Shown here: positions 1 through 64,000 of the stretch, piece by piece | Position numbering within the stretch: position 1 is the stretch's first letter | Layout of the letters: every line of letters starts with the position of its first letter | Origin: Isurus oxyrinchus | Taxonomy: Eukaryota | Assembly (NCBI GenBank): GCA_026770705.1 | Contig: JANJGN010000008.1 | Location: forward strand, 170,748,001 to 170,812,000 | Length of the DNA: 64,000 nucleotides | Direction: 5' to 3' | The notes under the pieces: generated by a model | Databases searched by the model: none | What the model was told of the DNA's origin: nothing | What the model saw: the letters and a program-made list of their open reading frames with translations, nothing else | Made by a program: the position numbers and the translations under genes

Positions 1-297
1 TGCCTTTTCCTCACAACCCTTGATTCCCTCACTGATTAAAAATGTCTGTCTCAGCCTTGAATATGCTTAGCGACTCAGCCTCTACGGTAAAGAATTCCAC
101 AGATTCACTTCCCTCTAAGAGAAGAAATTCCTCCTCATCTCTGTTTTAAATGGGCGACCCCTTACCCTGAGATTATGCCCTCCGGTCCTAGACTCTCCCA
201 CAAGGGGAAACAACCTCTGAGTATCTACCCTGTCAAGCCCCCTAAGAATCTTATATGATTCACTAAGGTCGCCTCTCATTCTTCTAAACTCCAATGG
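1..297 (-). mobile_element. CR1-type LINE 3' fragment
   Basis: Reverse complement of the typical CR1 ORF2 tail (gaattccacagattcac...gaagaaattcctcctcatctc; RRNFFS.R.VNLWNS-like). Confidence 0.75.
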
Positions 298-984
298 GTT
301 TTACTTAGCATAGTTACCAGGAGTTGGAACACTAAATGGAAATTCCAATCCTTAATCCAGGAATCCTGAAGTTAGAATGACTCTGTCCCGGTTAAGCAGC
401 AAAGGCAGTGCTAAGCAAGGGCTGAATCTCGGATCTGATTGATCTGGGATCTGATTCTTGCTATCTGACTTATTTTGCCATGGAAGAGTAACAGGCTAAA
501 CACACGGTTTGACCACATAAACGGCCACAATCCTTTCACCTCCTCCCTTTCCTACTTACAGACCAGCGGTTTAATGCTGTATTTCACATCAAGCACCAGT
601 GATGTGCTCTTACATGTATTTTATGCAGCACAGAGGGAGCTGCAGGCCAGAGGCTGGGGTGTCTTGGCCAAAGTAATTACAGTACCAAACCAGCTGCCCC
701 ACTCTGTAGCGCAAAAAAACCACCCCAATCTCACCTCCTCACTGAAATCATGAACTCATCACAGCTCCCCAAATTGCATCAAATTACAATAGATATTAGG
801 CAAGTAAGAAACTTAGGGGAAGATTATTAAATAGTGTCGTTCTTTTAATATAGTTTTTATATTAGTTGAAATGTTCTTCCACTCCAATTTTAACTCTTAT
901 CCCTGATCTACCAAGGACAGCACGTCTTGTTCAGGTACAACACCACAAGCAGCAATTGCCATTCTTAATGGATGAACCCAAACT

Positions 985-1240
985 GTGAATCTCAGCAGAC
1001 TTTTTGACCAAAGGAGACATCACAGCTGCAATCCATCTATTCCTTATTCAACATACACTCCAGCGGCAGTTGCTGTGTAGTAATCTGGAGTCGGAACTCA
1101 GGTTGATTTCCCCATTCTCTTGTGGCACACCCTACTGCCCTCCCTGCTTAAAACCACACAGACTGAATCAAATCTGAGACTTTCCCAATCTGTGCGGCTG
1201 TTTTCCATACCCAGGCAACACATTTATTTGCAGAGAATTA
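985..1240 (-). mobile_element. Degenerate tRNA-derived SINE (probable)
   Basis: Decayed B-box-like segment near 1160-1200 and a body resembling shark SINEs; recognised by eye only. Confidence 0.35.
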
Positions 1241-1681
1241 GAAGGCTGGAGGAACCAAATTAATTGTTATAGAATATTCTTGGGGAGTTTGAGAATTCCT
1301 AAGTGCAAATGTAACAATTGCTCCCTCTAGTAAGAGATTTGAATGCCAGAGAAAACACATTAAGTTAGGAGTAAGAAGTTAAGTCGGATGGAACTTTTTC
1401 ACTGAAAGGGGAATAGATTGTGAAATAGGTTACATGGGCAGTAAAAATGGATCTAAAGGACAATTTAATGTACCTCACATAGAGATGTGTTTGAGAGATA
1501 AACTGAGGGGTTGGACCAAATAACCATTTACCTTTGAACAAACTGCTATGCGTGTGAGGGCATACTAGATTGAAATATACGAGTAACTATTATTCTGCAA
1601 ACCAGTGAGATTGGGAGAATAGAAATAGACAGATTGCCTGAGAAACAGAATTTGAACAATAACTCAACAGATGTCTCTTAC

Positions 1682-1887
1682 CTGCAGAACTCGCTTTGTA
1701 AGCCCTGTCTTCTGTGCTAGCTGTTTCAGGTCCTTGGCATCAGGATTGTGGTTAATGGCAAAATAAGATTTCATGGTCCTCAGCTGGTGGTGTTTGAAGG
1801 AGGTGCGCATGCGCTTTGTCTTCTGAGTGGGAGGATACTGCTGCTCTCTGTCCATGTGATCACCGTCATTTTCATTACAACTTAACG
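1682..1887 (-). CDS. LHX2: LHX2 coding exon 4, homeodomain helices 1-2 and start of helix 3; final exon (VWFQN...) is outside the window
   Basis: ALSCNENDGDHMDREQQYPPTQKTKRMRTSFKHHQLRTMKSYFAINHNPDAKDLKQLAQKTGLTKRVLQ. Acceptor TTTTGTAG|CG, donor CAG|GTAAGA, 206 bp. Confidence 0.97.
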
Positions 1888-2289
1888 CTACAAAATATTA
1901 GGAAGATAAATTTAAGTATAAGAAGAAATTTTGAATAAATGTGATTATTGTTTAAACATCTATTCCACTGCTATTTTAAGAAAAACTTCGATCTTTTCAT
2001 CATTGACTTGTTTATACTCCCACAATTTGCTTAAGAATTAATTCGGTTTGTGATTACTTTTGGCTCTGGATATTTGTGTGACTTATTAATCATTCCACAG
2101 AATGAAATTCAATTAACATGCTTCCGAAATGAAAAGAATGGGCTGGTTTAGATCTTGCAGCATGATAAATATTTGGTAATTGCATTAAATTAAAACCAAA
2201 TGATTATAAAAAAGGGTATCACAATGATTTTGTCCGTCAGGTTTTCCTTCCCTTCTCTCATGCCTGGGCACATTACCAAAAGCATTAGC

Positions 2290-3022
2290 CATTGACGGTG
2301 CACCAGCTACCCAGCAACACCTCACCCGGTGGCTCCATGCCTGACCCTAGACACTGAGGGTGAGACGTTGGCCTTAGATCCAAACCAGCCAGGAAGTTGG
2401 TGAAGCAATTGTATCGTTGGTCAGTCTGTGCTGGCCTGAGGCATGGACCAAATTCTTCATTCGGCCTCATTTAAATGAAACTGGTGAGCTACCAGCGCCA
2501 ATTCTTCATCCCCCATGCAGCTTGTTGACTGAAGGCTGGCAAACCCCGACTGACTCCGAGACTGGGTCAGCTGCTGGTGGGCAGGGGAACAAAGTGGAAG
2601 GCGGTTGAGAGCTCAGGCTGGCCCTGGGGTGGGGAGAAGTGCAAAGCAGAGTTGTAGAGAGGGGGAATCTGGCCCAGCAGCATCTGGGGAAGTCCTCCAA
2701 ATCCTTCTGGCTCCACAAATGTTTTGAGGCCATTTCAGGAATGATCTTCAGCAGTCCCTTTCAGGATGGCTTATTAGGCCACTTATGACCTGGTACAGTG
2801 AACCCGAGCTTGCACAGCACAAGCTCTGCCCATTTGTAAGCAGAGGTTTGCATTGGAATCCTGTAACTGGTGTTAGGATCCTAATGTACAAATGCACCGT
2901 GTCTAATGCCTAGCTCAGGCGAGTGCTCTACACCCCTGAAAGGGAGGTCATCACCCAAATGTTGTATGCCTGGCCACCATCTTAGACCTGAGAAATGAGT
3001 GACAGTAACGTGAATTTCTCCC
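2290..3022. mobile_element. Old non-autonomous DNA transposon (Harbinger-MITE-like) relic
   Basis: GC-richer island in an AT-rich intron, with a catttaaatg palindrome, ending in gaatttctccc, which resembles the TIRs at 48890 and 62213. Left end not resolved. Confidence 0.35.
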
Positions 3023-3754
3023 TGGGTGTTAGGAGGAAACTCAACCTCAAGGAATGTAACTAGCCTTACCCATCATGCTGATATGCTAACACCATGCTTG
3101 CACAGTAAAGTTACAATATATCACACAAGTTGGTCTTTTCACTTCAAATGTGTTTTCTAATTATTGCACATATTTTGTTTCAATCTGCTGGATTTTGTAT
3201 TTTTAGCAAGTTAGAGCTTGGTTCAAATATTGTCCCATCAAACTACAGAAAAGAAGCTTTATTGCTTTTTGGTAGTCGTAGCATTACAATATAACTTTTT
3301 GTAATCTCCTCTGAAGATATAATGACAATTTGCCACTTCATATTACAAATAAAGTAGAGGTATCATTTATAAAATATTAAAAGAGCAAGAGCAGTGATTT
3401 TGATCTCTACATTTATCTTAAACCTTCTTCTGTGGAAACACAAAATCCATATTGCCATAAATAAAAGATATCCCAACCTGCTCCGTGCTCCCCACCCCCC
3501 CACCCAATCCCCACCAAAAAAACCCAGGGCCTTCTAATGCACATCTTATTGCAAGAAGCTGCTTATGAAAGCTCATGCGTCGATAAACACATAACTAGAG
3601 TTTTGTACCTACAGGAGCTCCACAATTGCACTTCTGTTGAATCAAATTTAAAAATATTAAAGAATGAAAGTATTTTATTTCATTTGGGCGATGCAGTTAA
3701 TGGTGGGATGGTGCACATTGTGTAATTAGCATTACCGCCTAAAGAATGACCGCA

Positions 3755-4200
3755 ATGAATGAAGGAAATACAGAGAGAAGATCCATCTAATGCATATGAT
3801 TGAATTTAGCTGAACTGGAGCCCTGACAATGGAAGCATCATATAAATACATAACAGTATTTAAGATTGCTAATAAATTGTAATAACATCAGCAACTCTTT
3901 TTAAACACAGAAGTCAACAATATTTTGCTGTAACTTGTCCTTCAGGCACATAAACTGGATGAAGAGGTAACGGTGACACCCGAGTGCAAATGAGAAACAT
4001 TTTTTTTTAAGATTCCCAACACCTTTGCTCATTGCTCCCCCGCTAACAGAGAAGGCAGAACACAACTTGCAAGATTTTGTCAATGTCACTCTGGTACAAG
4101 GAAGCACCCAACTATGGCTTGCAGTTCTGTTTTCCCTGCTCTTCCTCGCCTCTGGAATTAGTGTTTCAGTTCAATATCTCCTCCCAATATTCATCAGGGA
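3755..4200 (+). repeat. Copy 1 of a diverged ~450-bp direct repeat
   Basis: Collinear blocks shared with 5265-5725: aaggaaataca, attgaatttagctgaa, gaagcatcata, agaagtcaacaatatttt, ttttttttaagattcccaa, cagagaaggca, caagattttg, cagttcaatatctc. Confidence 0.85.
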
Positions 4201-4564
4201 TTACAAAGTGATGGAATATTCTCTCATTCAGCTCCACTGTTTATCGCAACATCCAATCTGATAGCCTCAGTTAAAGGAGTACTGTATTCATCAACATATC
4301 ATTGGACAAGCCTTGAGAGGGAGAGAAAGGAGCATCACCATCATCATAACTAGATGAGGTGTTCCAAGATTTTGCATCATGGAACTATGCAATTGTTTAT
4401 AAACCAGAAAGAATGCTGTTAAACATTTTTCGTGGAATGGCTTTCCCTTTAATATCATCACAGATTTTTGTGAAGATACAGAGATAATTTCAAAATGCAA
4501 CAGGAACTACTATTGAAGATTATATTTCATTTCAACTGATTACAAATGCCACTGCAGCAAACCT

Positions 4565-4700
4565 CTGGTTCAGTGGTAGTATTTTTGACTCTGATTTAGA
4601 AGGTGCTGAGTTCAAGCCACATTCCAGGCACTTCTGATGAGTGGAGGCCAGAGCTCAGGCTCTGAATCCAGTGGGAAACAGATTTGGTTGTGGGTCCTCC
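4565..4700 (+). mobile_element. tRNA-derived SINE head, degenerate
   Basis: A-box-like tggttcagtggtag and B-box-like gagttcaagcc at tRNA-like spacing. Confidence 0.45.
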
Positions 4701-5264
4701 CTCCTCATTGTATGGGTTGTGAGAACCCATAGAACTCTCCTTCTCACACAGGACTAACCACACTATTAATTGATATGTGATTACAGGCAAAAAAGAAGCA
4801 TTTATATCATGACCCGTCAGGCTGTTTATCAGCCTGCAAGTCTTTCCACTACTACATACGCTTCTGTAAAGAAGGAGTGTGAAGATATGAAAACAATAAA
4901 GCTTCCATTATTTGATAATATTTCCATCAATTTTGATTATTTCATGTTAAAGTGCTAACACTTTTTGCAGATTCCCTTTTTTTAAAAAAAAACAGTAGTT
5001 GATATTTTCACTTTGGAAATTTTCACCAAACTACAACTCGGGGCGTGAAGACTTTATTGGGTATACAAGAAGTCAAAACTTCGCTTCATTCTACTGCAAA
5101 TGGTGCAAATGTAAACAAATGAAATTACATAAATAAAAATTCAGAAGCTATAAGTCCAAATTTTCCTTTCAACTATAATACTGCAAAGACCATTTGTTAC
5201 TGTTTCCAGATATGAAAACTTAATCAGATAACAATGTTAATATTACTTTCTAAGGGATGCCTGA

Positions 5265-5725
5265 TATGAATTAAGGAAATACAAGAGAGAAAATCTATCT
5301 GATATCTGTAATTGAATTTAGCTGAAATGTAGACCCGCCAACTGAAGCATCATAGAAAGACATTAGGTTGTTAACAAAATGGAATAAAATAAGGAACATT
5401 TTTTTAAACAGAGAAGTCAACAATATTTTCCTGTAACCAGTTCTTCAGGAAAATAAACTGGTCATAAATGTCACAATGACATAATAGATATCAAAAGTGG
5501 TAATGAAAAGAACTAATCATAGATTGGTCTTTTTTTTTTAAGATTCCCAATACCATTGTCCACTCCTCCCCAGCCAGCAGAGAAGGCAAACTATCTATTT
5601 CCAAGATTTTGCCAACATCACTGTGGTACCAGGGAGCACCCAATAACGACTTGCTGTTCCATTTTCCCTGCTCATTTACACTCCAACCAGTTCAATATCT
5701 CTTCCGGATGTCATGCCTGAGAGTA
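5265..5725 (+). repeat. Copy 2 of the diverged ~450-bp direct repeat
   Basis: Same ordered blocks as 3755-4200. Confidence 0.85.
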
Positions 5726-6469
5726 GAAAGGTGGCACTTTGTATCACTACCATACAGCAGCATGAAGCAGCAAGGTACTGTGCCGCCTCAGATTTGTATC
5801 TTTAGTTATCGAGCACATTTTGATAAAACATGCTTGTTTTATATTTTAATATCACCAAGTGTTAAAGGAAATTCCATGCCTTTTATGGCTTTCTCCTGTG
5901 TTAACAAAAAAGCTCTAAAATGAATAAAAGATATTTGCCTCACGTGTATTTTGCCACATTAAATACCTGCATATTTGTGGTAAAAGAAAGTACTTTTCAA
6001 TACTTAAAATAACCAGAGTAATCTATCACCCTTATTAGGTTTCAGCTTTCGTACCACTTGTCTTTTAGCCAATAATATCCAGAAAAGACTCCAGTCTATA
6101 ATCTTTCGGCTCTCAGAAACACATATCTTTGAAGCCTTTGACCTCAAATTGAAGCCTCCACAGAGCCTTCCTTTCCAGCAGAATTTGAATGCCTTCAAAT
6201 CCTGTGCAGACAACGATATACTTTAGACAACTTGGTTCTGTTTTAACCGTTCCTCAATTTTCCAAATTCAAGCTCACTACGCAACATCCACTGTCTCAAA
6301 ATCATCTTCCAATTCCCATGCCAAATAGTATTTATGAAGAGTCCCACTTCCAAAAGTGGGATGGTAGTATATTATACCATTATAAAGATGAATATGGAGC
6401 TTGGAGTTAATTGTTCAAGAGGCCAAATACTTGTCCAATATTGCAAACTGTGATAAGAAAGAGGAGATT

Positions 6470-6840
6470 AAAGAATAATTTGATAGAAGTGCTTAAAATT
6501 TGACAGATGGCTCAGCATAGATAGAAACTAATGGCTTTTGGTGATTGAGGGTCCAGCACAGGGAAACATACATAAGAGGTGGTTTAGGACAATGAACAGG
6601 AGAACTTGTTTACACAAAGTTGTGAGGCTATGGAAGGCGCTACTACAATTAGTGATTGAATCAGAGATCAAGTCAACATTTAAGAATAGGTTAAGAGTCA
6701 TTGAAGGAAAGGGTGATAAAGGGATATGGAAACAAACACTGAGCACATAGGATTAGGGGTACTGCTTGTATGGAGTATAGACACCAACATGGACTAGTTG
6801 ACTGAACAGCCTAATGCCCAGTTGTAATTTTTATGTAAAT
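6470..6840 (+). mobile_element. CR1-type LINE 3' fragment
   Basis: Degenerate RRTCLHKVVRLWKAL...TFKNRL, matching the CR1 ORF2 C-terminus, followed by a CR1-like 3' UTR. Confidence 0.65.
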
Positions 6841-9800
6841 TTGTGTTCCAGTACAGAATGCTACTAAATTTTCAGTCATTTATTGCTTAAAGTGAATAGA
6901 ACACAACAAGAGTATATCAGATGCCACTGAGTTACGTGACTCCTTCCCATTTTGCAAGTTTAGGATTACTCTGAAATCAATGCAAATGTTCTTACTCTTA
7001 ACTACTTTAAGTGAAGGGGGGACATTTCTTGCAGTTGCATCATCATCATACATTCCCACAGTGTATGGTTAGGAACTAAGGAAAGTAATCTATTAAAAAT
7101 ATCATTCCTATTATGTTTTCTCTAGGCCTTTAGTTTCAGCACATCCTGGTTTGCATAGTCACAACACTCTTCACCCCTGTGTTCCTTCTAATCAAAACCA
7201 GAACCCAGAGGCTTAGAAATTAACATCAATGAATCAAAAATGTAGGCCAAACCTTTCTGAAACTGACCTTTATCAAAATATTGTGAATAATTTCTCTTAT
7301 GGCAAAAAGCACTCCTAACAACGTTCTTGATTGGTCAAATTCCTCATTCCGAGGTATGGCATGATTTTTAAAAGTGTCGTAATTACTGAGCTGTTTCTGG
7401 GTTCACCCTCTGGTGGATATCTTTTTATCCATGTTCTCTGGCAAGTTCATCTCCAGGGCAATGCACCTCTACAGCAATGCTGCATCGGCTTGCAGCCTCT
7501 CCAGCAGTCGTGGTAACCATTCAAATTATTGCCCTCATGAGGTACCGCTGAGATCAGGAACTTGGGTGAGTGAGAGCTCACACCTTCCCCCCATACCACT
7601 TTGTGGGAATGCTCGTTAATGCTTCAGTGTCCAGTGATATTTTGTCAATCTGGGTGCTGCAGCTTTAAGAGAGTAACCATGACTCATCAAAAGAGGTGTA
7701 CATGTTATGTCATTCACAATCGCCGGCATTCATTCCAGAGTAACCTGCATTGGCAAGCAATGACACTGTTCAAAAACATCATGTCTTTAGACAAAGCATC
7801 GAGCCTCAGATATGCCCCAAGCATGACCTTCATCGTGCTTGAGAAGACATAGAATGGCACAGTTCTGAAGAACATTCCCAAGGCCAAACGGTTCAGAAAG
7901 AGAAGTGTAGCACTTATATTTGCTATTCACAGTACAGTTACCCTATTTATAATTAAACAATGAAATCTAATATCATCTCTGTTTCAGATATAAAAAGATA
8001 AATCATTTTCACACTTCTCAACAATGTTCACCAGTATTAACATTTTTTCCCTTAAATTAAATCTTTAGATTAGCTAATGTAAGAGGGGATCCTGTGTTCT
8101 GAACAAATGCCAAGATGGTCAAAGGTTTACAGTGTTCTACCATCTGATATTGCTGTTTGCAGCTACTCACAAAGCCACAACATGTGGTGTTCCCTTGTAT
8201 CTATTTCCCGGTATTCAAAAAGTGCCAAATCTTCTAAGAAAGAAATTGTGTCATTATACACGGAGAAGTTTCCAGGCAAGTCTAGTCGCAAAGAGCTACG
8301 ATCTGTTTTGATAGAAACTATCCTTGCTGTTTTATTGTTATGCTGTGATTCCGGGTTACAATATTCACCTCATAAACTGATCAAATCATTAAACAAACCC
8401 TCTTGTTTAGAAACTTGCGCGAATTCATCAAAACCGCATCCAGAGTCAATTGTTTCAATCTAGAGCGGCAAATGTTAGCTTTGCTCTGACTTGTCCAGTC
8501 TTCATTTTTAAGGCTGAAACGTACCAGAGGTGTCTATTGTTGGAATCAAATTTTGCAAATGGTATTTTGTTCCTGAATTGTTGTTGTTTGAGCAACTCCC
8601 CCCTGACTGTAATACGAGGCTGGCAACAGTAGTATGAGAAAAACCTCTAGGGGGAGACAGTGTTCCAGAGCCAGTGGCTTCAACTAACTTTTCAATAGGA
8701 TCAGCAATGAAGAAAAAAAATAAAGACTCCATTGCAATTGTGGGATGTCGGCAAAATAGAAAAAACGTTAATATTAAATTCTCTTTGTACAGTTAATAAA
8801 CGCTCCATATCGGATTCTCACGACCCCACTTTGGGTAATTGCTCTGCATTTGATGGTGTGTCTCAGTATAAAACTATTTGCTGTTCAATTATCGATCGAG
8901 CATTTAAAAATTAACCACGGTTCACCACATAATGATCCTGCAATTTACAGCCTGCTGTTAAAAAGCAAGTGGAGGTGTTTGGACCGCTGTGATGAGGGAG
9001 TTTCCTTTCAATTAGAAAAGTTCAAAGGGTTAAGAGCTCCTGAATTCAACTAACAATGCTGAATTATGGGAATCTGGTTACACTAATCCACGATTTTACT
9101 TTTGCATTATTGTCTACAACATACCAACAGCTAATATTCCAAGATTATAGAAGGAACAGCTGGATATTTATCAGTTTTAACCGCTTTATTGCAACTGCAT
9201 TTCCTGTCAAACAATTGGCAACAATACTGTTACTTCAAATTGCTAAACTTTGCAATCCCCTCTGCAGCTCGTACTGTTGCAAAAATATCAGTTTGCATCA
9301 ACGCAGATATTGTTTACATTTTTCGAAATTCAGGGCTGCTTTCCAAACTCGGTTTGCATTGATCTGGCGCCGCAGTGTTACAGCAATCTAAGATCAATGG
9401 TTCTGTCACATGACGAGACTTTGGACATTCCGAATCCTGACATGATCGAATATTGGAGAGAAGGCAAGAAGTTCAATCCTGCATCGTGGGATAAAAATCC
9501 GTCCAATATTAACAGCTCGTCAAGGCAATGTCTTAGGAATTGTAAATCCAGCAAATGAAAAACCGGGGATAAGTTAACGAGTTTTTTTTTATAACACAGG
9601 ATTGTGATGGAACCAAATTCCAGAAACTTACTGTGGGCCAAGTATTTACAGCAAAGGTGAATTTGATGCGGATAAATATTTAACAGACTTGGGGGGGGGG
9701 GGGGGGGAAAGTCAAGGAGCAGTGCACTTCTCCCTTTACCCCAAATCTGTTCCTCCACTTTCGATCAGTTTCCTTCAATTAAAATCAACTAACCGGTGTT

Positions 9801-12198
9801 AGCTCTGTACTGGGGCTTTGGGGAATAGAGGTAAATAAATCACCACTATAAAGTAACGAGACAAATGCGCAGAGCCTTAAACGTCTGTGGAAAATAACAC
9901 TAATGTCATCAACCACTAGTGCAATTTAAACTTTCCTGTCCATTTCAATGCAATCACTAACATTTAATGTTGTCTGCCAAGCCAAAAAAAAGCCCACCTA
10001 TTTGGCAAATACTAAACGCAACCAAGGTAGGCCTAAAAGGAAATTAGCCTAATCGGACTCGTTTAACTTTTATTTGAAATCTTTGCTGGAATTGCTTCTT
10101 TCCTTGGGTTAAATCGAACAACTGGTGTGTTTTTTTTTCTCTCTCTCTCTCTCATGCAGAATTGTAATAGCCCGTTTCATGTGTGCCAACAAGATGTTTA
10201 GTGATGGAAATATGTAATTATTAGGCAATAGGCTCTAATTAGCATAATTGAAGCCTGTTACTGGGAAGAAGTGAATTAGGTAATGAGTTAAGCATGAATA
10301 TATTGACAGTTTACAGAAAACCGCTGCTTTCCGCCTGACTGTCAGGAAAGGCATTTAGAACAAAAAAATACGGTTTGAAAATATGGAAGGATAATTACGC
10401 AAAATCGCATTCCGTGGAAGATTATCCAGAACCGAGGTACTAATTTTAAATGACATATTTACAAACCAACACACAGAGTTTGTGCATGGAATGTATGTAT
10501 CAGGCACATGCGCCTTTTTCAACTTGGGGGGGGGCGGATTTAGGGAGCTAAATGCAGTAATTTGGGGAGGTAGTGAACACAGACAGTGACTCCCAAAATT
10601 TGCGACATACGTAGGATCATTCACCGCAAATTAAGTTGTGCCTGAGTGTCCAATGCGGGGGAAGTGAATATATGTAACATGTACATTATTTTATGCAAAT
10701 GACTTAATTATTTTTTTTCAACGTGCAGACTCCTAAAAATATTATTAACTAAGATTGCGGGTTTTTAAATAGTGAATGAAAATTACACATTTGCGTTCTC
10801 TACAGTACTAATCTTTCCCCAATGGTTAATGTTGAAAGTGATTAGAAGAGCAGCAATCGTGTTTGCTTTTAGTGTGTTTTACTCGACACAAAATAAGCAC
10901 TTGATAATTAATTGATTATGGAATTTTGAATAAATGAATTATAATTCCGTAAAATCGTAAGCAGTTTGACTCCAGACTTGGTGGAAGATGACATCCTGGC
11001 GACGATATCTTAAAGATAAAAGGGATCTCAGTAGACTCGATCTTTAAAAATTTGTGACGGGAGTTCGAGCCCATCTGGTGCACTTTAAGAATTTGCCTTT
11101 TTTTAATTTGCTGGGAATCAGTTCAGGGGTTTGCAGTTTTGTACAGGTGTTCAGTTCTGAACTAAACGCTCGTTCCACAAGGTTTCACCCATTGATTTAC
11201 TGACCCACAAACACTCTAGGCCTCCCGGAAAGTTGGCAGAAAAAGCAACCCTCACCCTCCCCCCCCCCCCCCCCCCCTCCCCCCGCGATGGGCAAAAAAA
11301 ATTGGAAATATAAAAGAAGGACCTTGGCAAAGGAGGCGTTTGAAGTTCCGGCATCCATCTGAGCTGTTTTCCACTTGTCAGCCTCCATCTTCGTCTAAAA
11401 ACTGCCAAGTGCTGCCAGACTCCACCCCACACCCACCCCCTAAGTCCCAACCCTCTAAAGATTAAAGCTTAACGTGGTCAAAGTCTCGAGTAAGCTCCCA
11501 GACCCTTTGAAGGGGAATTCGCGGCCTTTTTAGAACAACGATAAGTTCTGGGCGCATTCCTCGCATTAAATAGGGGCGCATTCTGTACACCTCAAAATGA
11601 GGATGCACTTGTAGTTACCCTGTCTAAGCAGAAACTACTGCACATGTTAGTTTCCACTCCCATTCACTACAAAGTGTGCATTTAAGAGATTTGCCAAACA
11701 TAATTTACCTGTAAACTTCAGAAAGATATAAGACGTCTATCAAATGATACAGTCATAACGCCACTAAAACGGTTGCACTGGAAAGGTCCCATTCGGACCA
11801 GTTTTGGAACCTAGTACAAAATAGGAATAAAATACCTGAGGGTTCACTGGCAGCAACGTCATTTTTCGAAGTTTCTAAGCAGCCCTGTGTGTTGCTGGAA
11901 CATTTAATTATTGGGGCAGAGAATAAGGTGGAGAGGGTAGGAAGTGTTCCCATTGTAAAGCTCCAAAAAAGGAGTCAAATCAAAAGGTCAAGCCTTTTCT
12001 GTTCGCCTGTCCTGGTTCCCAGGATTTCAGACGTACATGTAAAACTAAAGACACACCAGCGCCGTCTACAACTCTGCACTCCTTACCTAGGGGGAAAAAA
12101 CAACTGCCTCAGATGCACTTTATTCCTATTAAAGGTGTCACTAATGCAAACACATCAACCACTCCGGTTGGATCCGAACTCCCTTCAATTTTGGAGAT

Positions 12199-12218
12199 AC
12201 ACACACACACACACACAC
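12199..12218. repeat. (AC)n microsatellite
   Basis: About 10 AC units. Confidence 0.85.
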
Positions 12219-13521
12219 GTATGTGTGGCCATGACTTGTAATATCTTCAACTCTGTACCTTCAAAGATGCTCTTTCTGAGACAATTGAGGATCCGAGAAT
12301 CAAATTTACATGGTTCTCGGGAGAGAGAGTGGGAGAGAGATGTCGAGGGATTTTGTACACGCAATATTGTCACAGGTTTCTGCCGTCAATCAGTGACGGG
12401 AGGGAAGGGGGGTGGGGGTTGGTTAGGAGGAAACCATTCCACACCTCCACAGAAATGTTTCTCAAACATCCCTTCTTGCCCTAAAACTTTACGCACACAC
12501 GGAATTAGGCCGCTTTTGCCTATTTGGAATATTTAAAAAAAATAACCCCACAAAGAAACCACTTCGCCTATTATTTAAATCGTGCGCGAAGCCCAATTAT
12601 TAAAATCAACTGATACTCATCCACCCTTTCTACTCCCCCCCACCCCCTCCCCTCCCCTCCCCCCTCCCCTCCCCAGCAGTTGCCGCTCAGCCTGAGAGGC
12701 TGAAGGGGACAGTAAGGTGGGGGGGTGGGGGAGGTATTTTAATCGCTTCACCATCATTCTTGCACAGCAATGCCTCCAAGTCAACGGCTTCCTTATTTTT
12801 GTAACAAATACGTTCGCCCCGTTTTGTTTTGGAAGCTGAGGTACTTGGCCCCCGTCACACAAACAAATTGCACTTCCCAAAGCTCTCTCTCCAGCAAGGC
12901 CTCTGCGGGCAGAACATTAGCATGTTTGGTTTAATGCAGAGTTCCCGCGCAAACTGGGAGCCCGTTTCTCTAAAGAATAATATCGCGTATACATGTCTCA
13001 GTGAAACAAGACATGCAAAGATGCTGTTGGAAGTCGGAGGATGGAAAACCCTAACCGTGAGTGGAGAAAACCCCCTAAGTGGGAGCTCTCTGTTCCAAAG
13101 CTCCATTGGGACCATTGCCAGCGGGTTCCACATGACAAAGAGACAGGGTGACCCTGTTGTTGGAGTAGGAACACTGGATGTTATAACGGCCAAAGACACC
13201 ATTCTCTGCTTACATCTGTCATTAATTCTAAGCCACGAACCGTAGGTTCGAACACAGGAGTTAGTGACCGCCAATGTTAGCGGAGACGGGACAATTACAA
13301 CAGCGTTGTTAGCGAATCAAAGCAACATTGTGCCCCAGCGAAAGTTGACGCTACTGTTCTATCTCCAGGGTGTTCTGCTTGGCGGCTGTCACACTGATGG
13401 CTTTGACCAAAAACTTGAGGCACTGCTTGAGACATTACAAGCAGCGACCAGTTCCACCATCGGGGATCCCACCATAACCAACTGTGTGAATTGTGTTTGG
13501 GGGAAGTTTAGCAAATCCTAC

Positions 13522-13880
13522 CTGCGTTGTAAGCTGTGAGGTCAGCCGCAGGTCCTGGGCTCTTTCTCTTGCGGGGCCGTCCTTTCTGTACCGTGCCCAT
13601 CCCGTTATAGAAGGGCAGCCCCAGGGTAGCGCCGCTCTTGGAGCCCACGTCCGTGTGGTTGAAGTGAGCCTGGAATTCTCCCTGAATCAGAGTCTCGAAG
13701 TGAATCCTGCAATACACCAGGCTGTCCTTCATGCCGAAGTGATCCCCGGTTGCCAGCATTTTGTTGCAGGTTGTGCATGTGAAACAGTTCAAGTGATAGA
13801 CCAAGTCTCTTGCTCTCATCACCATTTCTGATGCTGAGATCCCGAGATGACATCTGGCGCACCTCTGCACGGAGAATCTC
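13522..13880 (-). CDS. LHX2: LHX2 coding exon 3, LIM domain 2 and linker with basic NLS-like GRPRKRK
   Basis: RFSVQRCARCHLGISASEMVMRARDLVYHLNCFTCTTCNKML...KGRPRKRKSPGPAADLTAYNA. Acceptor CCCCACAG|G, donor G|GTAGGA, 359 bp. RDLVYHLNC, TTCNKML, AHFNH and GPxADLxAYNA are LHX2-type rather than LHX9-type. Confidence 0.97.
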
Positions 13881-16499
13881 CTGTGGGGTGGGGAGTGGAG
13901 GGGGTGGAGGGGGTGGGGGTGGGGGTGAGGAGGGGGGGGGGGAGTGGAAGGATAAATATTAAAACATTTTGGTACCTTTTGTCAAATCGGCTAACCCCTT
14001 ACATCTTTTTAGGGTGGCTACGAATGTTCTGTCGCCGCCTATAACTGTGTTTATAAACAGGTTCTTTTTGAATATCTTGAGGATGCCGCGTACACAACAA
14101 CCAAATCCAACCCAACAGCACCCTCCCCCATCGCCTTCACCTCAGGTTCCCCACCTTGCAAAACCCAACCGCTTTTCAGTCGCTAAAGACGTTAACCATT
14201 CGCTGTGGAGTTGGCCAGTCCTTATTTACCCTCGTGATAGTCAATTAACAGAACTAACTGTGGTCCTTTTGCTGCCGAACACATCCAGAATGCGTTTGCC
14301 TTTAATTGTCCGTCTGAAATGTAATTTTAAAAATCATCCACAGTCGTGGTTGGAGTGTGTAATTTCATCCTTATCTGATGAAGTCCTGACCACCCTTAAA
14401 CAGTCCAGTCACTGTCGGTGCTAAACCAGTTCCACCGTGACGCCCGAATTATAGGCATTTAGTATTTTTTAAAATCGTTATTATTGTAACGCAATTCCAT
14501 GCAGAAAGGCATTTAGTTCATTTTACAATCAGTCGTTATTTCGAATACGAGTTGCTCCTGTTTTTAAGAGTTCAAAGTTGAAGCAGTTGGTGGGGCCCAT
14601 TGGGAAAATATTTTTTCGTATAGAATCCGGATTATACCGCCTGAACCTTTTTAAGGTCCCACTTTCGTTAACTACTCCAAACACTAAAGAAGCAAATTAT
14701 TTCGTTTTTTCTCATCAAGGCAGTTAGAAATTTAAACTATAAAAATGTACCTATGGAAAACTCCGAGCTGTTCATAATCTCAAACTTTAACTTTTTCCCG
14801 CTAAAGGTTGTGATAATTTAATGGCATCGCTGTGATTAACTTTCATTTTAAGCTGGAGCATAAACATATCTAAGTGACTCCTTCCCATCTTCCACAAACG
14901 CTGCGCATTTATTCTGTTTCATGTAACATGTCAAATATATTTGGCTAATTCGGTGCCTGCTGGAAAAGGACATGCGTGTTCAAATAAACACCAGGGCTGA
15001 ATTTGGCGAGTTGCTTTAAATTACGTGGCGCGGTCCTCTCATTAGAAGATCATGCATAAAACATTACGCTCGGTGCAAAACCGCATCATTAAAAAAATTA
15101 ACTATTTAAATGAACTATGTAAATAAAAGAGTGTACTGCGGAATTGTCGCACGGGAATATCTGACGGTTACGTGTGAAACCCCGAGTAAATAGTCCTGAT
15201 TTTTAGATATGTTTATTACCAGCAGCATTTCACTTTAAGGGTTCACTTAATTGGCGCTGAGTGTAGATTTTGTCAATTAGACGATCATTTTTTCCCCCAT
15301 ATTCTCAACCACAGACTCACGTGTGCCCCAACTTTCGAAAGGTCCTGGTTTTCCAGTATTCGCATATTAATGCGGGGGCATCTAGTGTTTCATTGCGTTA
15401 CAATAAAAAAGGCGGAAACATGTTCTTTAATGCAGTAATGGGCAACAGCAAACTCGTGACCGATCTGCCATCAGTTCAGAAGGGTTTATTTTCTTTCATC
15501 GTCCCTACCCAATTTCGATAGCTGGAAAAAGCTACAGGGTGAACCTGTTCAGTCGAAACAAAACAGCGCGCATCGCTCTGCATTTCGCCGCAAGTTAAAT
15601 TCAGACAATAGTTAACTAATGTCTCATAGTCCATTTAACGTCACAAACAACCCCAGCACAATTAAACCAGATAACCGCAGGTTGGTGCCTGCTTTTCAGT
15701 TGCTAAAATAGCTACCCAATGAATTGAGAATGTTTTGTGTTCTGCCGTTTATTCTAATAGACTTTTCCCGCTGGATGATGTTCATTCGCTCATATTTAAC
15801 TGCACCGAATCATAGTCGCTGCCATTAAATTTTATCTAACGCAATTAGAACACAATTAAGCATAATTAGAATACTTAACAGAAGCCACATTTCGCTGTTT
15901 TTATTGTACTCTATTTTTGACGTGTTTAGTGCCAATATATTGTTTTTTTTAAAAGAAATGTGTATTAAGTGCCTCCAGTAGCTGGTTACAAGCGACTTCG
16001 GCCTTGCATAAATTTAATTGGGTGCTTGTATTAAGTATCCGGAGTCATCTCTATCGGAGATGGATAATCCTCTGGCTTTGCTATATTCCTCAGCATTGTA
16101 ACAGGACTCTGCAGTTAAATACATCTTAAACCTTGGTATCTCGTTGCATAAAACAATTAAAGAAAAGGCCCTACATAAATTATTCCGGCCCAGTTCGTCA
16201 CTTGAAAGAAATGCTCCCACTTTCCCTCGGCTTCAATAGGTAACAAATACGGTATTTGTTCTGAAGTACTTATTATTTAAAAAAAGTCTTTAGTTTACGC
16301 ACATGGGTTCAGATAAGGATGGCAGTAATGTTTAACGTTACCTAGGGAGGAGGAGGAGGAGGGGGGGAGGTATCAGTCCAAGTCCGACTATTCCACGTAA
16401 TTCTTGTAAAATTGTAATATTCTGCATGCAAAATATTGGGCCTCTGGTTCGCTCCAGGTTATAGCTGACATTGACTTTTTTTTTAACATGTCTAGGTAC

Positions 16500-16702
16500 C
16501 TGTAGTAATCCTCTTTGCAATAGATGCTGCCATCCTTAGCGAAGCAGGTCAGTTCGGATTCCAGGGCCAGTTTACATTCACAGCACTTGAGGCAGCGCAT
16601 GTGCCACTGTTTGTCCACAGCCAGCAGATAATAACGGTCTGAGATCTTCCCCCCACAGCCAGCACACACAGCCGGTCTCTCGCTACTAATGGACGGCATA
16701 GT
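16500..16702 (-). CDS. LHX2: LHX2 coding exon 2, LIM domain 1
   Basis: TMPSISSERPAVCAGCGGKISDRYYLLAVDKQWHMRCLKCCECKLALESELTCFAKDGSIYCKEDYYR. Acceptor TTTTTGCAG|ACT, donor AG|GTACCT, 203 bp, frame-consistent with neighbours. Confidence 0.97.
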
Positions 16703-18301
16703 CTGCAAAAACACCAGCGGGATATACCCCATCAGCACCCACTTGGCAACGCACCAGAGACAGGGTTACATCTTACCATCTGGGAAAAGAGCTAACACCA
16801 TCCATTAAATCAACCGTGTATCAGATCATTTTTCAAGTTTGGTGGACTGAATTCCACCGCAATGTTTTATTTTTTTCATTTTTTTTATTTTTGCAAATGA
16901 TATAATGGACACAGTCTAAAAAAAAAAGTTTTAGGATATGTTCTAACCGAAGCTGTGCTGTTTAGTAACAAGTTACTGATTAACCGAATGACGAATATCT
17001 ATGCAATTCATCAAAATTGCAAATACGCGTTTCATTCTCTCAATTCGTCGCGTTATAAATATCGCACATTTATTGCTTGTGCCGGTCCTTGAGATACCGA
17101 TACGTTCAAATTCTCACAGACATTCAAAAGGAACAACTACATAAGTAACCATGGTCTACCTGCTCCGCTATACACAAAGACCCTAGCTTACATCCATCAT
17201 TACAACCGCAGTTTAAGACATCTCACCAGTGTTGAAGTGCAGAATATGCCCGCCACCAATTCCACTTTATCGAATGTATTTTGCATATTATGGATCCCTA
17301 TTCCTTCCCCAAACTATTAATCACATTCTCTTGTAATAACTGTCACATTTGAAGTCGCGGTTTTATGACATGTGTTATTATTTATGATACAGGCCTTTCC
17401 TGAGCTGGGCTCATCCTGAAGTCTGAGTGACCTAGGGAAACAACCCATTACGGACAATTCTTTGCAAGCAGTGGTGTAAAATAGACGTCTCCGAATGAAC
17501 TCAAAGCGAGCTTGTGTGTTCCAACAAATCCCGGGCAAGGTTTTGAAGTGCATTCGATGGAGCTAGTTGCCAAATGTGTTATGTTATGTTCTTAGATTCA
17601 ATTGATATATTTTACGAAGTTAACCCACTTTTTGTTTCACCTTTTACCTCAAAAGCTTAATATTAAGCAATATGCATTCCGACAAAATATCTTCAGCGAC
17701 CGTGTTTTGATTTTTTTCTTCAGTTATTCCGCCTACATCCCCCCTCCCCATCGTCCTTGGTCTGAACATACCCACTAGCTGTAATCACCGTTTCAATTTG
17801 AAAAGAAAACTACATCGAATTCAAGGCAAACACCGAATACCTTTGAATTTTTATGACTTTTTTTTTAATAAAAAGTTGGATTACAATCCAAACTGGTCGG
17901 ATCTGGTCGTAGGTAGAGTTTTTAAAGACTGGTTAGAATTCTCTAAAGTTGCTGGGTCTTGCCCCCCCACCACCCTCCAAGTACATCTTCATTTAAATTG
18001 ATTAATTTTAATGCCTAATGAAATCGTACAAATCGGACAAGTACCCCAAATGATGTCGGTAAGACTCCAGACTGACTCCTGATGACTTAGCTTCAACATT
18101 TAAGACATTTTTTTTTTGGTATCTTTGCGGTTAATGTGCGCTCAATTATACGGACGCTGCACACAAAAATGAATAAAAATACAGAACTTCGTGAAGCGTA
18201 GGTGCATAAAATGATTTTTAAAATAACAACTGCCCAATCCCAGGGCAGTCCTCTATAGATTTGTATTATCATTATTATTGTATGAAGCTCTTGTTGCCTA
18301 C

Positions 18302-18475
18302 CGTTTCTCTCTCCCCCATGTCTACCCCCGAGCTGATGGCTGGCTCGTTCTTGGATCGTCTTTCCATCTGCTCCATAACTCCCTGCATTTCACCCCCCGA
18401 GATTCCGTGGAAAAGCATCGCTGACTGACGGATATTACACGTGTCTTGTTCAGATTTCGAGCCCAGAACTTCCAT
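18302..18475 (-). CDS. LHX2: LHX2 coding exon 1 (MEVLGSKSEQDTCNIRQSA-MLFHGISGGEMQGVMEQMERRSKNEPAISSGVDMGERET); alternative in-frame ATGs at 18418 and 18499
   Basis: Matches the LHX2/LHX9 N-terminus (MLFH..SG.E..GV...M.RR.K.E.AISS..D.G..ET). Phase-0 donor ACG|GTAGGC at 18302/18301. The start codon used is uncertain. Confidence 0.9.
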
Positions 18476-18649
18476 AAGTCGCAGACCTAGCCCATGCATT
18501 TAGGCACCGATCTCTAAATCTCACCCTCAATTTTTTGGTTTTTTTTTTCCAAAAAAAAATATCAAATAAAAACGAGGTCAAGCCACAGGTCCGGAAACAA
18601 AAAAAAAAGAGTAACAGAAGAAGTAGTAGAAGAAGAGGGGGGAAAAAAA

Positions 18650-18968
18650 AGAGACAAATAATCACGTCACTTGGAACCGTTTTTTTTTAAGGGGGGGAGA
18701 GAGAGAGAAGCCCGCTCTCTTTAAACAGCTCCCATCAGGATGTGTTGTCGATAGTTGATCACATGGAAAGAAAAAAAACCAGGGGGGTTTTTTTTGCAAT
18801 GTCTGATCTCGATGCAAAAAAAAAGCTGCAGACTTGAAGGCTTGTTGTTTTTAGTAAGTTACTCTTCTGCAAAGCAAAGCCTTGTGTGAGTAATTGGGGA
18901 GGAGGAGCTCGCTCTGCATTTAGTGTAATCCTTTAACGCCACTGACTTGCAAAGCTTTTTTCTTTCTC

Positions 18969-19014
<46 letters not shown>

Positions 19015-19340
19015 GATTGACAGCTCCGACCAGCGCCGGCTCCGCGCCTTTTCTATCGGGACACGTCCGTCGCCGCCCCCCTCGGGTACCTATTGGCTGC
19101 CTGGACGTCACCTCCTTCCTATTATAGCAGCGCGTGCTGAGGGCTTTTTACTTTTAAAGGGAAACTGCTGAGGTGCCATAGAGGAGAGAGGAGGGGAGGG
19201 GAGGGGAGCGGAGGAGGGGTTGGATTGTGGGGGGAGGAGGGAGGAGGGAGGAGGGAGGGTGGGAGTGGGGGGGGGGTTAAGAAACATTTGGAGAGTTCAA
19301 CATTTTTTACAGACTTAAAGGCGCAGGGCCGTAATTAGTT
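18650..19340 (-). promoter_or_regulatory. Probable LHX2 proximal promoter / 5' UTR
   Basis: Directly upstream of exon 1. GC/CpG-rich core at 19020-19140, CCAAT box (tattggc near 19091), TGACGT half-sites (near 18663 and 19105), TAATCC near 18926, GA tract, and G-rich purine tract 19180-19276. The TSS cannot be determined. Confidence 0.6.
18966..19010. repeat. (CT)n/(GA)n microsatellite
   Basis: About 22 CT units with one interruption. Confidence 0.95.
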
Positions 19341-19994
19341 CGTCTCATCGTTACCCTTTAAATCAATCTCGAGCATACCACACGCGTTCGGGTCATTGCA
19401 GTAATGACCCTGGGTAACTCGACTTCACCAGATAGCTACTCTCCAAAAGCTACTATAAAACTTCAGGCAGTCACGTATAATAAACAGAAAGTAGAGATTC
19501 CGGGAGCACACCCTCTTCTCGGTGCGTGTTTACAGCAGTTAAATCGATTGCACAGCACAGCACAGTACACCCATTGACAAGACGCGGGACAAAAAACTGG
19601 GATTCCAAGCAATTTCGAATGATCGATTATCAATTGCTTTAAATTGGATTAGAATGGCACAATATGTGGATTCAACTGCACGAGGCAGGTGTATTCGTTA
19701 CTCCTATTCTGTTCCCAAGAGCCAATCCAACTCTTTAAACGCATTTTCAATCTTCCCCTTTAAAAAAAAATATAGTGCATTATAGTGGGGGGTAGAAGAT
19801 CCATATTATCACTGCAGTTTTATTCCGTTGGTTGAAGATGCATGCATACTCTATAGCAAGTGATATTCATCACCGGAACAGGCCATGCATCTTGTATCAT
19901 ATGAAACCGACTTACATCACTGCTTTCTGTCAACTGTTCTTGGCCACAGTGACAAATGTAACAAAAAAAATAGATAAAAGTTTCACCGAAACCT

Positions 19995-20820
19995 GGAGGT
20001 GTTGAGAAGCGTGGGGAGGATAGTCATCGACTTGCAAGGGGACAGAGGCAGGCTGGTGGAATGGGCGGACACGTGGCAGATGACATGTAATGCAGAGGAG
20101 TGTGGAGCGATTCACGTTGGCCAGAAGAATGAGGGAGGGGAGGGGAGGGGAGGGGTGGGGGTGCGTGTGCAGAAACAGGGAGGACCTGGGGGCATTTGTG
20201 CAAGCTGAAGGTCGCCGGGCCGGGTTGAGAAAGTGGTTTGGGATCACTTTCCCACAGTAGATAGAGACATGGAGCAGACGTTGTGATGAACCTTTATAAA
20301 ACATTGGTTCGGCTTCGGTTTTGTGTCCAATTCTGGGCACCGCACTTTGGGAAAGACATGAAGGGGTGCAGGAAAGAGTGCGGGTTCGAAGGATGAGAGG
20401 CTAGTCTGGTGAAGCCGGGGTTCTTCTGCCTACAGAAGGGAGCATTGAAGTTCGATCATGTTTAAAATCATGAGGGGTCTAGAGTTGGCAGGGAGACACT
20501 CTGCCTGTTGGCGGAAGGGTCGAGAACCAGAGGACGCTGATTTAAGATATTTGCAGAAGAAGCAATGATGGCGTAAAGAAAAATCCCTCCTGGAGCAGCC
20601 AGCGGTTCGGGTTTGGAACCTCCTGTTAGAGGGTGGGGAAAGCAGATTTAGCTGGGATTTCAAAAGGAAATTGGGTGAACACCTGAGGAAGACTAAGAGA
20701 AGTTGGACTGCGGGGAAATGGGGCAGGGCAGTGGGAGGCAGGCTTGCTCTTTCAGAGAGCTAGCACAGACAGGACTGGCCCAATGGCCTCCTCCTGTATT
20801 GTAACCATTTTGTGATCCCA
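19995..20820 (+). mobile_element. CR1-type LINE fragment (RT C-terminal region and 3' UTR)
   Basis: LQGDRGRLVEWADTWQMTCNAEECGAIHVGQKN matches the CR1 LQxDLDRLxxWAxxWQMxFNxxKCxVxHxGxxN motif. Confidence 0.85.
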
Positions 20821-20989
20821 TGCTTCTATGAAACATGGTCGGTGGTCATTTGCTATTTGTTAAGGGCAGCATTTCAGATTGCCATGTCCAAATATAAAAC
20901 AAAGGGCAGAAGAGCACCGTTTTAAAACCAACAAGAAGATTTCATACCACAGCGGCCACAGCATACAACACCATTTCACTTAACCAGGC

Positions 20990-21345
20990 GTATAAGGGGC
21001 ATAGATGGGGTAGATAGGAAGAAACTTTTCCCCTTAGTGGAGGGGGTTAATACCCAGGGAACACAGATTTAATGTAAGAGGCAGGAGGATAAGAGAGGAT
21101 TTGGGGGGGGTGGTGGGGAATCACCCAGGTGGGGGTTATCTGGAACTCGCTGCCTGAAAGGTTAGTAGAGGCGGGAACCGTCACAACATTTAAGAAGTAT
21201 TTAGATGAACATTTGAAACGCCATAGCATACAGGGCTACGGGCAAGGGCTGGGAAATAGGGTTCAAGTGGATCGGGGCTTGATGGCCGGGATGAACATGA
21301 TGGGCCGAAGGTCTTCTTCCCGTGCTGTAAACTCTATTACTTTAC
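20990..21345 (+). mobile_element. CR1-type LINE 3' fragment
   Basis: IWNSLPERLVEAGTVTTFKKYLDEHL plus a gatgggccgaagg 3' UTR. Confidence 0.85.
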
Positions 21346-24300
21346 ATGATTGGCTCGTTTGGACACTTTAAACTGTGTAGATAGCAGCAATTTAAGGACC
21401 AAACTACTTTTTTTTTCCAGATGTGTCTTTACAAAGGTCTTCTTGACGACTCTAGCCCATATTAGCACAAGTTAAATAGCCAGAAATGTGACTTACTCTA
21501 CAGAAACTATATAATCAGACGGCTAATCAATGGCAAGACCCACTGTGCCATGTATTAAGTTAACTTGTAACTAATTGGTTAGCTATATACTTGCAAGATA
21601 TTTTATGGCAAATCCAGTGGGTATGGTGTGATTATTTTTCCAAAAGGGCAACGAAATTCACACTCAATGGTGAAGGTCCATGACTAGGTGAGCGTTAAGC
21701 CTGTTACTATTGGAATACTGCACAAAACATGGCCGAAGATATGTTTTACCCCATTGGTTGTCAGTATCCACAGGCCCGCTTGCAGCTCTTAGCCGTGGCT
21801 GGCACACGAGAGGGATGGTCACCTTTGGACAGCGGCCTGCCTTGCAAATGGGGCTTCATGATAGGGAGAAATGTTTGAATGACCCGAGAACATGTTGGCA
21901 TTTGCTTGCCATGTGTCAGCCAACTCAGTCACTTGGGTGCATAAAAGGGGGGAAAAAAACCAAATTCGACTAACTGCGGAATATGTAATTAGACTAACAT
22001 GGAATGTATATATATATGTATACATATATATAAAATTAGGTATTAGAGAAAGAGAACGAGGTAACTGGAATGGTAAGAGGTTTTTTTTAACGCAGGGGGT
22101 ATTATTGTCCAAGTCGGAGCCTCCTAGGGATTGTGATGTATCTGCAGTTGGGACCATGGAGAAGTTTGTAGCAACGAGAGACCTGTGACCAATAGCAGCA
22201 TACATATAAATACCCCACCCATTGTAAACATTAGATATATATTATGTGTGTGAGAGAGAGAGGGAGAGAAAGACAGGGAGAAAATGTGTTTGTGTGATCG
22301 AGTTGTTTTAATATTGACCAACGTATAAAATCACGGTGCATGGGACAGCACACAATCGAATAAAGTACACGGGCATGATCTATTTAAAGAACACCGTGCA
22401 ATTATCATTCCAAACTGTCCTATGCGTTTTGCTTCATTGCAGAAGGAGTTAATGCTGCAGTACTTGAATAGTCGTTTAATAAAACCATTAAAACAAACCC
22501 TTTGCCCGTTTACAAGCGGGTCTCTTTCTAATTACAATACCTTGCTGACAGCATCTGAATTGGTAATTGTTTCTTATCCTGAGTACAAAACCGGGGGACA
22601 ATTTGTAGATATTGATAATTCTGTAGGTAATGATTCCCTATGCAAATGAAAAGCAGTTTGTAAATTAACAAATTGAAGTGTTGCATCTATAATTTAACTC
22701 AAGAAATCCTGTGTGTACGTATTACTGGTGGGATCCACACGTTGTAAACTTAAAATGCAAATAGATGTAGTGCATAGCAGTTATAGTCAATGGGCGTTAT
22801 GTAAATGCACAGACCTTTCGTCAATAAACAAATAACTGATCAAAGTTGTTACATGTTTGAATAATCCGGAGATAACCGATTTGGTGCATTATTTTTCTAC
22901 TTACTCGTGCTTCCGTTGTAAATCTCCATTTCTAATAGATGAAAGTTTATTCCCTTTTTGTGACAAAGGGAACTCGTGTGCGCCTATGGGGAAGCTTTGA
23001 ATACGTCGCAGGGGTAATCTGAGGCAAATGAATGTTCTGTACTTCTGAGAGTCCTTTCTGCAGCTTCATCTCCCTTCTGCCTAGTGGGTATGCAGTACAT
23101 CCTAAACTAGATGTCATTTTTAGCACTTTCAGTTTAAATCATTTCTTTGAAGTATAATTACAATTTAAAGCGCCAAATGGAATATAAACATATACGTTCA
23201 GACGGTGTTTTCCCACAACAGTCAGGATTTTGGATCCTACGGTAAACTGAAAACTGAGTCAAACGTTAGCCCAATGCCATGTTATCGTTAAATCCCCAAT
23301 TCGTGGATCCCAGGCGTGACGTCTGAACTTTCTTTTCTGCATTGCAATTAAAATAATTCCTATCGGAATATTCACACGACATGTATTGCAAATATAGCTG
23401 ATTGCGCCAACCATTAAACATAACGCACGGTGGGTGTTGGGAACCTTGTTTGACACAGACTACAACCAGATCGCCTTAGAAAACAGAAATAATCATGTTA
23501 GCCCAGGGAGCCGAGCGCGCCCAATCAGAACAAGATTAAACTTGGAAATCAAGGCTTTCTGTGGTGATTACAGAGAAGCCGGGGGCCATACTGGATACAG
23601 CTGTAATTCAAACAAAAGCTAAAGTGAAACCAGCGCCAGATCTAATCCATAGAGTCGAACATGTATATACTGTATGTGTTTATTTATCTCGCAAATCGTA
23701 TTTGTCCACGGTTCTGCCTCTGTCAATTTGCAAGGTCATGGTTATATGGAATCCACGTGTATAGACAGATAGACGGGCCCTGGCAGAGTTTCTGTTGTCA
23801 TTTAATCCATAGCGCTAACTATAGGTGGGGATTCTCTCTGCATACCAAATGAGGGGAATTATAGTTTAATTTTTTTTTATAATTTTGTGCCAATAAAGTA
23901 CGGTCTGCATTCGCTTCTGCCGAACATGTTCACGGGAAGATTTAAATCAGCTATGGACCAGTAGATAAAAAAATAACGGTTGAAATGTAATCATTACATT
24001 GATTGTCTAGGGCTGTTCTGGAAGTAAAACAGGAGTGTGTGCTCGTAGGAGATGTTGATAGTGTAGATTGTGTCTGCAAGTTGGATTTCCTGCGCCGGGT
24101 AAAAGGTGACAGGTGAACAAATCGTAGGCCTGGAGCTGCAAGAAACAGCCTCTCCGTGTAAACGTCACCATCTCCTGTACCATCTGCTGTCAGCCAGGCT
24201 ACCACACTAACACACAAAGGTACCAGCTTCCAGCCAGCAACCGTGACTAACTCCTAACAATAGAATTCAAATCGCAGACTGCTTAATCCACGGGATCGAG

Positions 24301-26559
24301 GTTTGCACAGATAACTGACAGGTTGTAGATTAGTTACAATTACCTAGCAAATCTCTTGATATTAATAGGTGACATTAACGATCACTATATTCCTCCCTAC
24401 TTAAATGATTTGATCAGAATAGAAAATGGAAGTACTTCATTTGATATAAATTAAACCGTGAATTAAAACCTGTAATTGCTCTTGGCGCCTAATATATTGC
24501 TTGATGTTGGTTTTGTATCTTCATATACTGTGATTGACACGCTGTAATTAATCATCGTTATTGCTCTTGTAACTGCCTTTATTTTGAAACGCTCATCAGT
24601 GATTTTTTCCGACTACAATAATCAGGCGTTTTATTTTCGTGCGCTTTTTTTTCTAAATGAAATGATGGAATAATAGATTAAATTGCAAATAATATGCTTA
24701 CACGAGCAATCTAATGGTGCATTGATGGCACATTTTGATTGTGGAAACCCTTGCGAATCATGTTTAGGTTTGCTGCTCTGTCTAATTCTCTCTTCCTGCG
24801 AAGGTTTTAGTTAAGTTCAGTTGCATTTCATTTGCTAAACAGTTGCTGTTTTTTTTTCCCCCCGTGGAAAAGGCTGTTCGTAATTATCAGTGATGGAAAG
24901 TTGAAGTGAATATGTATGTTCGAATTTAAATACACGGGGGTGAGAGGGAGAGAGGGAGGGATTGTTAACACTGATAGGCAGAAGGAGTACAAGATTTCAC
25001 TCCAGTGTGTCATCACAATGCATGTTTATCGACTAAACGGCTAAACTTTAACAATGTGATAACGTTCATGAAACAACCTGAACACACTTTGGCAGCATTG
25101 CGTTCACAGTTTTAATTCCTCACAGTAATCGGGGCCGGTGGGAGGCTGGGGACGTCGACGACTCAAAGTGATTTTCTAATGTCTGAATGTCTCGAATGTC
25201 TGAGGCCCTTCACCCACACGCGGTCTCTGCTCTCCAATGCTACATCACCTCCCGCGTCTGACAGAAGGGAGCGTTCAAGTTAGTCAGCAGGAGGCGCTCA
25301 CAAACTTGCCGGGAACAACAAAAGATGCAGCACGCGAGCAGGAGCGGAGCGCTTCAGCCAGGCCATTAGGAACTGTTACCATTCTCACACTAATGGCTCG
25401 AGTTGAAATTTGGCTTACGTAAGCATTTGACCTCGTGATCCCAGAGAAATGTGAGAGAAGTTTTTTTTTTCATAAACCGAACAACCGTAAAGCAAACACT
25501 TGGACTATAGGCTCCTGGTAAACTTCAACAACATAATTTAAATGAGTCAACGTGTGGATGTCGGGCTATGTATGGGAGGGGCGTAAAACCTACCTGCTTT
25601 AATTGAACAGAAGTTACTGCCTACTGACAACTTCATTTGTCATGGTCTCAGCGCCTATATTTCATTTCAGAAGCTGGATCCCAAGACGTGAAGAGTGGGT
25701 GTTATGGGAACTCCACATCACAATGTACCACACTCCACCAGCTCAACACCACACGTAAATACAAATTGAAATATTCATATAAATCATAAAACACTCTCCT
25801 TTTAACACTAACGTGTAATTCAGTATAAATGGAAATACCTATTACTAAAGAGGATTGTATGTGTCATGAATGGAAGGTTCCAGTTCAGTTATGTCCCACT
25901 TGTCCCATGCTCTGTATTGACTGAAGTCTGGGATACAACTCAATGAGTTTGCAATAGTGATCGGTGTCTCTCCCTCGCTGTTCTGAACGTACCCATACGT
26001 AGTGTCCATTCAGCATGAACGACAGGTCAACCTTTACCAATGAGTTTAATAATGAGTCATTAATGCCATTTTAGAAAGAGGATATTAACAGGCTCAGATT
26101 TAACTAGGGCTTGGTTTAAAAAACAATTCTCATCATTCCCCAACTCCGATTTTAGTGTTCAATCAACTCATTTTCTCAATGTGGTGATGAAATTAATTCA
26201 TGAGTGTTGATTTTTCGGCCTGTGCCAAACCAGCCTGTGCTCCCCCGCTCCAGCTATACTATCATTCAGACAGAACCGAATCTCCACAAAACATTTCACT
26301 AGGATTTTTTTTTTACTTTCTAGTTGACAATAAAAGATGTATTTCAAGCATAGCATGTTTCACTAATAAAGCTGTTTAATTATGATTATATGCCCTATGT
26401 ATTCTATCTCTAACGTTTCCTGTCTCGACATACATGTTTTAGAAAGTACAGCTGTTTAACTGATTGTCAGCGCTATCGCATTACTCGAATGTGTGTCGGT
26501 GCATCCTTCTTTCTGATTGTTTACAACTTCGTGAGTGTCCGAATCCGATATAACCCTGC

Positions 26560-26562
<3 letters not shown>

Positions 26563-26590
<28 letters not shown>
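26563..26590. repeat. (TG)14 microsatellite
   Basis: Perfect TG run. Confidence 0.95.
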
Positions 26591-26593
<3 letters not shown>

Positions 26594-29500
26594 TCATTGG
26601 GGACGATGTCTCACTGGATTGAAATATCCTGCTACCCCTCCCCCTCAGCTCTCCCTGGTCTTTAACAGTCTGCCTTCAAAATTATCCTACGCCAGGATAA
26701 TAAAAAACGTCCCAGTCTGATTTAATTAGATGCGAATATTATGATCTGGACAGCAACGATTTGTCCGAACTAGGTAATTTGGTTAATCAGGGAGCCGTGT
26801 GAACAAGTGGAAATATTCTCAGCGTCGCATTTACAAGTAAAAACGCGATTTAAAAGAAAACATCGCTAAAGCCAAAAAAAACCCGTCGAATTCATTTGAG
26901 AAATGCGGAGATCTGCAACTCCTGATATGTTTGCAGCAAAGACCAATTATTCACATAACCAACATCCGAACTGGATACAGTTCTGCGACGATTCAATTCT
27001 TTCCACCTAATCTTTGCTAATATACTCAACTGGGGGATTGACTGCATTTTTACAATCAACAGACGTATTTTTTTTCCAAAAAAAAACTTTTAAATCGGGT
27101 TTACAGTAGGGCTGCAAGAAGCTGCTAATAAGACGTGGACTATTTCATAATTTCCTTTCCACATCAAAAGGATTCAAGATGCTTAATGTATCCTCTCAAG
27201 GAAATATTATGTCGCTCTTTAAGTAAAAAGCCCCTTTTATTTGATGTGTTTCTGCACGTTTTCTTTTTTTTATGAGCGGAGTTATGAGGTTAGCTGCAGG
27301 GGGTATTCGTCTGCGGGAAATCTGTCTACAAATGAAATTTTTAGACGCAGAAGTGTTACTGGAATGTTCGATGTATTTGCTTTCTCAGTTAAAACAGGAC
27401 ACAACAGTATCTGGTTACCCGGCGGGCGCGGCTTCCAGCTCAGGGGACCAGCATTTTTTTTTTAAATAACAACAAAACAGGAAAATGATGTTACATCCCT
27501 TCCAAATGTCGCTTTTGTGCATGTTCACACCGCGCAATGATGCCAGCTAATGAAGATGGGAGGGTCAATACCCCGACCCTATTGTTTGGTTTGAAACATG
27601 TTAAAATGTTTTAAAATGAAACGACTGGGGATTTAACCTGATCCGAATCTACTCATCCCTGAAAAAAATAAGATTATTGGAACTGTGTGAATACATAGAG
27701 ATTTATTTTTTAACCGAGGTTCAGTTTTGCTTTTTGCACTATCACAAATGGATATCCAAGCATTTATATACAAAGCAGACTGTAAGGAACTTGTTTCCGA
27801 ACGAAGCAACTACATATGGAAAAGCATTTCCCTATAAATTGTTTCCCGGGTTTAAACTTCATTTTAACGTTAAGTGCATACTTTATTTTCAGGATATGCG
27901 TTTACATATAAAATGATTTTTTTAATAAAGTATTTGGAACTTTGTGTTCAGATCATGAAAATAAACAGATACAATGAATTTGACACGTACATTGCTACAT
28001 GTGTGACCTTGTGTGTTCATGTGTGTCTGAACCGGTTAACCATTGTATGATGAAATCAAGATTTAATATCGGGAAGGAACAAGCAGGCATTCATTACAAC
28101 GCCAAGATCTGTACGGTTAAGTCTATAACACAATGAGAAGTTAAGCGAAGTCAGAGAATAGCCTATGAAGGTGTTCATTTAACATTCAGCGTTGTTTACT
28201 GCAATTGATTTCGACCCAAGTAAGGCAGCAGAGTTAGATAAACTTCTAAAATGCTTTTATTCGTGTCAATGTATTGGTGCTTACGTCATATACCCATGTT
28301 AATGTGTATCCTTTTCATTACTGGTAATAATTGTAGATTCCCATTTTGAATTTATTTGTTTATATATACATATATATATATATCACACTGTGGTTCAACT
28401 CTCCCACTTCTCATTAAATGTAGCCACCTGCAGAACATATTCGGCGCATCAGCCCTACGACCAAAGGCTCGAGAGCCACATTGTGTCATTCATTAAAACT
28501 CAAGTGAACACTTAAATGTCGCGGTTGCTTCATGATCTGGAGAAACCAGTCAAAATGTCCAAGGGTCCACACACATAAACGCTTTTAAACAAAATTAGAA
28601 AGTACACTTCACACATTGAACCGACCTTACTCCAACCGCACTTTAACATCTTTACGCATCAACTCAAGTAGCAATTAGCTGGTCCTTTCATTAATTAACT
28701 ATTCCTGGTAGATTTTACTTGAGGACAGGTTATTACACCCCATTTCAGAAAGATGTGAAAGGAATATAGACATTTTTAATAATCCTCACAACGAGAAAGG
28801 GAGTATAGCGAATTACTAATCCTGCATTTAAAAAAAAATCTATATTGTTGCTTTGATGACACGTCAACATATTTCTCGGGCAAGTAGATTAATTAAGTGC
28901 CAAGTCAAACATAAAAAGGTGAAAGGTCAGTTATACGAGTTGAGTGTGATTATGACCATTTTAGTACTGCCCATCTTCGGCACATCTTCCACCACCATTT
29001 AAATGTTTATTACAGGGCCAGGGTGTGTTCACATCGAAGTATTTTGAGAGTTTCACAAATTCAGCCTGAAGACAACCAGAGCCGCACTTAATTTGTGGTT
29101 ATTTTTTTGAGCCAAACCATCAGTGAACCACTTTTACATTTTGTGAAATTGACAAGAGCTGTTGGGACAGGAATCCTGTTGCTCTAAGAAGGAGCTGAGC
29201 CAACTTAGAGCCAAGCTGGAAAGTGTTTCAACAGGAACAGGGCAAAGTGTAACACAATTTACTTACCTCAGCGAAAAACGGTTAAACTTAAAAGGATTAA
29301 AACCAAAGAGGGTTTAACCTAAGATGGTCACACTTTTCTGAGACCTGGTAAACATACACATCCCGTAAGAACTAAACCCAAGATTCCTTAAGTGTGCAGT
29401 TATTTTCAGTTGTGCAAATCACTTTTACACGAATACAAGATGGCAAAATATTTCGAAAGGTATTTGTTCGCTACTCGTAGTTTAGTTTAGTGAAATGCTA

Positions 29501-32500
29501 TGTTTATTCGAATGAAATGAATATAATTATAGTAAAGTATTGTTATAAACCAGGGTGGTTGATGTATTTAATCCCAGAAGGCACACACGGGTATCACTAA
29601 TCTCGAGAAAATGTATCAAGCCCCAAAGTTTTATTCTTACTCTTTAGATTAAACTTTCAATAGAAAAATATTCAGTAAACTGTGTAATTTGCTTCATTTT
29701 TGTATCGTTAAACTAAGAATCTGTTTAGGTGTTTCTAGATGACATCACTTCAGTTTAAAGTATGACACAGATCTCTCTGAAATTTGACATATTTGTAGAC
29801 TTTCTTTGTAACTCTGGGGTTTCAGAAAGGTTAAACTTAATTAGAATTTTAGGTTCTCGGTAAGTTTAAGTGCATTGCTTTCGTTTCACAGATATTTAAC
29901 AAACTCTAGTGAAGGAAGACCGCTAGCAGCTCAAATTATTTCTTTTAATTAGAAAATCATCCGAAATGAATAGGAACTCCCGTTGTTTGTACAAGAAATT
30001 ACTGACTCGTGTTTATTCGTTTTGCTTAATAAGGAGCTGAAACTCACACACCCACCACAGGAATCAATCTGTTAAATTGATTTGTTCACACCTCTGACCA
30101 CGTGTACTGTGAAATCTGCACTGTGACTTTTACTGCAAGCCGCTGTTTGGAAAGCAATTCTTTTTTTGGTCGAAACATCAACCCAAATAGTTCACTCAGA
30201 CCCCTCAAATATCAGTTTAAGGTATAAATAGATGTTACAGGGAACACCGACAGACCCTGTTGTCAGCTGCATTCTGTGTTGGGAGATGTCTGGTCAGCTG
30301 ACGACGTCTGATCCTGGATGTGAACACAGTCTGTTGTAGTAACTGGTCCCTGTTGTACAACAGATTAATCATTAATTCAGCCTGACTGACATCTGTTGAC
30401 CAGTTGTTACCTCCCTACCCTAACAAGGCGACTGGACTGATAAAACAGTTCAAGCATATTGGACTTTACAATCATTAGTTACTTTAGTTAATCAATTGAG
30501 AAGACCTGACCGGTCAAGCCATTAATACCCAGTAAACCAGAATAATTAATACTGTCTGTTAACATTGCGAGGGTGATATGGGGTCAACTGTACGGAACAC
30601 AACTGTGCCAATGATAGATTTAAGTTTGGATGCTGGCCAATGGGGAACTATAGGTGGACCATGGAATTAGACACGAGGGATTTGTTCAAAACGCAATATA
30701 TTCTTGGCATCGGAAAGAATAAAATTGCAATATAAAGTACCTATTGATTGTTTACTTTTTAGCAAGATCCAAATTTCGATATAATGTTCTAGAAAACATT
30801 GAGGGGAAAGAAACAAACAGTTAGCAGTTAACTCTTTAGCTGCAGATTGAGGGAGGTAAAACCTTTATCAAATACTAAGAGGTAGCGGACAATGTGAATT
30901 CTAAAAGTACTCAGTGATGGGAGGCATTTTGTAAGCAGTTGTGTTCCATAATTTGCATTAAGAAACCTGGTTTAACTAGTGCTCCGCACGTGCTGCCACT
31001 TGTCCTAGTCAAACGTGTCATTTATTACGTTTCGAGACTTTTCTTTCCTCTTTTAAGTAAGCTCAATACGAATTGAAATTCAAAGTTACTTTCTCAGTAT
31101 TTTAGACCTATTAGCTAGTACCTATGCCAATCAATGGACCCTGCATAATTCATTATCCTGCTTGATTATGCTCATAATCTACTACTGTAAAACCTTAGAG
31201 TAAGTGTGATTTTATTGTGTGATGGTGCGGGAAGGCATGTTATGTTACATTAAGACTTTCTGGAACATAGCTAAAGTCAATGGCAATTCACTGACCATGG
31301 TTTTATATTAACCTCGGCGGAGAGGCGTGCAATGCGAAGGCCAACTTTCTGGCTGGTAATCAGCTTTGCAATCATATTTGGTAATTCATGACGTTGAATA
31401 GGTGTCTTTCCCATCCATCAAAACGCAAGTGCAAACTGTCAGCAATTGATGAGTCTTATACTGTCGTTTAATATGATCTATGCTGTACACTTTAGTTGTG
31501 ACATCAATTTATTCCACACTTGATTCATTAATGCGGTCTATAGATCAATCAGCAGTTTGGGTTAGCTAGCCTTCTTGGATGCAATATATTTCAAACCTCT
31601 TGTTCTAATCGTTTACAAGAACTATAGTCCCTCTCCATTACATGTATGTGACGCTTTTGTCTATTTCATTCAACAAACTGAAGACCGCAATCTACCCACA
31701 TCCCAAAACTTTCTAGTGAAGGTGCCAGAGATATTAAGTACGCCCCCCGGGTCCAATTACTTTGTAAATAATATGGCGAACACATACCATATCACGGCAT
31801 TTTAACCTACAAAAAGTTTGGAATGATCATTGAAAACGCACAGGAAGGGCACATCCTTAGCGTAATTTTCAATGACAACTTATATAATGTGAAAACCTGA
31901 CAAACACAATTCTAACTTGCCAATCTGACACTTGATCCCAAACTTGAGTGATGGATTTGCATTTGCAGAAATTGAGGAAGACGGGGAAAGTTAGTTCTAC
32001 AGTGAATATAAACGCAATTCCCTGATCTTACACTCAACGTGTATGGCAAAATAAGGCCGCCTTAGTCTGTAACACATTGTGAGATGCCACTGGACGCAAA
32101 CTGCCCTGGATCCGAGCTGCAATGTTATCCAATAATCCGCGATTTAATATAGTTCACAACCTATAAGCAATTGTATCGTTATATTGACGTACAACCTACA
32201 CCAAGCAAGAAGACAAAGGTTTACTTCCTATTTTACTTTATATCCTGCAGGATGTCACAAAGTTAAAACGAATAGTTTGCATGGTTTTGTTTTGTTGTTT
32301 CTAACTAGCTTGACCAACACTACTGAGTGTTATTGTGTGAAACTGAATATTCCACTGGCAAGAGTAAAATGTCCTCACTGTACTCAGGCTAGTTTAGAAT
32401 TTCTTAATGATAGGAAACAGAGACGTATAGTTTCGGTTTAGTAACACAATGACGTGGAGTTAGAAAAAAGCTGTTACAAAAGCAGGGTGTAAAATCGAAG

Positions 32501-35500
32501 GAGTTTACAGAAAAGATTATGGCCTCTTTGAAGAACTTTTTACAAACTTAACAACAAAATCAATTGTCCACAATCTAATCTCATATTGTTTAGCTGCTAT
32601 TTAAGTTTTAGCTTGTTTTATATTCAAACAATATTGGTTATCAGAACGGCAAATTTCTTAACATCTCAAATTGTTATAAAACAGGCAACAGACAATTACG
32701 TTTACTGAAACTCAGTCTTACAATTAGTGTTACACAGTGGAAGACAAACTCTTTCAATAGTTTTTATAGACAGATTATTTCAAGATTCCTGGTGGTTAAA
32801 CTTAAAACTTTACCCAAAGCCAGGATGAAATAAGCACAGCAGATCACAGTGTACATAATGTTCTTTTATTTTCACATAGATTTCTCTTGTCCTGGCCGAG
32901 ATATAAAGCAGCGCCCCATTCTATGAAACAGTTCGATTTCCTGTTTTTATTAACATTCTGACAACACACGTTGTTGAATCAAAGATAACAACCGTAACGT
33001 AAATATATCACAGGACGTGGACAGTTGAAGCGATCGAGAGATGGATACAGCGTTTCTGGTGAGCAGAAGCACATGAAGGCGGCATGCAACCTGATATGTC
33101 CTGACAGTGTCTATGGCACTGATAATACGGGAGAGCGCTATAGGAGTAAGTCAAACTATCTGGAAGCGACATTTGGATAATTAGCCACCATTGAACGGTC
33201 AATCAAGCGAGCAGAAAAACAGGACAAAAACCCACAGTGGAGTTGCAAAACAAAAGAAACCTCACCATGCACAGGATTAACCGTTCTAAAGCGATCTAAA
33301 TGCTGTTGTGTTTGAAAGGACCGGTCCCCACTGTACCGCCGGTTTGCTAATTGTTAGATTAGTACGGTTTAAACTACCTTTTTCGTATTTAAAAAAAAAA
33401 ATCACGCCAAACGGATCTATCACAATTCGCGCAATACATCGAATCCTTTTCAGTCTTAAGTATTTTACAACACCCAGTTTCTGTCCTGACAGAAAAGTGT
33501 ACATAATACATTTAAGTCAAATATTGACAATAGAACGGTCTGTTTTATCCTTCAGTGTCCCATGCCTACGTTTTTTGTGCAATTACAATCAGTATTTATA
33601 ATTTCCTGTCTATCTGTCTCTTTAAGCCTGCTTCATGATGATAAGGATTAAAATCCATAACCTTAAAGCGTCGCGAATCTACATAATAACATTGCAACTG
33701 CTTAAAGATCGGCCTCGTCCTACACGGACCCCATGTAAATTAAAACATGCAGAATGCTTAATTGAATAAATACATATTTAATACATGCACATTCGATCAG
33801 GGCATCATAACGTCTAGATGTTGGTTTATACATTATACATCATTCTTATACACAGGATGTCTGCAGGCGTGTATGAAATATGATATTGCAACATTCACAA
33901 ACGATTAATGCATCAGCCAAGCATAAATTAATCACTGGTGCTAAATCTTCACACTCTAATAAATTTGCAGTTGACTCGAATAACATCACGCCACCATTGG
34001 ATAAATGATGCCTTACCGCCAACCAGTCTCGTCCTCTGCAGAGCGATTTCCAGACTCGTCTCCTTACAGGACTGTAACCTGGATGTTTATGAGCACTTGG
34101 ACTATCTGCTGTTCGATCTTCACTAACTCAGACGAAACACCACATACAGTTGTGATCCAGAGCCTCACTCCCTTTATAATCATTGTGTATAACTGACCTC
34201 TGACCCATCCGCATCGTCAAACTCCTTGGTTGCATCAAATCTTCATCCATTTTTGAACTTTATAAAGTAGGATCGGGTGACTTTTCCTGTTAAAATTGTC
34301 TGTGACGGACAAGTCAACCACGTTTGATCATGATCTAGCTAACGCCAATGACAACACACCTCACATTCGTCAGTTTTTTTTAGATCATAGCATGCACAGT
34401 AAACGTGCTCTATCTAATACTGCCGATTTATTTGACAACAGTGGGATAAACGTGTTATAAACAATTGTAATTAATCCCAAAAGCTGGCACCAGTTTTGCG
34501 TCGTTCATGAGAAATATCCCAATAATAATGGTAACGGGGACAGGGTGTTTAAAACGGTTATGGTTTTGAAATAACACGTTCCTCTTTCGGATTAATTGTT
34601 GCATAGCCAGACTGTCTCGGGATAGCAAAAGACCCCATACACCGCCCGTTTAATAAGTTCAAGACATGCCCTTTACCTTTATTTCCCTTAGTCTCACTCA
34701 GTGGAAATCAAATCCTTCCGATGAAGTGCTACACCGGAAAGGAATAACTACTTCCACGTCGGTTGCGTCTATTAACAGGAAAAATCATGTTCGCCCCATT
34801 ATAACAAATGGTTTTTATTACCATTTTATAGTCAGCCACCTCATCTAGCAAGGCCTATTGAAAACCAAGCACATGTCCTTTCTAACGGCATTAACCTGAG
34901 GACAAACATGGAGTCGTTAGCGGAAAAAAAAACCGTGTTTGCTTTAAAAAGGATTTACAAACTTGGCAGTTGTGAGTTGAACTGGTGGAACTGGGTGAAG
35001 GAGGACAGCTTGCGATGTATTTAAAAATGCCATGAAGTGGCGAAGACAGAAAGAGGGAATAACTGTTGTTATAAAAGAAAGGGCTGATTGTTCCTATAAA
35101 TGCTCACGACTTGATGGACAAATGGCTGCTCCTTTGGGGTTTTGTAATTGCTATTGATTCTTAATCTTGTAACAGCTCTTATTTTATTTACGCAATTGAG
35201 TTAGAGTTTATTTTCTGCCACGCGTAGCGTCTTTAATACATCCTGTCACAATCCACATTTCCAGGACCTAAATGAATGCTTCGTGTGTCCCGTTATCCCA
35301 CCTAGTCTTCCTCAAAGTTCTGTGAAGTGCCATTATTTTGAAAACAGTCTGTTTGGAGGTGACAAAAATGGTAAGCACGTACTTCATTTACATCATTCAT
35401 ATTACATGAACCCACTTAAAGTCCTAACGTATGACAGCGCTCTTTCGCTGTAACAGTAATGTAAGAGAAGCTCAGTGCTCAGGCTGTTTTACCTGCACGC

Positions 35501-38500
35501 ATCCCAGGTTGGCATATATGATGTAGAAGAGCGAGCCGGTTTAAATTACCACTGGTCCTCCTGTGCAGGAGCTGATGACCCTGAATCTTTCACATGATAT
35601 ATTAGAAATGACATTATGATGATTGACACTTTCAGGGACACTCACTCTAAATTCACATGCTGTAAAACCGTACATCATTTGGCACCTTGGTACATCTGGC
35701 TTAAAATATACTTCAATATTAACATAAATAAATGACTATACATGCAGCTTTAATAGACTTAAAACAGGAACACTAACAATATATCGGTGCAACTGGAAAC
35801 AGGTCATACATTTCAGCGGCATTTTAAATCTGAATATATTCCCAAATAATATAACATTAACTTGCATAAAGAGGACTATCTTGTTTTCTGGGGTTGTTTT
35901 CCTTTGTTGCAACATTCCATTAAACGCTTCTTGTAGTAAAGATGTGAAATTACATACAGAACTATACTCATAAAACGTAACATTTGGCGTGTGTTGGATT
36001 TTTAATTTATACAACACATAATCGCTGTTGTCCTGCATTTAATTGGACTTACAATTGCCAATAGCGAGATGTTAATCAAAATAAATTGGTGTTAAACAGT
36101 AAATCATTAAATCTGTATTGCAATGTAAGTGTAACTAATGTGTTTTGACTTAAAGCAACTGAATGCAAATAATGAATCTGTCACTGAAGATGTGCTCATT
36201 AAATAAAGCTCGGTGCACCAGGGTCCGTCAGATAGAAATTACATCGTCACGTGTGATGGGGGGGGTTGTACTTAACATAATGATATGTAAAAAGGAAAAA
36301 GTCAAGGAAGATGGGAAGGGAAGAAAACAGCAGAGCACAGGATGAAACATTTCTTCAAGAAATTTGGAGTATCAGCTAGTATAAACTAGAGAGAGCTTCT
36401 GAATATTAACACCTGCAATTACAATAAACCAAATAGCCGATGCCAAAATAGAAGCTGTCGACCAATATCTTGAATTGCGGTTGCTTATTGTAATTCCTTG
36501 GAAAGTAACAATCGGAATACATTATCAGCTGCTGTTATAGGCCGGATCGGAGCCACTCAGTGACATCCAGTGCTAAAAACATTTCACAATGCCATTAAGA
36601 GGCGATGGTATCTAGCCTAAACCTATGTAATACTTCGACAAATGTATGACGACGAAAAGTCCCCCCCCCCCCCCCCCCCGACCCCCAACACCCCCCCCCC
36701 CCCCCCCCCCACTCCCCCAATTAAATCTCATGGCCTAAGAGTCATGATGATTGAAATTACTGAGGTTTCCAGATGTTTTCCTTTTCATAGTTACGTTGTC
36801 ACCAGTAGACCAAACGAAACCCGGGATTCTGATTAGAATTTCAAACCAAGTCTGCACAGAACTGAGTGGAATTGCAACGATTTCTTTTGCCAGTGGATCC
36901 TAGAGGATTTTATTCCCGTGTTCTCAGATCCCGAGTTTGTGCAATAATGTCGATCTTGAACAATTAAATGTGCCAAAAGGTAATAGCTACACAATTCAAC
37001 CGTCCTCGTTTAACAATCGATCCCAAAAATCTGTAATTCTGTTTGTCAATGTCTTTCTCTGCTCTTTACTACCTATCTCCATTCATCAATCTTTATCTGT
37101 CAGTTTTTCAATAGCCGGTCAATATGTATCCATGTGCTCCTAAGTGCCACACGTACCATGATCTTATCACAGACTAATGAATCATTCGAAACTGCTTTTA
37201 AATGTAAGTTTACAACTGATGATTCGTGAGGATAACGTATTATTTTGCACAAACACAACTTTAGTGTTTTCTTGGTAAATTTCTGAAGGCAGATAGCCTG
37301 CTCGGTTTTGAGAGCAAGTCTGCTGTATAATTTGCTTGAAACTTATTGGCAATTCAACTGGAAGGGATACTCTTGATAACTAGTGTTCCTTCATATGAGG
37401 ATTACTGCACTGAGACAGCAAATAGAATTAATTCTTACTAATATAGATGTCCTTAGCCGTGGTCAAAGTCAACTTTATGGGGTCTCCCAACTGAAGCTGG
37501 ATTTGCCTCTTACATGATAAAGTTAAATTTAATGTGCAATCTTGCACATTTTGATTTGATATGTTCCATTTTGCCCTTTGTGTATTATTACTATAGACGG
37601 GAACGAGTCTGTGAATAGTTCTGACTGCCGACCCCACTGTAAGGATAAAACACTTACATTTCTATCATGCATGTATATTTCCCTTTCGCTCTTCAGTTTC
37701 TATCGTCATATCTGTGTAGTCAATTATACTCTCTCTATTTCTGAATACTTTTATGTTTTATAACTCGCCGTTGTATTTATATCCTTGAATCCCCTCTCTC
37801 TGTTCCTTTCGTTTTTTTTAATATTTACTACAGATCTAGAATTTAATTGTCTCTTTCTTTATTTCTTCATCGTCTTTCTCACCTACATTAAAAATACCCT
37901 TTCCCCTTCTGTTTCCTGGGCCACTGGCTCTTCCCCATTGAAGAGGTTAGTGTTTGATTGTTCCCAACCGCTATCAAACATGACCCTTAATATATACGGC
38001 TTATGCCTGTATGGTGCACTGAGCGACACCCAGAATCACCCAAGTCCAGATCATGTGCAGGAATAACGCAGTGACCTATGTTACATGCTCTATTGTATCA
38101 ATTAACCATAGTACCATTAGCAAAATTAATGTTTCCAAAACTGGGCTCAATTCATTTCATAAATTCCACTGGTATCTGTTAAAACACGTAGGCTGGATTC
38201 CACCCCCCACCCCCAACCCAACCCCGCCAAACTGTGCACACTGGGCATTAGTGCACCCACTCTGGCCATGTCACGATGTAATGAGAATGTATTACTGCTT
38301 CTCTGTAACTGATCTTATCTTGCTTCCAGCTAATGCAAGAAATCAAGTTGATTTCAACATATTTTTATAATTTTGCATTTGCCTCAATTTTAACCAGCAG
38401 CCAGGTCGGTCAAGAGGAATAACCTGGTCAGCATCACTGCTTGGAGGATTGTGGGTGCCACCCTGTCTTCTGCCACACTGTTTTTCTCTCGCCACATTTT

Positions 38501-38951
38501 CTGTTAGACGGTTTTAATTCTTACAGTCCCTATAACATCCAACATCTGTATAACTCTTACCGCATGTCACTCTATTTCCCGATCCTCTTCTTCAACTCAT
38601 GACTTTATCCCAAAGTGATCCCACAGTTCGTGCCGTGTCTACAATACCTCATTTTGGGTCTTTTTTGGGGGAAGTGGTTCCCTAAGGTGGTGACTTGTAC
38701 TGAAGTATGGTTCCCACATACATTTCACCAAATGGTTAATCATAATATACCCCTGTATTGGTCTGGGAGGTCAGTAGGCTATTTGGTTGGACGTTGGAGG
38801 TGGTATCAGAGTCGAGCTCCGTCTGTACCTTCTACACCAAAAGCAGGAGCCCTGATTGATCTTCCCCTTCGCTTGCCAAGGAATGCAGAGGTTAGATGTT
38901 GTAACTGACAACAGGAATCATATCTGAACCTTTTTGGCTCCATGTCGCACA

Positions 38952-39479
38952 CCACTGTACAGAGCTAATCTTCCACTGTACAGAGCTAGCCTTCCACTGT
39001 ACAGAGCTAACCTTCCACTGTACAGAGCTAGCCTTCTACTGTACAGAGCTAACCTTCCACTGTACAGAGCTAGCCTTCCACTGTACAGAGCAAATCTTCC
39101 ACTGTACAGAGCTAACCTTCCACTGTACAGAGCTAGCCTTCCACTGTACAGAGCAAATCTTCCACTGTACAGAGCTAGCCTTCCACTGTACAGAGCTAAC
39201 CTTCCACTGTACAGAGCTAGCCTTCCACTGTACAGAGCTAACCTTCCACTGTACAGAGCTAACCTTCCACTGTACAGAGCTAGCCTTCCACTGTACAGAG
39301 CAAATCTTCCACTGTACAGAGCTAACCTTCCACTGTACAGAGCTAGCCTTCCACTGTACAGAGCTAACCTTCCACTGTACAGAGCTGGCCTTCCACTGTA
39401 CAGAGCAAATCTTCCACTGTACAGAGTTAGCCTTCCACTGTACAGAGCTAACCTTCCACTGTACAGAGCTAGCCTTCCA
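38952..39479. repeat. Minisatellite, 25 x 21 bp (CCACTGTACAGAGCTARCCTT)
   Basis: Head-to-tail units without spacers; variants gctaacctt, gctagcctt and gcaaatctt. Confidence 0.98.
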
Positions 39480-42400
39480 TTTCTATGCCCTTCCTTTGGA
39501 TTGTTGCCCATGGGCTAGCCCCATTTTCCCTTTATCTCTAAACTCACAGAATGTGAACATAGACCCATGTAGATAGATTTGAGAGTAGGGAGGAAGAACG
39601 GACACCAAAGATAATGGCAATATCAAGAAACGAACAACCAGACTCCACAATCAGCCCGTTTATATCAACGTGCCCTGTTCCTACAAGCTATTTGTCACCT
39701 TCTCCGCGATTATTTCTCCCGAGAAACTGACTAACACGAAGCCTTGCACACATCAGTGTTGTGTTGCAGAACAGCTGGAGTTCCCTCCGTTTTACTTTCG
39801 TAGGTTTAAACATCATTGGTTTTTAGCTGGGTGGGGTTTGCTGAAAAAAAGACCGGATTTAAAAAAAAGACATTTGTTGCAGTTAAAATCAGATAACGCT
39901 CATCAAGTCACCCCCGTCTATACAGGTCCAGCCACACAGACAGAAAGGCAAAAGTTAGTCACGAATTGTTTGGAGGATTCTTCGTGTGTGAATGCAGAAT
40001 GACGCAGTGGCTCCCCGCTTCAGGTCACGCTTAGAGGGTAAAGTTTACCCTCCGGCGTTACATGGAGGCTGAATGGGGACGAAATGAGGCCCTGAGGCCA
40101 GTTCACCGACCCGGCTCGTGGCCTGACTGAACTGTCCCTTTTGCCCCGGGCTCTGGCTGGGTCCTTCACTGGGCGCGTTCAGCACGCTGCCGCGGGACCT
40201 CGGTAAGACAAGAGCGGCTCAAGGCAATACCCCAGCCAACACCCCCCCACCCCCACCCCGGTTCAGGTTGGCTGTAGTCTGGAGGAACCGTCCAGCGCCT
40301 ACACTGTGTACATTGAAGAATAAAGCGAAATGTAAAGCCAGGAAGTTTCACCGCACCTGACAACTCCTGTTAACAGCTGGAGAAGTTTTAGTTCCGTTTC
40401 TTCGTATTGTCAATTGTTTTTACAGGATTGTTGGAATATTCATTTTAATTACTTTCCCCATTAGTTACACGGTAATTGGGGGGGGGGGAGGGGGGAGACT
40501 TTCACGTGAAAAGTTCTGGAAGAAGTTAGAAGGGGAGCCAGGTTTGAATGTGACAGGGGTGTTGGGGGGGTTGCCTCTTCACTCTGGAGTTAGCTGTACC
40601 CTGGAAGCTAGGTGGGGGAGGGGGGGGGGGGGGGGGGGTCGCTGCTTGGGTACTGAGGTAGAACCGAAGAAGATTCCTCTGTGTAAAACAGCCCGAGGGA
40701 CAACACGCCGGAAGGGTTCCGTGCGGTTTGGGAAGCGCTCGCAAAGAAGGTGGACAGACATTCGAGCTCTCTTCCTTCCTTTATACCGAGTCCCCAAACT
40801 ACAGGGGAAGTTATTAAAACGCGGACCAGGAAGTTTCATGTATAAATAGATGTTGTTTAACAATTAAATGAAACTGCCAGCGCGTAACATTCGGGTAGGG
40901 GGTGGGGGGGGGGGGGGGGGGGAGAGATATCCTAATGCGTGTGTGTGCGCGCTGACTAGAGTTATGTTGCTTTAAAGTGACCTCTTGGAAATAAATGGTA
41001 ATTTGGGGTTTGTTTGTGCTCATTGTGGATGTCCCTGCAGTTTTGTGCGGGGGTCGGGGAGGGGGGTGGGGGTGACTTGTAGCCCTGGGGAACACTGGCC
41101 TGAGGAGGCCCGGGCCTCATCTTACAAGAGAAGGTAAATCCCCGGAGAATTGACGGAATAGACAATGTAACAGCAGCAAAACCGGTGACTAATAGAACGC
41201 GCGGCGTTTACACAGTGAGTCAGAAGTTCCTTTCTTCGCTCCAGTTAGAACTCCGAAGGGGGCAGAAATCAGCAAACACTTCGGAAGTCTGTCCATCGCT
41301 GCGAACATCGTTGTTTGTAGTTGGCGCAAACCAAAAGAAATGAATACACTTTGGAGCCTGTGGTGTAATTATGTGTGAACCGGAATGACATTGACAACTA
41401 TTTCTGTCACCTGGCTTACTGACAGTGCACTGAACGGTGTGATATATGCTGAGGTACACAAAAGGGAAAAAAAAAACAATGTTTTGTGGAGCTGATGGCT
41501 GCAAGACCCGCCATGTTATGTGTACAGGGAAATCTCTCTCAGCAGCCTAACATTTAATACACAACACGTTGCAAGTGATAAGTCCGACTCCCGGCCGGCC
41601 ACACCATCACTTCACTGCAGCGTTTCGTTGAAGAAGATGAACCAGCCAATCCAGCTCAAAAAGTCACTTCCAGCATTTTTTTTTTTGTTTTTGCTTTTGT
41701 TTTTGTTTCAGATTTCCAGCATCCGCAGTATTTTGCCTTTATCAAAAAAAAAAGTAATTCATTGTGTGAAGTAGTTTGAGGCATTTAAGGCGCCATATAA
41801 ATGCAGATAGTTTTTTTTAAAAAAAAAACTTCACCTGTTGAGAAACAGAAGCCGCCATACAAAGCCATTTTAAAAAAAAAAAAATTCTTCAAACAAGGCC
41901 GTAACCGAAAGGGTGAATTGTGGAAGATGGTAAACACCAACCCGAATTGCACAGACCAGCAAACGGATTGAGGGATTCGGAATGAAGTCGTTTGATTTGA
42001 GTTAGGAAACGCATAGCGAATCAGACAGAATAATTTTTTAAAAAAATGTTTTCTTAGCCAACGTGACTACTTTTTAACGTGTTAATCGTCTATCTGCGCG
42101 TTTGATAAAAGGAAATTCTATTTGTAACTTGTAACGCGGTTTTGAAGCCAGTAGAATGGCGAAAAGCAAATCTGGTATTTGTAACACCTGAAAACCACTC
42201 AGTCCAGACTCACCTCTTTTAACACTTCATGTTGATCTAACTTTTCAGTTCATCGCTGGCAGTTTTCTTCAGCCACTATATGGTGGGATGGATTTATTTG
42301 TTTTATTTACGTGTGCTGCAGGATAGTCTGCTTCATATCTGGGTAACTCATCTCCGACCAGGTGAGTCTGGCTGTAAACAGCACCAATCTGTTAATAAGT

Positions 42401-44559
42401 AGGCGAATAAGTTTCAGGACCCGCAGGATAAAAAAAATAAAGTTGCAATGTCACTATAAAAACAGGTATATCGGCATGGTTCTTTCATGTGGATGTAAAC
42501 GGACTAGTTTTCTTGATTATAAAGTATGAAAAAGTAAAACTGCCGCACGATGCAGCCTGAAATGGACATGACTTGCAAAAAAGATGCACGGGATTGATTA
42601 TCTTGCATCAATTCAGAAATATGAGCGAATTTAAAGTTGTTAATTCACCCCGCCTTAACTCTTACCCATTTTAATGAAATACAGGCGAGCGAAATAGCAG
42701 GGATCACAGGAGAAAGCTTTAACTCGACCCGAGACCAGGTCTCTAGTTGTAATATGAAGAAAGGCATTAAAGTGTGTAGGGATTGATGAAGTGGGAGAGA
42801 CATATATACCAATGTATTTATTATTATTCTTTACTGACTCCTCATATCAATATATCCATACAGGCCAGTTGTGCACAAGTGCTTAATAGTTCATGTAACG
42901 ATAATATAACATCACTGCAGTGTTCTGCAGTGTCCAGCAGCCCACTGCATTTACAATAGCACCAGCTTGAATGCCAGCATCTTTTAACATTCTGAAACAA
43001 CATGACACAAATTATGAAGAGGCAAAAGATAAGATGTGAGCAGGCTGCCTGACTCTTCTGTTGTCTCTGAATTTAAACGTTCTTGTCTCTACATTTGAAG
43101 ATTGCAAGTCATAACACATACATTGCTGAGCAGACGCTCTTGCTCCTTTTGTATTGTAATGGTAGTGCAATGTGGTACTGATAGTTTGCACCAAACAATC
43201 GTGTACATCTTCAGAATGGGGTGCAGTGAGGACATTCACTTTGACAAAGGCATTATGTAGAAGTGGAATGTGGCTCCTCATGCCAGCAGTAATGCAATGC
43301 ATTGCAGGTGAAATATCCAAAAATACTAAACACAGTGAGTCCAGCAAGGCCCCTCCCATCAGTAATGCAGTAAGTCTGTGACTTGGGATCACTGTTCACG
43401 TGAGTGGATACTGACAATTTTTACTTCCTTAGCCATTGAAGCACAGAATTGAGCCACATTGAGATAAACAAGGAGAGGCATAGAGGCAGGAATATCTTGA
43501 AGCCAAAGCAGGAAAACTCCAGCATCACATGCATACCAGGCAAATGGCATCTGGTTGTTGTGAACCTATTTTGCAGTCCTTCATTCTTTTACGATGATGA
43601 CTGCTAGAGTAACATGAACTTTACATCTTTTAGATATTCAGTGGGGAAGGAGGAAACATAAAGACAACTCAACATTGAAAATCTGTCCATGAGAAAGTGA
43701 TTAAATCTATTTGTAGAGCTCACTGGGTCTCAGACAACAACCAGATTTGCCCTCCTGTTGTTGGGGCTCAGTCTGCTGCTGGCACTTGAAGTGTATGTAG
43801 CTGGGGATGTGGTGAAAGAAAGCTTCAGTTACTTGTTAATGTAATAGTGTGTGGCACAGTATCTGTCTCTTGCATCTGTGGGTGTCTGAAAAACAATATG
43901 TGGCATAAATATTGAAGAAAATGGCACCTTTCACTGCTGCAATATGGATAGCCATTTGTGTCTTCAAGAACTAGGTAGCACATCTCAGTTATAGGCACAA
44001 CAAATATGCCAAGTACGCAGTGCTCCTCTGCTGGCCCAAGTAACTGACAGCAATATGATACAACTGCTTCCCAGCATTGTCTGGCAATCATCTACCTCAT
44101 AGTTAACCTGTGATTCTGCAGCAGCTCTTGCAGTTGTACATGGTATAAATTTGGCTATAATGGCCATTGCATGCATTTTCTGGGGATTAAAAAAATCCAG
44201 TGTGCTATGCTATGTTGATGTGTGACACTCTTATGCCTTTTTTTTCACAATGTTTACTCATCTTCTGAATGGCCATCATGTTCTGTAATATCCCCAGAGC
44301 TGCAGGTCTTAAATACGTCTTTAATAAGATCTCCATAGTCATAAAAGTGAGCACTTTCCTCTCCCACTCATTACACCAATTTCAGGCTGTGAAAGAAAAA
44401 CAAACCAGTGACAATAATTCCAGAAAATTAGATAATTGCCTTCCCTTCCGCAATTTAGTTAGGAAAATATACTCCTAATTAACTATCTTCCAATTAAAGA
44501 TTGGAAGACTGAAACCATTGTAGCCCTGCTACAAGCTCTGTTCCCTAGCCACTAACACC

Positions 44560-45305
44560 ACTCTTCTCCCAGGCAGCAGCCTGGGGCTGAACCAGACTGT
44601 TTACAATATTGGTCTCATACTTGACCCTGAGAGGAGACTCCGACCATATATCCGTGCCTTCACTAAGACCACCTACCTCTACCTCCATAGCATCAGTTCA
44701 TCTGCTGCTGAAACACTCATTCAAGCCTTCTTTCCATATAGGTGGGACTATTCCAGTGCACTCCTGACTGGTCTCTCACGTTCTGACCTCTGTCAACCTA
44801 AGGTCATCCAAATCTCTGTTGCCCAGGTCCTAACTCACGTCAAGTCCCGTTCATTCATTACCCCCATGCTTGCTGATCAACCTCGGCTCTTGGTTAAGCA
44901 ATGCCTCAATTTAAACATTTTCATTCTTGTTTTCAAATTACTCTATGGCCTCCCCCTCCCTACTTTTGTAAATTCCTCCAGCCATTCAAGCCTCCCAGCT
45001 ATCTGTGCTCCTCTAAATCTGGTCTCTTTAGCATCCCTGATTTTAATTGTTCTACCATTGGTGCCCATTCCTTCAGCTGACAAGGCCCTAAGCTCTAGAA
45101 TTCCCTCCTTAAACCCCACTACCTCTCTAACTTTCTTTCCTCCCTTGAGACAATCCTTAAAACCCCTCTCTTTGACTGAGTTGTCGGTCATCTACCCTAA
45201 TATTTCCTTATCTGGCTTCATGTCAAATTTTGCTTTCTAATGCTCCTTTGAAACACCTTGAGACATTTCATTATGTTAAAGGTGCTGTATAAAAATGAGT
45301 TGTTG
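44560..45305 (+). mobile_element. L2-clade LINE 3' fragment
   Basis: Degenerate AAETLIQAF...DYSSALLTGL...KVIQ, matching the L2 ORF2 C-terminus; tail aaaggtgctgtataaaaatgagttgttg is like the L2 3' end. Confidence 0.8.
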
Positions 45306-46899
45306 TGATAATTCACTAGAGAATATAAACAAGGTAGGAGTACTTAGTTCCAATTGCTTAAATCTACTTCAGGCTTCCCAACATTTTGAATCCACGTGGA
45401 AACCCATGTTTCAGGTTTTTCTTGTTACCTGTTTGCTATGTTATGTAGATTGCTAATCTGTGGATTTGCTAATCCTGGACAAGATTATGACATCTCCTGT
45501 GAATCAATCCTTCCCATATGATCTCTTAAAAAAAATTCTGGATTTTTCTGGTAAAATTTCATTTTAAAACTAGAACACATTTTGCAATCTGGCTACAATA
45601 AAATCAATCTAATTTTATAACAACACCAAGTCTTTACTGAATGTCAAAGAACAGAAAGTTCTATTAAAAGTCTGCTGAATATGCCCAGATAAATACTCCT
45701 TGTAAATATTCACAAAAATTGGTAGACATACATCACAGTTGAGTGTGATAATACCACGGAATCTGAACGTATGCATATGGAATCTTAAAAACCCCTTGCA
45801 CTCTTTAACACACCACTTTAAATCAGTTCTGGCAATTTGCAATATTTAAAAAAATTCCCAAGATCTAAAAGGTAAGGAAAGTTTAAACACACATTGTGAG
45901 CAAAATTACACTAAGCTGCCAATATATTGTTGGAAGGCAGATGTAAGTTTATTTTCTTTTTGATTTTCCCAGGAGAGGTTTGTTCAAGATAGAAATAGTT
46001 ATCATTCTTGTCCTCCAGGTCCCAGTATTTGCTGCCATAAAAGAGCTCTATGAATGCACCCTTGAAACCATGCATCGCGCTCTGTTCTAAGGGTGGCAAA
46101 CATTAGTAAGATTGTTTGATCTTTAGGAACAGTAAAAACATAAAAGGTTTCAGAAATTCTCAGAAGTCCAATAAAGTATTTGTGGCTCTAGTAAAATTCA
46201 GTTTTACATCAAGTTAGAGTTATACTGCAGCTGGTATGAACTCAAGCTGATGTGAGACTACCTCCTTAGTGGTGCAAATGTACTTGGGCATCAGACCAGG
46301 ATCTGAAACCTGAATTATACTCCTACTTCTATGCCTGTGCACCAAAAACCACTTTGCATCAATGAAATAGTGGCATAACTATGGCTTTAATCTTTTACAT
46401 TGATAACTCAAGAGTCAACATTACCAGTGTACACTGTTTAGTCTAAATTTTAAAAATGTGTAATTTCTAGTCCAGAAAATAGATGTATAAAACTATTGAT
46501 CTATGTAGTAGTGAAAGTGTTAACTGTTTTATTGTATAAAAGAAGTCATTAGGTATTAAACTGTAAAATAGATTGCTGTAGTTTGACTTTAAGATCAGTA
46601 TTGGTACCACAGTTCCCAACCCTGCTGTTTCACAAGCTGTTGTTTTGCTACGTACTGTATTTGTTTAGTGATGTCTAATGACTTGAGCATTCAGATTGTA
46701 TCTAAAATGGTAAACACAAAGCAGCACAATTATAGAAGAGCTAACAACAGTGTCATGGCTGCAGACGTTAATGTAGGAAATTGATATCAATCCAAGCATA
46801 ACTCCTCAGTATTTAATTTTGACTCTGGTACAAATCATTCTTCATGCTTAGTATTGAAACATGTACTGGAATATGTTACACTTACATTCTGATCTCATA

Positions 46900-47847
46900 G
46901 GTCCACAGATCACATTCTCATATTGGAATACCTTGCTGTACATTCAAAATGGAAATCCATCAAGCAGTGGTCCACAGGTAATGTCCTCAAGGCCCTTTGG
47001 GAAAAGAAGATGATGGGTTCTGCTGGATGGTTCCCTGAGCAGATTGTCAAAGTCATTTGTCAGAATGCCTCATCACCAGAACTTTCGAACAAGAACTGGA
47101 ACATAGTTTGGTTGGTGATGAGAAGGGCCCTCCCCATTAGATCCTTCATGCACACCTGGAGTCTCAGTGCCACCACACACTGCTCTCAAGGCAGCTGTGA
47201 TAGGGAAGGGACACAGTTGCCCACCTCCTTCTGGAATGTGCCTTTCCAAAGAAGGTCTGAGAAAAGATGCTGTGGTTATTATCATGGTTAAATCCCGAGC
47301 AGTTCCACAATGCTGGACTCTGTGCTCTATGGGCTGTTCCCAGGGATGCACAATGAGACAGACATCAACTACTGCTGGAGGCCATCAATTCAGTGAAAGA
47401 TACTCTTTGATCTGCCCGAATTTGTTAGTCTTTGAGTACAAGGAGCTGTCCATGGCTGACTGTTGCAGATTGGTGCATTCCAAGGTCCAGTACTTTGTGC
47501 TGAGGGGTGCATTAAAGCTTGGGACAGATGCTGCAAAGGCTCAATGAGGACAGGTCACGGTCTAGGCCCTCCACCCAAAGTAGGCTGAGGGGCTAGTAAC
47601 TGCGTTAAACCTCTCGGACCTTGTGCACCAAAGAACATTTCACATGAAATGTAGATGGAAATTGTAAATAAGACCTGTACGTTTGGCTTGGCACTATTAA
47701 TATAAGTGTGGTGTGGCACCACAGTGTGCCATGTACTGGATTGGAAGAAATTGAACAGTATTGCACTTTTTGTAAGGTCATATTTGGACTGTTTATAATA
47801 TACTTTTCCAAATTTTATGAATAAAGTAAATTTTTCAGGACAAAAAC
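46900..47847 (+). mobile_element. Tx1/L1-type LINE 3' fragment (ORF2 C-terminal zinc-knuckle region, disrupted)
   Basis: GWFPEQIVKVICQNASSPELSNKNWNIVWLVMRRALPIRSFMH...HC....C...HLLLEC...CCRLVHSKVQYFVLRGALKLG; ends with aataaa and an A-rich tail at 47820-47847. Confidence 0.85.
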
Positions 47848-48018
47848 CAAGTATTATATTTACATGCACAATGGGTTCACTTTGAAAATGGCAATTCTTT
47901 ATTGGTTAGTAACTATTGTTTGCAAAGTCTTCTTTAAGTCACTGTCAAATCACCATTAGAACATTGCATGCACATGTATACATGTGCAAATTGGGCGTGA
48001 TCAATCTGCAGTATTACA

Positions 48019-48695
48019 TTTTAACTCCAATAATTATATATAAGGAAAGGATGAGTCTGAAGCTGGTCTTTTACCTCAAGCAGGTTTATCCTACAGCCAG
48101 CTCAACAGAGTGACAGACTCCCAGTTCCCTTCCCCACTGGAGTGTTTTTTTAATCTTTAGAATAGTCGACCTAAACAGAGTTGGTGTATTTTGTGACCGT
48201 TTTCGTGCCTTCAGAGACCGGCGTGTTTGGCCAGTGCTCCTGGCAGCAGGAGGCAGACAGCGCTCTGGATCTCCTTAGCCAAGACGATGTGACACTTGTT
48301 GTAGCAAATGAGGTCCGAGGCCTTGGAGGTGATGCGCTCAAAAATGTCGACAACAGAAGAGCTTATGACACTCACGGCCTTGGACTGGATCCTGGTGGAA
48401 GGGTGGACCTGGGTCAACACCCCGTACATGTAAATAGAATAGCTCTGCTTGCGAGATTTCCTCTACTTCCTGGGCGGCTTCCTGGTGACTTTAGTCAGCG
48501 ACTGTTTTGACGCCTTGTGGGATGGACCACCCTTAACCACAGCCGCCACCTCAGGCATTCCACTCGACTTGGACCAACTGGATGAGTCAATGCCCATCAC
48601 CTGTTTCAACAATACTATTGTCTTAACAATATAATTGCCAGTCAACGTGATGATTGTTACTGGACCTTGACAAAGACATTGCTGATACACTGACA
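48019..48695 (-). repeat. 3' LTR (U3 about 48580-48695; R/U5 about 48019-48148), split by the H2B copy
   Basis: 48019-48148 aligns to 56236-56364 with about 10 mismatches; 48580-48695 aligns to 56565-56696. Confidence 0.9.
48171..48558 (-). pseudogene. H2B: Histone H2B variant pseudogene, full length, intronless
   Basis: [127 protein letters not shown]. In-frame TAG at 48463-48465 and a +1 frameshift near 48220. Confidence 0.93.
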
Positions 48696-48715
48696 GCTCT
48701 CCCTTTTTTTCTTTT
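48696..48715 (-). other. Polypurine tract of the Copia element
   Basis: Minus-strand A/G tract ending GGGAGAGC directly before the TGTCAG of the 3' LTR. Confidence 0.8.
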
Positions 48716-48889
48716 AAATTAAAGCTTTTGAAAAATTCAGAACATTTTTTTCAAATCAAACTAAAGGAAATAAAGTCACATATTTTCACATTATCAATCC
48801 CACATTTCCTTTACCATAAATACAAACAGTTAGAAAGCAGACAAAATATTGGTTTTCCATTATAAGACACCCTTCTTCCAATACATTTA

Positions 48890-51800
48890 GGGCGGAATTT
48901 TCCGTGCCTGTTGGCTGCAGGATGATAGTTGGCGTGAGCGGACAATATGTTTCACAACAGTGGGAAGGCAGGTTGCGATTGTCCACTCAGCCTGCTGATG
49001 GCCATTGGCTGTCGGGAACCTCATTGTAATTCATCAGCACATCATTATTAGGCCATCCTGCCAAGGTCCTTGTACCCCCGCTGGATCGTCCGTCCACCTC
49101 AGCGGGAAAGCACGCTGACGTGTTTCACAAGAGTACAGAGGCAGCGTGCACTTTGGGTGGATCGGAGGTGAACGCACAGAACGTTCTGCAGAGCTCGCCG
49201 GGGTCACCTGCTGCTTTGCAGGCTTCAGGGGCACCGGAGGGTCAGGGTTAAGTGCCGCCCTGCCTGACTGGTGGTGGGGGGGAAAATCAGGGGCAAGTGC
49301 AGCCCTGCCTCTGAAGCATATTTTTGAGGGTGAGGGGGAAGGGTGGGGGGGGGTGAGGGGGGCAAGTGCAGCCTTGCCATCGAGATGATTGGTAGTGGGG
49401 GCGGGTGGTGGTAGTTAAGGGCAGCCCTGCCATTGAATATAGTGCACCAGCCTTTGGGGTTGGGGGGTGGGGGAGGGGGGCCGGGGGGTGGGGGGTAGTG
49501 GGGGTGGGTAGGGTGCACAAGGGAAGTAGCCATGCATTCGGGAAACCTGTACAAAGTGATCATTCCTCTGCAACTGAGACAGTTCGGGCGCAGCCACATT
49601 AAGATGATTAGGTTGGTCTCCTAGCTTGTCTGTCCACTCAAGCAACACAGAGGCATCAAAGTGCCATGAAGTTCTGCAGAGCTCCCTGTCCCTGGCACAG
49701 ACTGCAAATTCAAGAGCACTTTAGTAGGCTGCAGAGCAGTTGGACTGAACAGGTTGCACAAACTCCTTATTAAAGCTGACCTTGGAGCAGTCACTGCTGG
49801 AGGTGCTTACAGCCCCTTGCAATGTCAGTATCCTGGTTTGGGTCACTCTCCCCCCCCATGGTTCAAGCTAACAGCTCAGCCATGCAGCGCACTAACCTCT
49901 GGCCATCCAAGTGGTGGCCAGCACTCTCCGGGATGCAGTAATGGGCTGTCACACTTAACCAGGGCAGGTTCTTTGTGCACCCAAGGAGGAGTACATCAGG
50001 ATCATGGAGCCTGGTGAACTAGCTGTATGCCTGATGGCCTACAGAGTGTGAAGAAGAAGGCAGAGGAGAGAGTGACTGAGGCTCCTGGCTGCATAGAGGG
50101 AGGAACAGCAACCTCAGGAAGAAATGGTGGCTGGGTCTCCCTCACACACCGTCCAAGGGCCTCAGTGAGTCGTTGCTGGTCAGCGCCTAATGACACCCAG
50201 GGTCATTATACACCGCCTTTCATTCCTGCAGATGACCGAGAACTAGTGTCGCCGAAGACTGCATATATCTAGGGAACTGGTCGCTCACATCTGCCACTTA
50301 CTGCAGGATTTGGCACCATAGGGACATGGAGGGCATCCACTGCCAGAGGTTGTGAAAGTGACCACGGTGCTCGATTTCTATGCCAGTGGCTCCTTCCAGG
50401 GCTCCACAGGTGACCTCCATGGGATTTCTCAAGCCTCCACCCACAAATGTATCCATGAGGTCATGAATGCCATCTTCATGAAGGCACACAACTTTGTGCA
50501 TTTTGCCCGGTGCCAGGACAGCCATGATGCAAGAGCAATTGGATTCACCCAGATCTCGGGTTTCCCTCAGGTGTAGGGAGCGATTGACTGCGCTCATGTG
50601 GTGCTCAGATCTCTGACGCAACACGTGGTGAACTACATCAACTGCAAGGGCTTCCATTTGCTGAATGTGCAGCTGGTATGTGACCACCTGAAATGCATCC
50701 TGTAGGTGTGGACATGGTTTCCAGGGAGTGTGCATGATGCCTACATCCTCAGTCGGTCACAGATCCCTGGAGTCTTTCAGGGTCCACAGAGGCTGCAGGG
50801 ATGGCTCCTCGGGGACAAGGGCTACCTTTGGAGGCTGTGGTTGATGACACTCGTGCAGCGGCCTGAGACTGCAACAGAGCAAAGGTATAATGAGGCTCAT
50901 GCTGCAGCTCGCAACTTGGTGGAGCAGACCATAGGGTTGCTGAAGATGAGGTTCCGGTGCCTGCATTGGTCTGATGGTGCCCTGCAATACAGTCCACAGA
51001 GGGTGCCACGCATCATCATCGCCTGCTGTGCCCTTTACAACCTGGCATTCCAATGGGAAGAGGAGCTGCACGTCTCCTCCGGTGAGGAGGACACTGACAG
51101 GGATTAGACAGAGGAGGTCCTTGGAGGCGACGACGATGGGGATGAGGCCCTCGCGCTGGCTAGACAAGGCAGGCACACTTGGGAGGCCCTCATAGCTGCC
51201 AGATTTGTGAAGGATAATGACAACACGCAGTAAGGTGACTGCATAAATCCTCACGTCGCATTTGTGAATGTTTGACTCCAGCCTGGCTTATGGCAGCTCG
51301 AATACCCTCTGTGATAATCTCCCGTCATGGAGGCACGGTGGAGGCCCTAATAGTCGCTCAATTGCAGGAGGATGATGACAGCAAACAGTGAGGACACTCC
51401 ATAAATCTTCACACAGCCTTTGAGAATGTCTGACTCCTGTCCGGCCAAGGGCAGCTTGCCTGTGCTCCGTGATCAGGGTCATATCATAGAGATGCAGCCA
51501 TGAAACTTTAGAAACATCTGATGCTTTTGTCCACCTTCAGCACCTGAGCCCTTCAGGAGCACAGCATCAGTGGTCTCAGATGCTGAAGAGATGGGGGCCA
51601 GCCCCACCTTAAAAGTGCTGAGGGCACATCAGGAGAATGAGAGAACTCTGTGGTGCCTGCCTACTACATTCTGGTAGCATCGACAAGCGCTACCTAGGTG
51701 CAGCATTAGTAATGTCTCCGGGGAGTGTTAGGCTGGACCATCACTTTAGTCTGAAGGCTGCAGAGCACAGAGAAGAGGCCCTGGACTGAGACACCTACCT

Positions 51801-52175
51801 GTGTCTTTTGCAGAAAGGTTTCACATCTGAGTGACAAGAACATTGCTCATCAGCACATGGAGCCATAGGCAGGGAGACATTCTTGGGAGTTTATTGACAA
51901 TAATGAATAGTATGTACAAGTGATCAACACCCGTGGCCAGGCTGTGCAACTAACTCTCCTTAACTGTCCAATCCCTGCCACTACGTCTTGGTGCTCCATG
52001 GATATCCACAGTGGAGGTGGAGACATGCTGACTGCTATGCCCTGTCTGGTGGGCGTCCTCTGTGGGGCCGAGACTTGGAAGGTCCCGGCTGGATTTCAGG
52101 GTCCTGCTGTGTGGCAGTGGGACCCTCCGTGGCCTGTGGAGCTGGAGCTGCTGAGGTCACAGGAAGACTGTGAGA
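48890..52175 (+). mobile_element. PIF/Harbinger DNA transposon, right end deleted, inserted at the end of Copia pol
   Basis: Left TIR-like GGGCGGAATTTTCC preceded by TTA; contains a transposase; probable convergent second-ORF tail at 52035-52175 with a minus-strand AATAAA near 51890. Confidence 0.85.
50004..51233 (+). pseudogene. Harbinger (HARBI1-like) DDE transposase with several premature stops
   Basis: LDFYASGSFQ..GD..GISQ, GFPQV*GAIDCAHV, KGFHLLNVQLVCD, FPGSVHDAYIL, WLLGDKGY, YNEAHAAARNLVEQTIGLLKMRFRCL, IIIACCALYN, all in one frame. Confidence 0.92.
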
Positions 52176-52189
52176 GTTGAGTGATGAGA

Positions 52190-55100
52190 AGAGTGACTTA
52201 CCCTTACTTGCTCTCAGAACTTCCCCAACTGTAGCATGTTTCATCATAGTACTCAGCTCCAACAGGTCATAACTAGCGTCAAGTCTGTTCTGAGTGCATA
52301 GCCAATTAATCAGCCCAATCAAACTTCTCAATTGGTCTATTTCTTCCTTGGATACAGGATCCTCTTTTTATGAGGATCTGACCCAACTTATTGGAATAGG
52401 ATTGACATTATCGAAATAAGCTTGTTGATTCAATGTCACTCCTGGCTTGTTCTGCTTAATGTCTAAACCTATGCATTTAAATGCCCCTGAAGCCTAACAT
52501 TCAACCTTGAAATCCTTCATTATTTTCTCAATTACCCGTGGCTCAAATTCTACAGAGCTTCTCACAGTAAATCATCAATGTGCATGATAAAGATTCCTGC
52601 TAGTTTCTCCTTGTGATATCAATAGAGCATTATGAGGTCTGCCTTTAATTGAATTAAACCTGTTTTCAACAGGACAGAACTCACTGAAAAATACCATATT
52701 CTTGATGCTTCCTTCAACCCATAAACACACTTGTTCAATTTCCACAGCTTTCTGTCTATATCGCCAGCTCCTTTAGGTCATTTAAAAAAAAACCTCCCTT
52801 TGAAATTTCTCACCCTGCAAAAACGCAGTTTTTAATATCAATTGATTTGCATTCCCAGGAATTTGATAGCTAAAAAGATCTTCAATCTCACTTTCCTTGC
52901 AGTAGAGGAGTCCACCCTGAGATCTTGATCCCAAAGTCTTTCTTCAAAACCTCCGACTATTAATCTCATTTTAGTCTTGTACGTGTAGTCAGGAAATACC
53001 CTTTCTGTATGATCAGCCTGGCTGTCCCCTGTCAGGTACTTCAGTATATACCCCAAATTCTTTCCAACTCTTTGTTTGGCTTCCTTCATCAGCTTATTTT
53101 CCAAGTTATTAGCAGCTACTAAAGCCTCTCAGTCTGAAGGGCTTCTACTTCTATTGACATTCCTAGCTTGTTCTGTAGCCCTTGTTCTTGTCAAGCTACG
53201 ACCTCCACTCGCATTCCTCTCTCTTTCTGGACCACTGCTATATGATCCTTTCTGCACGCGAGCAGAATCCCGTTCGCAAGTCCGTGATCTTTTCCTGGGA
53301 TCACGACCACTTTCTGGTCCCACTGTCAGGACTCATACTGCGCTTTCTGGACTTCCACATCTTTACCACTGTTTGCCAATCCATGGATCTTATCTCCTGC
53401 CCTTTATCCTGTACATTTAGCCAATGTTTGAATTTACCAGTGGCCTTTCCTGCTCTCCCTATGATGGTGGCACCCCCCCCACACACTGCCCCCCTCTGGC
53501 ATGTATGTTACCTTTGTTCCTACTTTGGGTAGTTGACCTTTTGGATGAATGGCCTTATCCTGTACCTCAGTGTTTCTTCATTCATTGGCAGTTGACCCTC
53601 TATCTCCCATAGTCTGCTCCTCATAACTGCCCAATATATGTCAATGTGAAGTGTACGGTACCTCTTCACTTTCTATGTCCTGTTCAGAACCTGTGAAGTG
53701 CCAATTAACCTCGGAGAATGCACCCTAACAGTTTGATTCCCCCGTTGTATAATCACTACTTTTCCATCGCTCCCTGTCACTTTGCCAGGGTCTTTCCACC
53801 CTTTCTGCCCTTCCCTTTTGTAATATGCCACGTCTCCTTGTCGAAACTGTATTCCCGATGGTCTTATTCAGCGAGCCTTACGGCACCACATTTTCTATGA
53901 AACCTCAGCTTTAATGAAAGATTTTCTGCCTACATGCAAAGCGTTCAGATGAGGAGAAAAAGTGGAGCTAATGCCAGTCCCTTCTAAAGCAGGGGGAGCT
54001 TCTGATAGCACCGAAGGCTACTTTGGATTTCTTCCGTACACTAACAGGTACGGACTGTACCCCCCAACCATTTGCAAAGAGTTCTTTGCATGTACTGCCC
54101 ATGCCAGCGTTGTTTGCAATTTGCAACCTGGTGATCGGCCAATATTTTATGTAATGTCTTCTATCACTACATGGTTTCTCTTGCACAGACCATTACTGAC
54201 TGGGCTTTCAGTTGCAGTGTGGATAACTATGATGTTCAAATTCTCACACATCTCAAAATTCCTCATTCACAAACTCCCCACCATTATCTGTCAGGAATTT
54301 CGTTGGTGTTCATTATTCTGTTCCCACCCATTTCTCTATGGCCTAATCAACAATGGTCCTTTTGTCCTTACTATGTACCACAGTGGATAGGCTAAATCAG
54401 GTTGCCATATCTATAAAGTGTAGCAAAATAAAAGCCCCTATCCTTGTCCAATACTTTTAAGCCCATTGCCACTGCATCATTAAACTCCCTGGCTAGTGGC
54501 AAGCTCACAACAGGTCTTGCGATATTTAATACAAATTTCACACGGAGCAGTGATTAGCTCAATGAGGTCATCGCCTCCTTCATCAACCACTCCAGCATCT
54601 CGCAGTCGAGCTTTCAGTTTTTGTGGTGCTGGATGTGCAAACTGTCTATGCAATATGCAAATAATCTTTTTGTCCACCAAATTCTTATTCCCAAAAGTTA
54701 ACAAAATGTCATGTACTTTTTGATGAGAAATATTTGGCTTCCTCAGTGGCAGGCAGTAATGGCCAACCAAGTAAAATGTCAAAATGTAGGTCCACATTTT
54801 TCCCAAACACAACCACTCTGTCATTCTTCATGTCTAGCATCATCTGAGCCTTTTTCATCACAGATTGACTTAACAATAGAGGTATCTCACTAGAGACCAC
54901 ATCAGTACTGATGAACAGGCTGACCCCTGCTATCTTGCAAGGGAGGACTACCCTTCTGTAAGATGTTAGTGTGTTATCATCTCCAAACCTGAAGCAGGTA
55001 GAGCTTTCATACTCCTTAACCTTCTGCTGATCTGCCTCATTGAGAGACTCCAGGTAGCAGTTAAGCCAATCCATCCCACACACTGTGGAGGTGCGATCAC

Positions 55101-56120
55101 TAACCAGAACTGCATAGTTGAATGAACTGACCATCAAGATACTCTTCACTGGATTCAAACTCTCAGTGACCAAGACAATTGCATCATGCGAGTCCGCACC
55201 ATCATTTTCAGCCTCAGAAGAATTCCTCGTGTGGGCTACTTTGAAAACATGATTCTTTCACTGTGGGCAATTCATCGTGTAATGATACCGAGAATAACAC
55301 CGATCAACCTTTCCCCGTCCATTTTTCAGGTTCAAACTTCCACAGTCTCTGTCCCAGACCCGCTTTTTGTCTCGACTCTCAAATTGGCTAAAGTTACGAC
55401 CATTTTCAGACTGCCTGTAAGTAACGTCTTTGTACTGGAATCTATCTCGAATATTTGGTCGATTTCAAAATTTGGCCACCATTGAATCCCCCAGCCTTTG
55501 TTTCACAGCATAGTTGTTCATATTTGCTAAGAAAGTAGCTGGGAACAACTGTTTTCCCAGAATTTGTTTTTTTGTTTTTTTACAGCAGCAGCCATTTGGT
55601 CCAGGAGAGAGTCTTTCCCGCAGGATTGAACCCCTGTCAATGCTAAAAGTCTATCGACATGGGAGATGCTTGTACAATTGAGTAACTTAAATGCCAATAC
55701 AGACTCCGGGATTTCAAGTTCAAACTTCTTCAATCTCTTAGATCGTTTATCAAAGTCCATAATATATTCCTCCATGGACTGATCATCTGTTTTCTTAAAC
55801 CAATCAGAGGTCGACCATACTTCATATGCTTCCAATAACTCGTCCTTTTAGTAAAACTTATCCAAAAGCTGTTACAGAAGGTCCAGTCCCTCTTTGTGAT
55901 CCAAATCATCCACTTTCCACTCTGAAAATACTTTACTCCTAATCTTACGTTTTGCTGGGAATGACAAAGTCAAAGCCAAAGCCATACCTCGCTTCTTTCG
56001 GGGTAATGAAGTAATCCGGGTCCACATCTCAACTTCAGCTTTCCATTGCTGATACGGTTCTGTCTCCGAAAACATTGGTGGATAGTCGGAGCCCAAAGTT
56101 TTGCATCATCCTTCTGCCGT
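52190..56120 (-). pseudogene. Copia gag-pol remnant: gag (about 56120-55230), protease (about 55150-54790), integrase (about 54700-53700), RT (about 53100-52190); RNase H largely deleted
   Basis: YPPMFSETEPYQQWKAEVEMW (gag); AVLVSDRTSTVCG (protease site decayed) and FRFGD; LHRQFAHP...CEIC and FLTDNGGEF (integrase); RLIVGGFEE, DIKTAFLQG, WKLNKCVYGLKEASRIWY and IMHIDD (RT). Many stops and frameshifts. Confidence 0.9.
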
Positions 56121-56220
56121 TGTGTAACTTAAATTGTCAGCAGACAGATGCTTCTTTTTCCCCTCAGAGGATGAGACCAAAAAAATCTTTTACAGCAACC
56201 AATCACCAAAGCTTAATGTT

Positions 56221-56235
56221 CATCCTCTGTTACCA
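56221..56235 (-). other. Primer-binding site complementary to initiator tRNA-Met
   Basis: Plus-strand catcctctgttacca versus the tRNA-iMet 3' end CATCCTCTGCTACCA (14/15), adjacent to the LTR end. Confidence 0.88.
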
Positions 56236-56696
56236 TGTTAACGCCAATAATTGTGTATAAGGGAAGGATGAGTGTGAAGCTGGTCTTTTACCTCCAGCAG
56301 GTTTATTCTTCAGCCAGCTCAACAGAGTGACAGACTCCCAGTTCCTTTCCCCACTGGAGTGTTTCAGCTGCACCCATTTATGGTTTTATTTTCACCATTA
56401 CTGACACTAGCTATCGATTCCCGATTTTATTCATTGAATTTAAATTCCACCAGCTGCCGTGGTGGGATTTGAACCCGTGCTCCAAGAACGTTAGCATGGG
56501 CCTATTGGAGTGTTAGTTAAGTGATATTACCACTATGCCACTAACTGCACCTGTACCCATTTATGGTTGAGCCAAATGCTCAACACCTGTTTTCACAATG
56601 CAATTGTCTTAACAATGCGATTGTTATACAATGTAATTGTGAATCAACAAGATGATTGTTATTGGCCCTTAAAGTGTAATTGTTGATACACTGACA
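56236..56696 (-). repeat. 5' LTR, split by a SINE
   Basis: TG...CA termini; homologous to 48019-48695; followed by the PBS. Confidence 0.9.
56386..56554 (-). mobile_element. tRNA-derived SINE head inserted in the 5' LTR
   Basis: Minus-strand A box GTGGCATAGTGG and B box GGGTTCAAATCCC; flanked by the 14-bp direct repeat acccatttatggtt (56372-56385 and 56555-56568). Confidence 0.8.
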
Positions 56697-56769
56697 AAGT
56701 TTTAAGTACTATGTTTAGAGATTGCTGAAACAATTTATTGCACAATGACCAGAAGGAAGTAAATTCTCA

Positions 56770-57065
56770 GTTGGAATAGAATCTTAGAAACAGAAACTTA
56801 CAGCACAGAAGGAGGCCATTTGGCCCATTGTAACTGTGCTGGCCTTTTGGAGGAGCAGTTGCATTTAGTCCTATAGCCCTTTTTTTGGTAACCCTGTAAG
56901 TTCCTCATCCTTAAGTAGCTGTCCAACTCTCTTTTAAAATTATTTATTGAATCAATTTCCATCATCAGTTTCATATCATCTGCAAACTTTATAATCCTGC
57001 TCCGTACACCAAGCCTAGGTTACTTAGAAACAACCATTGTGAATACCACTCCCAGTCTGTAAATC
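56770..57065 (-). mobile_element. CR1-type LINE fragments
   Basis: acagcacagaaggaggccatttggccc (CR1 3' UTR, reverse) and tcatctgcaaactt (KFADD, reverse). Confidence 0.7.
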
Positions 57066-58014
57066 ATCCATCCACCCAGGGTCTGGGAGATAAATCCTGG
57101 GCTCTGCTGCTTCTCCTGTTTCTGGGCCCCATCCCCAATTCCAGTAAAATCTGTGTCAAATGCATTTCAAATAATAATGGAAAGAAAAACAAGGGAACTT
57201 TTTATTTCCACACAAAACTTTGAACCAACACTTTATACTCAGAGAAAACCATTACTTACCCCAACACTCAGACATTTATTGCGATCAGACAAATTCTGAA
57301 ATGCTGCCTTTCAATTTATTTTAAAGAAGAGTGGTAAATAAACCTACAAGTCACTTTTAGAGTGGAGAGCCTCTATGCATTTGTTCCAGATGCTTCCAAC
57401 ACATTAACTAATGCCAATGGATGGAACATGAACAGATCCAGCCACAGCACCCCACCTCAGCCTCCAACCTCTCTGGGTGCAGAGACTGGGAGCTGGGGGA
57501 GATTTCAGGATCAGATCAGCAGTGACTGAGTAGTTTATGAGTGATGAAGGCTAATGGTGCAGCCTGTGGGACTGCAGCAGTCTGCAGAGGGCAGGAGGTA
57601 TCTCCCCCCGCTGCCTCCTGTCACTGACTGAGCTCCCACCCAGCCCGTCAGCCATCACATCATTAGCTTTTACTTAATTTGCCAGGTTTTTTTGGCTTAC
57701 CCTCGCCAACATACTCAGAGACTCTAGCAGCTTTCCTGCAACCTTTGCCACCAACACCATCCCCTCCTTCCTCTCACCGCCTCCTCTGAATTAACAAGTA
57801 TCTCGCATCCCATCTTGGACTCGCACTGTCCAGCCAGAAATGACATTGCTTGCAACCGGGCAGAGTCAGGCAGCCATATGTTGCAATGCCATCTTGGTAT
57901 CAGGCACACGTGTGTTGCCTTCGTTGTGTCTATTTGAAGATAGTGGTCTGGGTCCCCTGAGGGCACAGGCCAGAGTGTTTTGCATCTTGTGCATCCCCCT
58001 CTCCCAGGTCTTGT

Positions 58015-58390
58015 GTCCACCATCATCGTTTGCTGCCTGTCTCTGAGCCAGTTCCATATCCTTATCAGCACTTTTCCCTTAACTCCATGGATCTTTTCTT
58101 CTTAACAAGCCTACAAGACACTTTGTCAAATGCCTTCCAAAAGGCCATATATATATATCTACTATACTACCTTGATCAATCTTCTTTGTCAACTCATCAA
58201 AAAATTCAAATCAAGTCAACAGACATGATTTTCCTTGGATAAATTTATGGAGTCTCTCTTTGATTAACCCATGCCTTTCCAAATGTAAGTTTATTTTGTC
58301 CCTGATAACGATTTCCAATACCTTCCCACCATTGATGTCAGACCTGTAGTTTCTTGGTGCCTCCCCTTTTTTGAAAAGTGTTGTAGCAAT
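58015..58390 (-). mobile_element. CR1-type LINE RT fragment
   Basis: TLFKKG..PRNYR...GKVLEIVIRDKINLHLERHGLI...GKSCL; IWNWLRDRQQ. Confidence 0.85.
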
Positions 58391-60589
58391 AGTTAATAGA
58401 GAAAACTTCATGTATTAACAGAATACAGAAGACAATATGGTATATTTAGTGTACACATGCAGCATTAGCACCTTATATTACCTGTGAGGGGTTCAAGGTT
58501 TAGAGCCAAACTTCTCCATGTAACAGGAGGTTTAAACAAGTCATTTGTTAAAATTTCATACTCCTGCAATAATATGAGAAGTCAAAAATAAGCTTGAAAC
58601 TTACTGTGAGCAATGTTATCATATAAACATTTTGGCCTACAATTTGCTCTGCTCTGCCAACGAAGCAAATGGAGTTGGGGGTGGGGATGTGGCTGGCAAA
58701 GACCAATCCCTGATAGTGGACCTTGGACCTGATTTCAACATTGAGGACACATGCCGAACGTCCCTTGGCAGCTTGCCAATGAGCGGGCATTGAATTCCAG
58801 GTTGCTGGGTCACTGGCAGCAGCCCTCAGGTAGGTCCTGGGATGTTGGAGGCAATTGAGAGGTTGCTAAGCACACACATGCTATAGTCTTTGGCACTGCA
58901 ATTGGAGTGGTATAATCCATATTCAGGTAAATAATTTCTAACAAACTCACTGTTTAGGTGGTGTCCCTTTAACAACCAATGGTTAGGCTGCATAAGGACA
59001 GCCTGGCATGGCTGCAGTTAGCGCACGCCGATTTTGCAAAGGGGCCACTTATTTGCATATGCTGGTGCAGTCTAAGCGAATGCCGCCTGGCATATTGAAT
59101 GTTTTGGTGCCCATTTTATGCCAGTAAACTGTTAACAATTTCTAAGCTTTAATATGCTCACATTAAATTCTGATCCAGTCTCTGTGTAACGGCATCATTA
59201 GCACATTTTTTGAATGTAGTTATGAGGCTACAGCACAAAGAGACCAGATAAATTGTTCTCCTAATTATCTAAAGAAACTGAGTCTCCCATCAGCTTCCAG
59301 TGTTGCACTACAGCATGGAAGACTATTCATATCATCCATGTTTTTCCCTGATATCATCTTCAATTCAGTTACGTTTTGCTATATATATGTTAATCTCTTA
59401 CAAGCAAGTACCCTGCATCCCTCAAGATATACATATTATTAAGTGCCAGTTGTGCTTCTTACATTAATAGTAGCCAGCTATTTATGTAAGGTGCACAACT
59501 GGGACATAATAATTTGGTTACATTGAGGCATGCAGCCCACGATCTATTGTATGTACCAAGGTTCCAGTTACTCCATTTTGTAGAATAGAACTGAACTATC
59601 TGTACGGTCCAAATAAGTGTTTAAATAATGAGATTGCCATTTGAGTTATAGAATAGAATGATTAGAAATAATAATGTATTTCTAGATATTGCGTTATAAA
59701 GTAACAAGGGAAGCTTATTCCCAAATGCAACATTTTTCCTTAGATTGTAAAAATGCATTTATAATGGTAAAATTTTCCAGGAGCTTTCTTGACTAAAAGT
59801 ATGGAAATTGCAGCTATCATGCTCAAGTGTTGCTATAAAAGTCACAATAAAGGTCCCTCCTGAAAAAAAATAAGAATAGAGGTGAATTTTATGGTTGCTG
59901 CACAGAAATTCAAAGCTTGTCATGTGACCTTTAAAGTGTTCGAAACATTAAAATGTATAAGATCATTTTCCTTACAGAGAAATGGGAATCTTTTTCAAAC
60001 ATTTTCCAGTAATCATTTGTTAGTCAGAATATTAGGCATTGTGTCTCTTTAAAACTAGAGACTTTACATCAGCCTTGGAAAATTGAAGTACATTGGAAAA
60101 TTATTTTGCTCTTGTGATTACTGGAATGATTATGTCTATTGTCATGCAGTCAATTAACTTTCAACTAAGAGATAAGTCACATGTAATGCTGTCAACTCAC
60201 TTATAAAAGTACTCTAGATCAATGGGATTTAAAGCTAAAGAGTTGTAGTTTTGTTGCATTCTACTCATAATTCTCATGAAACTGCAAATCAATTAAAAGA
60301 TGTAACCCATTAATGCATTGAGCAGAAACTGTCTTTCACTCATGAATGGAGACAGAAAGACCTTTATCAGCTTTGAGCAGGTTACTACATGGAACAATTC
60401 TCCAAAGGGAAGGATTTCATTACGATGAAAGGAAAATGAACTCACTCAACAAGAGTTCTTCGTATTGAGTTGCTGGGCACATAGAATTATATTCCAATGT
60501 GAATCGCTACTCAGGGCAGAAAAGACATGGAAGGAAAATTTGGAAATAGGGACGGGGCAAAGGTGCTATTTGAAGTGATACCTTTAACC

Positions 60590-63500
60590 TGGTCCATAAT
60601 AAAACAGGGGAGCCGGAGGCAATCATGTGTTGGGAGGAACCAGACATAGTAGGAATTACTATGCGTCAAAGCTACATAAAAATCAGAACTGGGAATGAAA
60701 CAATGCAGGGTGTAATATAATTAGACAAGGTAAAGTGGGGAAAAGGGGAGTTGGGGTAACATAATGTCAGTAGGAAAAAGGGACACAGCTATCAGCAAGA
60801 CAAAAATAGAATCCATAAGGATAGAGATAAAAGATAATACAGGGTCAATCACACTTAAAGGTGTAGCCTACAGACCAGCTAATTGTGGAAGAGAGATGGG
60901 AAAAGAAATATGCAGACAAATTAGAACATTGAGTAAAATTTATGGAATAATAATCATGGGGATTTCAAACTATCCCCGTATTAATTGGACAAAAGAGGTA
61001 GGTAAAGGGATAAGGAAAATGAGTTCCTACAATGTTTATAGGACTCCTTTCTAACCTAAGATGTAAAAAGTCCAAGAAGGGAATATTTGCTATTGGATCC
61101 AATAATGGGAATGAACATGAGCAGATAAAAGAAATAAAAGTAGAAGAATATCTAGGCAATAATGATCATAATACAATATGCTTAAGATAGTAATAGTGAA
61201 GGACATGAAAACCAAGTAAACATATTTTAAGTATATAGACAACAGAGGAGTGCATAACAGGAGAGAATATGAAGAGATTAGGAGAGAGATAAAAAAAAAT
61301 AGGATAGCAAAGAGAAACTATGAGAGAAAATTATCAAAGAACATAAAACAAAATTATAAAATGTTTTACAGCCACATCAATAAAAAAGGAAGGCTGTGAT
61401 GGGAACAGCAACATTGAGGGATGGGCAGAACATACCACAGTTAATGATAGAGATGGAAGAAATATTAAATAATTATTTTGCTTCCCTATTTGCCAGAAAG
61501 GTGGATCAGGTAGACATGACATTGAATGATGGGATGAATAAATAAATAAGTACATTTAAAATAAAAAGGGCTATATTGAATAAACTAATTAAATTCACAA
61601 TGAGTGGAACTCCTGGTCCAGCTGGATTGTATCCATGGGGAGGAGTTTTCCCTCAATGGGTGGGCTCGGCAGGGTTGGGCGTGGGCGGGCAGGGGTGGTC
61701 GGAAGGCTGCCCGCTGCCCGTGATCAGGGCCGGACCGCAATTTCACGTGGGGTGGGCCAATTAAGGCCCGCCCAGCGTGAAACGTGAGCAACAGCGCTCA
61801 GTGCTCAGCGCTGCCTGTGTGTTGTGGGGGGAGAGGAGGACAAGCGCAAACTTCGCCTCAGGGAGGTGAACATTTTTCAAAATAAAAAAGAAAGATTTCT
61901 GAAATGTTATAAAACATGTCCCCACTCATATGACCCATGGATGAGGTTTCCAAAAAAATGAAAAGGCCGCTTGGCCTTTTCACCTGCCCGCCAACTGTAA
62001 GGTTGCACAGGCAATGAAAAGTTTATTTCGATTACCTTTTTAATGGCCTTAATGGGTCTTTTAATTGTTGGTGGGCACGGTGCCGACTCTGGCGCGTGCC
62101 TGCCGACTGAAATGCCGCGTGAGTGCGTGATGACGTCGGGACGCTTGCCCAACGTCATTTTATGCTTGGTCGGTTTGGGCGCGCTCCCTTCCGACAAGTT
62201 AAAAATTCTCCCCCATGTATTTTTAAAGAATCTATGGAAGAGATAGCAGGGGCCTTATTACACATATTTAATAATTTGTTGAAAAAAAGTGCAATGCCAG
62301 ATGACTGGTAAGTAGCTAACGTAATTCCTACATTTAAGAAGGAAGACAGAACATGTCCCAGTAATTATTATCGGTGATAGGAAAAGTAATGGAATCCTTA
62401 TTAAAGAAGAGAATAGAAGAAATCTAGAAATGGGAAATATAATGAATAATCAGCATGGATTTCAAAAGGAAAAATCTTGCTTGACCAACCTTATTGAATT
62501 TTGTGAACAGATAACAGAGGGAGTAGACAATGGTAATGCAGTCGATGTAATTTATCTGGATTTTCAAAAGACTTTCGATAAGATGCCCCTTAATAGATCA
62601 ATGAATAAGGTCAGAGAATAGTGAGCCAGGGGACAATTGGAAGAAGGATTGCTTGCTGGTTCAAGACAGAAAGCAAAGAATGAGAGTAAAGGGTATTTTT
62701 TCAGAGTTGCAGAAGATGGGAAGCAGTGGGAAGGTGGGACCATGACTGTTAACAGTTTACATTAAAAATTTGGACTTTGGAATCAAAAATACAATTTCTA
62801 AATTTGCAGATTACATCTAATTGGGGAAGAGAGTCAATACTGAGGGGACTGTAACAAATTACAGGAGATCATTAATAAACTTGCAGAGTAGACAAATAAT
62901 TGGCAAATGAAGCTCAACACAGATAAATGTGGAGTAGCATATTTTGGTGAGAAGAATAGGAAAGCCACCTATTTCTTTCAAGGTGCCAATCTAGGTGAAG
63001 TAGAGGAACAAATGGATTTCAGAGTACAAATACACCAATCATTACATGTTACAGCAAAAAGAAAGTGAACCAAGCACTAGGCTATGTAGAGGGATAGAAT
63101 TGAAAAGTAGACAAATTATGTTAAACCTGTATTGAGCCTTGGTTAGACCACACTTAAGAGTACTGCATGCATTTCTGGTCACCATGTTATAAAAAGGGTA
63201 TAGATGCATTTGATAAGGTGCAGAGTTGATTTACAAGGATGATACCAAAATTTGTGGGTTTACATATCAGGAAAGATGAACAGCCTGGGTCCCTTTTTCT
63301 CTTGAAAAAAGAAGGCTGAGGGGTTACGTATTAGAAGCCTTTAGAACTATGAAAGGTTTTGATAGAGTGGATACAGAGAGAATGTTTCCACTTCCGGGGA
63401 AGTCCATAACTAGAGGTAATCAATATAAAAGAGTCACCAAGAAATCCGATAAGGTATTCAGAAGAAACTTTTTTACTAAAAGACTGGTGAAAATGTGGAA

Positions 63501-63700
63501 CTTGCTACAACAGAGAGTGGTTGAAGCAAATAGTAGAAATGCATCTAAAGATTGGAAGGTAGACAAGCATCTGATGGAGAATGGAAGGTAGGGTTACAAA
63601 GACAGATTTAGATGAGGCAAGATAGGAGAGGCTCGATTGGAACATAAACACCAACATGGACTGGTTAGGCTGAATGGCTTGTTTTTTTGCTGTTTATCCT
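60590..63700 (+). mobile_element. CR1-type LINE, long decayed ORF2 (APE endonuclease to RT to 3' UTR)
   Basis: GVAYRPAN, IIMG..NYP.INW (endonuclease); PGPAGLYP; NQHGFQKEKSCLTNLIEF..VDVIYLDFQKTFDK; KFAD; RRNFFTKRLVKMWNLL. Confidence 0.92.
61637..62213. mobile_element. Harbinger-type MITE inserted in the CR1
   Basis: Imperfect TIRs GGGGAGGAGTTTT / AAAATTCTCCCC; 3-bp TSD CAT (61634-61636 and 62214-62216); splits the CR1 PGPxGLxP|xxxKE motif; GC/CpG-rich. Confidence 0.85.
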
Positions 63701-64000
63701 ACTTAATTCCATGCCCTTCCTGTAAATATGGGAAGATTAACTCAGGTGAAAACTTCAGTTAACAAAAATTAAAGAATGATGAAGCATTTTGTGAGTTCCG
63801 TTACAATTTTTCAGTCCAAAACAAAAAACAATTTGTAAAGTCTGGTACTAAAAATGAATAAATACTTTGTTAAATATACAGTTTTGCTTTGTTGAATATA
63901 TTTGTTTTTAGCCAGATCATAGATCAGTCAAATTTGTACTCAGAATATAATTAACCAAATAAATTGTATACTTTTTGACCTATTTTATGTGTGATTTTGG

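Follow-up and report, generated by a model that had tools for sequence, protein, structure and literature searches.

How did a copy of a histone H2B-variant mRNA come to lie inside the long terminal repeat (LTR) of a Copia retrotransposon? One locus in the window (the whole 64,000-nucleotide stretch of DNA that was analysed) raises this question, and an earlier note had answered it in terms of the LTR element, either as capture of the mRNA by the element's own reverse transcriptase (RT) or as a Copia subfamily carrying a histone cargo. The reading we favour, at a probability of roughly 0.75, is that the insert is a decayed full-length mRNA copy of a stem-loop H2B-variant gene, written into an already integrated 3' LTR by the endonuclease and RT of a non-LTR element (probably Tx1). 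The Copia element was likely a landing pad and not a carrier. The features of the locus, in the order in which the element is read, are:

56236-56696, minus strand: 5' LTR with a SINE insert, followed by the primer-site-like TGGTAACAGAGGATG at 56235-56221
56386-56550, minus strand: tRNA-like SINE inserted into the 5' LTR, at the TATA-like site that the H2B copy occupies in the 3' LTR; it repeats elsewhere in the genome
56365-56381, minus strand: the 17 LTR bases that, by comparison with this 5' LTR, are missing at the H2B site of the 3' LTR
52200-56235, minus strand: decayed Copia internal region with gag-like, protease/integrase-like (by eye) and RVT_2 parts and many stops and frameshifts
49000-52200 (ends approximate), plus strand: Harbinger-like DNA transposon lying within the Copia element (DDE_Tnp_4, E 3e-23)
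48580-48695, minus strand: 3' LTR, U3-side half, beginning TGTCAG with a purine tract in front
48145-48579, minus strand: H2B-variant retrocopy with a 21-nt leader, coding region, 19-nt trailer and A7
48171-48558, minus strand: disabled H2B coding region (388 nt; PF00125 match)
48019-48147, minus strand: 3' LTR, R/U5-side half, which matches the 5' LTR at 92% identity

Much of the structure first described for the insert holds. The H2B copy separates the two halves of the 3' LTR (48695-48580 and 48147-48019) and shares the minus strand with them, and its leader and trailer, first put at about 22 and 20 nt, measure 21 nt (48579-48559) and 19 nt on either side of a reading frame that runs from an ATG at 48558 to a stop at 48173-48171. 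The last three residues of the A7 are common to the LTR. The 17 nt of the 5' LTR reported as absent at the H2B site are indeed absent (ATAAATGGGTGCAGCTG, 56381-56365), and neither a target-site duplication (TSD) nor a histone stem-loop was found at the copy, as had been said. Alignment with the parent transcript (below) spans leader to A-run only, and insert and LTR overlap by 1 nt at the 5' junction and by 3-4 nt (AAAC) at the 3' one, lengths that template switching and TPRT priming would leave alike. Two other statements were not borne out. The copy had been described as running from ATG to stop, but the frame is broken by an in-frame TAG at 48465-48463 (codon 32) and by a 1-nt insertion near 48210-48219 that shifts it, and the window copy is therefore a pseudogene. 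The junction had also been presumed to lie at the U3/R boundary. A TATA box normally lies 25-31 nt from the start site, whereas the junction comes only 18 nt after the TATA-like hexamer, leaving that assignment unsupported. Between copy and parent we counted 63 differences, with 36 non-synonymous changes, 21 CpG transitions and a pN/pS of 0.42; they were considered as evidence of selection on the copy and set aside, pN/pS being confounded by the parent's own evolution.

That the host is a Copia-type element was borne out by the LTR pair and by an RT segment (RVT_2, 52622-52777) scoring 32 bits against PF07727, for which the Pfam cut-off is 31.6; the gag match is weak and below cut-off (PF14223, E 0.004). 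An HHCC-like piece upstream of the RT was recognised by eye, the short fragments giving no Pfam match, and the primer-site-like TGGTAACAGAGGATG at 56235-56221 has a likeness to tRNA-iMet. No 5-bp outer TSD of the element was found (AACTT versus TGTAA), and its two LTRs have diverged at 30 of the 237 sites compared (20/106 plus 10/131), about as much as they have from other copies. For these two reasons they are not proven to be the pair of a single insertion. Both halves of the 3' LTR read, by eye, as one LTR subfamily (subfamily A).

The 5' LTR cannot serve as a clean empty site, as its TATA-like motif, the same one, holds the tRNA-like SINE with an 18-nt TSD (56568-56551 and 56385-56368, 17/18 identical, one mismatch). 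The SINE label was given by eye, Rfam returning no match at gathering score for this sequence. H2B is thus present in only one of the two window LTRs; the other lacks it and has the 17 nt plus the SINE. This matters for the proposal that the Copia RT left its own template for a co-packaged H2B mRNA and later returned to it, a proposal with which the sense orientation, the lack of a TSD, the small number of LTR bases replaced and the short overlaps (1 nt at the 5' end, 3-4 nt at the 3' end) are all in keeping. In the retroviral scheme of reverse transcription, both LTRs inherit any template switch made within U3/R. H2B would therefore be expected in the 5' LTR too, an expectation weakened only in that the pair is unproven.

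Elsewhere in the window, a CR1/L2-like RT tail piece lies upstream of the 5' LTR (56801-57019, minus strand; by eye, no Pfam match), an array of a 21-nt unit at 38847-39602 yields a spurious repeated frame, and an old repeat occurs in two copies 1.5 kb apart and 71% alike (3731-4141 and 5242-5673). Minus-strand frames at 13508-13825 and 16388-16732 carry LIM-domain-like text and are, we presume, exons of an Lhx2/Lhx9-type gene.

Misassembly and DNA-level duplication of an H2B gene were both flagged as concerns in the earlier note, and it is true that the whole H2B stretch is spanned by no single contig. The 3' junction, however, is bridged by contigs in all four runs, one from organism A (possibly the assembly's own source sample) and three from a second organism, B (three studies), and contigs of all three B runs cross the 5' junction gap-free, reaching 29 letters into H2B where the threshold is 31. 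Organism B differs at 26 of the 692 letters in the junction contigs and lacks the frameshift base of the window copy. With junction-crossing contigs in two organisms, and with the parent's promoter and downstream flank unmatched in the copies, either explanation is hardly credible. As the insert is common to A and B, the insertion predates their split.

Where, then, did the H2B sequence come from? Only one locus in the genome has the H2B trailer followed by a stem-loop (G000:C21:115397245-115397706). It is intronless, with CCAAT boxes, a TATA box and an open frame of 128 amino acids, and its 39-nt 3' UTR closes with an A-run and AACAAC; the stem-loop follows, 39 nt past the stop. Genes for H3, H2A and H2B lie less than 20 kb away. 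By these features the parent would be a replication-dependent-type histone gene, and its mRNA, to judge from the stem-loop in the gene, the putative source RNA without poly(A); germ-line expression is likewise putative. The protein is 96-99% identical to lamniform shark entries and 86-94% to those of other sharks and a sawfish, as against about 71-74% to canonical H2B, and is an elasmobranch H2B variant. With a single trailer-plus-stem-loop locus, whose outer flanks were matched by none of 39 copies, the copies are RNA-derived. The suggestion that the window copy derives from a stem-loop histone mRNA thus stands, the copy starting in the leader and stopping in the A/C-rich run before the stem-loop. 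The A/C-rich resemblance reported at its 3' junction is also real, given the A-run and AACAAC at the end of the parent UTR. Because this UTR ends in an A-run, the short 'A tails' of the copies are largely UTR-templated.

The window copy is one of a dispersed family. At least 75 further H2B copies, all matching the mRNA of this one gene, were located with a 29-nt pattern over stop and trailer in which one mismatch was allowed (control 0); the window copy and the parent both fall outside this set. Sixty-five of the 75 start at or before the ATG, in the mRNA leader. A TSD was found in 25, compared with 3 of 1500 shuffled pairs, and by the rule applied the other 50 have none. The 3' ends fall in the trailer or A-run, both in this set and in an overlapping set of 39, and a stem-loop was seen in none of either (0/75, looked for within 60 nt, and 0/39). 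A genome DNA search, in which 40 of 1035 first-look candidates (not a copy number) were scored, showed that 37 of the 39 other scored places share both ends of the window insert. We conclude that the copies are of the 'tailless' type, their reverse transcription having been primed within the A-rich 3' UTR.

The family also has a history. Trees arrange the copies as a ladder, older types first and younger ones later, with the present parent at its end, and the A-run is reached by 36 of 41 younger copies but only 8 of 34 older ones; a second, older source is possible. A SINE would be driven by its own promoter and spread from master copies that do not depend on the source gene, and a ladder ending at the parent does not fit this. 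Many copies keep open frames. One (L026, G000:C20:28041307-28041739) has an open 128-aa frame and a TATA-containing TSD duplicated just upstream of its leader. By a lenient count, in which three of the six positives overlap the copy's own TAT, TATA motifs occur at 6 of 75 copies against 0 of 450. At another locus (L038, 2097-2198, minus strand) a U6 snRNA copy (101.8 bits) and further sequence lie inside the leader of an H2B copy that is itself in an LTR, making three nested layers.

What is special about the LTR as a target became apparent from 50 of its copies, 21 of the window subfamily and 29 of a sister subfamily (40 candidates scored per search, 30 loci taken per subfamily). Thirteen of 21 inserts of at least 30 nt resume the LTR within 8 nt, with a binomial value of 6e-11 against an even spread over 120 nt, where offsets were read by eye and the 8-nt window was picked after viewing the data. 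The tally leaves out indels shorter than 30 nt, LTRs cut at their left end and the H2B carriers that came from H2B-LTR junction searches. The inserts at or near the TATA-like motif include U4 snRNA (111 bits), tRNA, SINEs and Tx1 3' ends, together with what we take, by eye, to be histone H4 and ribosomal-protein copies. The TATA-like LTR site is a hot spot of a general kind, at which many different RNAs have landed.

Several individual loci deserve mention. At L048 (975-1496) an H4-like copy (by eye) with a 14-nt TSD lies in the same LTR 16 nt past the TATA-like motif, so that a second histone mRNA uses the LTR site. Four sister LTRs (L095, L108, L112 and L113) have an identical 11-nt insert at the hot spot that resembles the Tx1 3' end in L110 and L115; it is possibly a tiny LINE remnant propagated by the LTR element. 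In a third LTR family (L041, about 1920-2250, minus strand) a ribosomal-protein-like retrocopy, presumably of RPL36A, stands in tandem with H2B at the TATA, with the motif duplicated. Two younger H2B copies (L007/L058 and L045) occupy a second site in the hot-spot LTR, about 98 nt upstream of the first, and L058 and L045 are solo LTRs with perfect 5-bp outer TSDs.

With several H2B copies at one LTR site, the LTRs might belong to an H2B-carrying lineage amplified by Copia retrotransposition, the window 3' LTR being a descendant or a recombinant. The earlier note had looked to multiple loci with identical junctions as the sign of such a family, and at the 3' end this was found. In six loci besides the window the H2B trailer abuts the TATA-like motif; five are in sister LTRs and also share the older H2B type, and the sixth is in the third LTR, with copies of the motif on both sides of H2B. 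Their 5' junctions differ, those of the four sister-LTR copies in which they are kept and that of the window making five different ones. The window 3' joint lies 18 nt beyond that of the six and is unique in the genome as an exact pattern, which diverged copies would escape. A search for other A-tail lengths at the LTR site, allowing a gap of 0-20 nt, gave only the four known junctions of exact type. Furthermore, since the ATAAA of the UTR equals the ATAAA of the target, the same 3' joint is expected from independent priming.

The distribution of H2B among LTRs points the same way. H2B was found in none of the other 29 sister copies examined, and the window LTR, in both halves, belongs to subfamily A whereas the other carriers are sister LTRs. 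Among the carriers examined, none but that of the window has H2B in an element with two intact LTRs, so comparison of both LTRs is informative at the window only: about 19 kb upstream of the one further carrier that retains internal sequence (L040/L072) contain no 5' LTR, and the rest have neither a second LTR nor a Copia internal match in the 10-20 kb examined.

Trees give a more mixed picture. H2B copies from the LTR site resemble one another more closely than older copies taken at random do (3 label changes versus 5.7 when shuffled, with 0 of 500 shuffles as low) and have an excess of shared changes (24 versus 14.3, p 0.024), and a single clade for the five sister-LTR copies is not rejected (AU p 0.31). 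The window copy falls in a supported group (96/85) with L002, L038 and L039, which would suit a common lineage, but the group also includes L005 and L195, outside these LTRs. The copies at the first site, window included, form one clade in 0 of 200 bootstrap trees, and the carrier LTRs show no excess of shared changes. In our reading, the clustering arose because H2B copies of one age class entered LTRs of matching age. With H2B in one of two window LTRs and in 0 of 29 sister LTRs, and with the window 3' junction occurring once, the proposed cargo subfamily is not upheld and an amplified lineage is highly improbable.

Capture by the element's own RT fares little better. LTR-mediated retroposition does exist in animals, where, in the part of the source available, retrocopies are partial, replace internal ORFs, lack LINE hallmarks and have a median microsimilarity of 6 nt at the switch points (PMC5131818). 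The window resembles these cases in that an mRNA copy is flanked by LTR-element sequence with short overlaps and no TSD at the locus; it is unlike them in that the copy is full-length and confined to a single LTR, the element being otherwise continuous, and in that its family has TSDs (PMC5131818, same portion). Rather than replaced ORFs we see 17 LTR nt lost and the internal region present, and rather than secondary copies of the same structure an exact 3' junction that occurs once. The same ends also recur in relatives outside LTRs that carry TSDs. H2B in a single LTR, a TSD-flanked SINE at the same site, the hot spot, the unique 3' junction and a family with non-LTR hallmarks together make a template switch by the Copia RT very unlikely.

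The reading that we prefer, target-primed insertion by a non-LTR enzyme, would proceed as follows. The enzyme would nick the TATA-like stretch of the integrated 3' LTR, at positions deduced from the joints, and the freed T-rich end would pair with the A-rich run of the H2B 3' UTR before the stem-loop, as the AAAC overlap suggests. Synthesis of cDNA would then continue to the 5' leader and the second end would be joined 17 nt upstream, so that the target is deleted and not duplicated. As the window copy lacks a TSD, this mechanism is carried over to it from the family. The absent TSD, the loss of 17 nt and the short overlaps at both ends would equally suit a break in the LTR that was resected by 17 nt and patched with an H2B cDNA made by a LINE RT, with no endonuclease nick. 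Such a patch is unlikely, as it needs a chance break within a hot spot of TSD-flanked inserts, and Tx1-mobilised SINEs also show target truncation in the available part of the crocodilian study (PMC4494074).

Which non-LTR enzyme might be responsible? At the hot spot in L061 lies a LINE of a young family (4793 candidates) with endonuclease (APE), RT and zf-RVT domains (Pfam). Its best named relative is the Xenopus TX1 149 kDa protein (50% identity over 99% of the query, E 1e-99), which places the family, by sequence, apparently closest to the Tx1 clade; an Atlas look-up with a piece of the LINE found nothing beyond zf-RVT clusters, and recognition stayed below the Atlas bar. Six of the 75 H2B copies flank one position of a Harbinger-like family, and Tx1 or SINE ends abut the same site in L118, L141 and L146 (by eye); the equivalent site in the window, near 51945-51965, is empty. 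An H2B copy stands directly behind a Tx1/SINE end in L197 and L198, and directly before a Tx1 piece in L170 and L162. Young Tx1 copies themselves occur in tandem at about 7-kb spacing with a SINE-like piece between them (L142-L144 on C4, L139-L140 on C5).

The 3' ends offer a further clue. The Tx1 UTR ends AAAGATTAT in 26 of 30 loci, a count that is not independent, as 22 loci run on into the same SINE-like piece and only four have unrelated sequence behind. Where the Tx1 UTR ends, the H2B copies read (A/G)AAGATTAT and the present parent reads GAAGATCAT; such a word arises in 0.2-0.7% of parent-UTR shuffles, a post hoc figure. We regard mimicry of the Tx1 3' end by the H2B UTR as a lead. Given a non-LTR explanation, the shared target sites, the tandem placement and the common 3' end AAGATTAT make Tx1, the one LINE group surveyed as a driver, a rather probable enzyme behind the insertion. 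A bolder and doubtful idea is that the shark-specific H2B-variant mRNA rides Tx1 like a protein-coding SINE through a Tx1 3'-end motif, AAAGATTAT, in its 3' UTR. Full-length histone ORFs would be dropped at LTR TATA boxes, with the TATA sometimes duplicated before an open frame (as in L026), so that some copies might gain a promoter at birth.

Parts of this picture have precedents. Therian tailless retropseudogenes, in the portion of the paper available, are L1-driven, 5'-truncated copies of non-polyadenylated RNAs, histone mRNAs among them (51 cases in human), with an internal A-rich 3' end matching the target and TSDs (PMC5322556). The H2B family shares the non-poly(A) source, the internal A-rich 3' end matching the target and, in 25 of 75 copies but not in that of the window, a TSD. 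It differs from what is described there in its shark-type genome, in that a single variant gene gave rise to at least 75 further copies, of which 65 are full-length, and in its signs of Tx1 as driver (PMC5322556). Crocodilian Tx1 LINEs and SINEU, in the available text, insert into particular LTR retrotransposons and Harbinger transposons, the passengers sharing the target, with tandem inserts and with TSD, target truncation or blunt joins (PMC4494074). LTR-element and Harbinger targets, a passenger that shares the target and tandem inserts are found here as well. The crocodilian passengers, however, are snRNA-derived SINEs, whereas in the shark-type genome a histone mRNA that codes for protein is carried, and a TATA-like box serves as the LTR target. 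As fewer than 20% of the sampled H2B copies use any one target, the family stays below the bar for 'target specific' set in that part of the study (PMC4494074). The pile-up of retroposons at single positions of older repeats recalls nested-insertion hot spots in human transposable elements, with another host, other elements and another target, so far as the accessible text of PMC2836564 goes.

We found neither the H2B family nor the LTR site in the published literature, though Repbase/Dfam, subscription journals or supplements could hold them, and the available portions of 10.64898/2026.06.26.734816, 10.1101/2025.06.08.657570, 10.1101/443036 and PMC8857922 do not describe the family.

The window locus itself is ordinary and no case of LTR gene capture; the H2B family and the hot spot are an unusual variant of a known phenomenon. 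What stands out is the mass of full-length histone retrocopies made from one non-polyadenylated mRNA, apparently without poly(A) priming. Since the window copy is common to two organisms, H2B copies are usable as presence/absence markers. Among the matches listed, 45 of 120 homologues are annotated H2B-like genes of two lamniform sharks, and histone gene counts in those two genomes may be inflated by such copies. If Tx1 is the driver, the family would identify the LINE that makes shark retrocopies and would show how a cellular mRNA becomes its preferred passenger.
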